Source: Zygnema circumcarinatum SAG 698-1b (taxonomy: Eukaryota; Plantae; Zygnematophyceae). Taken from it: a stretch of DNA of 64,000 nt. The position numbers and the translations under genes are program-made. Below, piece by piece: positions 1 through 64,000 of this stretch. The stretch is from the NCBI GenBank assembly GCA_037447605.1, contig CM074807.1:186001-250000 (forward strand). Direction: 5' to 3'. The notes beneath the pieces are model-generated. The model was not told the DNA's origin and ran no database searches. It saw only the letters and a program-made list of their open reading frames with translations. Position 1 is the first letter of the stretch, and the number at the start of each line of letters is the position of its first letter.

Positions 1-3000
1 TGACTGCCGCCATTAGCATACCTTTGGCATCTATCTGCGGGTCTTGCCTCGACGCTCCCTCTCTCCGGATAGTCTCCAACTCGACCTGCTCTCTCACTCG
101 CCAGCCACCATCCACCAACCACGAATGAAGATTTTTGAGATTGCTGTGCTCGGGAAAACAGCGACTATGCGGATATTCCAAAATAAATATAAACTGTCAA
201 TTGCAGATAGTGATGAAAAGCACCTCATGCGCGATCATTTGTTTGACCGCACTGTTAAGCTGTCGATTGTCGGAACTGTGCTCCTGGAAAATACACCGTC
301 GCAAATGACAGCCAGATCAGAAGCTTACATTGATTCTCTGACATCATCATACCTCGTTGAACGATGATATCCCCTTCCTTTCCAAGTAGCATTCTATGCA
401 GAAATATCCAGCCCTTACAAACCGATTCCAGATCCCCAACTTTCCAGCATGCATCCATGTAATGATGTTTAAAAAAAATTCCTGGCAATGATCCCAATCT
501 ACCTCAAATCTTGTTAGGAGTCCGATCGGCGGTTCCAATTGCCAGGTGGCAGGCGTCCAATTGGGCTGTCCTCCCTGTTGGTTTGAGCCCTCCCATTGGC
601 TGATCTGCTTGGGAACTTTGTATGTGAGCCCGAGGGCAATCATAGAATCCACCAAATCCGCAACCTCCTGCTTTTCTCTCGCCGTAAAAAGCTGAGCTGC
701 TATCTGCATCCGTCGGAGCCGACCAGCGTTCAAGTACACCGATGAACGTTATGTGCAAAAACCCAAAAGAAAAAAACTACCAGTTTTGGATTCTGAGGTA
801 TGCGTGGACCATTTCACTTCAAAGCATCACTGCGGCTTAGAGATGGTGAGCTGCATTTGGCTCTTCTTTCTTTCGGTTTTCAGGTAACTTTTGGGTGTTA
901 GACCCAAAATGAAATGGTGTGGTGAGATGCTACCGACAGGGTGGAGAAACTAAGTGCAATCATGCCTTTGCCTGCTCAAATGACAGGTGTATGTGGTTTA
1001 AGCCATGCTCAAAACTGAGAGTTCTCTTTATTTCTTATTCTTATTTATTTCTTTATTTCTCTTTATTCCCGAGTTAATAGTGTGTTGCAGATGGTCTTAC
1101 TGGGCGCAACAACGGAGCCAAAATAGTGAGAAGTGGTGACACAATGTCTACCACAATGCTTTGCATGGAGAGATTTCTCGCAACAGATGGCGCCATTTTC
1201 TGTTGCCACGTCAGCACGAGCTCCTCACGAGAACCACGCTGTGTTCGATAACTGCCAAACAAAACCAAACGTTGCTTTCTACAAAGTGGAAGGGAACAAA
1301 GTGTTGCTTTCTACAAAGCAAAAGAGGAAACGAAAATAGTGAAGCATTGAACAAAGGAACCTTCGGGAAAGGGCACCATTCACGTTTGAATGCACATGAT
1401 TGATCATGAGATCAGTATGCCTCACAGATGTGCTAAATACACGATGGCATTGGATAGTGTGAAGGGCTTTGGGGCTTGCGTAGTTCAACATACTTTTGAT
1501 TCGCTTTTGGCCATTCAATGACTGGCCTCTCAGGGCCTGCCACCTGTCGCCTGATCGCCAACACTGGTATCGCTCTGTATGCTGTCAGGAAAGGGAAGAT
1601 AACAATGACTACGTCACACTCGATGACATCAAAAAAGGGAGTAAAAGAGAAAGCATAAGACCATTACCTTCAACCGTGACCATTAGCACTTTCACTCGCT
1701 TCATTCTCATATGCGAGCAGCAACAACTTTACAGCTGATTGATAACGGTATGCTAATTGTTCGAATCAAAACGTGGGAGCTCTCACCTGTGAGCCAAAAT
1801 TGCTGCTTTGCCATAGCCCGGTAGCCCCACAGCTCTGAATCGCTTATCCAGTTCAAACAGACAACCTGCCAGAAATCAATCAAGACCAACAGCCACTTAC
1901 CGATGCATACTTCAACTCAATGACTTTTCCAGGAATGCATGGAAGTAAAAACTGGAGAGCCCATTTCAGGACTGACGAACGCACTTACTGTTCAATTCTT
2001 CATAATGGTTTGGCCAATGCTGAAGATGGAGTGCAATATCTTTACCTTTTTCCTAATCCTATTGTGTTCTCACCGTCTTTAGAAGCGACACATCGTGGTA
2101 TCGCACGCGGAGGAAGTTTTCGAAGATGCCTTCAAGCACAAGGTCGTGATCTCCACTGCCTCCCACAAATCACTTAGCCTTTCAGCATCTTTGAAGCAGG
2201 TAAAGAACACTTGGCAATTGCAATATGTATTTTTCTGAAAACCTAAGTCAATTTCCTGGGCATAAAGATACATTATTATTATTGTAGGAGGGAGCAGACT
2301 TTGGCCTCTTACTGGGTAGAAACGAGTGTGTGTATGCTAGTGAATTCGTGAAGTTCTCCACTGACAACTTCTGTGAACTTTCCTCCAATTCCTCGAGGTG
2401 CACGCCTTTGGAAAATCTGTAGCCATCTCCGCCACAGAGGGATGCGGAACGAATGAAGAGAGTCCACTTCCTCTTTCGTAAGAGTTGTAAAAAACAGAAA
2501 ATAGAAGTCCTTTGTTGAAAACTTAATAGGATGTACCGAAAAAGCAGTGAAACGCATGTAAACTTGTCGTTACCTTATTCCAAATGTCAAACATGCTGCG
2601 TGCCACGTCCTTTCGACCGACCACTTGAGAGGCAATATCATACTGAATAGCACCACCCAAAGTTCCATTCTGAATCAAACTGAAGCTTCATCGTCTCCAC
2701 TCGTGACTTATGAAGGACGAGCATCAAACAGAGGACAGAAAAGAGTCTCCTCTATGAACAAGTCAGGGCCAGTAGCATGCTTCATACACAAAGGGCATCA
2801 CCGACCGACAGGATGGCATAAGTCTTCATTCTCTAAACACCATGCAGTGACTTCCGTTTCACTCTCGGCTCTTCCTAATTGTAGCTGCTAACGTTGAAAT
2901 TTTTCGAAAGAAACATGTGCGAAATAAGAGGAAAAAGCTACGAATAAGAAATGGCCTACCGCGCGCAGTCCTTGGCATTTCCGTTGCAAAAATTGCAAAG

Positions 3001-6000
3001 TGTTGAGGCAAGACCTTATGTCGCACTCTGTGTTCTCTCCCGCAGTCAGTTGAGGCAAAAAGGGTGAATTTAGAACCTCAGCTAACCTCAAAAAGGGAGA
3101 TTTAAAAAACAGAGACGGACGATGTGCCGTGACCCTGTTCTTCAAGTATGCGAAAGGTGAGTAGAAAGTGAGGACAGATCTATGCACAGTAACTGAAGAA
3201 AAAGCTCTTCGGCTATGGGGCCTGCAGCTACAGCTACAAGGGAGAGGCAGAATGTCGTGGACTGCAATAAGGATGGGTGGGGATAAAGGAGAACAACTGC
3301 ACTATTCCATGCAAAATTCGATGGGTAAGGAAAGACCTGTGTGTGTAGCCAAAGCTGTTAAGCTCCGTGAGTCTGTCTTGAAGCCCTCTGCACTGCAGAT
3401 TTGACGGAGTCTGCATCACAGCCAATGCCAGTACAGCTTGATATGGTGGAGGCAGAATTGCCTAAGGTAGTCCAACATGCAGGAATTCAGCAGCAGCTTT
3501 GGCTTGCTCCCTCCCCGCTACAAGCACTTTCTCTTGCCCCCTCTCTTTGTCCTCTCAAACTCTTCCACATTGCCTCGTTTGTCTCGTTTCTCTACTCAGT
3601 CTCCTGCCATTCCCCGGCTCTACTCCTCTCCTACTCATTATCTTTGCCTTTTCTCTGAAGTCCTCTAAATTCTCTTTATAGCTCCTTCCTCCCTCTTCTT
3701 TAACCTCTTACTTACTCAATGGCCACACTCTTACAGCAGATTCATGGTTGTACCAGAACGGAAAAGGAAGTAAAGCTGACGTTAAGTTCGGGAGCTAATG
3801 CTTACCGATTTACAACGCGATTTACAGATGGCTGAGTGAACACGACCACTCTGCACCAGAGATCAATCATTTTCTACCTCCCCGTTAACAATCCTGAGCT
3901 TCCACCATGCACCAAATTTCACAACCTTCTCATGAAGATTGAACAAAAGTGGCAAAGGGGGAGCACCCCACCATTGTGTTAGAGAGTGTGCTCACCTCGC
4001 TACTTGGCGGAGTGGTCTGAGAGCCGGAGCATAGAGATCATTGCAGATGCAAATAACCTGCTCACGGTAGCATGTTAGTCTGCTTTATCACAGGACATGA
4101 TCAGATGCAAACTCCAAACTCCACATTATAATAATAAAAAAAGCGGTTTTTTCTGTAGGTTTCTTACTGGACGGCTCAAACGCTTCACTCCACTTGCATT
4201 CTTTTTGCTTTTAGACTTCTTTGGCCCCTCGTCTTCCTTCCCCTTAGAAGCCAGTTTCTGATCGGCAAGAACCTGCACAACCCTGGAGAGTTTTCCCATG
4301 AGTTCCGTACACAATCTGTTGAATGCTTAAACTATTTCAAAACTTGACATGTGTCCATCCATTTCAGGGATGTCCTAAGGAGAAAGAGAAAGGCTTACGA
4401 TTTCAAGGAGTGCACCGATTGCCCCCTTGCCTTCACTGCTACTGAAGGCACCATCGATTTCATCAATGATCTGCAAAAACCTCTCAACAGCATTTCCAAT
4501 TCACAACCGACGGATTCGGAGCCCTTCATCACAATGCAGAATGCTACGGAGAATAACGAGCCCTTCCTCCTCCCTTCCCGAGCGAGACAGCCAACTGCCC
4601 AATACATGATAGTCAAAGCCATACTACATGACTCATCTGAAATGGAATCTTGTTTGATAGGACGTAGGAAGACAGACAGTGAAGGTATCTTGCAGCCCAC
4701 CAAACAATTGGGTCGACCGTCGCTAATGACCGATTGCATTTGTACCGCATCAAGAATTCGTGAACGAATAGTATTTGCCACACGGTCATCACTTGCATTC
4801 ACCTGCAAGAGGACATCAAAAGCGAAAGTATAAATTTTGACATAGTATAACACAATGAATATATACAAATGCCCCCAATAACTAACGCTTGAAGGCCTTA
4901 GAGAAGGGCATAGACTGAAACTTAATCGTCTATTGTCATTATATTCTTTAATGTCACACAAAGGACTATCTTGACCGGATATAGATTCATTAGGAATAAA
5001 GAGCTTTCTGAGGATTCGAGGAAGCCCACCTCAACAACCCGATATCCGCAATGGCGAGCGACCACATGTGCCAATGTCGTTTTGCCCAATCCAGGAGCCC
5101 CGCAAAGTAGTAGTACCTAAGAGAAGCATGATGAGCTGATGAGCTTGTCGGAGCTAAGAAACTGCAAAAGACAACTTACGTAACAGACCCAAACATGAAC
5201 ATAACTTAGCAAAAAGACTAGAGTTGAAAAATTCCCTGACAATTAGAGCTCTCCTTACCTTCTCATCTGGTCGGTCTTGTGGTAATCCCTTAGACACAGC
5301 CTCGCCATTCTTCATAGGTTCCTTACCTCCAAAGCCTTTCCAACCCTGTCCCCCTCCTTCAGTTCCGCCCCGCCTACCTCCTACTTCACTGCTCCATCTT
5401 CCCCCTGAACTCCCAAATCTTCCCTTGCTAAAGCCACCCCGGAAGGTATTACTTTGCCTCACGGGCCCTCCCCTTCCCTGCCCTCGTCCCCCTGACCAAC
5501 CATGGCTTTCTTCCCTTCCTTCTCCCCATCCAGTACTACCGCTCCCAGATTCCCCCCTTCCCCTGCCTGAATATCTTCCTTGACCTCCACTTGCGAATCC
5601 TCCTCGTTGCTGTCTATGACCTGCATGGATGCCACTATTTGGAGCCTTCCTTCGCAGAACAGACAAAACCTCCGCTGACGTCGCAACCTTCGATTCGCCA
5701 AATGCACATGGGTCCCACTGTTTCAGCCACCGCAGCACCTGCAGTACTTGTACTCCAAAACGAACTTTTGTTAGCATTACTGAAAGATTGTTGAACAATC
5801 TCGATTGCTTCAAGCTAGACATAATGAAAAATCGAACGATTAACACATGGATGAACTAATTATTAAACACAAAAAGTTCGACATTTCTCACCTCACGATT
5901 GATGCGCTCGTCGCTGAGAAGTTCTGTGAAAGTCCTTGGGCTGTACTTGTCCACCCACAGCTGCACACCAGCTTGTTCTCGAAGGGCCTCTCTTTCATTC

Positions 6001-8587
6001 TCAGGTATGGTTGGTTGACTCTCTCCTACGGATGTCTGCAGCAATGCGCGGAGATTTTTGCCGTTGTTCTTCTGACTTCTTGAAAATCTTCCCAGCTGCG
6101 ATATTCCGCCTCGAAACTCTAACTCTAGAAAGGCACATGTTTACTAAACACTCACACATATAATAAGAATGCTAGAGAAGCCATACCTTAAGAGCTCGTT
6201 GGAATCGATCGGCTTCAACTCGTTCAATCATCTGATCGATCGGCTCAGATAGTAGCGGGCGCCCGTCTGTACAAACAATTGCTTGAATGTAAATTAAAGT
6301 TAAGTACTGTAACGAGTATGGTTGTCAAACAACCCAACCGTATTGGTTTACCAACTTAGACTCAGTCTGACATGCCTTCACCTAAAAGCGAGTATCCAGG
6401 CAGCTGCGTCATTTCTTAAATTCAAAGGTCGTTACAATTCTGCGAAATCATGTACTTCGGCAGCTCACCTCCGCATCCTCCCAACTTCGAAAATGCTCGC
6501 AAACCGTTCAGGCTTCTGTTTACTTCTCCAGCATTCCGTAGTTGTGTGTAAACTCTCTCGCCTCCATAACTCACTGGAATAATACTTCCCTCCACATCCG
6601 TCGCTCTCCGAAAAACCTTTGTCAACTCTTCAAAGGGGGTTGGGAGCGGCTCAGGTTTACGAGCAACAGGTGGCTGTTGGCATCTTGAAAGGTCCCCTTT
6701 ATCCACAAAAGCGTCTTTTACTGGATCCAACAGTACTACTTTGGTGGAGCAAGGGCCAACTGCCTGTATTGGTTCACTTTTTGCAGACGAAGGATTCTGA
6801 GGTGTCGGGTTACTTTGAAGAATGCGAGTGTTTCTGCTGCTTTGAAGATTCAGAGCACTAGGGTTGGCGTCACCTGTGAGAACAGTTGAAGAAGTTAGAT
6901 TCGGTTCAAGCATTGGCATAGAAAGGATACGTTCGATGGGGAAAGAAACGATAGGTTGAAAAAAATATATATATGTTTTTTAAACACAGACAGAATGGCG
7001 ATTTCAGTGAAATAGGGCACTTGGAAGCCGAAGAACCACTGTCCCCCGTCGATCGTGCTATTTCACGCTTGTCAAAGAGAGACTAGATTTCGGTATACAG
7101 AGCACAGACACAACTGCCAGCCTCTTTGAACATGCGGACAAGAAGTACCTCGCGACCAAGCATCAAAGACCTGTCCCCTGCAAGAAAGAATCTCCAATTT
7201 AAGCATCCTTATTCCTAACGTTGCCCTTTCAGCAGATTCTTCACCAAAACAGGATCGTTTCCTGAGCATGAACGGTCCATTCAAAGAGCAGATATTTATG
7301 GGCAGCCAGGGTGTTGACAAATGTGGTAAGCAGAAATTCTCACCCTTATCAAGCTCCTCGAAGTCATCCCATGTATCTGTACCGTCCATTCCATCTTCCT
7401 GCATAGCCATCCATTCTAGCTCCGCAATATCGGGTTCATCCCCTGTGCCGCCCTTGGAAAGCTGCCTTCCACCCACCGTTCTGTGCTTCACAGGTGATAC
7501 TGGAAGTGTTCCTTTAAGTGCTGAGAAAAGTGGGGGCTCCTCAGATATAGTAGAAGTGCTGGGCTCCAGGCGTGGTTGATGGCCTTCTTTAACTTGCTGG
7601 TGAGACCGAAGATGAGCCTTCTTCGGGAAGGAGCGGAGTCCCCCGGGTGGGCCTTCTTTAACATGCAGGTGAGGCCGAAGATGAGCCTTCTTCGGAAACG
7701 AACGCAGTCCTCCGAGTGGGCGCTGTCCAATGACTTCTTGACTGGGTAATGCAGGCTCTGCAAGGGATGAACTGCAAATGTTAGAGTAGCATTTTTGTTC
7801 TCACAGAAATTAATCCATCAACCGTTTCATGAACATCCAAAGCTTCCGACAGGCATTTCTCACTTCCTCATACATTACGCCTGCTGTGACAATACTAATA
7901 GTTTGCCAGTGTGGGGGGATTAACATATCATTCTCGATGAGTTATTAGGAATGCAAGTAGTTAGGTCACGTTCGATTGCGGAGTTGCAACCAATATGTTA
8001 TGCCCACCAATCGCAGTTTGATGGCGTGTGAGACATTAGAAGCGTGCCAGCCTTTCTCGAAACTTTCACTATTCTCTTGTGTGATAGACGCAGTACAGTT
8101 GCTGTCACCTGTCCTTCAGACTTCAGACATTGGATTCTTTGATAGGCTCCTCGAACAAGGGGAATGCATTTCCAAGGGAAGACTTTGGAAATAAACAAAA
8201 TAAAATTCTAAGAAGTAATAAAGAAACTTGACAACACCGTATATAAGGAGGCCTAGGCATAAAGCAGGAATATGTGCTCAAATATGACAGTCGCTTGAAG
8301 AACATGGACTATAGTAAAGATTTTTTGCACATTTAACCATTCCAAATGTGCTGCATGCCACCTGTGTACCGCCTGTTTCATCCAGTTTTGTCAAATGACC
8401 GAACTTTCCCACCCATCTTTTCACATTGAAATTTGAAATAGTCACCTTCAACTGGTGGCGCTTCATTCACAATCGACTCCTCGCCGTGGTCAGCAGCCGG
8501 CTCGTCAAAATTGTCGAAATCATCAAAATCGGGCGGTTCGTCCTGCGCCGCCATCCATTCGAGCTCGTCCAGGTCCGGCTCGTCCAT
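1..8587 (-). CDS. CTF18: Chromosome transmission fidelity protein 18 (RFC-like clamp loader large subunit), multi-exon, 3' end runs off the window
   Basis: Exon peptides LWVDKYSPRTFTELLSDERINRE (~5890-5960), VLRWLKQWD, Walker A VLLLCGAPGLGKTTLAHVVARHCGYRVVE (~5030-5117), VNASDDR...ILDAVQMQSVISDGRPNCL (~4700-4802), LSRPVIC, CDIRSCLNTLQFL (~2985-3030); GT-AG boundaries. N-terminal exon structure is uncertain. Confidence 0.93.
7575..7722 (-). repeat. ~69-bp tandem duplication inside a CTF18 exon (two copies of GGLRSFPKKAHLRxHxxVKEG)
   Basis: ggccttctttaac...gaagatgagccttcttcgg occurs twice, 69 nt apart, in frame with the DEPDIAELEW exon. Confidence 0.8.
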
Positions 8588-9751
8588 CACTTATTCTATG
8601 CAAAGGATTTCAGCTCGTACTCAGCACGACAACACACACCAATGCTAATAAAAAAGTTGATCCTTCAGTCACACGCGTCTTGAAGACAGGTTGCCTTCCG
8701 CTTAATCCCTTATAAATTCTGTCAATCCGCTCCTCTACCCTCTGCATGACGTACAGACGCCTCAACTTGCAAAGAATCCGCCAGCTGACAATCGGATGAC
8801 AGCCTCTTAAGGAAGCTCATATTGACCATAACGTCCTCGCCCTTCGTCGGAATATCACAATGTGCATTCTGCAACAGCCGGCGAACATATGAGCCTGCGC
8901 CATGTGCCGCACCTTCTCCTGGTGGTGCCAGAAAAGGGGTCCCCCGAGCTCCTGACAGAGGGAGAGAGAGGGCGAGGGAGGGGAGGCCTCGCGCCATTTG
9001 AACCAGCGACTTTTCCCTCCAATTTGTGGCTTCACTTCGCTTCCGTGCACGTGTGCGCGACTGAGCATCCTGCTACAGTCCCCGTTTCACAACGACGCAA
9101 CTTCGTGATACGCTATCCCGTTACAGTATGGCTGCCTCGTACGACGCTAAACAGCTCCACTCAGCGAGCGACTTTTGGCCCCGCTTTTTAGCCACGGCTG
9201 GTGTTGGGCCTACAAGGAAGCTCATGGCTCATGGCCTTTGCTTGCATGCATGGGTCACTTGCGCCAGCCCCGTTCACATCAGGCCCAGATCCAAGAGTTT
9301 AGTTCAAGGGGGGCTGACCCATAACGAGTTGGGGAAAGAAAATCTGACATTTGAGTGTGGGTGTTTTTGCTATTCAGCCGTCAAAGGCGATCGATCAGTG
9401 GCTCACAGTTTTTTTAAAATACGAGGGGGGGCGTAATTCCCTCTCACGCAACCGTGGGTCCACAACTGACGCTTGTTTGGACGTCTGTCAGTTTGAACAT
9501 GCCTTGAAGCGTTGCTCAACAGTAGACGAGTCAAAGTTGGCGAACATGTTTCATGTGGAAATAAAGAGTACTTGCATTCATATCCGTCCATATATAAAGT
9601 ACAACAATCAATCCTGTCTAACCCTACACTAGTGCCTTTGCCACATTCTGCAGCATTGACATTTACAAAACTGCCGACAGTGCCCCATTTCTACTATCCC
9701 AACCCCACCCCCATATCCACAACGAGCCGGCCCTGACCCCCTCTCTCCAGC

Positions 9752-9886
9752 CCCATGACCCCATGTTCCCATGGCCCCCATGGTTCCATGGTCCTATGGT
9801 TCCCATGGTCCTATGGCCCCATGCCCCCCATGGTCCCATGGTCCTATGGTCCCCATGCCCCCCATGGCCCCCATGGCCCCCCATGA
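9752..9886. repeat. Degenerate CCATGG/CCTATGG tandem array just after the root-cap gene stop codon
   Basis: ccccatgaccccatgttcccatggcccccatggttccatggtcctatgg..., ~8-10 nt units. Confidence 0.9.
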
Positions 9887-9894
9887 CCAGCCGC

Positions 9895-12487
9895 TCAGGC
9901 CTCGAAGGCGAAGGACCTGGCGCCCTTCCCGAGCGCGTTCTGAGCGCCGGCGGAGGCGAGCTCGGCGGCGGCGGCGGCGGCGGCGGCGGCGCGCTCGGCG
10001 GCGCGGCGGAAGCGCGCGAAGCGGCAGTCGGCGCGCAGGAGCGCGGAGGAGCGGTAGTCGCCCGCGCGGCCGTCCAGGAAGCCCTCCGCGTCGTCTCCCG
10101 GCACCACCTCCGCCGCGAGGAGCTCGCTGTACACCAGCTGCTGGCTACCGCTGCCGCCGGCACATCACATGCATGCATGCATGCATGCAGGGGAGGGGTC
10201 TCAGCCACTCCGCACTTTGTTTCTTACCCCATATTCCAGCTCAGTTTACTCAAGACTACGAACAAGAAGCAACCAGTTGTGGGGTCTAAGGCAGGACGAG
10301 GGTTGTTGGATTAGCACTTACAGGCGGTCCTTGTGGTCGGAGCGGAAGGTCTGGCCGAGAATGCCGTGAGCATCATCGGACAGGTCGGCCACAGGCATCT
10401 CAAAGTCGAAATGTACCACTCCGTCCGTGGCAGTCCTCAGCATGGCGATTTCCGGCCGCAGAGTGAGCCTCAGATTCAGCACGTCCGTCACCTTGATCTG
10501 GAACACGTCCACCAAATCGTCGCCACTGCGCCTCTTGGCCGCAAGCCACCTCACTTCAATGTCGCCGTTAGCGCGGAGAGCGGAGTCTCCCGCTTGTCCA
10601 AGCTGCAGCTCCTCGCCGTCGACGGTAAGGCGGCCCAAGTAGCCATTGTCGTACTGCCACCTGGCGCCTTCGCGTGCTGCCAGCACGATGGTGTGGTGAC
10701 CCCAAAGGATGCCGATCTGGCGAATCCATGTGAGGGCCTTGCGAGGGTTGCTGCCCCACCGGCCGTAACGGCCGCCATAGAACACGTTGATGTGGAGGTG
10801 AGCATCAGACACAAGGCAATAGGTGGCATTGGGTTCGCCTGCACGCCCCGCAAATCATCGATTTCTTTAAAACAAAAAACTTGTGAACGACCATCGCGTC
10901 CTCTACTAAGGGGAGGGTGTATCTCACGAAAGCAAAATTCTCAACTGGGGGAAGGGCTGCTGTTAGGGTAGTTGACCTGAGAAGTCGAAGCGCGAGCCGT
11001 CGGCGCCGGTGTAGTGGGGGTCGCCCACTCCGCCCGGGGAGGGAGGGGTGGCGGAGGGGCAGCTTGCATCGATCACAGAGGGCGCGTAGCATGCCTGCAA
11101 GCCCAGGCTGATGTCGGCGGAGGTGGACGCCAGGTTCGTGAGAGTCACCGCACTGATCCACGCGTTGCCCTGATAAGAAACGTATGATAAACATGTATGA
11201 ATACATGGACTGGGAACGAGAGAGAAAGAGGGAGAGAGAGAGAGAAAGAGGGAGAGAGAGAGAGAGAACGAGGGTAGAGGAGAGAGGGAGAGCTTACGAG
11301 TGTGCCCCCAGAGTTGCACTGGCCGTTGTTGAGGATGTTGACTGGGCAGAGCGCAGAGGAAGCCGTGACGGAGCAGCCAATGATCTGCGAGCTGGCGAGC
11401 TGCCCCGTGAGCGGATTTCCGCCCACGAAGAGAGCGTTCAGGAAGGCTGTGTTCGCGGATACCAGCGCGGAGGCACCCGTGGCGCCGCTGATGGCCACCT
11501 GGAGGAGGAGGGGGAGGAGGGGAGGAGGAGAGGAGGAGAGGAGTTGAGGAGGAGGAGAGGAGGAGGAAGAGGAGGAGAGGAGGAGGAGGAGGAGGAGGAG
11601 GAGGAGGAGGAGGAGGAGGAGGAGGAGGAGGAGGAGGAGGAGGAGAAGCCATTCAGACACGGCCCCTTTCGTCAGCACTCGTGGCAATGTGAGTCAAGGT
11701 TAGTGGGTTATGTGGGTCAAGGTTAGTGGGTTATGTGGGTCAGGTCGTTGTCTTATCTGCAGCAAAGGTTACAGTTCGATAGATGACCCAAGTCTTCATC
11801 AAAGCGTGATCATAAGCTTAATTGTATATGATTCATAACTTCATAGTCTCTATGAAAGAATTACAACACACTGGAAGGTGGAACGCTCACTTGAAATCCT
11901 CCGCTGGCAGTGGTTCCCCCCGTGGCCCACACGTAGCTGTAGGACGTCTGCCCCGCCGTCACGCTGCTGATGCTGCAATTGATGCTCACCTGCCACAGCA
12001 TTAGGGCACACGTGGCACCCCCACGTCAGCATTGCGCACCAATCCACCATGGAAGGAAACCAGCCGAAGAGGCGGAGTATGAGCAGAGAAGTAGAGAGGG
12101 TATTGAAGCAAGAGGGAGAGGGAGTGAGGGATAATGAGGGAGGTAGAGAGAGCGAGAGAGAGAGAGGGGCAGTGGGACCGTACGGGGGTCAATGCGGAGA
12201 GGAGGTCGAGGGTGCCGCTGAAGGAGCCGTCCCAACATTTGTCACAAAAGATCGACCCCACGATGGAACTCGCATTCTGCATTCCCCGCTCTCTCGTCAT
12301 CAGTGAAAATTTTCCGCACAAGGAGAAGAAGTTCTAAGTTTAGGATTCACATGTTTTCATCGCAAGGAAACCAAAAAGCCGTCATTTGCGCTCAGAACAT
12401 CGATTGTACCGCAGCGGGAAGCAGCGAATGCAGCAAAGCAGCGCAGAGCGCCCCCACAACCGCCCAAGTCCTTCCGCCCGCAGCCAT
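9895..12487 (-). CDS. Secreted Pollen Ole e 1-like + root cap (LEA-related) domain protein, ~7 exons
   Basis: Signal-like MAAGGRTWAVVGALCAALLHSLLPAA; IVGSIFCDKC (Ole e 1-like); GDPHYTGADGSRFDFSG, YCLVSDAHLHIN, TWIRQIGILW, HGILGQTFR and FLDG...DY...SALLRADCRFARF are typical of plant root-cap/LEA proteins. Confidence 0.85.
11501..11646. repeat. (GAG)n microsatellite in a root-cap gene intron (reads as a pyrimidine tract on the coding strand)
   Basis: Long ggaggagga run directly upstream of the acceptor at ~11499. Confidence 0.95.
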
Positions 12488-13557
12488 GGCTTCCCTGCTT
12501 TCCCTTTTGCTCTGTGATTCCTCCTCTCGTCACCCTCTTCGCTCCCGCTCAGCCCCTCTCCCTGCTCCACTCTCCCTTTCCTTCTCTCTCTCTCACTCTC
12601 TCTCTCCTTCTCTCTCTCTCTCACTCACTCACTCTCGCTCTCTCTCTCTCTCTCTCTCCCCTCTCTCTCTCTCACAGTCTCAAGGAGGACTGATGCCGCC
12701 GCTTCCCGCCAGCTCCGACCTTTATCCGCTGCTCCGCCGGCGGCCGACAGCTGCGCCCCCCACGTGGCGCCGATTCATTGGCGCGAGCTCCACGCAGACA
12801 CGTGTGAAGGAGGTCCGCGCGGCTCCCGGCCCCTAGCCCGACCGACATTCCGCTTGTCGCCTGCGCCGAGCGGCCGAGGCGGGCCGAGGCGGGTCGCTTG
12901 GGCGGCCGCTGTACGGCAGCTGTCGATGCTCACCCACGCGGGTACGGCGGTCAGGAGGATCGGATTCTAAAGATCTAAAATGAAATCTAAAGAGATATGA
13001 GATCTGTATGACGTATCTTTATTGGAGCTAGATTTGGAAGAAGTCCTGAAGTCATTAGAGGTCGGCCAATGAATGATCAGAGAATCAACAAAGTGAGATT
13101 CTAATAGGGATCTGAAGAGATACGAATTTGCCAATTTAGATACGAAAGTAGGATTCTGCAAATCCTGTACGACGTAGCGTCTCGTGTTCGTACGGTCCCG
13201 TGGGTTGGCGGTTGGAGGGGAACGGACTGGGTAGTGGCTGGAGGTTGGAAGGAACTGTAATGGCGGTCAGTACGGTACCTTATATCCTTCACCTGTTACC
13301 CTTCCAGTAATTGTATGTTCTCTGTGAATACCGTGACGGCGAACATGACTGTAACTGCGTGTCTGCTGCTAAACGACGTCATATAACCCTAAAAACCGCC
13401 CTGACTGCTGTTCCATGCTCTGCGGGTGTAGTCGTACGAACGTTCCATGCCCTGTAGTTGGAGTCCAAGAAACGCTTTTCTATGTGTCACGCTCAATGCC
13501 CGACAAGTGGTGGCGAGGCGGCTGCTGAGAGTGGAGGGCGCAGCAGGAGTCCAGGCC

Positions 13558-14670
13558 ATGGCTGCCCCCATTGCTGCAATGCTCACATCGCCGACCCTTT
13601 CTCAACTTTCTTCCGTTGCTTCTCGTAGTCTTAACTGTGTCGAATTTGTTCCTTTACGGCCTCTTTTTCGCCGCAAGTTCCGTTCTGATCCGACGGGGAG
13701 GCAGTCGTCAAGGGGGCATGTGTGTGTGCTCGCATTGCAGCAGCTGAGCGACAGAAAAAGTTGGAAACTGAGAGCAGTCCCTGACGCAACGACGGTTTCG
13801 GTCAACGAATCAACGGAGAACGACTCTTTTGTGAAGCTGAAAGAATTTCTGGAAGATGCCAAGAAGCTTGGAAGGGTACTTGCAGATTATATGCACAATT
13901 GCGCCGTGCCTGTGAATGTGATAAGGAAGAATGTGGTTCAGCTGTTCTGTTTACAATTGGTTCTAGCGTTCCGCTCTTGCTGCATTTATTGTTTGCACTG
14001 ACTGTTACTTGGAGAGCGAACTGTAGAGTCATTCCCAATCTTGTCTTTACTTCGTCCGAGGACACGAAGTGGGAGGAAGACTATGGCGAAAAATGCACCT
14101 TGTTTGGCCCACATTTGCAGGTCCGCATTATTTTGAAGACAGGTTTGGCCGTATTGGAGTCCGTGTCTACTCTCGACGGCCTTTACTTCCGAGACGTCCC
14201 TGGAAAGGGAGAATATGGTAACCTCGTGAAGCATGAGGATAATTTGGACTTTCACCTGCTGCTCAGCAAGGTGGCGTCGATCAAACTCAGCAAGAACCGA
14301 GCCATGTTTGACCCAAACATCTCTACGTACATTATTCGCTTGTTGGACAGTGAAGGGACAGTTGGTGCAAGCCTATTGCTTATGTGGAAGCCAGGTGAGA
14401 GCACATTTCTTTACAGTTCTTTTCAACTACTTGACTTATTTCGGAACTGCTTTATGCTGAGTCTTGATGCTGCAAACTTCTTTGACCTGAGCTTTGGTGA
14501 ACGTTTGCACAAGCTTTTTTGATGAATATTCACTGACCTCAGTCACATTGTGCGATGGGCCAGGCACAAAAGGAGAGTATGACGAAGGCCAGGAAGAGGC
14601 ATTTATAGCATTACTGGCTAAGTATGGAGAAGAAGTTCGGCTTCATGGTACAAGCCTCGAGGCAGAGTAA
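13558..14670 (+). CDS. ChuX/HutX-family heme utilization carrier protein with probable plastid transit peptide; exons 13558-13875, 14121-14394, 14564-14670
   Basis: Spliced product LKEFLEDAKKLGR|VRIILKTGLAVLES...GKGEYGNL...DFHLLL...TYIIRLLD...SLLLMWKP|GTKGEYDEGQEEAF..L..KYGE resembles cyanobacterial HutX proteins as I recall them; Ser/Arg/Ala-rich N-terminal ~80 aa; intron phases are consistent. Confidence 0.8.
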
Positions 14671-15120
14671 ACAGCAAGGTTTAATACACATCGACCTTGT
14701 TTGGTTGCTTTTGCAGTTATCTTGGTTGCTGGTTCCAATTGGTGCAACTTTGAAGTTAATCAAGACGAAGGACTTTTCTTTTTAAGATTTTTTTTTTCTG
14801 GTCCATTGTGATTTACAATGAGTGGGCTTAGGCGTCGTCAGATGAGTTCCACTAAGAATACGACTGAACCATGGCTTTGTTCTTTTTGTTGGTCGAACAC
14901 CTGAGAGCGGAAGGCACTCTTCCCTTTCATGAAGTCGAGATCCACTGACCGCAACTTGTAAACAAAGGAGAAAGTGGGAAATGCTTGCTAATACACCCTT
15001 CCAAGAAAGCAATTGCACCATAATGCAACCGAACAAGAAAGAACAAGCAATCCATAGCACCCAGTCAATGTTATTGTCGACATTGCCAACATTACAGCAC
15101 AGTCCTTCCCAACGTTTGCA

Positions 15121-18100
15121 TTATTTCCGAGCCTGTGCTGCTCCTGGAGCCCCTTGACGTCCAAAAGTCGCTCTGAATCTCCGCATAAAACAAGCCACAA
15201 GGGGAAAGCGGAACGGCGTTAGTGACTTTCAGCCTCATGGATACAAATCACGAATTTGAGAACAATTCAAGACATTTGGAACAATCTTCTCACATCTCAA
15301 CCAACGCACACGAGGTAAGGCTGGCCTTTAAAATGAAATGCTCCCTTTGATCAGTTCAAAAAATCTGGGTAGCATTTCCTCCATTTTGTCTCAGTCAACT
15401 TGAAGCTGAAGCCACGGTGCTCTGTCAGGTCAGCTTCTGCTCACCCGCAAGTCGAGCAGACTCTGCTTTGTTTGCAGAAAATGGAGAGGCAGACAGAGCA
15501 AACATAGCCGATGTCGATTGTCTTTTTGTGGCAGAAGCAGCTGCGTGCCGCAAATAAAAAACGCATCAGTATTTTCAACAAAGAATCAGATGGAAAGATC
15601 GGAGGCATTGTGATCAAAGTTTGAGTCTTCTGAAAGTCATCTGCATAGTGCTGTGAGGCTGTGGACGGTAAGCGCATAAAGAAAGAAGGCTCTTACGATG
15701 CTCGAAAGTCTACACCAGCCGGCCGCGGCAGCCGAAGGAAACGCCGTGAGTGCAGGTCTGTTGCAGACACCGTCTGCGATGTGGCAACCAACTAGACAAT
15801 TAAGGAAGGAACACATCTCCTTTCCTTCAACCTAATTAACACGAAAGCCTTTTGTATACAGTTGAAAGGAAAGGATAGGAAACATAAAAGCCTGCAACTT
15901 ACAAGCAAGTACTGGAGGAGGCCCTCAGGGCGTCGGGGCTTCATATAGATTCCGCCAGTCAAGTGAGAAGCCTGGCTAAACCCACATGACCAAGCGGCCG
16001 AATAACCATCAACTAGATGCAGAGAAGGCAATATCGCGTGAAGAAAGCATTAAGGGAGAAGGTATTCAAAGAAGTGAGTCGGCACCTGTTGTAGAAATGC
16101 TGAATCCATGCTTCCCACCATGCAGGCATCGATTGGAATCTGGATTGGATCGAGGTAAGGGAAAAGGAAGAAATAAAAAATGGAACCTTCGTTAGGGAAA
16201 ATAAATCGAAAAATAAAACGAAGGTTTCCAACCTCAGCCTGCAAAATCCTATGCACCTTTGTTCTGAAAAATGAATCTTACCCCGGATCGTTGAGCTGAG
16301 AAGATTGAATTCATCAACGCAATGTACCTGCAACCGCGGAGCAAGAGCCAAAGGAATAAAGAAATGGACCAGGCGCAAGAGAAACACGTAACCCTTACTC
16401 ATCCATGCTTTTCAGTCCATTGCAGTGGGTCAAACAAATGATGAAGAACTCAATGTACAGAGACACAAAAAAACTGAACTTGCCGCAATCCCGTCAAGAC
16501 ATGATGGCATGATCCCGTTAGTCAAATCAGCACCTTCCTTTGTAAGTAAACCGTTGACATGTGATATCTATCACCAAGAGAAAGCAAGTCCAAACGAAAT
16601 GGTCTGTCAAATGTCAAGTTCTTTAACACCTCTCTGAGTTTGGAGAAGACGTACTCACTGCTGAGGCGCGTCTTGAGAGCCATGTAAACACAAAATCTGT
16701 TCCCTTCAAGAGAGCTCCCTCTCCAAATAAGTCATTCAGATTGAAGGCCAACCAAAAGTATCCAAATTGAACCACTGTTCTCAACTCCTAAACCCAGGTT
16801 CTCCCAGTTTTGGAAATCTATCCTCAACATTGTAACTTGATCAGTTACAGTGCCAGATTCTGAACCCCAAGAGGACAGAAAAGTACAGGGGCTTATTCAG
16901 AACAGTCTCTGATCAAATGACTTACTCGAGGCTGGGGATGAGGAGGTGGGCGTCGAAGGACCTTTGTGATATCTGCTCAGTAGTTGGAAGTAAGTCAGTA
17001 TGCCCTTCTGTGACCAGCTCATCTCAGATACGACTCAAGACACATTAAGCCAGTCACTTACAGGCCGAAGACAAGAAACATGTCGACAAAAGGATAAAGG
17101 AGGACAAACCGACATGTTAAAGCAAGAGAGAGAGAGCCTGAGAGCAACGAATATTTTGATCGCAGACCCAGCTCCTCCTCCGGCGTTAGCTCCAAAGCCT
17201 TCTCTTCCACAGCTGAAAACTCCTGCAACTGTTTTGCTATCTCTTCCATGGGAACAAGCTGTGACGTTTTTCCTTTTTGTTGACTGCCAGAAGATGGCAA
17301 TTTTCCTCCCGCAGGGGCAGTGGCGCCATCATTCTCAAAAGTTGACGGCGACTGAAACAGATACTGACTGCATGGAAAACCTCAAATATAGAACGGTCGA
17401 GGAACAAAACAAATAAGATGCCATAGGATTGTAATGAACTAAGGCAGGGGTCTGCATTGCACTGGACTGAATAGGAAGGTGCATAAACTGAATAAAAAAA
17501 GACTTGTAAGTCCTACTACGAAAGTCAACTCTGAACGTCTGAAAACTCGGCCGATCTTCCTTCGCACCATCAGGGCAGGTTGAACTGGACGAGGCAATGC
17601 TTACCAGGTTGATGAACCGGTTGCGATAACAGCAAGACAGTTTTTATGATGTAAAGCGAGATAGGAATTCACAAAAAACAATATCTGCTCCAAAAACAAA
17701 TAAACCACCGTCACCTTCGATTCTGGATTACATGAAACTTTCAGTTTGCTCCAACAATAGCAAATGGAAAGTCTTTCCTAATTCACGTTAAGACCACAGA
17801 GGTAACCTAGCAATGGCAATGTACTAGTCTAGTCCATTAGCGCACATGTGGTGAATTTTTTTTTTTTTTGCAATTTTTCCCTTTTTCTTCACTTTTTTAA
17901 CCGAAAGTGATAATAAAAAAGGCGTTCCTTTGTTGCCACTCGTGCTACAAAAGCAGTTCACTGAGCGATAGAATGCACGAAGCGACTCCATGGGTTCGCT
18001 TTCGTGCACCAAAGCATTCCAGAATAAAAGCCAGAAGGGAAGGACCTGCCTGTGAAAGAAATTGAGAGAGGGAAAGAGATGCGTTTGCGGAGGAAGGACT

Positions 18101-18398
18101 CCCTTCTGCTGATGCCCAAAAGCAGGGATTGGCCTCAAGAATCAGCACCAGGAGGCTGACATCATCTGCAAGCAGTTCCAAATAGCAGCTCAAGCCGTCA
18201 GATGTTTCAAAATACACGTGCATTCTTGTGACAGACAACATCGCGTCGTAATGATTCCGGTCGTGCTTTCAATTTATAAAATATAATTGATGCAGAGCGT
18301 GGAAGTTAGCACCAAGAAGCTGCTTGCAAGACCCCAATTCTTGCTTGTGCAGCTTCAGCTTGTCTACCTGTTGCTGCAGAAGGAGCAGGTGCAGACAT
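15121..18398 (-). CDS. TFB4: TFIIH subunit p34 (Tfb4/GTF2H3), ~12 exons
   Basis: [98 protein letters not shown]...CSTCG zinc finger. Confidence 0.95.
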
Positions 18399-19107
18399 CA
18401 CCGCCGTAGCAACCGCTATCCAAATGGGTCATACGGCAACCTCAAAAACACGCATTCATGACTGCGTGCTTACCCTAAAAACCCTCTCACAGTAGGATCT
18501 GTCCAGCCCCAGCCATGGCTGCTGCACGAAGCGGTGCAGCCGCATTAGCCGTATGGGTTCGTGATGTGTAAGCCCATTGCCATGGACCCAGCACCCATGC
18601 GACAATGTGGTGAAACGGCCATGGCACATCGGCTATGGCATGGCATGATGGCAATTAGTAGGCGACATGGGCATGGCATGTGTATGTCTGGATGGATGCA
18701 TGCCATGGGAATGTTGGCAACGTCTTGGTGTAGAGGAAGAGGGGGACATATGCTTGTCGAATGTTTTTACAATTGTTTGAGGTGCAGGCCTGCACGAGAT
18801 GGGGCCTCAAGGTACCATTTGTGGCGCATGCACACGGCTGCAGTTTGGTTTGTCGACAGTCGAAAGCTCGACTTTGCAATTGGAACGAGTGGGTTCCAAC
18901 AATGGTTTGACAATTCCATCACCAACCAAACGATACTGAGAAGGCACACAGTACACATGACAAGGGCATTCAAGGAATTGGCCTGAGAAGACTAGAGAGT
19001 TCGTAACCATGGCTATTACCCCCACAAGGCGCCGTCGACTAGACTGCCAGCACCTCCCTTTGCTATGTACACGAAGCAATCAATCTCAAATGTATCCGCA
19101 ACATCTC

Positions 19108-22100
19108 TCAGAGCAACCCTCGTCTTCGCTTGTAATCATTAACAGTCAAGGTTGTGCCATAACCCCGCTCCATAGCGACTTCTGTCCGTGCCCCACTCGT
19201 GGTTTCCTGCAGCCTCTTCCGTGCCATGTATGCCTCCTGGTATTGCCCCCATCGCTGCAACGGCTCAAGCGAAAGAGCCATTTGGAACATGTGCCTTGCC
19301 ATAGGCACTCCGGCATGGTCCACAGGAGCCTCCTCCCCAATGAGCTGATTACCAACCGTTGCCACATCATTGGCCAATTGCTCGACTACCTCCGCCGCTT
19401 GTCCCTCCTCCTTAGCTTTAAGCAGCGCTGCTTCCTTCTCTGCCTTCTCTAACATGGCCTCTTCTGCCGTTTGCTGATCTGCCTCGTGTCTACTGGGAGC
19501 CCGGTAATAGTTTTGCGACCGAGTCCATCGCCGTGAGAAGGGGTCATGGCCTTTGTCTCCTATCTTGGTGTTCTGATGAGCCACTGCGGCAGAGGCAATT
19601 CGAAAGTTCTCTGCCCTATTGCGCTTGTTCATGCTGGCAAGTAGGACATCCCTCCTCCCCGCAGTCGACTGATGGTCGCGGGCCCACGTCTCCAAATCCA
19701 CCATCTGTAATGCGGGCATGATGCTTACATGGACTTGACTTGACTGGACTGGACTGGACTGGAGGTGGAGAGGTGGAGAGGTGAAGAGGTGGAGGGGGGA
19801 GAGAGGGAGAGAGAGAGAGGGAGGGAGAGGGAGAGGGAGAGGGAGAGGGAGAGGGAGAGGGAGAGGGAGAGGNNNNNNNNNNGAGGGAGAGGGAGAGGGA
19901 GAGGGAGAGGGAGAGGGAGAGGACTGGACTGGACTGGACTGGACTGGACTGGACTTGACTTGCAGGGACACTTGCCGCTTCGCCAGAGAGAGCCCTCTGA
20001 TGTTGATGATAACTCAAGGAGGACATACAGACCTTTGCAGGCAACGATCCACTTACAAACCCTACGATCTGAGAGATGAAGAAAAAAAACTGCCAAACTT
20101 ATGAGGCTCACTCACCTCTTGCACCAGCCTCTCCACTGCTGCTGTGTCATCTCTCTCCTCCGCCAAAGCCAGTTCCTTCGCCAACCTGTCCTTCTCTAAG
20201 GCTACATTTCGAGGGCGTGCAGCAGCCATCCTCTTCTCCTCAACAATCTTCTTCACATCAGAAGAAGTATACACAAACGTGTGTGCTCGCTGCAAACTCT
20301 CCCTCTTCTCCGCCACCTCTGCCTTGCTGAGTCTGCAGTCACATACAGTTTTGCATGATTCCCATGCTCCACAATGCTCCATACTCCATATATACATACA
20401 TACATGCTCCATACTTCTTCAGCAGGCAATCACAGCCACCCTAGGGACCCTCCATTAACACTCAGCCCCACAGAAATGTCATATCTTCTTCACGTTCGTG
20501 ACACATTTGCGAGAGACCGACCTATCTATTTGTGAACATGAACGGCAGGTCGCCCTCATCCTCCCCTCCTCCTCCTCTCCTTATCCCCCTCCTCCTCTCC
20601 ACTCCTACTCACCTTCTGCAGTTGCTGCGATCAAGCTCCCGCAGCCATTCTTCAAACTCACGAGGGAGAGGCTCTTTGTTGGACATGCGAGCCATTTGCC
20701 AGCGAGCACGGTGCTCTCCCCATTTGCAGTCCAAATACTTATGGGTTGTCCGACCCTCAAACGAGTACTGTCTCCCACCCCCTTATTCCCCCTTCAAGAT
20801 CTGAAAAGTACAGTTCCATCGTAGGCACAATACTAATGGGAGGAGAGACTATGACTGGCATCATCTCAACTAGAATTCAGAATAGAGTAGTCATATGAGG
20901 ACTATTAGACCTGTTTTGCAGGGTCCTTGGCATCCACAGCCACGACTTCGCATATGCGGTATACAGGCTGCCCATCGCTGCTTGCACCAATACCGAGCCG
21001 AACGAGACAACCCACCACCAACTCCTCAAAGAAAGGCTCCCAACACCTGAATTCACAGCTCATAAAACACGTCCCAGTGTTTGGCAGGCTGAACATACTT
21101 ATAGAATGCCATGCTCCTTTCACTTTCTTGAAGATTGTCCAAATCTAGCCCTACACAAGCAGCACTTTGTTAATGCTTTCACATTCCTTCTCTTCTAATT
21201 GTACACCATAACAACTCCAAATACATCACAAAAAACGATTGCCATCTGGACGTGCCGAGGAACAGAGCTCCCCTCTCCCCTCTCTCCCCTCTCTCCTCGT
21301 TGAAACCGACATTTGGCTACAATACAGCTAAACGAAAAAGAGCCACCTGCCACTACGACCGCTCACCATTTGGCAAGCTTGGCCCGCTTCAGCAGAATCG
21401 ACTGCAAGTCGGCAATTTCTGCATCAGGGTCAGGTTTCCGCCGCTGCTCATCATCAGAGCCCTCCCCCTGCCCTTCCTCATACTCGCTGTGTGCTTCAGA
21501 GTCGCTTTCTGAAGCAGAAGATGCACTATGCTGCGGCCGAGGAGAGCCTTCCCTCCTGCCTCTGCACCGCTTTGTACGCAACAAAGTTCCACCAGTACCA
21601 ATATCCTCTTCACATAAGGTGTTGTTCGTCTCCAGAAACACAAATACATACCCTGCAGACTGTTCTGCTTGCTATGCAAAGCCCAAGTGAATGCTGCTTT
21701 GATGAAGAAACAAATGCAGAGACCATTGAGAGCTGCTGATAGGGGTAACCACTCACCGGGAAGCTGCCTCCTTATCGCGGCGTTTTCGTGCCATGTTGTC
21801 CAAATCCTGTTGCCGCTGTTGCTTAGCTGCCTTTGCTTCTGCCTTCGCCTTGAGCTGTCCGAGTGCATCATCCTGTCTGCTTCGCGGCCCAAACTTGCCA
21901 CTGGCAGCACCCCTCCTTGCGGAAAGGGCCTGACTTCCCCCCCCCCTCTCCGCTTCCCTCTCTGCTTGCTGCTGTTTAGCCCTCTGCTCCCGCCGCCGCT
22001 GCTTCCGTTTCAAGTGATTTTCACGCCGCAGTGACCGCTCATAAAGAATGTTTTCACGCTCGAGCTCGACCATATTCTGCAGCCGCTCTCTATCTTCGTC

Positions 22101-22439
22101 ATCCTTATACAGGTCACTCCCAAATGAGAGTTCACTGCCGTAACCGTCGTCACTGACATTGCCACCTCGCCTGCCCCCTTCCTCATCATTCTCTACATCG
22201 AAACGCTTTTTAAGAGGCATCTGTGAGCCACTCTTTTTGCCCCTGGCGCCCCCTCGGCTGCGGTAGTCATCCTCCTCTTCTTCGTCTTCGTCTGACTTAT
22301 AATTTTCGTCGTCATCGCTGCTTGAGTCATCACTGGGTGCATGCGATCTTCCACGGCCCCCCTTCTGCCCTGCCTTCTTTGAGGTGCCCGTATGGCCTAC
22401 CACATGGAGGAGGTCGTGCTCTAAGGATGAGTCCACCAT
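19108..22439 (-). CDS. RTF1: PAF1 complex subunit RTF1/VIP5 (Plus3 domain)
   Basis: DLYKDDEDRERLQNMVELERENILYER; Plus3 LKRAKLAKW|..EPFFEELVVGCLVRLGIG...YRICEV; DPFSRRWTRSQNYY; C-terminal TLTVNDYKRRRGLL. Confidence 0.95.
19731..19961. repeat. Compound intronic microsatellite (GGACT)n-(GAGAGG)n-N10-(GAGAGG)n-(GGACT)n
   Basis: Seen directly; contains the assembly gap 19873-19882. Confidence 0.9.
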
Positions 22440-23593
22440 GGCGGAGAAGCAGCAGTCCTCGCACCTTTACTGTGGAGCAGTTTCAGAGGAGAGATGTGTG
22501 CATTGCATGTGGCATCATGAGAAGTCTTTTCCACTTATAGTTTAGAACTCTCTATCTTGAATAGGACTGGCACGTGGAGGGAGTCAGGGACAAGCTCTCG
22601 TAAGAAATGCAAGCGACATAACTATGGTGAGTAAAAAAACTGAAACCTTTCTTCTATCTAATCACCCTCCTCACATCACCCTTACCTGCGCCTCTCTCCC
22701 TCTTTAGCTCCTCACAACGTTTCTCAGCGAATTATCCCTTCCTACACCCACTAACTTCCTGTCCCCCCTCCTCCTCTCCAACTCCCCTCTCTATTCCGCC
22801 CGCTCCTGCCCGACCCCACACGCTTCTTTCCTCCTTCTTTCTTCCCTTAAACCTCTCTCGGTTCACCCTTCACCTCTGACCTCCCCTCTCTCATCCCGTT
22901 CCCTCCACTCTCCTCGCTTCAAAAGAAACAGACACGGAGCGAGGAAGGAAGACGCAAGCCCCCAAAACCGGAAAAACATAGATTCATTCAAATGATAACA
23001 GAAGGAATCACGCTTCAAAGACCCACCTTTTTGTAGTTCCAAATGCAACGGTTTCTCCCCAACGATCCTCAGCAATCCCTCCCTCCTTCCCACCACCGAT
23101 GGCGCCTTCCCTCACAGAATGGCTCAAGGCCGGAAGCACGCCTGCCTTCCTCGCTGTTCTTTGTTCCCTGTTCCCTGTTCCGGTCGTTCTTCCGCTACGC
23201 TTCTATGTTCACGCGACAAATACCAGTTCCTTGTGGACTGTAACTGCCAGTCTGGACTACGACAGGGTCAGCATGCACAGAACTGTAGCTGTACGACAGG
23301 GTTTGGCGACCGTACCATACCGTGATCCACGTGCGACACAAAACAAAGGACGATATATCGAGATATGGTTTCATACGACAATGCTACCGGAGGGATATCG
23401 ATATATTTCGATACTTTTCTAGTACGATATTTATATCGATGGTTTCAGTACGGTATTAATATCGATTTGATCGCGATATATCGGAGTTACTGGTGCTGTG
23501 CGCCCTTGGGGACGGCGAGGTAGACGCTCGAAGCCGAAGGTGGGTTAGGGTCTGGAAGGCGGCGAGTGGGCCTGCGTTTCCTCGGCAGCCGCC

Positions 23594-26500
23594 ATGGCAG
23601 AGCCGTCCAAGGTCATCCATATCAGAAATGTCGGCTCGGAAGTCGCAGAGGTGTGTGATTTGCTGCGCTCCTTGCATCTGTGGCGCGAAATGTTTTTTTA
23701 TTTCCTTGGTTGATTCGCGCATTTGACAAGTTAAACCTGTCCTTGCCTGTCTGATTTTGCTTCCGATTGTTCGGTCTTTGTGGTTGCAGCACGACCTTCT
23801 ATCTCTGGCTCAAAACTTTGGTGTTGTAACGAAGGTGGTGAACATCCGCTCCAAAAACCAGGTAATTGGACCAGGGGTAGGGCAGTTGAAGTTGCTGAGA
23901 TTTAGCGAGTATTTCTCCATTCCTCACTATTGATATTTATGCTTGTTATGTAACGGATTTGATTATTCAGCGTTGAAGCACCACGCTTTGCTACCTTGAC
24001 TTGTCCATACGAGTTTGGTGGACACCGATAGCTCAGTTCCGATGTTGTTATGAAGCTTGTTTTCTGAGGGGACGCTTTCCTAGTTTTGGTGCTGATGCGA
24101 CAATTGTTTTTTTCCCCTAACAGGCTCTGCTGCAAATGCAAGATTTAACTGCAGCTGCCAACATGATTCAGTATTACTCAGAAGTTCAACCGAACATCAG
24201 GTATTGACGCTTTCATCCTTTTGGACACCTAAACTTTGTGTTAATCTGCTTGGTGGCTGGGCAATATCTTAATTACTAGATGATACTTGAGCAGCTTCTC
24301 TAATATTTTATTTCTCGGTGCACATTTCAGGGGTTCTCGGCTTTACATGCAATTTTCTTCCCATCAAGAGCTGACAAGCCATGCCGAGCAGGGTGGTGGT
24401 GCTGGCCCAAGGCGACCTATGGACCAGGTTTGTAGGATCGCTGCTTTCATCCTAGTTTTCACTTAGTTATTGTCTTCACCGAGGTAGTCGTGTCCCGGAC
24501 AGTCTGTCTGGTCTAGATCTCCCTATGGTGAGATTGAGAGCAGATCCGAAGGTTGAACACACAGACTACCAGCCTTTCTCTACCTTCTTTCCACTCTGCT
24601 GCCCATTCTTACTTCACTTGCTCCTCTGGTCTCTATTCCCTGCTAGGGCCTCTGGCTCTTCTCTTTCACAGCCTCACACCCCTACCTCCTGTTCTCTGGG
24701 CGCTTCTTCAGGAGCAACAGCCTAACCGAATCCTCCTTGTTACCATCCACAATCCGCTCTATCCCATCAACGTCGATGTTCTGCAGCAGGTCTTTTCTCC
24801 ACATGGCTTTGTGGAGAAGATCGTTACTTTCTCCAAGTCTGCTGGTTAGCTTTCTCCTCTCGTCTCTCTGCTCCAGTCACGTTAGACCTCCCTTGCTCGT
24901 CTCCCTATCCTTCCCTTCTGTCGTGGTCTAAGTCCCACTTATCCGTATGAAACCCTCCTGTGTGACTCCCTATATCCCCGTCTTAACTGGTAAGGATTCC
25001 TACAACACCTATTTGCTTGCCAGTTCGACAATGCGAATGATCAAGGATGCTCAAGGATCATTCTTCTATTTGTATGCAGGTTTACAGGCTCTGCTCCAGT
25101 ACAGCAACCAACAAAGTGCTATTCAAGCGAGGAGCACATTGCAGGTACATGCGATTTTGACCCGGAGCATGTGTATGAACATCATTTTTATGGGCAGTGA
25201 CCTAATTTATAATCTTGCCATTGTGTTTTTTTATTCGCACCGAGACTGATGAATCTCAAGAGATCTCCTTACTTCTTGCGTGGTGTTCAGGGTCGGAACA
25301 TCTATGATGGATGCTGCACCTTGGATATTCAGTTCTCCAAGTAAGTTTCTTCCTTAGGACCTGTAAATTAATGTGTTATTGTGTCATTTGTTCTTTCTGA
25401 GAAGTACCATGTAGTGTACCCGTTGATGGTTCAATTTGTATTGTTTCAATTCACTTGTCCTACTTTTTCTTGATGACATGTTTTCAGTTGATTGATGCAA
25501 CTTCTTTCCTGGATTCTCGAACGCTTACACTCTTTGACTGTCAATATTTTTTCCATATTTTTTGTGTCATACGTACTGTTATGCATTTCCTTGATCTGTC
25601 CAATTTCTGATCCACTTCCTCTGCATGATTGATTTGATTCTTCCTTTTCACTATTTTTGGTTTGGAAGGATGTTCTTGGCTTTTCGGATCGGTATCCTGC
25701 AAGAAATTTATCTTTCTGGTTGGCTTATGCGTTTTTCTCCTCTATTGCGTTCTGAATTGATGACTTTGTTGCCAAATCCCACAAAGGAAGTTATAAGAGA
25801 GCTTGGAGAATGTGTGTTTGTCATGATTGTGGCGAGAAGTATAGTTCGTTAACAGACTTCCTGGATGTTGTGTTTACAGTCTCACTGAACTTCAGGTGAA
25901 TTTCAACAACGATCGCACAAGGTGAGTGAAATTCATGAAAAGTTTCAGAAGTCAGGATTGCACAAGCACATGATATTAATCGCAACGAGCTCTCCAAATT
26001 AAAAGGATAGAGTATGGTTTCATGGCGGATGGACTATGTCGTAGCCGCCCTCTCCTCTGCAAATGCTCACTTGTAGGGGATATATCCTTTTGCATGCCAC
26101 TCCAGCTGAGGTAATTGTACGATAGTTTGACGAATTCTTGCCCTGTGTCTCACCGAGTCCTCCTTTGCAGGTTATGTGATGACTTATTATGGTTCTATAT
26201 GCTTATTCAAGGTTGGCTTGAAATGGTCTTTTGCTTGCAGGGACTTCACCAACAGTCAACTTCCGGAATCAGCAAATGGCAGAGGCCCCCCTGCCAACAA
26301 CATCATGGTGAGACTTCGGTTTTATTCTCAAATTCTGAATATGTTCTCATTGTCCATGTACTCGTAGACGTAACTGGTATGGGTATGCTTAAAAGCTGAA
26401 ACCACTAAGGAGTGCTTTTTGGAGTGAAAAATAATAATGCAAAACAATGAATAGACTTAAATTTATGTAAGATATCAGCTGACTCTCTCCCGTCCTAACT

Positions 26501-28814
26501 GTTGCTTTCACTTGGCTTTGTTTTTCTTCTTCGTTTGGCCCTCTTTTGCAGAATTCGCTGTTTGGAGACGGGGGAAATGTGTATGGTATGCATCATCCTG
26601 GTCATAGGCAAGGTAACGCATTACCTTTCGAAGTCACAGACTAGATTGTGAAAGGTCGAGGAATCCCCAGCTTAGTCATGAGGGGACCTGGTCAGATTGG
26701 TATTACTGGTAATATGTGGCAAGGCCATGAACCGTTGAAAGGCTTGAACGGTTTTGTTTCTGTCTGCAGGATTCCAGCAGCAGCCCGGGCCACCGCCCGT
26801 GCCAACGATGAATCCTTACCAGGTAAATTTTCTGCTAAAGTGTGGCGTCGTCAACTGGTATATTTTGCGGCCTACATTGTTTGCATAACCTAACTTCCCC
26901 TAGCCTGCACTCGCCATCATAAGTTTTTCCTCAGCAGTTTCAACTCGATAATCCTTTGCGCACTAGTGACCGTAGAATCAGCAGGTTGTCCCTGTGACAG
27001 CGATCCTGAGGTTTCGTCGTCAAATGTTTCCAGAATATTGGGAAGCTTGCCTGATCCATTCGCTGGCGATACTGAAGTCTATCCTTAGATACCAGATCAT
27101 TATGTGCAATTACTGGAATTTGTTGCGTTGGTTGTGTGCTGAAGTGTCTAGTGATTGATTCACTCACTCACCAATTCACTCACCTATTTGTTTTTAAAGG
27201 TTATCATAAGTTTTGTGACTTTCTTGGCGTCTGCTGATTCTATTGCCCGTGGTGTAACCTAACCGTCTGTTACTTGGTTGGGCACTTTTTGAGTCATGCT
27301 TCTTCGTTTTTTACACTTTGTCGGTTATATAGGATCCTTAACAGAGGATCGTTGGCGGTTATTTGTTGTGAAGTTGTGATCGATCTGAGAGCTTTTCGTT
27401 TATTCTCTATCCTTGTGGTTAGGTTGGAAACATAAATCCAATTGTGGCTGCCTTTGGAGGAAATTTGCCACCCGGTCTTACAGGCACAAATGACCGACCT
27501 ACTCTCCTTGTCTCCAATCTGAACACTGAGGTGAGCAAATGCTCAATACTCTGTGGAATATGTAGGGGAATCGTTATGCCAGACTTCTTTTTCAGTTTAG
27601 CTCAGACAAGTCCATTGGTTCTTGATTTAAAAAGTTAATTACTGAAGCTTCTAACACATTTTGGCATTGTAGGAGGGCGTGCAGGAGATTGATGGTGATA
27701 AACTTTTCAATCTCTTCTCCAACTATGGTAACATTGTACGCATAAAGATGTTACATAACAAGCCGGATCATGCTCTGATCGAAATGGCTGACCCTTTCCA
27801 GGCAGAACTGGCAGTTACCTACCTCAAGGTGAGTTATTCCTCTTACTGACTGAATGTTAAGTGGATACTCTCCTCGAACGACATTGTTACCTTCACAGGA
27901 ATTCGATGGTTTACATTTTTTCTGTCAGTTGCTTGCTTCTGTTATGTCACTTTGGGCTTCAACTAAACCAATCTGACTGGTTTGGTTTCATTTGTAATTG
28001 GAGGATAGTGAACGAACATACTTGAAATTTCAACTGATTAAACCTGTCCATGCAAAACTTTCTTAGGGTGTCCTTTTTGTGCTTTTGAGCGGTAATGGGA
28101 TTGCTCTTCTGACTACCTGCTTTTGGTGTAGAAGATAATCGTGATGGAATTGCTGATGTTCCATTGTTTGGGCATTTGTGTCTTGCTTCTATTGTAAGGG
28201 TTCATGAAGCTGCTTTAAGTTGCGTTGGTTGATGCTAGCTGTGCTTGCTGCTTTAAGTTGCGTTGGTTGATGCTAGCTGTGCTTGCTGCATAAGTTGATT
28301 CCGCATTCCCTACTTCTCATAGCAAGGGCAACTATGCTCTTTTATCTTATGACGAGTGGACGTATGCATATCAACATGTGACCACCGTGACCTGATGTAT
28401 GGAACTGGGTCTCAATGCACGCAGGGTGCTATGCTGCTGGGCAAGCGCATGGAGGTTAACTTTTCGAAGCACTCTCACATTAACCCTTCCCCTGACACGC
28501 GAGACTTCTCAAGTTCCCCTCTCAACCGCTTCAACCGCAATGCTGTGAAGAACTACCGGCACTGCTGTGCCCCCACCAAAATGATCCACTGCTCCAGCTT
28601 GCCCCCCGAAGCAACTACGGAATCTATAACGGAGTACCTTGCACCACATGGAACTATTGTTGGAGCAAAGGTGTATGAGAAGGAGACAAAGAAGCAGGCG
28701 CTCATCCTTTTCAACACGCCTGAAGAAGCCACCAACGCCCTTGTTTGCAAACACGCCAGCTCTTTTAATGGCGCCACTATCCGCCTCGCCTTTTCCAAGA
28801 ACACCGCTCTCTAG
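23594..28814 (+). CDS. PTB3: Polypyrimidine tract-binding protein homolog 3 (4 RRMs), ~14 exons
   Basis: MAEPSKVIHIRNVG, ALLQMQD, YMQFSSHQEL, PNRILLVTIH..LYPINVDVLQQVFSPHGFVEKIVTFSKSAG|LQALLQY, GRNIYDGCCTLDIQFS, GTNDRPTLLVSNLN, KLFNLFSNYGNIVRIK, CCAPTKMIH...ATNALVCKHA...IRLAFSK. Confidence 0.96.
28209..28289. repeat. 38-bp tandem duplication in the last PTB3 coding intron
   Basis: gctgctttaagttgcgttggttgatgctagctgtgctt x2. Confidence 0.9.
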
Positions 28815-30503
28815 TAAAAACTGATTTTGTTTGGTTTTTCTTTCGTTTGACGAGAATCAAGCCAGGCAGGAGGTCCTTAGCGACTGCTTATCATCGGGCT
28901 TCTGAGTTCACTGCCAGCTCGCCTTTGGTCACCTTGTTCCGCTGCAGCACTAGCCAGCGCTCTCACTCTTTTTTCCTCCTTCTCGTTTCTTCCTCCCCCC
29001 CCCTCTGCCCATTCTCTCTCTCTCTGTGTGTGCTATCTGTCCCACTGTGACTGTGTCAGGCTCAAAAGGTCCTTTGCTGGAGCCCTCTCTTTTCTGAGTC
29101 TTCTAGACTGACCATGGGATTCCATGCGGGCTGCTTCGAACTTGTAGTTGCGTTCTTGGTAATTTTAATAACGAAGGTAAGTGAAATCGGGTTTTCTGAG
29201 AAAAGTTTCGATTTCCTGTGTATGAACTGAACCTGATCTGGGCCGAGCATCTTGTGCCATGAGTAGTCACTGTGGGTTGGAGCAGGAGCGGACAGACCAG
29301 GTGGCTGGCTCTGATTGAGCTCAGCAGACCATGTCCATAGGCAGGCGGCAAGTTTGGGAGTGATTGGCCTCTGGTTGATTATGCGGAGTACTGTTGGAAT
29401 TTGGTTTCAGACTTTGAAACAATACACTCTTGGAATCTCGAGTCTTACTTTCGCAAGTGAGCCATGGATTGCCGATGGGAATAACAGTAGATGTTGCGTC
29501 GTGCCGAAAAGTGAAGCTACCACAAACAAGCACTTCAATCAATACGTTGGCATCCTCTGCCACCCTCATGATGGATCACCCTTACCATGGATTCATCGGT
29601 GGAAATTCAGATCGCACTTATCAACGTATATTTTGGAATGAATTTATCACACATAACGTACACACAGTTGTTGACCTTTTTCTGTACTTTTAAGAAGGGC
29701 AAAGCCCAATTGCACAGCCATCGACAACATCCTGTACTGGAGGCATAAACCAGTTGGCCTTATCAGCGACCGATCTCTAGAAAGGAGCCAAAATTGCGAA
29801 CAAAACAATAATGAAATGTGAGAACATCTGCGCGTGAGTTCCTAGTGAACAGAAGCATCAAAGTGCTGCACGCCACACTGAAACCAACTGATGCTCGGCC
29901 TCGGCGACTCGCGGTGGCCTGCACTTGGACATGCCCGGCGACCACATCCACTGAACGAATGAGCACACAAGCCTGAGCAACCATATGTTTCCCACCCACC
30001 ATATCGTTGCTCGGGTTGAGTGCGTTCACCTTGGGAGGAACACTGACTGGACACTACAAGATAAAATTGTTGACCCATAGGACCTGTTGCTGTCCTACAC
30101 GACCACCTTGCCTTGAGTGACAGCAAACATTTTTTCCTATATGAAGCTTGCCATGACTTTCCAGTCATCCTCCCAGGCGCTGCCCTCTCCCTTCCCCCCC
30201 CCCCTCCCCCCCCCAACGATCTGTACAGAAAAGTGGGAGTCCAGAGGAGTGTTGAGGCTTGCTGTAAGCCACCTGTGATATGAGGCCGAAATGTTGGCCG
30301 GGCCTGCCAAGGGCTCGAGGTGGAAGCAGTGGAAATATAAGCGCCGGAGCACATTCAACAGCAGGCTAGAGGGCTAACCTGCTCTCAGCCACCCCCTCGA
30401 TCCTTCGTGGAACCGTCGTATGGGGTAGGGAGGGAGGACTGTCTCATACCCCTAATCCACAATGGTAAAGGGCGGGGAAGGTCATCATGGGCAGCAATCC
30501 TGG

Positions 30504-33500
30504 TCATCTTGATGAAGAATGAAGCTGGAGTTGCAATTCTACAGGGAGGGGCAGGGTAATGTTGTTCAGAGAATTTTTCAGATCTGAAGCATAAATCCGG
30601 CTCACCGCCCTTATTAGTTCCGGTGTATAGTGTTCCGCCAGCCTCTGCTCAGAGTGGGTTACGTGGTTGGTATTGCTTTCTGGTACAACAGGTAGAGCGA
30701 TTCCAGGAGAGCGCTTGGAAAGTACATCCAGCAGATGCTGAGCATCAGTTTCAATAGTTTCCAGATACCCTATGAGGTCATATTTGACTATATCCAGGCC
30801 ACAAAGGTCGGCCTGCGGCCGAATGTGTTCATCCATGGCATCCCGATAGCGCTCTACCATCTTCTCCGTGCGGTTAAGAAACTCGCTAAAGCTCATTCGC
30901 ACGTCTGGTTGACCTGAACCCGCAAAAGGAATGGGTTCTCCGAGCAACTTGAAGAAGGCATAGTTCCAATTGTAACTGTTACGCTGAGCCCCTCCAGCAA
31001 CACCCTTATCCAAATAGGCCGAAAGAACACGCGACCATGGATTCCGAACGAGAACAAACTTGAACACGTTTGGATTTGTCACAATCTTCAGTGCCTGAAG
31101 CTCGGTGAAGTTTAACCCCAGCTGTTTGAGACCACTTTTATCTGCTTTCCCAATCTCCCTCCCTTTCCCTCAATCAAACTAAGCTAAAATGAAATTAGAT
31201 GTGAACCTGTGCTAGCCTAATTGGCCTCTATTGTGCACCGTAAAGCAATTTGGGTGGGGTGAACATCTCCACCACGGTGGGTGCTTTGAAGTCCAACAGT
31301 AGGAGATTTGACTCTCCATACCATCGCACTTCAGAAGCCGATGACTTATTCAAATCAAACGCACCCATAAGAACTGAATACTTTCAAAACCAGCCCAAAA
31401 GCCATGTCTACACTCCTTTGTCCCCATTCACTGACTTGCAATTTACTTGTCCCCCTGCCCACTCACCTGGCTCATGAACGTCGAAAATGCGGTGTTTAGG
31501 GTAGTCTGCACCCTCCCACCTACTAAACAGTGTCAGTTTCGCAATAGCTCACTAACCCAATATGTCAGCAGGGTTGGTCGGTTCATGGCGACAAATCCCA
31601 CCTGGCAAACCCTCCAGTCGGCGCATCCAGAGGCGCCATGCCGTACAGGCCACCTTGGGTATGCTGCAATACAGCAATGAGTGTTTCTCTGCAAAGCATT
31701 CTCCGTTCCCAAAGATCAGCCACTACAAAGTGACAAGTAGCACGACTCATCTTTGCGCACGCCTCATTAATCAACGGCCTCCACTACTTGGAAGAGACGC
31801 AAATGTACTGCAATGTCTGCTCGCAATCTTCCCTCACCGTTCACGTAAGTCTGCATCGCCCATGGTTGGTTGATCACAATGTCGAGACGGGGCCCGTCTC
31901 GAAGTGCCACCTGTCGTACATATCTGCGAGTGGAACTTGCCTCAGCTCTTGCCATGATGAAATCGGCGGCACCTGACGGCTCAGCATGAATAAGTAGCCG
32001 AGTGGTGCTCAAGGCAATGAACTCTGCCAATTGCCGTCGTGCACATGCAACGAGTGGGAGGCGATGGCTGCCAATAGCGTACACCTGATCCTCTGTAAAA
32101 GCAGCCCTGGCGAGCCCTCCAGCACCTGCACACACTGCCTGCGGTGGCGGATGGACCTTGACTTGTCAAGGGCCCAACGGAGGGTGGAAAAAGTCCCAAC
32201 CAAAACCCTGCTTTGACCCAAGAATCCCCGTGCTATCTGAAAAGTAAGATTTTCCACATTGTGAAATATTAAAGATGTTGAACTGAGCATTTATGCTTTG
32301 GAGTCAAAAGACGTCTATAATGGCGGTTCGGAAGAAATAACACTACTGAGACAATAGCACGAATTCTATAATGTCCAAAAACCCTTTATTAAGGGAGTCT
32401 CATGCAAGGGGTGTTTCCGGCTCACCCTTAGACTTTTTGCAATATATTCGAGTGTCTGTGGTTTGCGATCTTGGTGTATTGTTTCCAAAACTTTTTGAAC
32501 AGCTGCTTGTGGTCCCCCACCAAGGAAAAAATGCACCGACGGGTCCTTCAAGACCTCGTGCACGATGGCTCGTACTGTAATGTTTACTTGAAAGGGCCAA
32601 TTGGATGACCAACGTCGATAATTTGATCTTTTGTTCACATGGTTCAAGCCACCGAGTCTGACACCCTGGTACTGTGACTTTCTCTTTCCATCGTCACTGC
32701 GACCCTGTACCTCTCCACTTCCTCCGGGCACTTCTTGCGTCCTTCTGCGACTTGTGAGGCCGGAATCAGCTGTGCTTGTGTGGGGCTGCCGGCGTCGTCG
32801 AGCCTGCGATGAAGGCACACCTACTCTGTATATTTTATCAGCGAAAGAACACAGGGGAGCTGGTGGTAGAGGCTCCTCCCAGGGCACGCCTGCCTGCAAG
32901 AGGACTCCCACATTGTTCGCCAGCTCTGACCAATCGAGGCCTGCCAGCATATTGAGAACTCCTGAAACAGGAGTGAGGCGGGTATAGCAGGCATTGAGAG
33001 ACTCCCTGAGCTTGCAGGCCTCGAGGCCGGAAACTAAGTTGCAGGGACGAGTGCTCTCATGTACATAGAGCCCCCGAGGAGGTAGCAATTCCATATCCTC
33101 TTCCTCAACCGTTCCTCTCGTGTCGTTCGTGTCAACGCACGTTTGCTCATCGCTGCTTGAAAGCCGCGCTCTTCTAGCCACTTCAAGCCATGGCTGCCAA
33201 GAGGGCCCTACCTCGAGTTTACCCGAGAGATCGTCCAGTACCTCAAACTCCCTATTTGCAAAGAGCTCCTGGAATTTTGTGGCAGGCAGCCATGGATCCG
33301 AGACCCAGACCACATGCAGGCGGAGGCCTGCACTGCGGGCGAGAGTTTCTGCAGTGCAAAGGCTCTGCAAGCGGCTGCCGAGCTCTCCCTGACACACTAG
33401 CAGAGCGCCCTCGCGCGGCTCGGAGGCTCCCACCTCGACCTGCTGGTAGGGAAGCAAAGTCATGGCGGCCATTCCGACAACGGTGACTATGATGGCTATA

Positions 33501-33595
33501 GTCAGCAGCCAGAGAAGAGCAGTACAGAGAGCAGATGCTCGCCTTGCAGCCACGACGCGCCATGAGGCGCTCCGCCGCAGGGCGGCCGCCTCCAT
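30504..33595 (-). CDS. Type II membrane protein: fucosyltransferase-like (GT-B) domain fused to carbohydrate sulfotransferase (Sulfotransfer_2) domain, paralog A, 5 exons
   Basis: N-terminal TM helix (ALCTALLWLLTIAIIVTVVG); GELGSRLQSL...LHVVW; LAEFIALSTTRLLIH; 5'-PSB motif LLYCSIPKVACTAWR (~31635-31680); 3'-PB motif FVLVRNPWSRVLSAYLDK; DEHIRPQADLCG..IVKYDLIGYLE. Confidence 0.85.
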
Positions 33596-33733
33596 GGCCT
33601 CCCCCCTCCCTGCGCTCCCTCGCCCTCCCTCGCCCAAACGCGGGGGCCTGCAGAGAAGATGCCGGCCGGGAATGGCTGTGGGTAGCGCTCGCATGGATGG
33701 CATGAGGCGTGCAACGCCAACATTGTACCGGTG

Positions 33734-33859
33734 TGTTGAACAAGGAACGATGGACATTGCACGTTGGACAAGGAACGTTGAACATTGCATGTTGAACATG
33801 GAATGCTGGACATTGCATGTTGAACATGGAACGTTGAACATTGCATGTTGAACATTGCC
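33734..33859. repeat. Nine 14-bp units (consensus YGTTGAACA[TTGCA/TGGAA]) in the divergent spacer between paralog A and STT3B
   Basis: tgttgaacaaggaa cgatggacattgca cgttggacaaggaa cgttgaacattgca tgttgaacatggaa tgctggacattgca tgttgaacatggaa cgttgaacattgca tgttgaacattgcc. Confidence 0.92.
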
Positions 33860-33999
33860 GTCCATCCATGCCCATGCTCCGCCGGACCGCCCGCGGCGAC
33901 GTTTAGGGCTTTTCCGGCTCAAGTCAAGCTCGTGTCTGTGCAGCAGAGGCAGCAGCAACAGGACGAGGGCGCCCCGCAGAGGAGGGGAGGCAGGCAGCC

Positions 34000-36900
34000 A
34001 TGGCTGCTGCTGCTGCGGCGCCGCTCGGCGCTCTGGCGAGCACGCTGGCGAGCCTCCGCCTGACCACAAAGCAGCAGGAGCTGCTTCTCCGCGTGGCCAC
34101 GCTCCTCCTCATCTACATTCTCGCCTTCGTCACTCGCCTCTTCTCTGTGCTGCGGTATGAGTCTGTCATCCACGAGTTTGACCCCTACTTCAACTACCGT
34201 ACCACTCTCTACCTCACAAAGAAGGGTCTGTATGAGTTCTGGAATTGGTTTGATCATGAAACCTGGTACCCTCTGGGCCGAATTATAGGGGGCACGCTCT
34301 ACCCGGGCCTCATGCTCACAGCTGCATTTGAACATTGGGTGCTCCACTTTTTGAGCCTCACGGTACACATTCGCGACGTGTGTGTGCTGACTCCCTGCTT
34401 TTTCGCATCCAACACCACCCTTGTAGCCTATTTCTTTGGAAAGGAGATTAGGGATTCAGGAACAGGGCTGATAGCGGCGGCATTTATAGCCATCTGCCCT
34501 GGTTACATTTCGCGATCAGTGGCTGGGTCTTACGACTATGAGGGTATAGCAATTTTCGCAATGCTGCTCACATTTTACCTCTTTGTCAAGGCAGTGAACA
34601 CTGGTTCCCTCGCATGGGCAGTGGCATCTGCCTTCACTTACTTTTACATGGCATCTTCATGGGGAGGGTACATCTTCATCATCAACCTCTTGCCCATCTA
34701 TGTGTTCGTGCTCCTGGTCACTGGGCGATACTCTGGGCGTCTATATGTGGCCTATAATACCCTGTACATTCTTGGCGCTTTAATGGCAATGCAAATCCGC
34801 TTCATCGGATTTCAACATGTGCAATCGGGAGAGCACATGGCGGCCTTGGGAGTGTTTTTGCTCATACAGGTCAGCATTCTCATTTGAATCCAGCTCAGAT
34901 TTTAGAAATACCAGACAAAGGGAGGCTGTGGGCCTATTCACCTGATCGCTTGGGGCGCAAATCAATACGCAGTCTATTGTTTTTCAAAGTTTTTAATGGA
35001 TCTTGGATCCTGTCAAAATTGAGCTTTCCTTCCTCACCTAGCACGGCAGCATGAGGATGTATGCACAGCCTAGGAAGTTGTGTTGCTTATTCTAACTACT
35101 AGTTAAGCGCCCCAGTTTCTGCACTTGCGCTTTAAATTTTCCAGACCCATAGTTTGCCAGACCAGGCTATTCTTTGTTCCTTTTCTTAACAGTATTCTCC
35201 TACTTGAATGGAAAACTCCGATATCAGTTGGCAAAGCAGAATAATACCCGCCTACACTTCCACAAGCTATGACGCACTGAACTTAAAGAAAAACTGAGCC
35301 CTTTGTAGGCTTGATCCATCTATATTTGTCGCCGTCCAAGTAGTTATTTGCTAATGTACTTTTGTGCCTCGCTGTGCTTTTGTACGTGTCATCATTTCCA
35401 GTTCGAGTTTCCTTACCCAATAGAGGTTTAAGGTGCTGTTGGCTTTCAATGACATACAATCGACTATTGTCAACACAATCGACTGAAGCGGGCGAGAGTT
35501 GCTAAAGAAATTGCATTAAATCCGACCATTGTCAGATGCTGGTGAACAGATGCTGATCAACTTCAGATGATGACTTTGCAGGTTTTCTTTTTTGTGGACT
35601 GGGTCAAGCATCAACTGGTTGATCCAAAGCTGTTTCGCGCTTTCTTGCGCGTTACAGTTATATCAGCTGTTGCTGTGGGAGGCTTGGGATTATTTGTGGG
35701 AATGGCCACCGGTAGGACCATCTCCCATACTCTTCATTCCCGCTTTAGTTGCTGAACCTGCCCTTTCTACTTCATGTTGTCTCTTGTTCTGAGAGTGAGT
35801 TCGAACGATTTGGTAGGATACATATCTCCTTGGAGTGGACGTTTCTACTCGCTGTTGGACCCCACCTATGCCAAGGACCATATTCCCATCATCGCATCCG
35901 TTTCAGAGCATCAGCCCACCACATGGAGCTCCTTCTTTTTTGACTTTCACATTCTGCTCCTGCTCTTTCCCGCAGGTCAGAGTCTCTGATGCTTCTCTTC
36001 TACCTCTTGATGACAGTTGCACGAAGCTAAAGAAAATTTTCAGAACCTCATGCGCAATTGCGAAATTCTTCTTCTTCGTCTTCTTCTTCTTCGTCTTTTT
36101 CATACTGACAAGTCAACTGCATGGTGCAGGGCTCTACTTTTGCTTTAAGCGTTTGAATGATGCAACAGTCTTCATTGTCATTTATGCTCTCACCAGCATG
36201 TACTTTGCGGGAGTGATGGTGCGGCTCGTTCTTGTGGCCACTCCGGCTCTCTGCCTTATGGGGGCCATTGCAACCTCAGCTTCCTTCAAGAATTTCTCCA
36301 CTCTTGCACGGGAGAAGTTTCCTGAGAAGGGTGCTACTAGATCGGGGGGTGCTGGTCGGGGCAATGCAAAGGTGCCCTTTCTATCATAAAGGTCATGCTG
36401 AGTTTTTCCTGATGCTTAAATATGGAATCGGAAGCCTTGGGGTTGTCTGTCAAGAGAGCTTTTGTATTACAACTGTTTTAGTTCTTTCAGGTTCCAACAA
36501 CCTAAAGAGCTCTGCTCGCTTATCATGGAAAGTCTGCTTAGTCTTGTATGTGTAGTGAGATGTTTTTGATACTCATAAGGAGCTTATTGTTCTAGGAAAC
36601 CGTCAACTAAAATCTCAGTTTACTGTGGTGGGGTGCATGCAGAGTACAGTGGAGCAACCTCTCCCGCTACAACGCGAGGGGGCAGCACTGCTGCTTCTTG
36701 GAGGGCTTTTCTGCCTTCTCAACTATACAGTTCACTGCACTTGGGTGACATCGGAAGCTTATTCCTCACCTTCCATTGTCCTTCAGGCACGGCAGAGCAA
36801 TGGAGATCGCATCATTTTCGATGACTTCCGTGAAGCTTATTTCTGGTTACGCCATAACACTGCTCCTGATGCAAAGGTGAGACAATCTATACTCTCTGAT

Positions 36901-38156
36901 TTGCATGTTGGGTCTCTCTCAAAGTCTCCATGGCTGGCTAAGGCAGTGCGGTGTAGTCAAAGTGGAGATCGGATACTATGGAGCACAGTGTGAAGAGGGT
37001 AAAGAGTGGTTCAACTGGGGATGGGACTGAGCTTCTTGATACTGAATAGGGGCAGAGAGAAAATGAAAATGGAGTGTGCAGGTGATGTCCTGGTGGGACT
37101 ATGGTTATCAGATCACAGCCATGGGCAACCGGACTGTGATTGTGGACAACAATACATGGAACAACACACACATTGCTGCAGTTGGCCGGGCAATGTCCAG
37201 CAGCGAAGAGAATGCTTATGAGATTATGCGCAGTCTGGATGTGGATTATGTGTTGGTAGTTTTTGGCGGAGTAACGGGGTACTCTTCCGATGATATCAAC
37301 AAGTGAGTGCTCTCTTTTAGACAGCTGGGTCAACTTGAGGAGCTGGTAGAAGCTTGATATGTGAGAGGCAACAGGAAAGAGGGTGTGAGGAGAGGGAGTT
37401 GCCGTAAATGCAACTTGTGTATGCACCTCTGACGGATTAGGGTTTTGGAACAGGTTTCTCTGGATGGTCAGGATTGGAGGAGGTGTGTTTCCGGACATCC
37501 GGGAGGCAGACTACTTAAACCAGGGTGATTATCGAGTCGATAAAGATGCTACACCGACTATGCTAAACTGTTTAATGTGAGTTGGAATTGGCGTGAGTCG
37601 ATGATGGCACAAGCTTTAGTCTGGTCTATGTTATGAAAACGGACTCTTTTTTGCCGAGGGGAGTGGAAATCTGGTGCTGCCAAAGCACTGAAATCTGACG
37701 CATGAACGCCGATTTCGTTACAAAGTTGGGCTGGAAGGGAATTGTTCTTTTGATTCAATGATCAAAGTTTGGTTTTAAGGGGGAGAGGCATGGTGGAATG
37801 ACGGAGCAGGTACAAGTTGTGCTATTACCGTTTCGGGGAGCTTTCTACAGAGTATGGCAAGCCCACAGGGTGAGAACTCTTTGTTTCTCCTTCTTTTCTT
37901 GCAGGGTCCCCCATGTTGATGGTGAAGGCTGCCTGAACTTTGGGCTTCTGTAGGGGCATCTAAGAGGCTGACTGCTATCTGCTTTGCTTTGCTATTTGCT
38001 TTGCTTTATGTTTGGTGGGTACTCAGGTGGGATCGCTCTCGTCAAGTGGAAATTGGCAAGAAGGACATCGAGTTGGAGTACGTAGAGGAGGCCTTCACAA
38101 CTGTGAACTGGATAGTTCGGATTTACCGGGTGAAACCACGTGATAACCGCTGGTAA
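34000..38156 (+). CDS. STT3B: Oligosaccharyltransferase catalytic subunit STT3B
   Basis: [100 protein letters not shown]; plant STT3B-type N-terminus ([10 protein letters not shown]) and C-terminal NRW*. Confidence 0.98.
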
Positions 38157-39083
38157 TGCGGAGGTTTCTTCAGCTCGTTCCAACAGGGAACACGTTGGTA
38201 CTCTTTCATTTCAGGCTGAGTCCTGGAGGAGGCTGTGACTATGTTTCGAGTCCACAAATTACATGGTGAAAGCAGAGACTATTGGCGGCAGCCGTACATG
38301 AGGTGACCTCCAAGGCATACGACCCTTCCCCTGGAAATCCTCTGTTAGAATCGAAAGGAAGGCCTTGGAAGGGGGCAGCTCGCACATGGAAAAGCAAGGC
38401 AGTTTGGTTCAGTTTCAGCCGCAGGCTGGAAGTCACCCTCCTCACACCCATTCTCTTGCAATTGCGGCACCCACCTCGTTTTCCGATAAGCATTCTCTCT
38501 GTGCCGTTGCTGTTGTAAGGTGAACATTTTTGCAATTAACGTAGTTTTTATGGTTTGTCCCTTTCAACTCCTTTTCTTTGGCAATGACTTCGCCCTAAGC
38601 GCTCTAATACCGAACAATCTCTACAACATTCTCAACTCAAAGCACAGAACTTGACTCTCTATGCAACGAACTGGCATGCCCATCACCTGTACATCGTCAG
38701 CCCCGTCAACCCATGTCAAATATCAGCATTGCATGCTGATGCCCCAGAATCTTCCACACCATTCGGCCCCAATCGCTGTGGAAACCACGAGTGCATCGGT
38801 CGCCGAAATCCGGCTAAGTTCGAAATCAGTTGCGCGTCGCCATCATAGACGCGAGCGCGCCCCATGTGACGTGACGGCCAAAAAGTTCGCGCACCAGCGC
38901 GTTCGCCTCAAAGGAGAGGGAGCGGCGGAGATTGTTTTGTCGGCGCTGACCCGCTCCGGAGGCGGCGGAGGGAGGGAGGGACGGGGAGATCTGAGGGAGT
39001 GGCATAGGGAGGGGGAGAGGGAGAGGGAAAGGGAGAGGGAGAGGACGAGGGGGAGGGGGAGGCCGCGGCGTCCCTCCCGTTGC

Positions 39084-40920
39084 ATGGCGCCGGCCGCCCT
39101 GCACACGCTGCTCCCCTCCTCTCCGTTTGCCGACGCAGGCGTCTTCTCGACCTCCCGTCGTGGCATCTGCAGGGAGCGGGGTGGGAGCGCAGGGAGGAGT
39201 TGCCGCGCCTGCGGAATTAGCAGCAGCAGCAGCAGCAGCAGCGGCAGGAATGGTGCCGTCGCAGGGGCGAGAGATTCTCCCACAGGCTGTCAGCTAGCGT
39301 CGAGCCAGGCGGATTCGATAGGAGTGCTGGGGGGTATGTCGCCTCGCGCCACCGTAGATTTCATGCGCAAGGTGATCGACGCTACGCCCGCGCGCTCTGA
39401 CTCCGAGCACCTTCCTATGCTCGTCTGCAGCGACCCGCGCATTGCCGGCTGCTGCACGCCGTTTGGCGGCTCATCCAATGGCCGGGCAGTGAAGGCGGAC
39501 ATGGCAGAAAGCGCAGTGGAGCTCTTCTTGGAGAACCGAAGGGTCTTGGAGCAGTCAGGAGCGCGGTGCATTGTGATGCCCTGCCACGTGGCGCACCTGT
39601 GGTTCGATCAGATTGCAGATGGATGCTCCGTTCCGTTTCTGCACATAGCAGATGCGTTGGTGGAGGAGCTACAGGCGGAGAACCTGCAGCCTTTGGAGGC
39701 GGGGGGCCGACCTAAAGTGGGGCTGCTGGCCTCTGAAGCGACTCTGCATGCCGGGTTCTACCAAGATCGCCTCCGGAATGCTGTAAGAGTTCACTCTGCC
39801 TTTTACTTTTCTTGGATGGGTCGTCAGTGTATTGGGGATTAATCTCATCTAAAGGCGCTTCACTGAAACTCGGATCATAGCTGGCCGCCTGCATCTGTAC
39901 AACGCAGACAGGTTATGGAGTAAAGAGGCACTCAAAAACCGCCGAAAGCAGGAGGAGCTTCCTTCTCAATGCTGTTCGTTTTAAGGGCATTATGTTTTTT
40001 ATGTAGATCCGTTTATTGAACATATCTACTGACTGATCCAGAAGGGTTTGAGGCTTAGAAATGGTCGTCCGTTACTAGGAAAGAGTTCAATATGGTAGGG
40101 TGGATCGAACAAAGGGCCACTCGAGAGAACTACATAGCAACTCCTGATTAATAGTCGTTGCTGAGTACAGTGCTATGCGTTTGACAAGGCCCACTTCCTT
40201 GGAAGATTGATCAATGTTTTTGGAGAGCCCAGTGGAATGATCTTTCCCTTGACCGTTGGAGACAAATCAGTGCTTACGAAAAGGGCTTGAGAATTTTTCT
40301 CGATCTTATTCTGATTGCACTTATAGCTGGCAATTCTGCCAAGCAGCAAGAAAATTCCTGAGGGGTTTTTACCTCCTGTAGCGAAGGTTTATTCACGGAA
40401 GGTTTTTTCTATTGAACAGCAGATCGAGCACACAGGACACATTTCGTAATTCTCTAGAAGGTGCTGCACCTAGTAACTACGTTTTTAATGTTAAGGGCTG
40501 TAAGATGTCAGATATGTACGGATGTCTTCATGTGGTCATGTCATTTGTCACAGCATTTTCCTGATCAATGAGCTACTGTGTGAGCTCCTCTGCTGGCAGG
40601 GTTTTGAGGTGGTGATACCCGACAAGGCCACCATGGAGCACGCAGTGGTTCCTGGTGTTGAGGCTCTCCAACGGCGAGACATGGAGGGCGCACAGAACCT
40701 GCTCCGTATTGCAGCACAAGTATTGCTGGTCAATGCTGTGAACCGAGTTGTCCTTGCTTGCCACGACATGTCCTCCGCATTCTCTCCCCAAGATCCCACT
40801 CTCTTGCGCTGCATCGACCCCATGGATGCTCTTGCTCGCCAAACAGTTCGGTGGGCGCAGCAGGTGCGGAAGAATTCCGCAGCTTCTGCCACCCCGCTTG
40901 AGTCCGATGTTGGCAGATGA
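39084..40920 (+). CDS. PLP-independent aspartate/glutamate racemase family protein, probable plastid transit peptide; exons 39084-39782, 40600-40920
   Basis: IGVLGGMSPRATVDF, CIVMPCHVAH, VPFLHI, KVGLLASEATLHAGFYQ, GFEVVIPDKATMEH, VVLACHDM, IDPMDALAR. Confidence 0.92.
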
Positions 40921-41850
40921 CATGCGGTCGAGATATGGAGCACCCTTGTTTTTGTGGGGCCCTATGCACAGCTGCAAGCTGTCCTGAAGGGGCACACTCA
41001 GCCTCCCATTGAGGCGACAGGTGGGTCCTGGCCCGTCTCCTCTCATCAGCACCTTGACACACAGAACGCGCTCATAGGCGGAAACCTGTGGAAGGGCAGC
41101 GGATGCAGCACTGCCTGCTGCATACTGAGCACGACAGCACAGCACAGCACAGCTGCAGTAGATGTCTTTAAGGTATTTACGTGGGTTCAAAGTAAAAGCT
41201 CCGCATTTTTATAGCATGCTTAAGGTCGCGTGGAAGGAATGCCAATTATGGCTAAGAGCACGTTTTTTTCAGTCATCTGTACAACGCAGGAAATTGCGGT
41301 CTTAGCTACCGAAGTCCTATAGGAGGCAGCAATTCGAGGTCTATACTGTGAGGTGCAAGCTCCTGAAATGTGCATATAGGGCTGTTTTTTTTTTTTTTGG
41401 TACTTGGGATGTCTGTAGTTTCTCATTGGGACATGACTCATCGTCGACTATCGACAGCTCCGCTAATGAAGGGCTCGAGAGCCGCAGAAACAAAGCTGTC
41501 ACCCAATATCTGCGTTTTTCCCTGGGTATGTCAAATTTGTTTTTGTCTGAGAATGACTGTGTCACTCTGGCAGTCGCAATAAGGCCAAGGCTCAATCAGA
41601 AGTATTACCAAGCTTCATTCTCAGATCGCCAGTATGCGAGGTGCCCCAAAGAGCCCCAACATATGTCCTCTGTTTTCACTGAAGAAAAAACGTTCCAAAG
41701 TATCTTTCACAATATATCCAGTTCGCAATTCCTGCCGACGAGTTTCCACGATGCTCTATTCGTCACAGACGATGATAACCCTCTCCTTAGTAATCATCAA
41801 CAGTGTCGCAAAAGAGCACCAGAAAGAGTCTGGTTGGAATGCACAGGGAT

Positions 41851-44768
41851 TTAAGCTTGGAACGAAATGCCGTTCAAAGGAATCTCCACATCCATAGAGT
41901 AGGCGAGCCGAACGGCTTCAATGAGTTCAGGCGTATAATACGAGGCGAAGAGTGCTGAGGAGTTCGTGGGATGAGCAAACAGCCCTTGGGAAGGAAGTGC
42001 TGCTGCTCCCTTTCCTACGTGACGGAACACTACTCGACTATCTTCCTGCATTCTCTCAAACCGTCCAACAAAATGGTACTTGAGAATGTGCAGACCGCAA
42101 AGGTCCGCCTGCGGGGCAATGTGATTCTCTACCTTCTTGCGGGAATCACGTATGACATTCCCAGTCAGCCGCACGAACTCTGGGAAGCTCAGCAGAGAGT
42201 CGCCCAGAGTTGCAATGTGCAGGTCTCCAAAGAAAACATTGTTCCAGAATGTGCGATTGCGCTGATGCCCACCTGCCACGTGCTTGTCTAGATAAGCTGA
42301 CAGGAGGCGAGTCCATGGACTACGAACGAAAGTGAACAGAAATGTCTTCGGGTTTGTAAGAATGCGTGCTGCTTCGCCTTCTGAAAAATCTTGACCCAAC
42401 ACTTTCAATCCACTCCTGCCTGTTTCCTCCCCTCCCAAACAAGTCAGTTTTGCCTTTACATGGTCATCATGCTTGCATTACTGCCTATGGCCCAGAGGCT
42501 GTAGCTTTCACCCATAGTACTTATACACACGCTCACACTTTCAGGCAGCGAAGGGAAAACGAGCACAGAGCAGGTATCACCAACAGAGGGAAAGGAAGGA
42601 GAATTCTCTCACCACGATCATGAACCTCCTCGGTGGCGGATAAATTGAGCTCTGCCGCCACCCATGGAGTCCTATGAGCCATGAGCAATGATTGCAGGTG
42701 GACTTTTTTGGCAATGGAATGTAAAATCAGAGTGGCGTTTCTTAGGTCGCATAGTGCAGCTGAAATAAAGGAAGGTTTTTTTACTGTTCCACCTGCCATG
42801 CCCTGCAGACGGCGCATCCAAAGCCGCCATGTTGTGCAGGCGACTTTGGGTATACTACAGTAAAGCAGAGAGCGCTCTTCTGAAAAGAGACAATCCCAAG
42901 TATCCCCACCAAGCAGTGTTCAATTATCTGCTAATTTGACTGCACTTTCTGCATAATTTCCCTCTTTACGTATGGCTTCCAGGCTCGCCTCTTCACTGAT
43001 AACTGCCTGCGACTGCTATTGCACATAGAGGTAGTCGATAACCAATTTGATTTATATTGAAAACAAAATGTAGATTGGGTATTTTGGAATGGCATATTCA
43101 TAGAAAATATTGAGCTCACCATCAACGTACAGTTGCTGCGCCCAGCGCTGTTGTATCACAAGGGGCGGCAACTTCTTGTCACAGAATGCCTCCCTGCGCT
43201 TAAACGGATGACCAAATTTCTCAGCCTGTCCGACGATAAAATCCACAACTCCAGACGGGAAGCCGTGTATTAGGGTTGTGGTCTGACTAAGGAGAAGATA
43301 CTCTGCTAAATCATGCTGTGCACACGTTACCAGCTTGAGCCTAAAAGGACCCTGTTCACGGGCTTGCGATTCGGAAAAAGGCAAAGTATGGCCCATGAGA
43401 GGGTTGAAGGCTCGGCACAGCTCCTGCCCCTCCCGCAGCGGGTCAAAGTGAGGCCCAAATTTGCCTGTTTTTGAAAGCTCTGCGTTCCAACTTTCCCCTC
43501 TGCTTAAAACCAAAGGACACCATGGCACCCAGAAAGTGTCAGTTGAGTTCGTTGGTCCTCACGTGTCTTCGATTATTTTCAACTCTTCTTTTTGTTAGTG
43601 AGAAGTGTGTACGCGTATAACTATGTGTGTATGCCAATTTATGTCTGAATGCATGGCACTGTTGGTTCCCTCAGTCAGTCACCGTTGATATCACCACGAT
43701 CACCCTCACCTTCTGCTCAGGAGAAGAGAAACTGAGTTGTAGAGGCTTCCGCTCATGGTGGAACGTATCCATGACGCCCTGCACTGCCAGTCCGGGACTG
43801 CCTCCGAGGAAAAAGTCGGAAGAGGGGTCCCTAAGCAGTTCCATGAGCATGATACGGCTGCTCAAATTGGTTTGCATTCCCCAGTGCGTACTAAAGCCCC
43901 AGCAGCTCTTGCTCAATCGGTTCCAATCTCTTTCCGGAAGTCGGGGGGGCATCATTTGCAGTCTCTCACCGTTAGAGTCGTCTTCCCCATCAAGCTCTGT
44001 TGAGTCCACACTGCTCACAGAGCCCAAGCAAGCAGATACAAGGAGCTCCGGCGTGACTTGTGGCACGCCTGCCTGCAAGATCACTCCTTTAGAACGTCTG
44101 AGCCGTGCCATATCCACTCCTGCCGCCAGTCTCTGCACCTCTTCAGACGGCCGCAATCGCTGATAGCAGCCACGCAGCTGCTCTGCAAGCTCACAGCCTT
44201 GCAGCTTAGCCTCTGCCCGGCGGAGTTGACATGGGGCTACTGCTTGACTGACAAAGAGACTTGGAGGGGCTTTCACATTGCTGGGGTGGATGTCAGCGCA
44301 CTTTGACTGAGAACTGCTACTGGCGTTCCAGGCTACTACTGCTTGGCGCCAGGATAGCCACTCCAGGCTAAGCTGAAATTTACCGTCCAGGTCATCTAGA
44401 GCTTCAAACATTGAACTTTTAGAAAACAGTTCCTCAAAATTGGTCGCAGGAAGCCATCCATCTGACCTCCAGACCACCACAAGAGGAATCTCTGCTGCTC
44501 TAGTGAATGCCTCGGCTGCGCAGATGGAATACAAGCGGCTTCCCAGGTCACCCCCACACAGAAGCACAGCAGAGCCCCTAAGCGACTCCTTCCCTCGGCG
44601 TACAACCTCCTCCCAACGCCCTCGGCCCTCTCCCGCAGGCGAGCTTCTGAGGCGGAGATGCAGGAAGCAGCCGCAGAGAAGCGCAGCGAAGAGGGCAGCG
44701 ATGCAGCGCCGCTTGCTGCAGCCCCTCACCCGTCCCCCTCCCCCCCCTCCCCGCATGCGCATGCGCAT
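41851..44768 (-). CDS. Fucosyltransferase-like + carbohydrate sulfotransferase fusion, paralog B, 5 exons
   Basis: TM CIAALFAALLCGCFL; GGDLGSRLYSI...LVVVW; LAEYLLLSQTTTLIHG; LLYCSIPKVACTTWRLWMRR (~42810-42870); FTFVRSPWTRLLSAYLDK; NHIAPQADLCG; same intron positions as paralog A. Confidence 0.85.
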
Positions 44769-44832
44769 CTGCAGCCACTGCAGCCTCCGCTTCCCGTGGG
44801 AGCGTGCGCTTCTGTTGTGTGTGGCATGAGAA

Positions 44833-44914
44833 TTAGGGTTAGGGTTAGGGTTAGGGTTAGGGTTAGGGTTAGGGTTAGGGTTAGAGCCAGGCGATTAGGG
44901 TTACGAAGTTAGGG
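44833..44914 (+). repeat. Interstitial telomere-like (TTAGGG)8 plus degenerate copies in a divergent promoter
   Basis: Eight perfect TTAGGG units at 44833-44880, followed by ttaga, ttagggtta and ttaggg. Confidence 0.95.
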
Positions 44915-44987
44915 CTGGCTGTGAGTAGGCGCGTACAGACTTCAGGTTTGTTAGGGCAAAGGGTGCAGTTGCGCTTGTCGCCTCGCC

Positions 44988-47900
44988 ATGGAGCCTGCGA
45001 AGGAGCCTGCGGAAGAGCCTCCTGCAGCCACTCCCCTTCCCGGGGGTGAGGCTGCGGGAGGGGAGGGTGCCCTCGCGACTATGTCTTCGTCCTCCAAGGA
45101 AGTCGGGGAAGAGGAGCAGCAGAAGCAGGTGGCGGAGGGAGGGCAGGATGGTTTGAAAGGGGAGAGCGAGCCTTTGATAAAGAAGGAGGAGGCAGGCAAT
45201 GCAGCCAATGCGAGCGATGCCACAAATGTGTGGGGCTGGGGAGGCTGGGCGTCCGTGGTCAGTGTCCTTCAGGAGGCGCAGAAGACAGTAAGGTCACGAA
45301 TCCTTGGTGATCTCACATGAAAACCTGTCAAAGATTTTTTTTTTCTGTATCCAGCCACCGCAACAACTTGGAACAAGCAAAGATGGCATGCCTGAAAGAA
45401 ACAGTCCCGCACCAGTTCTCAACTGCCAGCATGTATAACGATCGTCGAGTGTGCGGTAGAGTCCAGATGACTTAATCTACACTGCTATGTGTATTTCAGT
45501 GTATTTGCCAGAACTACATTTCCACGTTCCCATCACTCTTCCTAAATGCTGACAGCATACAACACAACGCTGCTCCATAGCGTACTGCAATGTTGTCTGT
45601 GGATATGGACTGTAAGTCAAGCTCTCACGGATGAGCGTGTTGAGAGGATTGCAGGCTGCGAGTGCTGCCTCTGGAGTGTTGGAGCAGCTGGATGCAGAAG
45701 CACGGAAAATCGAAGCAGAAGCGAAAGGTCATTCTGAGTCAGCAAAGGGCAGCAAGGATGATAGAGGAAGCGAAAACATGTCTGGTACTGAAAGGGCGCA
45801 AGGTGATCCGCCTGAGCAGCAGAATGATGTAGGAAACAATGAAGAGGCCCAAACATCAGACTCACAGTCGTTGCAAAATCGAGATGAGGAAAAAGGAGAA
45901 GCTGTGGACGGCTCACGTAAAGTTGAGGACCCAACCAAGAACTCTGTGCTTGAACAGGTGCTCACTTTCTTCACTCCACTCTTCTTGTTTTTTTCTGCAT
46001 CTAGAATACGTCGACTGGGAAGAAACGAAACGTACTTACTAAGCGTATCCTGGCTATTGCTGACTTGTAGAGCAGAGTCATCTTGTGAAATTCTTCGAGA
46101 AGAGTCTCTCTATATCTCAAAGCTCTTTATGGCTGCGCATTTCTTTTATTCCTTCGCAAAGAATTTAGTACTGACAGGGTAACATTTGGCAAGTGGGACA
46201 CTCTTCCTTGATTATTACGTCGTCCTATATGCAAGTCTTTCCCGTTGATGGCTGTGTTCTGCCGGTCTGACAAAGTGATACAGTTTATGGTGTATGCCTT
46301 ACCGCGCTCCTCTATGTGCGATGTGACATATCTTGGCATCTGCAAGTCATGAGACCAAAGCAGCTATTGATAGTTACCGTTACTCCCTGTGCAGCTTTAG
46401 ATCTACTAACACAGATATGGTGAAGGAGGTGGCTGATGCGCTCAGAGCCTTAAGAGTCTGGATGAGTCCGTCGAGACCATGGCTTCAGGCGCTCTGCAAG
46501 CACTGGGGACTGCCTGGCGAGGGGGGCTCACCTTCATGCACACGTTCGCAACAAAACCCTCACTCAATGATGCTCTCTTTGATTACAGCTGACTACAGGG
46601 AAAGGCTTACAAGCTAGGGTGATGTGCTGTCCAAATAATGACGAGTATAATCCTTGAGAAACAAGTGTTCACTGTGTGGTTTGTTGTTCTTAGGGTTTCT
46701 GATCTGAATGACAGATGAGGACTTGGGCTGCAGGTTGGAAGAGTCAGCCGGAACGCTGGCCCACAGCATTCAGGAAGGAACAAATCCCAGCATCTTGCAG
46801 GTTCTACTCATGGCTCATAATACCCCACATGAAGCATGTCTCAGTGGTTGCTGCGTTGTTGAGTACATGGGCAATGCATATCTTCAACTGCGTACATCGG
46901 GGTAGTTCAGTGAGTGATGGCTAAGGGAAACACTTTCTCAGCGGTACTGTAGCAAGTGTCTTAATCACGTCGTCTTTCTGCAGTTTTGATATGTGGTTGA
47001 CCTGTGAATGTGGTGAGCGGTAGCCGCTGTAGGTCCTAAACACTTGGCTCCATGGATGGCAGTCTGGGCGAGGTTTTGCAGAGCGAGGTTTGCGAGTGTT
47101 GGAGTATGTGAGCCAGGAGACAATCAATGTGATTGCCCAAGAGACGGGTATCAAAATTGAGGAAGAGGTGGAGCAACAGCAAATGGAACCTGAAATTGAA
47201 GAGGAGGAATACAGTGAAGAAGTGACCTTTGAACGCTGCTTCTACATATATGGGGGCCCTGAGCATCTTGAGGTGGGGCACTTTCCTTTCATGCAATTGC
47301 GATGGATGGGCTCTCTTTGAACCTGGATTACTTGTTCTTTCATGAAAGCATCCCCATTCTTAAACCCTATGAGCCGGGGAAGGGCAACAGGAACTGGAAG
47401 CTTTGTCCAGCCACCATACTTTACTATGCACGAGGGGGCGAGCTAAGCTGCCCACCGAAGAGGACCGATTGGCTATGGATACCCTACTGGAGGAATTGCA
47501 GAAGATTCTGGTGGTGGGAGTGGAGAATGCAGAGAGAGGGGGAGGAGGAGAAGTGGATTGGCCGTTGCGGGATGCCTTAGAGGAGTGGCATTCCATGCGG
47601 AAGGCGAGCATAAGGACGGCAATGGAGATGGCCAGCGGGTAGAGCTTCAGGACTTGGCATTTGATGGCACCACAATCAGTCTCAGAAGGTGTTCGTGAGA
47701 CATCTCTCACATTTCGTTTAGCTGAGGAAATGAGCTGAGAAAGTTGCAGGATGTTGCAGGTCAGAATCAGACTGTGGAGAAGGTGTCCTGCTTTGCAGCT
47801 TAGAGAGGCAAGAGTCTACTTTGCACCGCTAACGAAAGGAAAGGAGATGGTTCTAGTTCATGTAGCGAGAAGCTGAGTTTTCTTGCTGATTTAAGTTGTA

Positions 47901-48890
47901 ACATTCTTGGTGATCTTGGCGTTTTGTGATGACTTCTGCTGACTCCAATATCCTCTTGCGATGGTTTTCCTCTGCAGCTTTCCTGCAGGTCTTTCCGGGC
48001 TGCCTCCTAAAGAGATGTCTCAACGCACAACAGAGCGACTAGAGGCAATTCGAACAGAGAGCTGCCATGTAGGAAGCCTATCCCCTTTTCAAGCAGTGAA
48101 TGGTTCTGCCAACATGTGATTCTGACATCCGATTTTCTCTCCCCTGTATTGATCGAATGCTTGTGTGGGAGGTTGAACGAGTCAGATGAAGGTAAAGGTC
48201 TAAAATACTTTCTGTGAGTGCAGAGAGTTGCGGAAGTGGCAGCTGCTTGTGTTGCGCTGCTACTGGAAGCAGGAAAGTCGCTTGTTGCTGGCGAGGCAGT
48301 GTCAGCAACTGCGGAAGAAGAGCAGAATGAGAGTTCTGAGTCAGGGGGAAGTTGGCCTGACGGCTGCAAAGCGAAAACAGAGCTCTTACGGTCACAAGCG
48401 CAAGCCATGATCAGAGACCTTCTGCTGGTGATCAAAAGCTTCTCTTCTGGTGGGTTGTCCTGCTACCATGCTGCCAAAGCGCATTACGAGTTTGCTATAA
48501 GCTCGCTCATTGAGAAAGTGCAGTGTCTGCCATTATTTCTTTCCGTTATTGACAGGGAAAGGACTGTAGAGATTGCTGCTGTATCTAGGCAGCTTTCTAG
48601 ATGCGAATCTCAACGTTTTTCCATATTGTGGGTGCGTCTGAGCCGTACGACCTATGTGTGCATTGCTGCGTGCAGTTATGAATGAAGTGGAGGCTGCGTA
48701 CAGAGCTGCAGCGGTCAGTGGAGAGGCACCATCTGGGGAGGTGGAGGAGGCAGCTGAAGGCACTGTTGGCCAGAAGAGTGCCGCTTTGAAGGAGGAGATA
48801 ACGGCTGACGAGCAGGAGGCTGTGAGACACATACAGGAAGGTTTGAAGCACCTCGTGTACGTTCTTCTCTCGAGCTCCTTGAAAAGCTGA
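44988..48890 (+). CDS. FAM114/DUF719-like protein (plant 'BAT2 domain' type), multi-exon
   Basis: WGWGGWASVVSVLQ, ALGTAWRGG, GLRVLEYVSQETINVIAQETG, EEVTFERCFYIYGGPEHLE|ELEALSSHHTLL, HIQEGLKHLVYVLLS. Confidence 0.8.
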
Positions 48891-49849
48891 GGATGGAGCT
48901 GCACCAAGTGAAACAGCAAGTGCAGGAATTGTGAGGTCGTTCAAAAGAAGCCAACGCTTATGGCGGCAGTATTGGAAATGAAGACTCGGATGCTTTGTGA
49001 GCTGAGTTTCGTTTTGTCCAGTGTAATGCATCCAGTGTCTCAAAATAGAGAGCGGTGGAAGTTTCAAATGTGATTATTCGCATAAAATGTCACACCAGGC
49101 AGTTGTGACGGTTGTGAAAATGACATCGCCTTTATCGCCTTCACAGTTTTGTACATGTACAGCCAATATGGGCTGTTTGGCCTCAGCGTGTTTTATCCTT
49201 TCTTGAATGTGAATATGCACTACCTTGCAAATATGTAATGTTGCACAACTATGGTGGATTGTGCGTCTAGTTATAAATTCAAATGTTTTCTTAGAAAGTC
49301 GTATCAATTTCAACGTGAAGTTGTCAGTTGGACCATGCCTGCGTAATACACTTTGATGTGCCCCAATTGTTACTCTTTTACCATTAGTAGACAGCACACA
49401 ATTTGGGACAGTGTACTCCTGTTGAAGGCTAGCTTCACCTGTTTGACTATGAACCCTCCCAACCGTGATTGAAAGTTACCACACCAAAGTGTTAAACCGA
49501 AAGTAAGCAGTGGGAAAGGGAAGTACGTTGGCCTGACGGATCCTGAAACCTTCCATGAGGGGCGATCAAACTAATCAGCAACACCCCACCAGACCACAAA
49601 TAGATGGAGGTGCCTGGCAACAAGGGACACCCAATCAGCCTTGAAACATGAAATGCCGATGACGGATTGTTTCCTTTTAAGGTCCGGCTACAACTGAGCT
49701 GTACCATCAGTGCATTATCCTGCTAAGGGAGGGGCAATTGAAGTTGGATTGAAAGGATCAGGGCTGCCCTGGGTCGCCATTACAGAGGCACATCGGACAC
49801 ACGAGCTTGCCAGCCTATAGAGGTACGGCGTCTGATGGGTGAAGAGAGC

Positions 49850-51597
49850 TCATCTATTCACCTCCGACGGTAGCGGGCGGTTGAATCCACCTGAAGAACG
49901 AGAAGAAACCCTTCAGTGGGAAGCTCGATGATGCATTCAGGCTACAGTCAAAGCATATCAACAAACTAGAAAATCACTCCATACATCACTCACATTTCGC
50001 AGAGTACTAACCAATTGAATTATTGAACAAGAGATGTTCACCAGTCAGCTTCATCCCCAACCGTGCTAAAGCACTTTCATATCCAGGCACAACAAGAGAC
50101 GAGATAAAATTGAAGGCAACGTACCCTTGCGGTTCATGTACTGCCGAGGTTGCCGCTTTGTGCTCAGCTTTACAGCCCCTTGATGAGCATCAGAGACGGG
50201 CTTGCCCTGAATGGTCCATAGAACCATAAGCGTGTCAGAAACAGTCCAGTGGCTCTTCTAAAAACCACAGCAAAAACTTCTGAGCACTACGATTTAAATA
50301 CTTGGATGCAAATTTCGGCAAAATCGGTGCACCTTTGTTGAATTAAATGTCGACGGAATGCCAAATTGAGACATAAAGGCTGCCTCATCGACATCTGGGA
50401 CAATTGGAGGAGGAGGTGGAAGTGGAGGGGGTAAAGGTGGTGGCAATGGGAGTTCCGAATCAGCATCTCGTGGAGGCCTTGGAGGAGGGGGTGGTAGCCA
50501 GCTATCTTCATCCATTGGGCCATAGCCAGCTGCAATAGGTCCAGTAAGCTTCCTGCCATGGATATCATCGGGACTCCTCTCCCTGCTGTCTCTCAGCTTC
50601 TCCTCCCTGCGCTGTGCTTCTCTATCTCGATCCTTTTTCTCTGTTGGCTTTGCAGTTTGCATAGGCCGCATTACTGGAGAACGGCTGCGTGACCGGGCCT
50701 TCGCCAGTCTGTCCAACTCTGGCGACCTCTCTTTCCTTTTCTTGTCTCTATCTCTCTCCCTTTCTCTTTCTCTGTCCCTGTCTCTGCCCCTGTCCCTCTC
50801 CCTCTCCCTGTCTCTATCCCTGTCCCTGCCCCTTTCAGTGTCTTTGTCTCTGTCCCTATCTCTGTCTCTCCCTCTCTCTCTATCTCTCTCTCTGTCCTTG
50901 TCCTTGTCCTTGTCCTTGTCCTTGTCCCTATCCCGGTCCCTATCCTGGTCTCTCTCTGTGTTACCATCCTCATCGCGCTCCCTCACCCTGCCTCTTGCTA
51001 CTTTACCGCTATCTCGGTTCCTATCTCTCTCGTGATCTCCATCACGCTCGTCTCGATCCTTTCTTGTGTCTGTCACCACAGCATAATAGCAACCATCAAT
51101 TGCATGAAGCTCGTATCTGACGTATTTGTTAGATCACGGAAGTAAATGAAAAAAGAGCTGTAAGTGGGTCCGAGAATTTGTGACGAAGGCATACTTTAAC
51201 CGCTCAATCCGCGGCAAGAGCTTTGCCAGACCAGCTGCAAAGTTCAAGACACTTGAGATCCCGTTCCTTTTTCCAAAGAACAAATCTTTAGTGCAAGCTG
51301 GTTAACAGCGCTACAAAGGTATGCTAAGCTAGTTCAGGAAGGCTCAATGATGGCTTCACCTGAATTTCACAATGGCCAATCGATTCAAAAGAAGGTGAGC
51401 TGCGAAAAATGACAAGGCAAGGTGGGGGGACCATCAATGAGACATTCTGGAGTTAGTAGCGGCAACAGTGACTCCGTCAGAAAACTAGACTTGGCTTCCT
51501 GACAGCTGCCAAGGCCCCATGGTCTGTCATTGCCTGCGGCTTATCAAAACGAGCAGAAAGACTCACCGCGGCGAGAGGGAGAGTGTGACCGCGCCAT
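49850..51597 (-). CDS. SNRNP27: U4/U6.U5 tri-snRNP 27 kDa protein (RD/RS-rich N-terminus)
   Basis: MARSHSPSRR start; RD-repeat exon; FMSQFGIPSTFNSTK|GKPV...KRQPRQYMNRK|GGFNRPLPSEVNR*. Confidence 0.92.
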
Positions 51598-52826
51598 GAC
51601 GTCCCTCCAGCACTTGCTCCTCACAGAACACTCCTGCTGCCTCTGTCGTTTCTCTTGCTGCTGCTACTACTGCTACATACTTACTTTATCCGCGCAACCA
51701 ACATCTGCAAGCACCACGTTATGATATCAAAGGGTTGCAATCTGATAACGCAAACATGCACTAGAAATTACATGCTGCGCTTTTCCAGGATTGTCATGTC
51801 ACATGCACTTGCAACTCGCCCCCAGCCACTGTCAGCTCTACAAGAGGCAGAGAGTGAGCGAGCCGTGCCTGCTGCTCTCCCTCCTCCTATACTTGCAGTA
51901 AAGAGAAATTTGCAGTGCAAGAGTATACAGGCGGGGGAAGGTTGATGGACGGGAGGAAAAGCAAGACATGAGTAGAGTTCAGCAAGTTGGCTTCAGCGTT
52001 TCGAAGGACCTTACAGACTCACAATCCTAGATGAAACTGAGCTTTCGGCGTATTTTTAGACTCTGACCCAAAACCCTTAATTCTTAAAGTCTAAATGATG
52101 AACCCTAAATGCTGAGATACAAAACTCAACTGGCAACAGACAATAGGCCTATGCCCATCTGTGTTGCAAACATGTGCCTTTCTTCTTTTTATTGTTTCGA
52201 GCTTCAAATGAACCAGCCGGCCACGAGCCAGCTATTCCACCAACCCTAATAGGAACCAGCGAAAGGAGTGACTTCGGAGGCATTTTCGCAACGGCAAACA
52301 GAACAAACAGAGAAAATTTTCAACCAATTACTCCTCCATACCCCCGCCAAATTCATTCTCCTACTCAGTGTATCCCTCCTTTGAACTCCTCCCTCACCGT
52401 TTCTTGCATTCTGTGCCCAGGTCAGACCTTTCTGTCTGCTTTCTCCCCTGCCCTGCCTTCGCGCTTTCTCTCTCCCTCTCCCTCTCCCTCTCCCTTACCT
52501 CTTCTCTGTCAGATTCTCCTTCTTTCTCCACCTCTTCAGTGATATTCTTCCTCACGTCTCAGAGCCTTCAGCTGAAGATTACAGCAAAAACGACGCAGGA
52601 CATAACGGTAGATGAAAGCTTCCCCGCCTTCTCAATTGTGTGAGTCGTTCCGGCGACACATGAGCTGTGTCTCTGTTGACAGTTTTGTTCGCCGTCCAAC
52701 GCACTGGTGACCTCTACAGCGCGCATGGAACCGTAAAATGTGCCGTGTGGCGGATTTCCATGTCCGAAATCCCGATGATCTCAATTCACATACCGTACGG
52801 TAAGAGCCATGCTTAAACATAAGGTC

Positions 52827-52971
52827 ATGCCATGCCATCATGCCATCATGCATGCCATCATGCCATGATGCATGCAATCATGCCTTTGCCATCATGCCAT
52901 CAATGCATGTCATCATGCCATCATGGCATCATGGCATCATGGCATGCCATGCCATGCCATGCCATGCCATG
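52827..52971. repeat. CATG/CATC/CATGG low-complexity array in the divergent spacer between snRNP27 and HVA22
   Basis: catgccatgccatcatgccatcatgcatgccatcatgcc...catcatggcatcatggcatcatggcatgccatgccatg. Confidence 0.92.
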
Positions 52972-53413
52972 GTCCAGGGCGGTCCAACGTTCCTTTCCGC
53001 CTCCGCCGCCTGAGCGCGAGGGAAGAGCTCCAGTGCGTTCCAGCACTGGCCCTTGCTCGCCTGCTGCGGCCGCTTCTTTCCTTGGACATTCTCTTTCTCC
53101 CTTGGTACAGTCCGCCGATTTCTTGTAAAAGGTTAGAAGCTTCGCTCGGCTTGTAATCCTTGGCTGAATGATTGTAACTTTTGACTGATTCACTCTTCTA
53201 TTTTGGTTTATGCTTGGCACTGGAGGAATGAAAATCGATATTAATATCAGCAGTGTTAGATGTCCTTTTGTTTCTGTGCAGGCACCTTCAGTCCTTGCAT
53301 TTGAAGCAGTGCTTTGATCAATGCCATTCTTCAAAACTTTGTCCTAATGGCATATCTCTGGTGCATTTGGCTTGTTCTGTGCAGATCTTTTTGGTTTTCT
53401 AGACTTCAAGGCA

Positions 53414-55524
53414 ATGGTGTTCCTTTTTGTGATTACCCGGCTTTTGACGTGAGTATACAACACTGTGAATTGGACAAATTGAATTGTTTCCATTATCATT
53501 AGTGAGTGCTTTCGTCTCTTGTTTTCTTCAATTAGTCAAAAGATTGCCATTCTCGACTTCATTCAGGCTTTCTCTGGGGGCAGCCTAATCTCAAATAGTT
53601 GTATTCGTGTCCCATTTGGAGCTGGCTAATCGCCGCCAAATGGACTTTCTTTGCGTCTGGATTCTTCCTAGGATTCATTCTTGTAGTGCTCCAATATGAT
53701 TTCCCATAGATGCTTCGGTTTTACTTTCATTTTCTGTCTGGCATTGCAGCATGGTGTTCGGGTACCTTTATCCAGCTTATGAATGTTACAAATCGCTCGA
53801 ACATGGGCGCCCGAGCATGGAGCAGCTGCGCTTTTGGTGCCGATTCTGGTAATTTCTTCACTGAAGCTGACATCTTGGGTGGCATCTGACATTCTTTCAC
53901 GCATGTGCATTTTTTTGCATACTTTTCGTTTTACAAAGCGGCACGTGTTTCTTTCTGCGGCCCTATTTTCTATCTCCATACGCACATGTAGTGGACAAGA
54001 TGCCAACTCTCTCTTGTCTCTCGTTACATCATTGGATTCAGTCGACCTCCTCATCATTTCTAGAGTCACCAGATTGCAATTGCCAAATGTGATGCAATTG
54101 GTGGCTTCTCCTTGTTTTGGCGATGCACTTTACTGTTTTGACTTGGTCACCATTTGTTTTTGTTTTCTTGTCCACAGGACCATTCTTGCTATGTTGGCGG
54201 TTGCTGAACGTCTTGGAGACCCCCTTGTATCATGGTAAGGAAATCTCGTCTTTGTGAGGAGCTCGATGCCAGCGCTTCTTATCCACTGGTATTTTATGGG
54301 AGTTTTGTCTCCATGGCTTGCTTTTGTGATCAGTTTTTCAATTACAATGAACTAGACAAAACGGAGTCCTGTCTCCAAATGTCGGAGGAAAGCAGCTGAT
54401 TTTAGCCCTCAATGCAAATCGCAGGTTGCCGTTCTATTGTGAGGCCAAACTCGCATTTATGGTGTACTTGTGGCATCCACGAACGCAGGTTGGTTCTCTT
54501 ATCCCAGCTGGTGAAATCGTTGTGGGAACAACCTGCAGTATTATAGCCTCTACATTCGGCTTATTCAGGCGGATGCACGTGAAAAAGAAAACATAGACAT
54601 TCTGACTTCCTTTTTAAGTCGTTCACTTTCGTTCGATGCTTTCACTTCTTTATCGTCTGAGCCGATTCCAGGTTTTGTTGGCTTGCAAGGACAGAAGCAG
54701 TTTGGTGGAGATCAGCCGTTATTGTCCTGTTTCATATGCAGCATTCTTGATCTGTATACAAGTGTTCGCAACTCAAGTTGAACTGAGCTTGGACCTGCAT
54801 GCTTCCGGCTGCAGGGAACGGATTATGTCTACAACCAGCTGCTTGTCCCGTTTGTGTCGAAGCATGAGCCGGAGATCGATCGTCACCTAAGTGAATTCAG
54901 AACTAAGGCGGGTGATGCTGCAGTCCAATACGGGCAGTCTGCGGCTAAAGCCATGCGCGAGTGGGTGATGGAGGGCCTCCAATATCTAGCTGCCCATTCC
55001 CCAAGAAACATTCATCAGGTGAGATGTAATAGTCAAGTACAGCAATTGTAATCGCGATCTGTTGACCTTTCACGTTCCTTTATGTTAGTGAAGCTGGTTT
55101 TACACGACAAGGTGGTCACTCGGATATTCATTGCCGTTGGTTACGTCCTCAGAATTTGCAGGCCCCTCGGCTTCAGGAAGTCGACCACATTCCTCGTGGA
55201 AGTTCACCCCAGCGAGTGCGTCTTGCTCAAGATGAAGATGCGATGTGGGCTGAACAGCTGAGGGGGGCTGGAAGGCGGAGAGTGGTGATTCAAGAAGAAG
55301 ACGAGATTGATGACTACGATGTTGTAGAACGCGTGGCTGAGCCCCGCAAACCACGAAATCCTGCAGTAAGCCCCAAAAGGGGTGGCCCTGCTGCAACCCC
55401 ACAAGGGGCGGAGGCTCCCTCAGATGACTACGCAAGTCGGCTTCGCCCCCGAAGCACTCGCCGAAAGTATGCTGTTACCCCGGCGGGTGGCAGCGGGGGA
55501 GGGAGCTGGAGTGAAGAAAACTGA
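53414..55524 (+). CDS. HVA22-like / REEP (TB2/DP1) ER membrane protein
   Basis: MVFLFVITRLLT|MVFGYLYPAYECYKSLE...QLRFWCRFW|TILAMLAVAER..D.LVSW|LPFYCEAKLAFMVYLWHPRTQ|GTDYVY...KHEPEIDRHL; disordered C-terminus. Confidence 0.93.
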
Positions 55525-55943
55525 TTTCGTCGCGATGGAAGGCTCATCCTTTGGAGAAACTTCTCTACTCATCATGCCCACCTCCGGTGCAGTTTTCAAT
55601 TGGAACACTGTCACCTTCCTTTCTCAAGTTGCGCTCAACGGAGATGCACAATGTTTCCCGTGGGCCAACGCATGTACACATGGAGTGTCGCTTTTGTACA
55701 GTCTGCCGCTTGAAGTCTCCGTCAAGGTTGCAGTGATTGTGGGGGGTTTGATGGTATACAGTATGACCCATTTCAGAGTAGGTTTCAGATTTGCAGTGGT
55801 CGTTCTCGTGTGCCTTCCTTTGTGTATTTTATCGAGGATTACGGGTCAGTGGAAGCTGAGGGCGTTTTTGAGGGGCAGAGCTTCAGAGCACCTATTGGAA
55901 TTAGGGGGTAAAGCAAGACATGCCGTCGCAGCAGTGATATGTT

Positions 55944-57658
55944 TTGTAAACGCAGCTGAAAGGCAGCGGTGCACTTGATCGTCTATCTGCGATCATCGGT
56001 GTTTGTTTACAAGCAAACAGAGTCAGGTTGATCCACTTTTATTGCAGGGCAATGTGTTTACAACAATGAATCTATGTGAGTGCTCTGATTGGACTCACAG
56101 TCTCACAAAGTGGTGATGGGAAAGGAAAAATTGGTGGTAAATCTATCTCGTCTGCATTTCCAGAGTGCTTTCATTTACAAAGAGAGTCGCGAGACTGTCA
56201 TTTCCTGATCCATCATGTCCTTCACATCACATGTCGTTAATCATCTTTTTGTAAACAAATTGCTTCTCAGCATCCGCCTCTGTCAAGGCGCGTTCTGTGA
56301 GTACTTGCTTTATTCGGCACATAGACTTCCTCACCTGCACAAAGAATGCAATCCAGCCAAACGCAATGCTTGAAGCACCTCAAATGTCTATTGTACTGCA
56401 AGTCAGCCATAGTTTAGGTCCACTTTAAAGCCACAGATTAGGCTTCCTAGGGTGCTTAAGGCCTAAAGGATCTCTAGGGCTTCTAGGCTACTTAGTCTTT
56501 TTAGGGTTCTCCAACAATTTTGATGCCAACGATGTGGAGATCCTTGGCGTGAAGTCTCGAACTCGACCGCAAGAAAAGCGACGAAAAGGGTTCACGTTGA
56601 AAGAGCTCTACTCAATCATTGATCAAACTAATCAAGTTATGCCGCTGAATCTAATTCGAAGACTCAAATTGCAAAAACCAAGTTGCTGAGATTAGACTTG
56701 CTGAATCAGAATCAACGAAGAACATTGATACGGGAGAAGAGAGAAGAGCAGCCAGGAATGCACCTTCACGATTCTGTGCTGATCAGGCATCCGTTGACCC
56801 TCTGAGCGCGCGAACTCCTTCTGCGAGTAAAGGAGGATCTTCTCCTTCAGCAGAACATACCAGAGCTTGTGAAGGTCTGCGAAGCCCTTCTGCCGCAGCT
56901 CCCACGCCTCCCACGGCCGGCCTGAACCCACTCACGCAGAAGCACCCAAAGGCCTAAAGCAAGCACCACGCAACAAAAAGACAAAGAAATCTGCACCCGA
57001 TTGGCATACTTCGCCTAGCGAGCGACTAGTAAAACAAACAAGTAAATAAACAAGCAAGGAAAGAACAAACTAAATAAAGAAACGAACAGCTCAACCATAG
57101 ATCTATAAAGGACCCCTTAGAGTTGCTCTCCCCTTCCAGCCCCACTCCTCCGCCCTGTATTCCCTTCCCCCACTCCCTCCCTCCCACCCTCCATCTTTCT
57201 CCCTATAATTTGGCTGCTAAGACGGGCAAGGGGGTCCTAAACACCCATATCCCTCCCTCAAAAGCGCTACATTCCTGAACCCTGCAGTGCTCACACCTTC
57301 ACCAGCCTCCCCCTCCCAACCCCCCCAACCCATTCAGCCTCAAAAATTCCTGAAAAACCCCTAAACTACTCCTGCAACCCTCAACCACCGTCCTCGTCCA
57401 TGACCCCTTCACTCTAACGGCTCCCTTGGTTCTTTCTGAAGCGCCCAACTCCATGCACTCTCCAATGCCCCCAATTCCTCCAAAGTAACGCGAAACCAAA
57501 TACCCTTTTGACACCCTTCCTTTAAACACCCCAAAACCCAACAATCTTCCCTGCACCCAGAACCCTAAATTCTTCATTGTACCCAAAATCCTAAAACCCC
57601 TCAAGCACCCTGAACCCTAACATCTTCCCCCAACCCTAACCTCCCCTCCCCCCCCCCC
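55944..57658. repeat. First copy of an exact ~1.7 kb duplication (second copy 57669-~59375); contains MRPL47 exons 2-3 without exon 1
   Basis: Sequence identical at an offset of 1725, including identical ORFs 56692/58417 and 57299/59024; copies abut an N10 gap after a poly-C run. Confidence 0.95.
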
Positions 57659-57951
57659 NNNNNNNNNNTTGTAAACGCAGCTGAAAGGCAGCGGTGCACT
57701 TGATCGTCTATCTGCGATCATCGGTGTTTGTTTACAAGCAAACAGAGTCAGGTTGATCCACTTTTATTGCAGGGCAATGTGTTTACAACAATGAATCTAT
57801 GTGAGTGCTCTGATTGGACTCACAGTCTCACAAAGTGGTGATGGGAAAGGAAAAATTGGTGGTAAATCTATCTCGTCTGCATTTCCAGAGTGCTTTCATT
57901 TACAAAGAGAGTCGCGAGACTGTCATTTCCTGATCCATCATGTCCTTCACA

Positions 57952-59577
57952 TCACATGTCGTTAATCATCTTTTTGTAAACAAATTGCTTCTCAGCATCC
58001 GCCTCTGTCAAGGCGCGTTCTGTGAGTACTTGCTTTATTCGGCACATAGACTTCCTCACCTGCACAAAGAATGCAATCCAGCCAAACGCAATGCTTGAAG
58101 CACCTCAAATGTCTATTGTACTGCAAGTCAGCCATAGTTTAGGTCCACTTTAAAGCCACAGATTAGGCTTCCTAGGGTGCTTAAGGCCTAAAGGATCTCT
58201 AGGGCTTCTAGGCTACTTAGTCTTTTTAGGGTTCTCCAACAATTTTGATGCCAACGATGTGGAGATCCTTGGCGTGAAGTCTCGAACTCGACCGCAAGAA
58301 AAGCGACGAAAAGGGTTCACGTTGAAAGAGCTCTACTCAATCATTGATCAAACTAATCAAGTTATGCCGCTGAATCTAATTCGAAGACTCAAATTGCAAA
58401 AACCAAGTTGCTGAGATTAGACTTGCTGAATCAGAATCAACGAAGAACATTGATACGGGAGAAGAGAGAAGAGCAGCCAGGAATGCACCTTCACGATTCT
58501 GTGCTGATCAGGCATCCGTTGACCCTCTGAGCGCGCGAACTCCTTCTGCGAGTAAAGGAGGATCTTCTCCTTCAGCAGAACATACCAGAGCTTGTGAAGG
58601 TCTGCGAAGCCCTTCTGCCGCAGCTCCCACGCCTCCCACGGCCGGCCTGAACCCACTCACGCAGAAGCACCCAAAGGCCTAAAGCAAGCACCACGCAACA
58701 AAAAGACAAAGAAATCTGCACCCGATTGGCATACTTCGCCTAGCGAGCGACTAGTAAAACAAACAAGTAAATAAACAAGCAAGGAAAGAACAAACTAAAT
58801 AAAGAAACGAACAGCTCAACCATAGATCTATAAAGGACCCCTTAGAGTTGCTCTCCCCTTCCAGCCCCACTCCTCCGCCCTGTATTCCCTTCCCCCACTC
58901 CCTCCCTCCCACCCTCCATCTTTCTCCCTATAATTTGGCTGCTAAGACGGGCAAGGGGGTCCTAAACACCCATATCCCTCCCTCAAAAGCGCTACATTCC
59001 TGAACCCTGCAGTGCTCACACCTTCACCAGCCTCCCCCTCCCAACCCCCCCAACCCATTCAGCCTCAAAAATTCCTGAAAAACCCCTAAACTACTCCTGC
59101 AACCCTCAACCACCGTCCTCGTCCATGACCCCTTCACTCTAACGGCTCCCTTGGTTCTTTCTGAAGCGCCCAACTCCATGCACTCTCCAATGCCCCCAAT
59201 TCCTCCAAAGTAACGCGAAACCAAATACCCTTTTGACACCCTTCCTTTAAACACCCCAAAACCCAACAATCTTCCCTGCACCCAGAACCCTAAATTCTTC
59301 ATTGTACCCAAAATCCTAAAACCCCTCAAGCACCCTGAACCCTAACATCTTCCCCCAACCCTAACCTCCCCTCCCCAACCCCTCCCCCTCCCCAACCCCT
59401 CCCCCTCCCCCTCCCCCTCCCCTTCCCCCTCATCCTCCTCCTCCTCCTCCTCCTCCCCCCACCCGTCTGCACGGGCTCCGCCCGCGCCTCGAAGAGGTCC
59501 TCCACTCGGCCCCCTCCCCCCGCCCTCAAAGCGCCGCCCGCCGAGGCCAGCGGCCGCCGCAAAAGCCGGGCAAGCAT
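57952..59577 (-). CDS. MRPL47: Mitochondrial ribosomal protein L47 (uL29m), 3 exons
   Basis: Presequence [12 protein letters not shown]; [28 protein letters not shown]; [15 protein letters not shown]. Confidence 0.93.
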
Positions 59578-59938
59578 CGGTCGCACGTGCAAGAGAGTGA
59601 CAGGATTGGTCTACTCAGCCTGAGGTCCGTGCTCGAGCCCTCGTGGTTTCCGGGAGAGGGGACGGAGGCTCCTTGACGAGAGGTCTGCCGCTCTTTGCCA
59701 CACAGTTCCGTAAAGGGCCTTACGGCGCTCGACTGTAACTGGGACAGCGCATGTGTACAGTATGAGAACTGGAATTGAAATTTCCCATTCTATTGTCAAA
59801 GATGGTCCACTATGGATAACACAATTACGACCAGATGCGGGCCCCCTTCAGTGCGTGCGCGAACCGCGATCCGACGATGGACCTTTGTCAACCACCAAAT
59901 TGTCACGTGGCTCATTATCGACCGTCGAAATCGTACTA

Positions 59939-60404
59939 TCCAGATTTGGAGATAAGGTAGGCGCGCGGCCCATCATTTTCGGCCACACCTTTCCTCTCCG
60001 GGCAGCTCGCGGCCAACCTTGAGCTGCGCGGACGACGCACGCCCAATCGCAACAATTAGATCCAATGGTTGATCCAACCCATGGCCCGTCCAACGCATGG
60101 CCCGAAATGACTTCGGCTGCCGTGTCCGTCCGCGATTAGGCGAGCGTCGGCCGGGCAGCTGAAATTCTTTCCGGTCCTCCCTCGCCGCGAGTACGACCAG
60201 GTCCTACGACGCGTCACGTCACGCCACGCGCACCGTACGCGACCATTCCCCCACGGCGGTGGCGCCACCTGTCCGTCCGTACAGTCATGTCCAAGATTTG
60301 AGATGAGGTAGACGCGCGGCCCACCATTTGGGCCACACCTTCCCTCTCCGGGCAGCTCGTGGCCAACCTTGAGCTGCCCGGATGGCGCTCGCCCAATCGC
60401 GGAC
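59939..60404. repeat. ~112-bp imperfect direct repeat (59939-60050, 60290-60400) with an internal hairpin and a partial inverted copy (60128-60160)
   Basis: agatttg..aggtag.cgcgcggccc...ggccacacctt.cctctccgggcagctcg.ggccaaccttgagctgc...gcccaatcgc occurs twice; 11-bp perfect inverted repeat ccgggcagctc/gagctgcccgg in copy 2. Confidence 0.88.
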
Positions 60405-60547
60405 GCTTACGTCGCGCATACGGCAGCCAAAACCATTTCAGGGCTGCCCGGGGCCCACCCCAAGGCCACGCCCTCCGGCCCAGGCCATCATTTCTCCCTC
60501 ACTCAGCGCTCTCTCTCTCTCTCTCACTCTCTCTCTACTGCTAATCC

Positions 60548-61421
60548 ATGGCCGTGCAGAAGGCTGCAGCTGCTTTGTGCGCCCTCTGGTTGCAAGCAAT
60601 GCAGCTGCTCGTAGCAGCGCTAAGCAGCGGGTTGAAGGCTGCTGTAGCAGCCCGCACGCAGCTTGAAGACCTCGCCTTCAATTTTTGCAGTGTCCCATGG
60701 CTGGTCGTCATGGAAAATCTTGGATACAGCTTACTGGAATCGGCTTGGTTCTGGCTGATTGTGGGCGCCAAAGAAGTCGGAAAGACATACCTTTCCGTTG
60801 TGGATTGGCTGCACAAGGAGTTCGCAAGGGAGTTAGCCAATCCTCGCCAGGTATGACCTGCTGCACCTTATAAAGCTTTCAAGCCTTTTGTTTTTAGGGT
60901 TGTTAGCATCAAAAAGTTCGTTGCCTTGGTGCTTGCTTTTGTATGGATGAGTTTTTTGGGTTGGTATGCATATGCTGGACTAATGTGGCGCTTGCTGTCT
61001 CTTGTTGGCAATACAGGTTCCCCCGACCTTGAAGACATATCCCGGATATTACTCACCGCTCTATAAGCCTCACCAGCCATTAAATGTCAGGCAGTCAAGG
61101 GTGTATGAGCCTGAGCCACCATTTCGTGGCAGGCAATCCATCTTCCGTGACTCGTCAATGTTCAGTGCGAGCCAATTGGCGTTCCGTGAGCCGCAATACA
61201 GCAGCCGCTACAGTAGTACATGGGAGGGGCAAAGGCGAATGGGAGTAAGTTTGCCAAGTCCCACTCCGCAAAGCTTCTCCTCTTGGAGAATGAAGCACGA
61301 CAAAGCGTGGCAAGAATTAGCTGAATTAGATTCTAGTCGTGAAAGGTTGAATGATTGGGATCGTGAGAGGAATCGTTTCTCGGGCTGGCACGTGAATTTG
61401 GACTTGCCCCGAAATCGCTGA
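60548..61421 (+). CDS. Hypothetical two-exon protein (~235 aa; exons 60548-60850, 61017-61421), no family recognised
   Basis: ccATGG start after a (CT)n tract; cag|gtatga donor and atacag| acceptor join two ORFs in phase 0. Confidence 0.5.
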
Positions 61422-61528
61422 AAACTCTGGTGAAAAGACTTCATCCCATGTGGAGTGACCCGAGGGGGTTCTTTTTGCCATCTAAGGATGGCCGCAACCT
61501 CAAGTGTCCGAGTGTAAAGCAATGTTTG

Positions 61529-61642
61529 AGTCAGTTTTAGTCATCAGTTAGTTTCAGTCATCAGTTAGTTTCAGTCATCAGTTAGTCATCAGTTTTAGTT
61601 TTGGTTTCAGTCATCAGTTAATCATCAGTTTTAGTTTTAGTT
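61529..61642. repeat. Degenerate AGTCATCAGTT(AGTTTC) minisatellite downstream of the orphan gene
   Basis: agtcatcagttagtttc repeated about 6 times with variants. Confidence 0.85.
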
Positions 61643-62826
61643 GCATGTCAATTTTGCATTTTGATGTACAGTGTTTGCACTTTTGCATGCCTTCATTAGT
61701 CGGTGTCTACATCAGTTTCAGGTTCAGTTTCAATTTTTTTTTTTTTTTTCAATGAGATTGCAAAAAAGCGCTCGCAAAAAATGTTGTGCAGTCGTCACGT
61801 TGGTTTATGAGCGTTGTCCTCAATTTTGTTCATTTCATAAAAACGGATCTGTTTGTCTTTTCCAGTTGTATGGATGGTTCTTTGCTTGCCGGTTTTTTGC
61901 AGCACTTTTTTGGTATGTTTATGCTCATGTTGGTTTTGCAAAGCAGCCAGATCTTGTCCTCTCCTTGTTCCAAAAAATTGCAAAAGAAAACCTTTTAAAC
62001 GTGAACTGTGTTTTTGCCTATAATTCTTTATTTCTACTCTCCTCCCCTCCCCAGGCAGAAGAAGAAGCCTTTCAGTTTTAGAACTGCATGCAGAAGGATA
62101 CATGCAGTTTTTTTTTTTTTTTTTTTGGTATTGAGTTCATTGGTTTCACATTCGCTGTGAATTTCCGTAAGTTTCCAGGAGGGTCAGTAGGTAGGACAAC
62201 AGGTAGACCTTCTGCATTGCCAGGCTAAACTAGCGACACTCTTGTGAATTGTAATAGATGTAAAATCAAACATGAAAGAAATTATTCACGCCATTCACGA
62301 GAGCGAAGTTTTCGGGGTCTGATGATAGTTTGGGATTTTTTCAGGGCTTTTGGCTTGACAGAATCACCATTCATTCATGGCTGTGTTCATGGACGAGGTC
62401 ATAGTCATAGTCAAGGTCATGGTCATGGCTTCACTTATGAAACAAAATAATTTAAATTTCCTGTTTCACAGTACCCAAAAAGTTCACTTTCACAAAAACT
62501 AAAGCACTAAGAGAAGACTAGTGCTCTGGCATAGCCTATCCTCATATAGTGAACCTCTACCTTCTTTTTGATCGGCGTAAATCAAAGGAGAAGATTCAAG
62601 TTCACCCTCAGAGCTACGTTAGTGAGTTTTTCCTTATTCTGTTTGAGAAGGTTTCGGAAGCCTCCTTTCCTCCATTCCCTCTCCTTCCCCAAGAAAGGTC
62701 TTCGCTTTTTGCCCTCGTCAAACCTTCTCCGAAAAGAAGGATTCAGAATGCTCGACGATCTCCCTCCGGGGTGCAGCTCCTAAAAACCACTGGGAAACAC
62801 TCCTTATTTCAGAAACCTTTAGACGC

Positions 62827-63760
62827 TCAAGCAGCAGCCAGAACCACGGGACCTGCATGGCACCATCTCCGTTGAGGGTCAGTTTTTAAAAAAATAATTG
62901 ATTCATTCCTGACACCAGAGAAAGACTGAACTGTAGACATTCATTCCTTGGAAAAAAAGGCACTGGGTGGACTGCTCACGTCCTCCTGCTCCTAAAGTAT
63001 CATAAAAGCAAAGCACATGTCTAAGTAGAAAAGTACTCCCTCTCCCTCTCCCTCTCCCTCTCCCTCTCCCTCTCCCNNNNNNNNNNCTCTCCCTCTCCCT
63101 CTCTCTCTCCCTCTCTCTCTCCCTCTCTCTCCCTCTCTCCCTCTCCCTCTCCCTCTCCCTCTCCCTCTCCCTCTGAATGCTGATCAGTCTTCACATTTGA
63201 AGGTATGTCAAATGCCACATACCACATGCAATGCGGGTGCCCGAATTGCCAGTTGTGAGGCTGAGGGGAACGCCGCCTGTAGAAGCGGCCACAGCGACAT
63301 AATAAGTACTGCTTTCAAGAGGAGGACACGTCATCACATGCCATCAATTATCAGAGAAAGAAACTTTCCCAACTCCTTTAACAAACAACAGCAAGGAGGG
63401 GGCCCTGAAAGTCTCCGGTCACCCCCCCTCACCCTTTCCAAGATCATCCTCCATTGAGTGAACGACAATTCCGCGGCCCAATATGGAGTAGGCCCCCGTC
63501 AAAGAGACCTGAAGAGAAAGAAAGAAGAACAAGGAAGGGCCGTCAACACCGGAGTCTTCAAAAAGATTCATAACGATATTCCAATATTTTTCTAGAAGTA
63601 CTGAAGGTTGAACCAAAGAGAGAGCATAAAAATGCAGCTTTTGATGAGTGATTAAAATTGAATGAAAAACTAGGTAATCTCAGAACTTTAAAATCGTATA
63701 AAAAAAGGTCGCTAGGATAGAACGGACCTGCGAATCCATTATTACTGCCGACACCACACC
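62827..63760 (-). CDS. Cu/Zn superoxide dismutase, C-terminal exons; 5' part lies beyond the window
   Basis: GVVSAVIMDSQ|VSLTGAYSILGRGIVVHSMEDDLGK|GGVPLSLTTGNSGTRIAC|GPVVLAAA*. Confidence 0.92.
63036..63173. repeat. (CTCTCC)n microsatellite with an N gap in a SOD intron
   Basis: Seen directly; gap 63077-63086. Confidence 0.9.
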
Positions 63761-64000
63761 TGCGAAAATTCGCCCAAAAAATTCAACATGTTAGAAGAAA
63801 AGATGTCATTCCAGTCAACGACTGACAGACCAACTAACAGCGCTGCTTCCTCATATACCCATTGACAGTGCCACCACCCGACAAAGGAGTTTCTAAGAAC
63901 CGGCATTCAGGTTTTTCTCATCTTTAATTCGGCATTCCCTTTGCCAAATGATAAACAAAGCAGTAACCAAGAAGCATATTATAAGCATATCATTATTGGT

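Follow-up and report, generated by a model that had tools for sequence, protein, structure and literature searches.

The window (the whole 64,000-nucleotide stretch of Zygnema circumcarinatum DNA analysed here, to which all coordinates refer) contains two intact genes, A and B, each of which encodes a type II membrane protein joining an N-terminal domain (hereafter the N-domain), modelled as a fucosyltransferase-type GT-B fold, to a sulfotransferase domain, and at least one of these paralogs, gene A, is transcribed as a single mRNA carrying both domains. The best explanation overall, which we favour with modest confidence, is that the products are Golgi type II PAPS-dependent sulfotransferases fused to a fucosyltransferase-fold module for acceptor recognition, and that they likely act on extracellular polysaccharide (EPS).

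Gene structure and the sulfotransferase domain

Gene A (30504-33595, minus strand) has a coding region of about 744 amino acids in five exons (33595-32426, 32138-31838, 31688-31602, 31505-31467 and 31141-30507, followed by the stop codon at 30504-30506). Gene B (41851-44768, minus strand), which was modelled from its sequence and its homology to gene A, has a predicted coding region of about 685 amino acids, also in five exons (44768-43710, 43423-43120, 42879-42793, 42651-42613 and 42419-41854, with the stop codon at 41851-41853). The intron positions and phases (0,1,1,1) are identical between the two genes, every intron has GT..AG ends, and the reading frame is unbroken through all the intron phases in both; the internal exons are 301, 87 and 39 nt long in gene A and 304, 87 and 39 nt long in gene B. 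When pieces of gene A were compared with locus B by tblastn, four colinear blocks were obtained (E = 4e-50 for exon 1, 1e-19 for exon 2, 9e-18 for exon 3 and 5e-45 for exon 5). An earlier note on this DNA had described diverged paralogs with identical intron positions, an N-terminal transmembrane anchor, an intact Sulfotransfer_2 domain and a set of sequence motifs; the exon models and the colinear blocks bear out the first of these, and the remainder were likewise recovered, the quoted motifs all being found in both genes. The signal-anchor of gene A (33476-33532, minus strand; mean Kyte-Doolittle value of 2.63 in the best 19-residue window) is preceded by a short basic tail, and the mean value for the hydrophobic anchor of gene B is 2.08. 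Both products are predicted to be anchored in the type II orientation, most probably in the Golgi membrane.

The last exon matched the Pfam family Sulfotransfer_2 (PF03567) with E = 1e-19 and 72.1 bits in gene A and with E = 2.4e-16 and 61 bits in gene B, far over the curated gathering cutoff of 22 bits, and full-length homologs scored 69-106 bits across profile positions 2-247. Both PAPS motifs are intact in the two genes. The 5'-phosphosulfate-binding motif IPKVACT is located in exon 3 (31642-31662 in A and 42833-42853 in B, both on the minus strand), an exon with 79% identity between the two genes, and the 3'-phosphate-binding motif VR(N/S)PW(S/T)R(V/L)LSAYLDK is located in exon 5 (VRNPWSRVLSAYLDK at 31005-31049 in A, within the exon carrying the Sulfotransfer_2 match, and VRSPWTRLLSAYLDK at 42283-42327 in B, both on the minus strand). 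No relatives of the sulfotransferase domain were found among PDB sequences, word searches gave no relatives with a name, and the nearest Atlas clusters were bacterial Sulfotransfer_2 proteins; the assignment thus reaches PF03567 and is not carried further to the CHST8-14/HNK-1ST subfamily. The Golgi carbohydrate sulfotransferases of this family (CHST8-14/HNK-1ST, HS2ST and UST) share with A and B the type II anchor, the PF03567 match and the intact 5'-PSB (PKVACT) and 3'-PB (RxPWxRxxSAYLDK) motifs, but the known Golgi members have a short stem where A and B have a 450-residue GT-B domain.

Fold, family and donor site of the N-domain

The N-domain is about 450 residues long in both proteins and in gene A occupies 31838-33388 (minus strand; exon 1 from the GELGSRL loop, together with exon 2). 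It had no match in Pfam at E values up to 10, including O-FucT, NodZ, FUT8_N_cat, Glyco_transf_11 and XG_FTase, and its profile had no match among PDB sequences at the same limit. When the AlphaFold model of a homolog was compared with the PDB using VIA-align, the top six matches were all fucosyltransferases (NodZ, Z = 14.3; POFUT2, 13.5 and 13.4; FUT8, 13.4; AtFUT1, 13.3; POFUT1, 12.9), with superpositions spanning 231-262 aligned residues, and the next match had a Z of 8.9. The same six fucosyltransferases led the matches of a gene B exon 1 model (Z = 5.0-6.9), and Foldseek and both Atlas searches pointed to the same clan. These models indicate that the N-domain has a GT-B fucosyltransferase-type fold, as had been proposed earlier. 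The superfamily with this fold, which comprises NodZ and FUT8 (GT23), POFUT1 (GT65), POFUT2 (GT68), AtFUT1 (GT37) and GT11, shares with the N-domain the two Rossmann domains, the glycine-rich loop that follows the first strand, and a hydrophobic strand like that of motif III followed by a Ser-containing loop. The N-domain differs from the superfamily in having no detectable sequence similarity to it, in a long disordered insert within its C-terminal half (about 100 residues in gene A, after the first strand of that half), in being always fused to a modifying enzyme, and in the residues at two donor-site positions described below.

A profile search of 1.84 billion representative proteins gave 15 relatives of the N-domain, and the named ones were all from Closterium, although among annotated Closterium proteins there was no close counterpart of the window's own proteins. 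Seven of the eight relatives longer than 700 residues carry Sulfotransfer_2 and the other one carries PC-Esterase, the short relatives are exon-1 ORFs whose remaining exons lie downstream on the same contig, and an independent transcriptome contains a complete fused ORF of 837 amino acids (P0002). The fusion therefore recurs in other organisms, and the N-domain family is rare, unannotated and, among these 15 relatives, found only fused to polysaccharide-modifying enzymes. No paper describing the fusion was found in the literature searched, in line with the earlier note, which knew of no characterisation of it.

In its ordered parts, the N-domain shows 42-45% identity between the two paralogs; since this equals the identity of the sulfotransferase domain (45%), the N-domain is under constraint. 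The invariant residues are the Gly and Arg of the GDLGSR loop, the Trp and Asp of VVWxSD, two Cys and one Phe, and an H..R.P motif is mostly conserved in the family alignment; these residues might jointly make up an active site of a non-canonical kind. The motif-III-like segment in exon 2 of gene A (LAEF..LS..LIH..PSG..DFI; 31956-32030, minus strand) is conserved in gene B, P0002 and two other relatives (L007 and L008).

Fucosyltransferase motifs were mapped with the family alignment and by secondary-structure position in the predicted homolog model (34-46% identical), not by residue-level superposition, and on this mapping the strand-loops VGVLLQAGVP of gene A (32882-32911, minus strand) and KGVILQAGVP of gene B (44061-44090, minus strand; strand at residues 177-182 of the exon 1 model) take the position of motif I (HxRxGD) with Gln in place of Arg. 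In the C-terminal half, the first strand ends in LLQAG or ILQAG and the second in FFLGG(G/S)P, and the position of the motif II Asp is Gly in both A and B. In the Closterium clade these two positions are variable, being D, E, S or T. In fucosyltransferases, GDP-fucose is bound by the essential Arg of motif I and Asp of motif II, and because Gln and Gly take their positions here, canonical use of GDP-fucose by the N-domain is doubtful.

The bifunctional enzyme suggested in the earlier note is doubtful for the same reason. In a truly bifunctional protein, the N-domain would be active as a glycosyltransferase through a donor site of a non-canonical kind, and the sugar that it adds would then be sulfated by the fused sulfotransferase. 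The membership of the fold in an enzyme superfamily, the conservation matching that of the sulfotransferase domain, the invariant Arg and Asp in the N-terminal half with retention of the motif-III-like segment, and the fusion to polysaccharide-modifying domains only are consistent with such a protein, whereas the residues at the two donor positions in A, B and the Closterium clade and the lack of similarity to the glycosyltransferase families of Pfam and the PDB, even at E = 10, argue against it, and we consider it unlikely. Our preferred reading is that an intact PAPS-dependent carbohydrate-type sulfotransferase carries, as a permanent fusion on the side nearer the membrane, a GT-B fucosyltransferase-fold domain that would have lost the canonical Arg and Asp and, with them, its classical fucosyltransferase work, and that may now recognize or position the acceptor, delivering the glycan to the sulfotransferase site. 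The substrate would likely be the extracellular polysaccharide secreted by charophyte and zygnematophyte algae, which is rich in fucose, galactose and glucuronate and sulfated to varying degrees.

The acceptor might alternatively be a protein; a folded module of a secreted protein would then dock onto the POFUT-like domain, and the sulfotransferase would modify a tyrosine or the O-glycan of that module. The best structural matches include POFUT1 and POFUT2, enzymes that recognise protein modules in their folded state, and the plant tyrosylprotein sulfotransferase is also a member of the Sulfotransfer_2 family. However, the glycan-acting NodZ, FUT8 and AtFUT1 score equally well, and the PKVACT and RxPxxRxxSAY motifs resemble those of carbohydrate sulfotransferases, so that a protein acceptor appears quite improbable.

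The STT3 neighbourhood and the transcripts of gene A

Gene A is arranged head-to-head with a multi-exon gene for STT3, the catalytic oligosaccharyltransferase subunit (34000-38156, plus strand; PF02516, E = 7.5e-84 in exon 1, and STT3-PglB_core on a later exon). The distance between their ATGs (33595 and 34000) is 405 bp, in agreement with the approximately 400 bp given earlier, and the intervening region (33596-33999, without strand), a divergent promoter and 5' leader region common to both genes, includes a 14/28-bp tandem array (33734-33858). Contigs of gene A extend to 33531, 33754 and 33883, and those of STT3 begin at 33995, 33967 and 33923. The earlier description of the paralogs as bracketing STT3 holds for gene A, which adjoins it, but not for gene B, since an Asp/Glu racemase gene (about 38661-40920, plus strand; PF01177, E = 3.9e-20 and 1.5e-07 in two exons) intervenes and the paralogs flank a two-gene block. 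Gene B faces a predicted ORF, a candidate gene only, with its ATG at 44988, 220 bp from that of gene B. No STT3 was found in the 10-kb flanks of four Closterium paralog loci, which are paralogous regions, the orthologous ones not having been located.

The earlier note had also proposed an STT3/N-glycan module, in which gene A would be co-regulated with STT3 through the common promoter and the enzymes would sulfate N-glycans. The close spacing of the ATGs, the distance of about 40-110 bp between the 5' ends of the gene A and STT3 transcripts, and the presence of contigs of both genes in the same three RNA runs would fit this proposal. However, the depth of contigs allows neither a ranking nor a correlation of genes and so cannot show co-regulation, STT3 acts in the ER whereas Sulfotransfer_2 enzymes act in the Golgi, and neither gene B, with the racemase gene on one side and the predicted ORF on the other, nor any of the four Closterium loci is next to STT3. 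The proposal is left with the adjacency of gene A, and we strongly doubt it; the divergent promoter may be a case of ordinary gene packing without a functional module.

All four splice joints of gene A were present in spliced RNA contigs of three runs from three studies (X1, X3 and X4), which are stored as short contigs (unitigs). One spliced contig of 1533 nt covers exons 1-2-3-4, another contig of 57 nt, with a 27-nt side, joins exons 4 and 5, and at the 3' end a contig extends about 207 nt past position 30400, giving a 3' UTR of at least about 300 nt. Because spliced contigs link exons 1 to 5, both domains are on one gene A transcript, which settles for this paralog the question, raised earlier, of whether they might be transcribed separately. 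It is very unlikely that the fusion is an artefact of read-through between adjacent genes or of contig mis-assembly, as the unitig form of the runs and the short exon 4-5 contig might suggest, since exon 3 with its PAPS-binding Lys shares the 1533-nt contig with exons 1 and 2, the frame is continuous in both paralogs, P0002 is a complete fused ORF from an independent transcriptome, and the exons are colinear on the contig of the relative L007.

Sulfation of streptophyte algal polysaccharides

A known analogy in architecture is NDST, the heparan sulfate N-deacetylase/N-sulfotransferase, a single Golgi type II polypeptide with a glycan-processing domain ahead of the sulfotransferase and with both domains proven active. 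It resembles A and B in this order of domains, but its N-terminal domain is an unrelated deacetylase and its sulfotransferase belongs to Sulfotransfer_1. In the brown alga Nemacystus decipiens, a sulfotransferase-alpha/beta hydrolase gene fusion has been flagged for further examination (PMC6418280); it also combines an algal sulfotransferase with an enzyme-like partner, in connection with the synthesis of sulfated fucans, but the partner domain and the lineage are different from those of A and B.

Charophyte EPS is rich in fucose and variable in sulfate (PMC10762512), and it carries this sulfate despite the view, given in a review, that the freshwater and land-plant lineage lost its carbohydrate sulfotransferases and that Chara lacks them (PMC8307928). 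No enzyme sulfating streptophyte algal extracellular polysaccharides was found in the literature searched. Judged from their sequences, A and B are good candidates for sulfating the secreted slime of this alga and provide concrete candidates for EPS sulfation in streptophytes, with expression seen for gene A, and the N-domain family offers a testable case of a glycosyltransferase fold possibly reused for substrate recognition. If the N-domain still worked as a transferase of a non-canonical kind, or served specifically to read glycans, which we suggest only tentatively and regard as a minority possibility, one polypeptide would build or select a residue of the fucose-rich EPS and also sulfate it, and carbohydrate-type sulfation machinery would have been kept and have diversified among freshwater streptophyte algae, against the published view of its loss before the transition to fresh water and land (PMC8307928).

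Locus of the fused paralogs and transcripts of gene A

Four genes occupy 30504-44768: gene A (30504-33595, minus strand; a five-exon model with spliced contigs), the STT3 gene for the catalytic oligosaccharyltransferase subunit (plus strand, from the ATG at 34000 to 38156; Pfam STT3, E = 7.5e-84, in the first exon), an Asp/Glu racemase gene (about 38661-40920, plus strand; two exons match PF01177), and gene B (41851-44768, minus strand; modelled from sequence and homology). The earlier note described A and B as paralogs in which a fucosyltransferase-like N-terminal domain (N-domain) is fused to a Sulfotransfer_2 domain; this observation is confirmed by our analysis, and its interpretation is partly supported. 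A tblastn comparison of the open pieces of gene A with locus B gave four colinear blocks (E = 4e-50, 1e-19, 9e-18 and 5e-45). Both five-exon models were derived and then checked arithmetically for each exon. The introns are GT..AG throughout with phases 0,1,1,1 in each gene, and the internal exons are 301, 87 and 39 nt in A and 304, 87 and 39 nt in B, so the intron positions are identical, as had been proposed. Relatives in other organisms share the first-intron position, their exon-1 ORFs stopping at the homologous residue.

Four RNA runs (X1-X4) were compared with the region of gene A (30400-34100). All four predicted joints (32138/32426, 31688/31838, 31505/31602 and 31141/31467) were found in spliced contigs of X1, X3 and X4, which come from three different studies, and the joint ends read CT..AC on the plus strand, that is, GT..AG on the gene strand. 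Exons 1-2-3-4 are joined in one 1533-nt contig of X1, and the exon 4-5 joint is carried by a separate short contig. Since exon 3 in the spliced contig already has the PAPS-binding motif IPKVACT, the fucosyltransferase-like region and the sulfotransferase lie on one mRNA; for gene A, the question of whether the two domains belong to separate transcripts is thus answered in favour of the fusion.

Some contigs of all three runs retain intron 4 (31142-31466), and some of X3 and X4 retain intron 1 (32139-32425), in both cases at a contig depth below that of the exons, which points to unspliced pre-mRNA, to retained introns or to libraries containing some DNA. Run X2, a 2025 run with another organism label, contained one identical 235-nt contig of low depth (33361-33595), one end of which is exactly the predicted ATG of gene A. 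This contig may stem from the same species filed under a different name, from contamination or from chance.

The fusion in other organisms

A profile built from the two exon 1 sequences was searched against 1.84 billion protein representatives and returned only 15 proteins, all of them too distant to be a protein encoded in the window itself. The named members are all from Closterium species, and the others come from transcriptome, Logan or ENA contigs. Among the eight relatives longer than 700 residues, seven have Sulfotransfer_2 and one, a partial Closterium model, has PC-Esterase. The survey found the fusion architecture again: the relative P0002, from an independent transcriptome, is a complete fused ORF of 837 residues with the same architecture as gene A, and the Logan contig L007 (411-3170) carries a compact homolog, with much shorter introns, whose exons 1, 2, 3 and 5 lie in colinear order in 3.2 kb, indicating that the fusion exists in a more AT-rich organism. 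No related locus turned up in a metagenome scan.

Three short relatives (P0001, P0003 and P0004) were considered as stand-alone N-domain proteins and rejected, since each is an exon-1 ORF whose following exons lie downstream. The PC-Esterase case (P0015, Closterium sp. Naga37s-1, 943 aa) has an N-domain (GDLGSRL..., LAELFALS), a Ser/Pro-rich linker and then the TBL-like acyl-esterase, with no sulfotransferase; it could be a genuine alternative fusion or the product of gene-model merging.

Domain structure and donor site

The last exons match Pfam Sulfotransfer_2 with 72 bits (A) and 61 bits (B) against a cutoff of 22, and both PAPS motifs are intact in each gene, in agreement with the earlier note. 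In full-length homologs the match extends over profile positions 2-247 of 252. Membership of the CHST8-14/HNK-1ST subfamily is putative; the nearest Atlas clusters to the sulfotransferase domain are bacterial Sulfotransfer_2, and a PDB sequence search with this domain detected no relative. Word-based protein searches with two parts of P0002 (its sulfotransferase domain and its N-domain) and with the exon 1 ORF of gene A gave either nothing, the query alone or one fragment.

At the N-terminus of each protein, a short basic tail precedes a single hydrophobic segment (mean Kyte-Doolittle 2.63 in A and 2.08 in B), a predicted type II signal-anchor. The roughly 450 residues after the anchor match no Pfam family, and the N-domain has no match among PDB sequences, even as a profile. 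A language-model search with gene B exon 1 returned only fucosyltransferase-clan clusters. The exons of the window were searched individually; for the fold, residues 60-650 of P0002, modelled with an 18-row alignment, served as a stand-in for the whole N-domain of the window; the core of the model has a pLDDT around 90, and a 160-residue insert is disordered. Foldseek against the PDB placed POFUT1 at the top only weakly (E about 0.03), and an exhaustive VIA structural search was needed. With the P0002 model, this search ranked six fucosyltransferase structures first (NodZ, Z = 14.3; POFUT2, 13.5 and 13.4; FUT8, 13.4; Arabidopsis FUT1, 13.3; POFUT1, 12.9), followed after a gap by GT9 heptosyltransferases (8.9). 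An Atlas shape search returned NodZ, O-FucT, FUT8 and GT11 clusters, and a model of exon 1 of gene B from the window itself, a truncated domain, had the same six fucosyltransferases at the top (Z = 5.0-6.9). These results together support the GT-B fucosyltransferase fold that had been claimed for the N-terminal region.

Motif I of fucosyltransferases such as NodZ, FUT8 and the POFUTs is HxRxGD, in which the Arg is essential, and we take its position to be the first strand of the C-terminal Rossmann half. This strand reads GGVLIQGGAP in the model, VGVLLQAGVP in A and KGVILQAGVP in B. By positional mapping, not residue-level superposition, the Arg position is occupied by Gln in A and B and by D, E, S or T in the Closterium clade, and the second strand, mapped likewise, reads FFLGG(G/S)P at the position of the acidic motif II. 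The motif-III-like segment LAE(F/Y)..LS..LIH..PSG..DF is retained. The N-domain might be regarded as a simple "dead domain", but in a comparison of A with B its ordered parts (42-45% identity) are as conserved as the sulfotransferase (45%), and it has G, R, C, W, D, F and C residues that are invariant across the family.

Adjacency to STT3 and probable function

Gene A and STT3 are arranged head-to-head. Their ATGs are 405 bp apart and the gap between their transcript contigs narrows to about 40-110 bp, indicating that the shared divergent promoter region is real. This region contains a CATG-rich tandem array (33734-33858; about 8.9 GTTGAACATTGCAC-like copies in units of 14/28 bp), and the longer 5' contigs from gene A include it. 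Upstream ATGs in the array region, among them one at 33875 that is out of frame, would influence the translation of gene A transcripts with long leaders.

The proposed glycan-sulfation module of A and B with STT3 was not supported beyond this shared promoter region: gene B is split off from STT3 by the racemase gene, and no STT3 gene lies within 10 kb of any of four Closterium paralog loci. Co-regulation of gene A with STT3 cannot be read from contig depth. On its other side, the ATG of gene B faces that of a plus-strand ORF, a putative gene (ATG 44988), at 220 bp; this ORF has no Pfam match, and a dinucleotide-type simple repeat (44830-44912; translation RVRVRV...) lies between the two.

No description of a fucosyltransferase-fold/sulfotransferase fusion was found in the literature searched; a sulfotransferase-hydrolase fusion is known from a brown alga (PMC6418280). 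According to reviews, carbohydrate sulfotransferases were lost in the freshwater/land-plant lineage and do not occur in Chara (PMC8307928), and charophyte EPS contains much fucose, galactose and glucuronate and a variable amount of sulfate (PMC10762512). We infer that genes A and B most likely encode a Golgi carbohydrate sulfotransferase, in which the degenerate fucosyltransferase-fold domain would recognise or position the glycan acceptor for the fused sulfotransferase.
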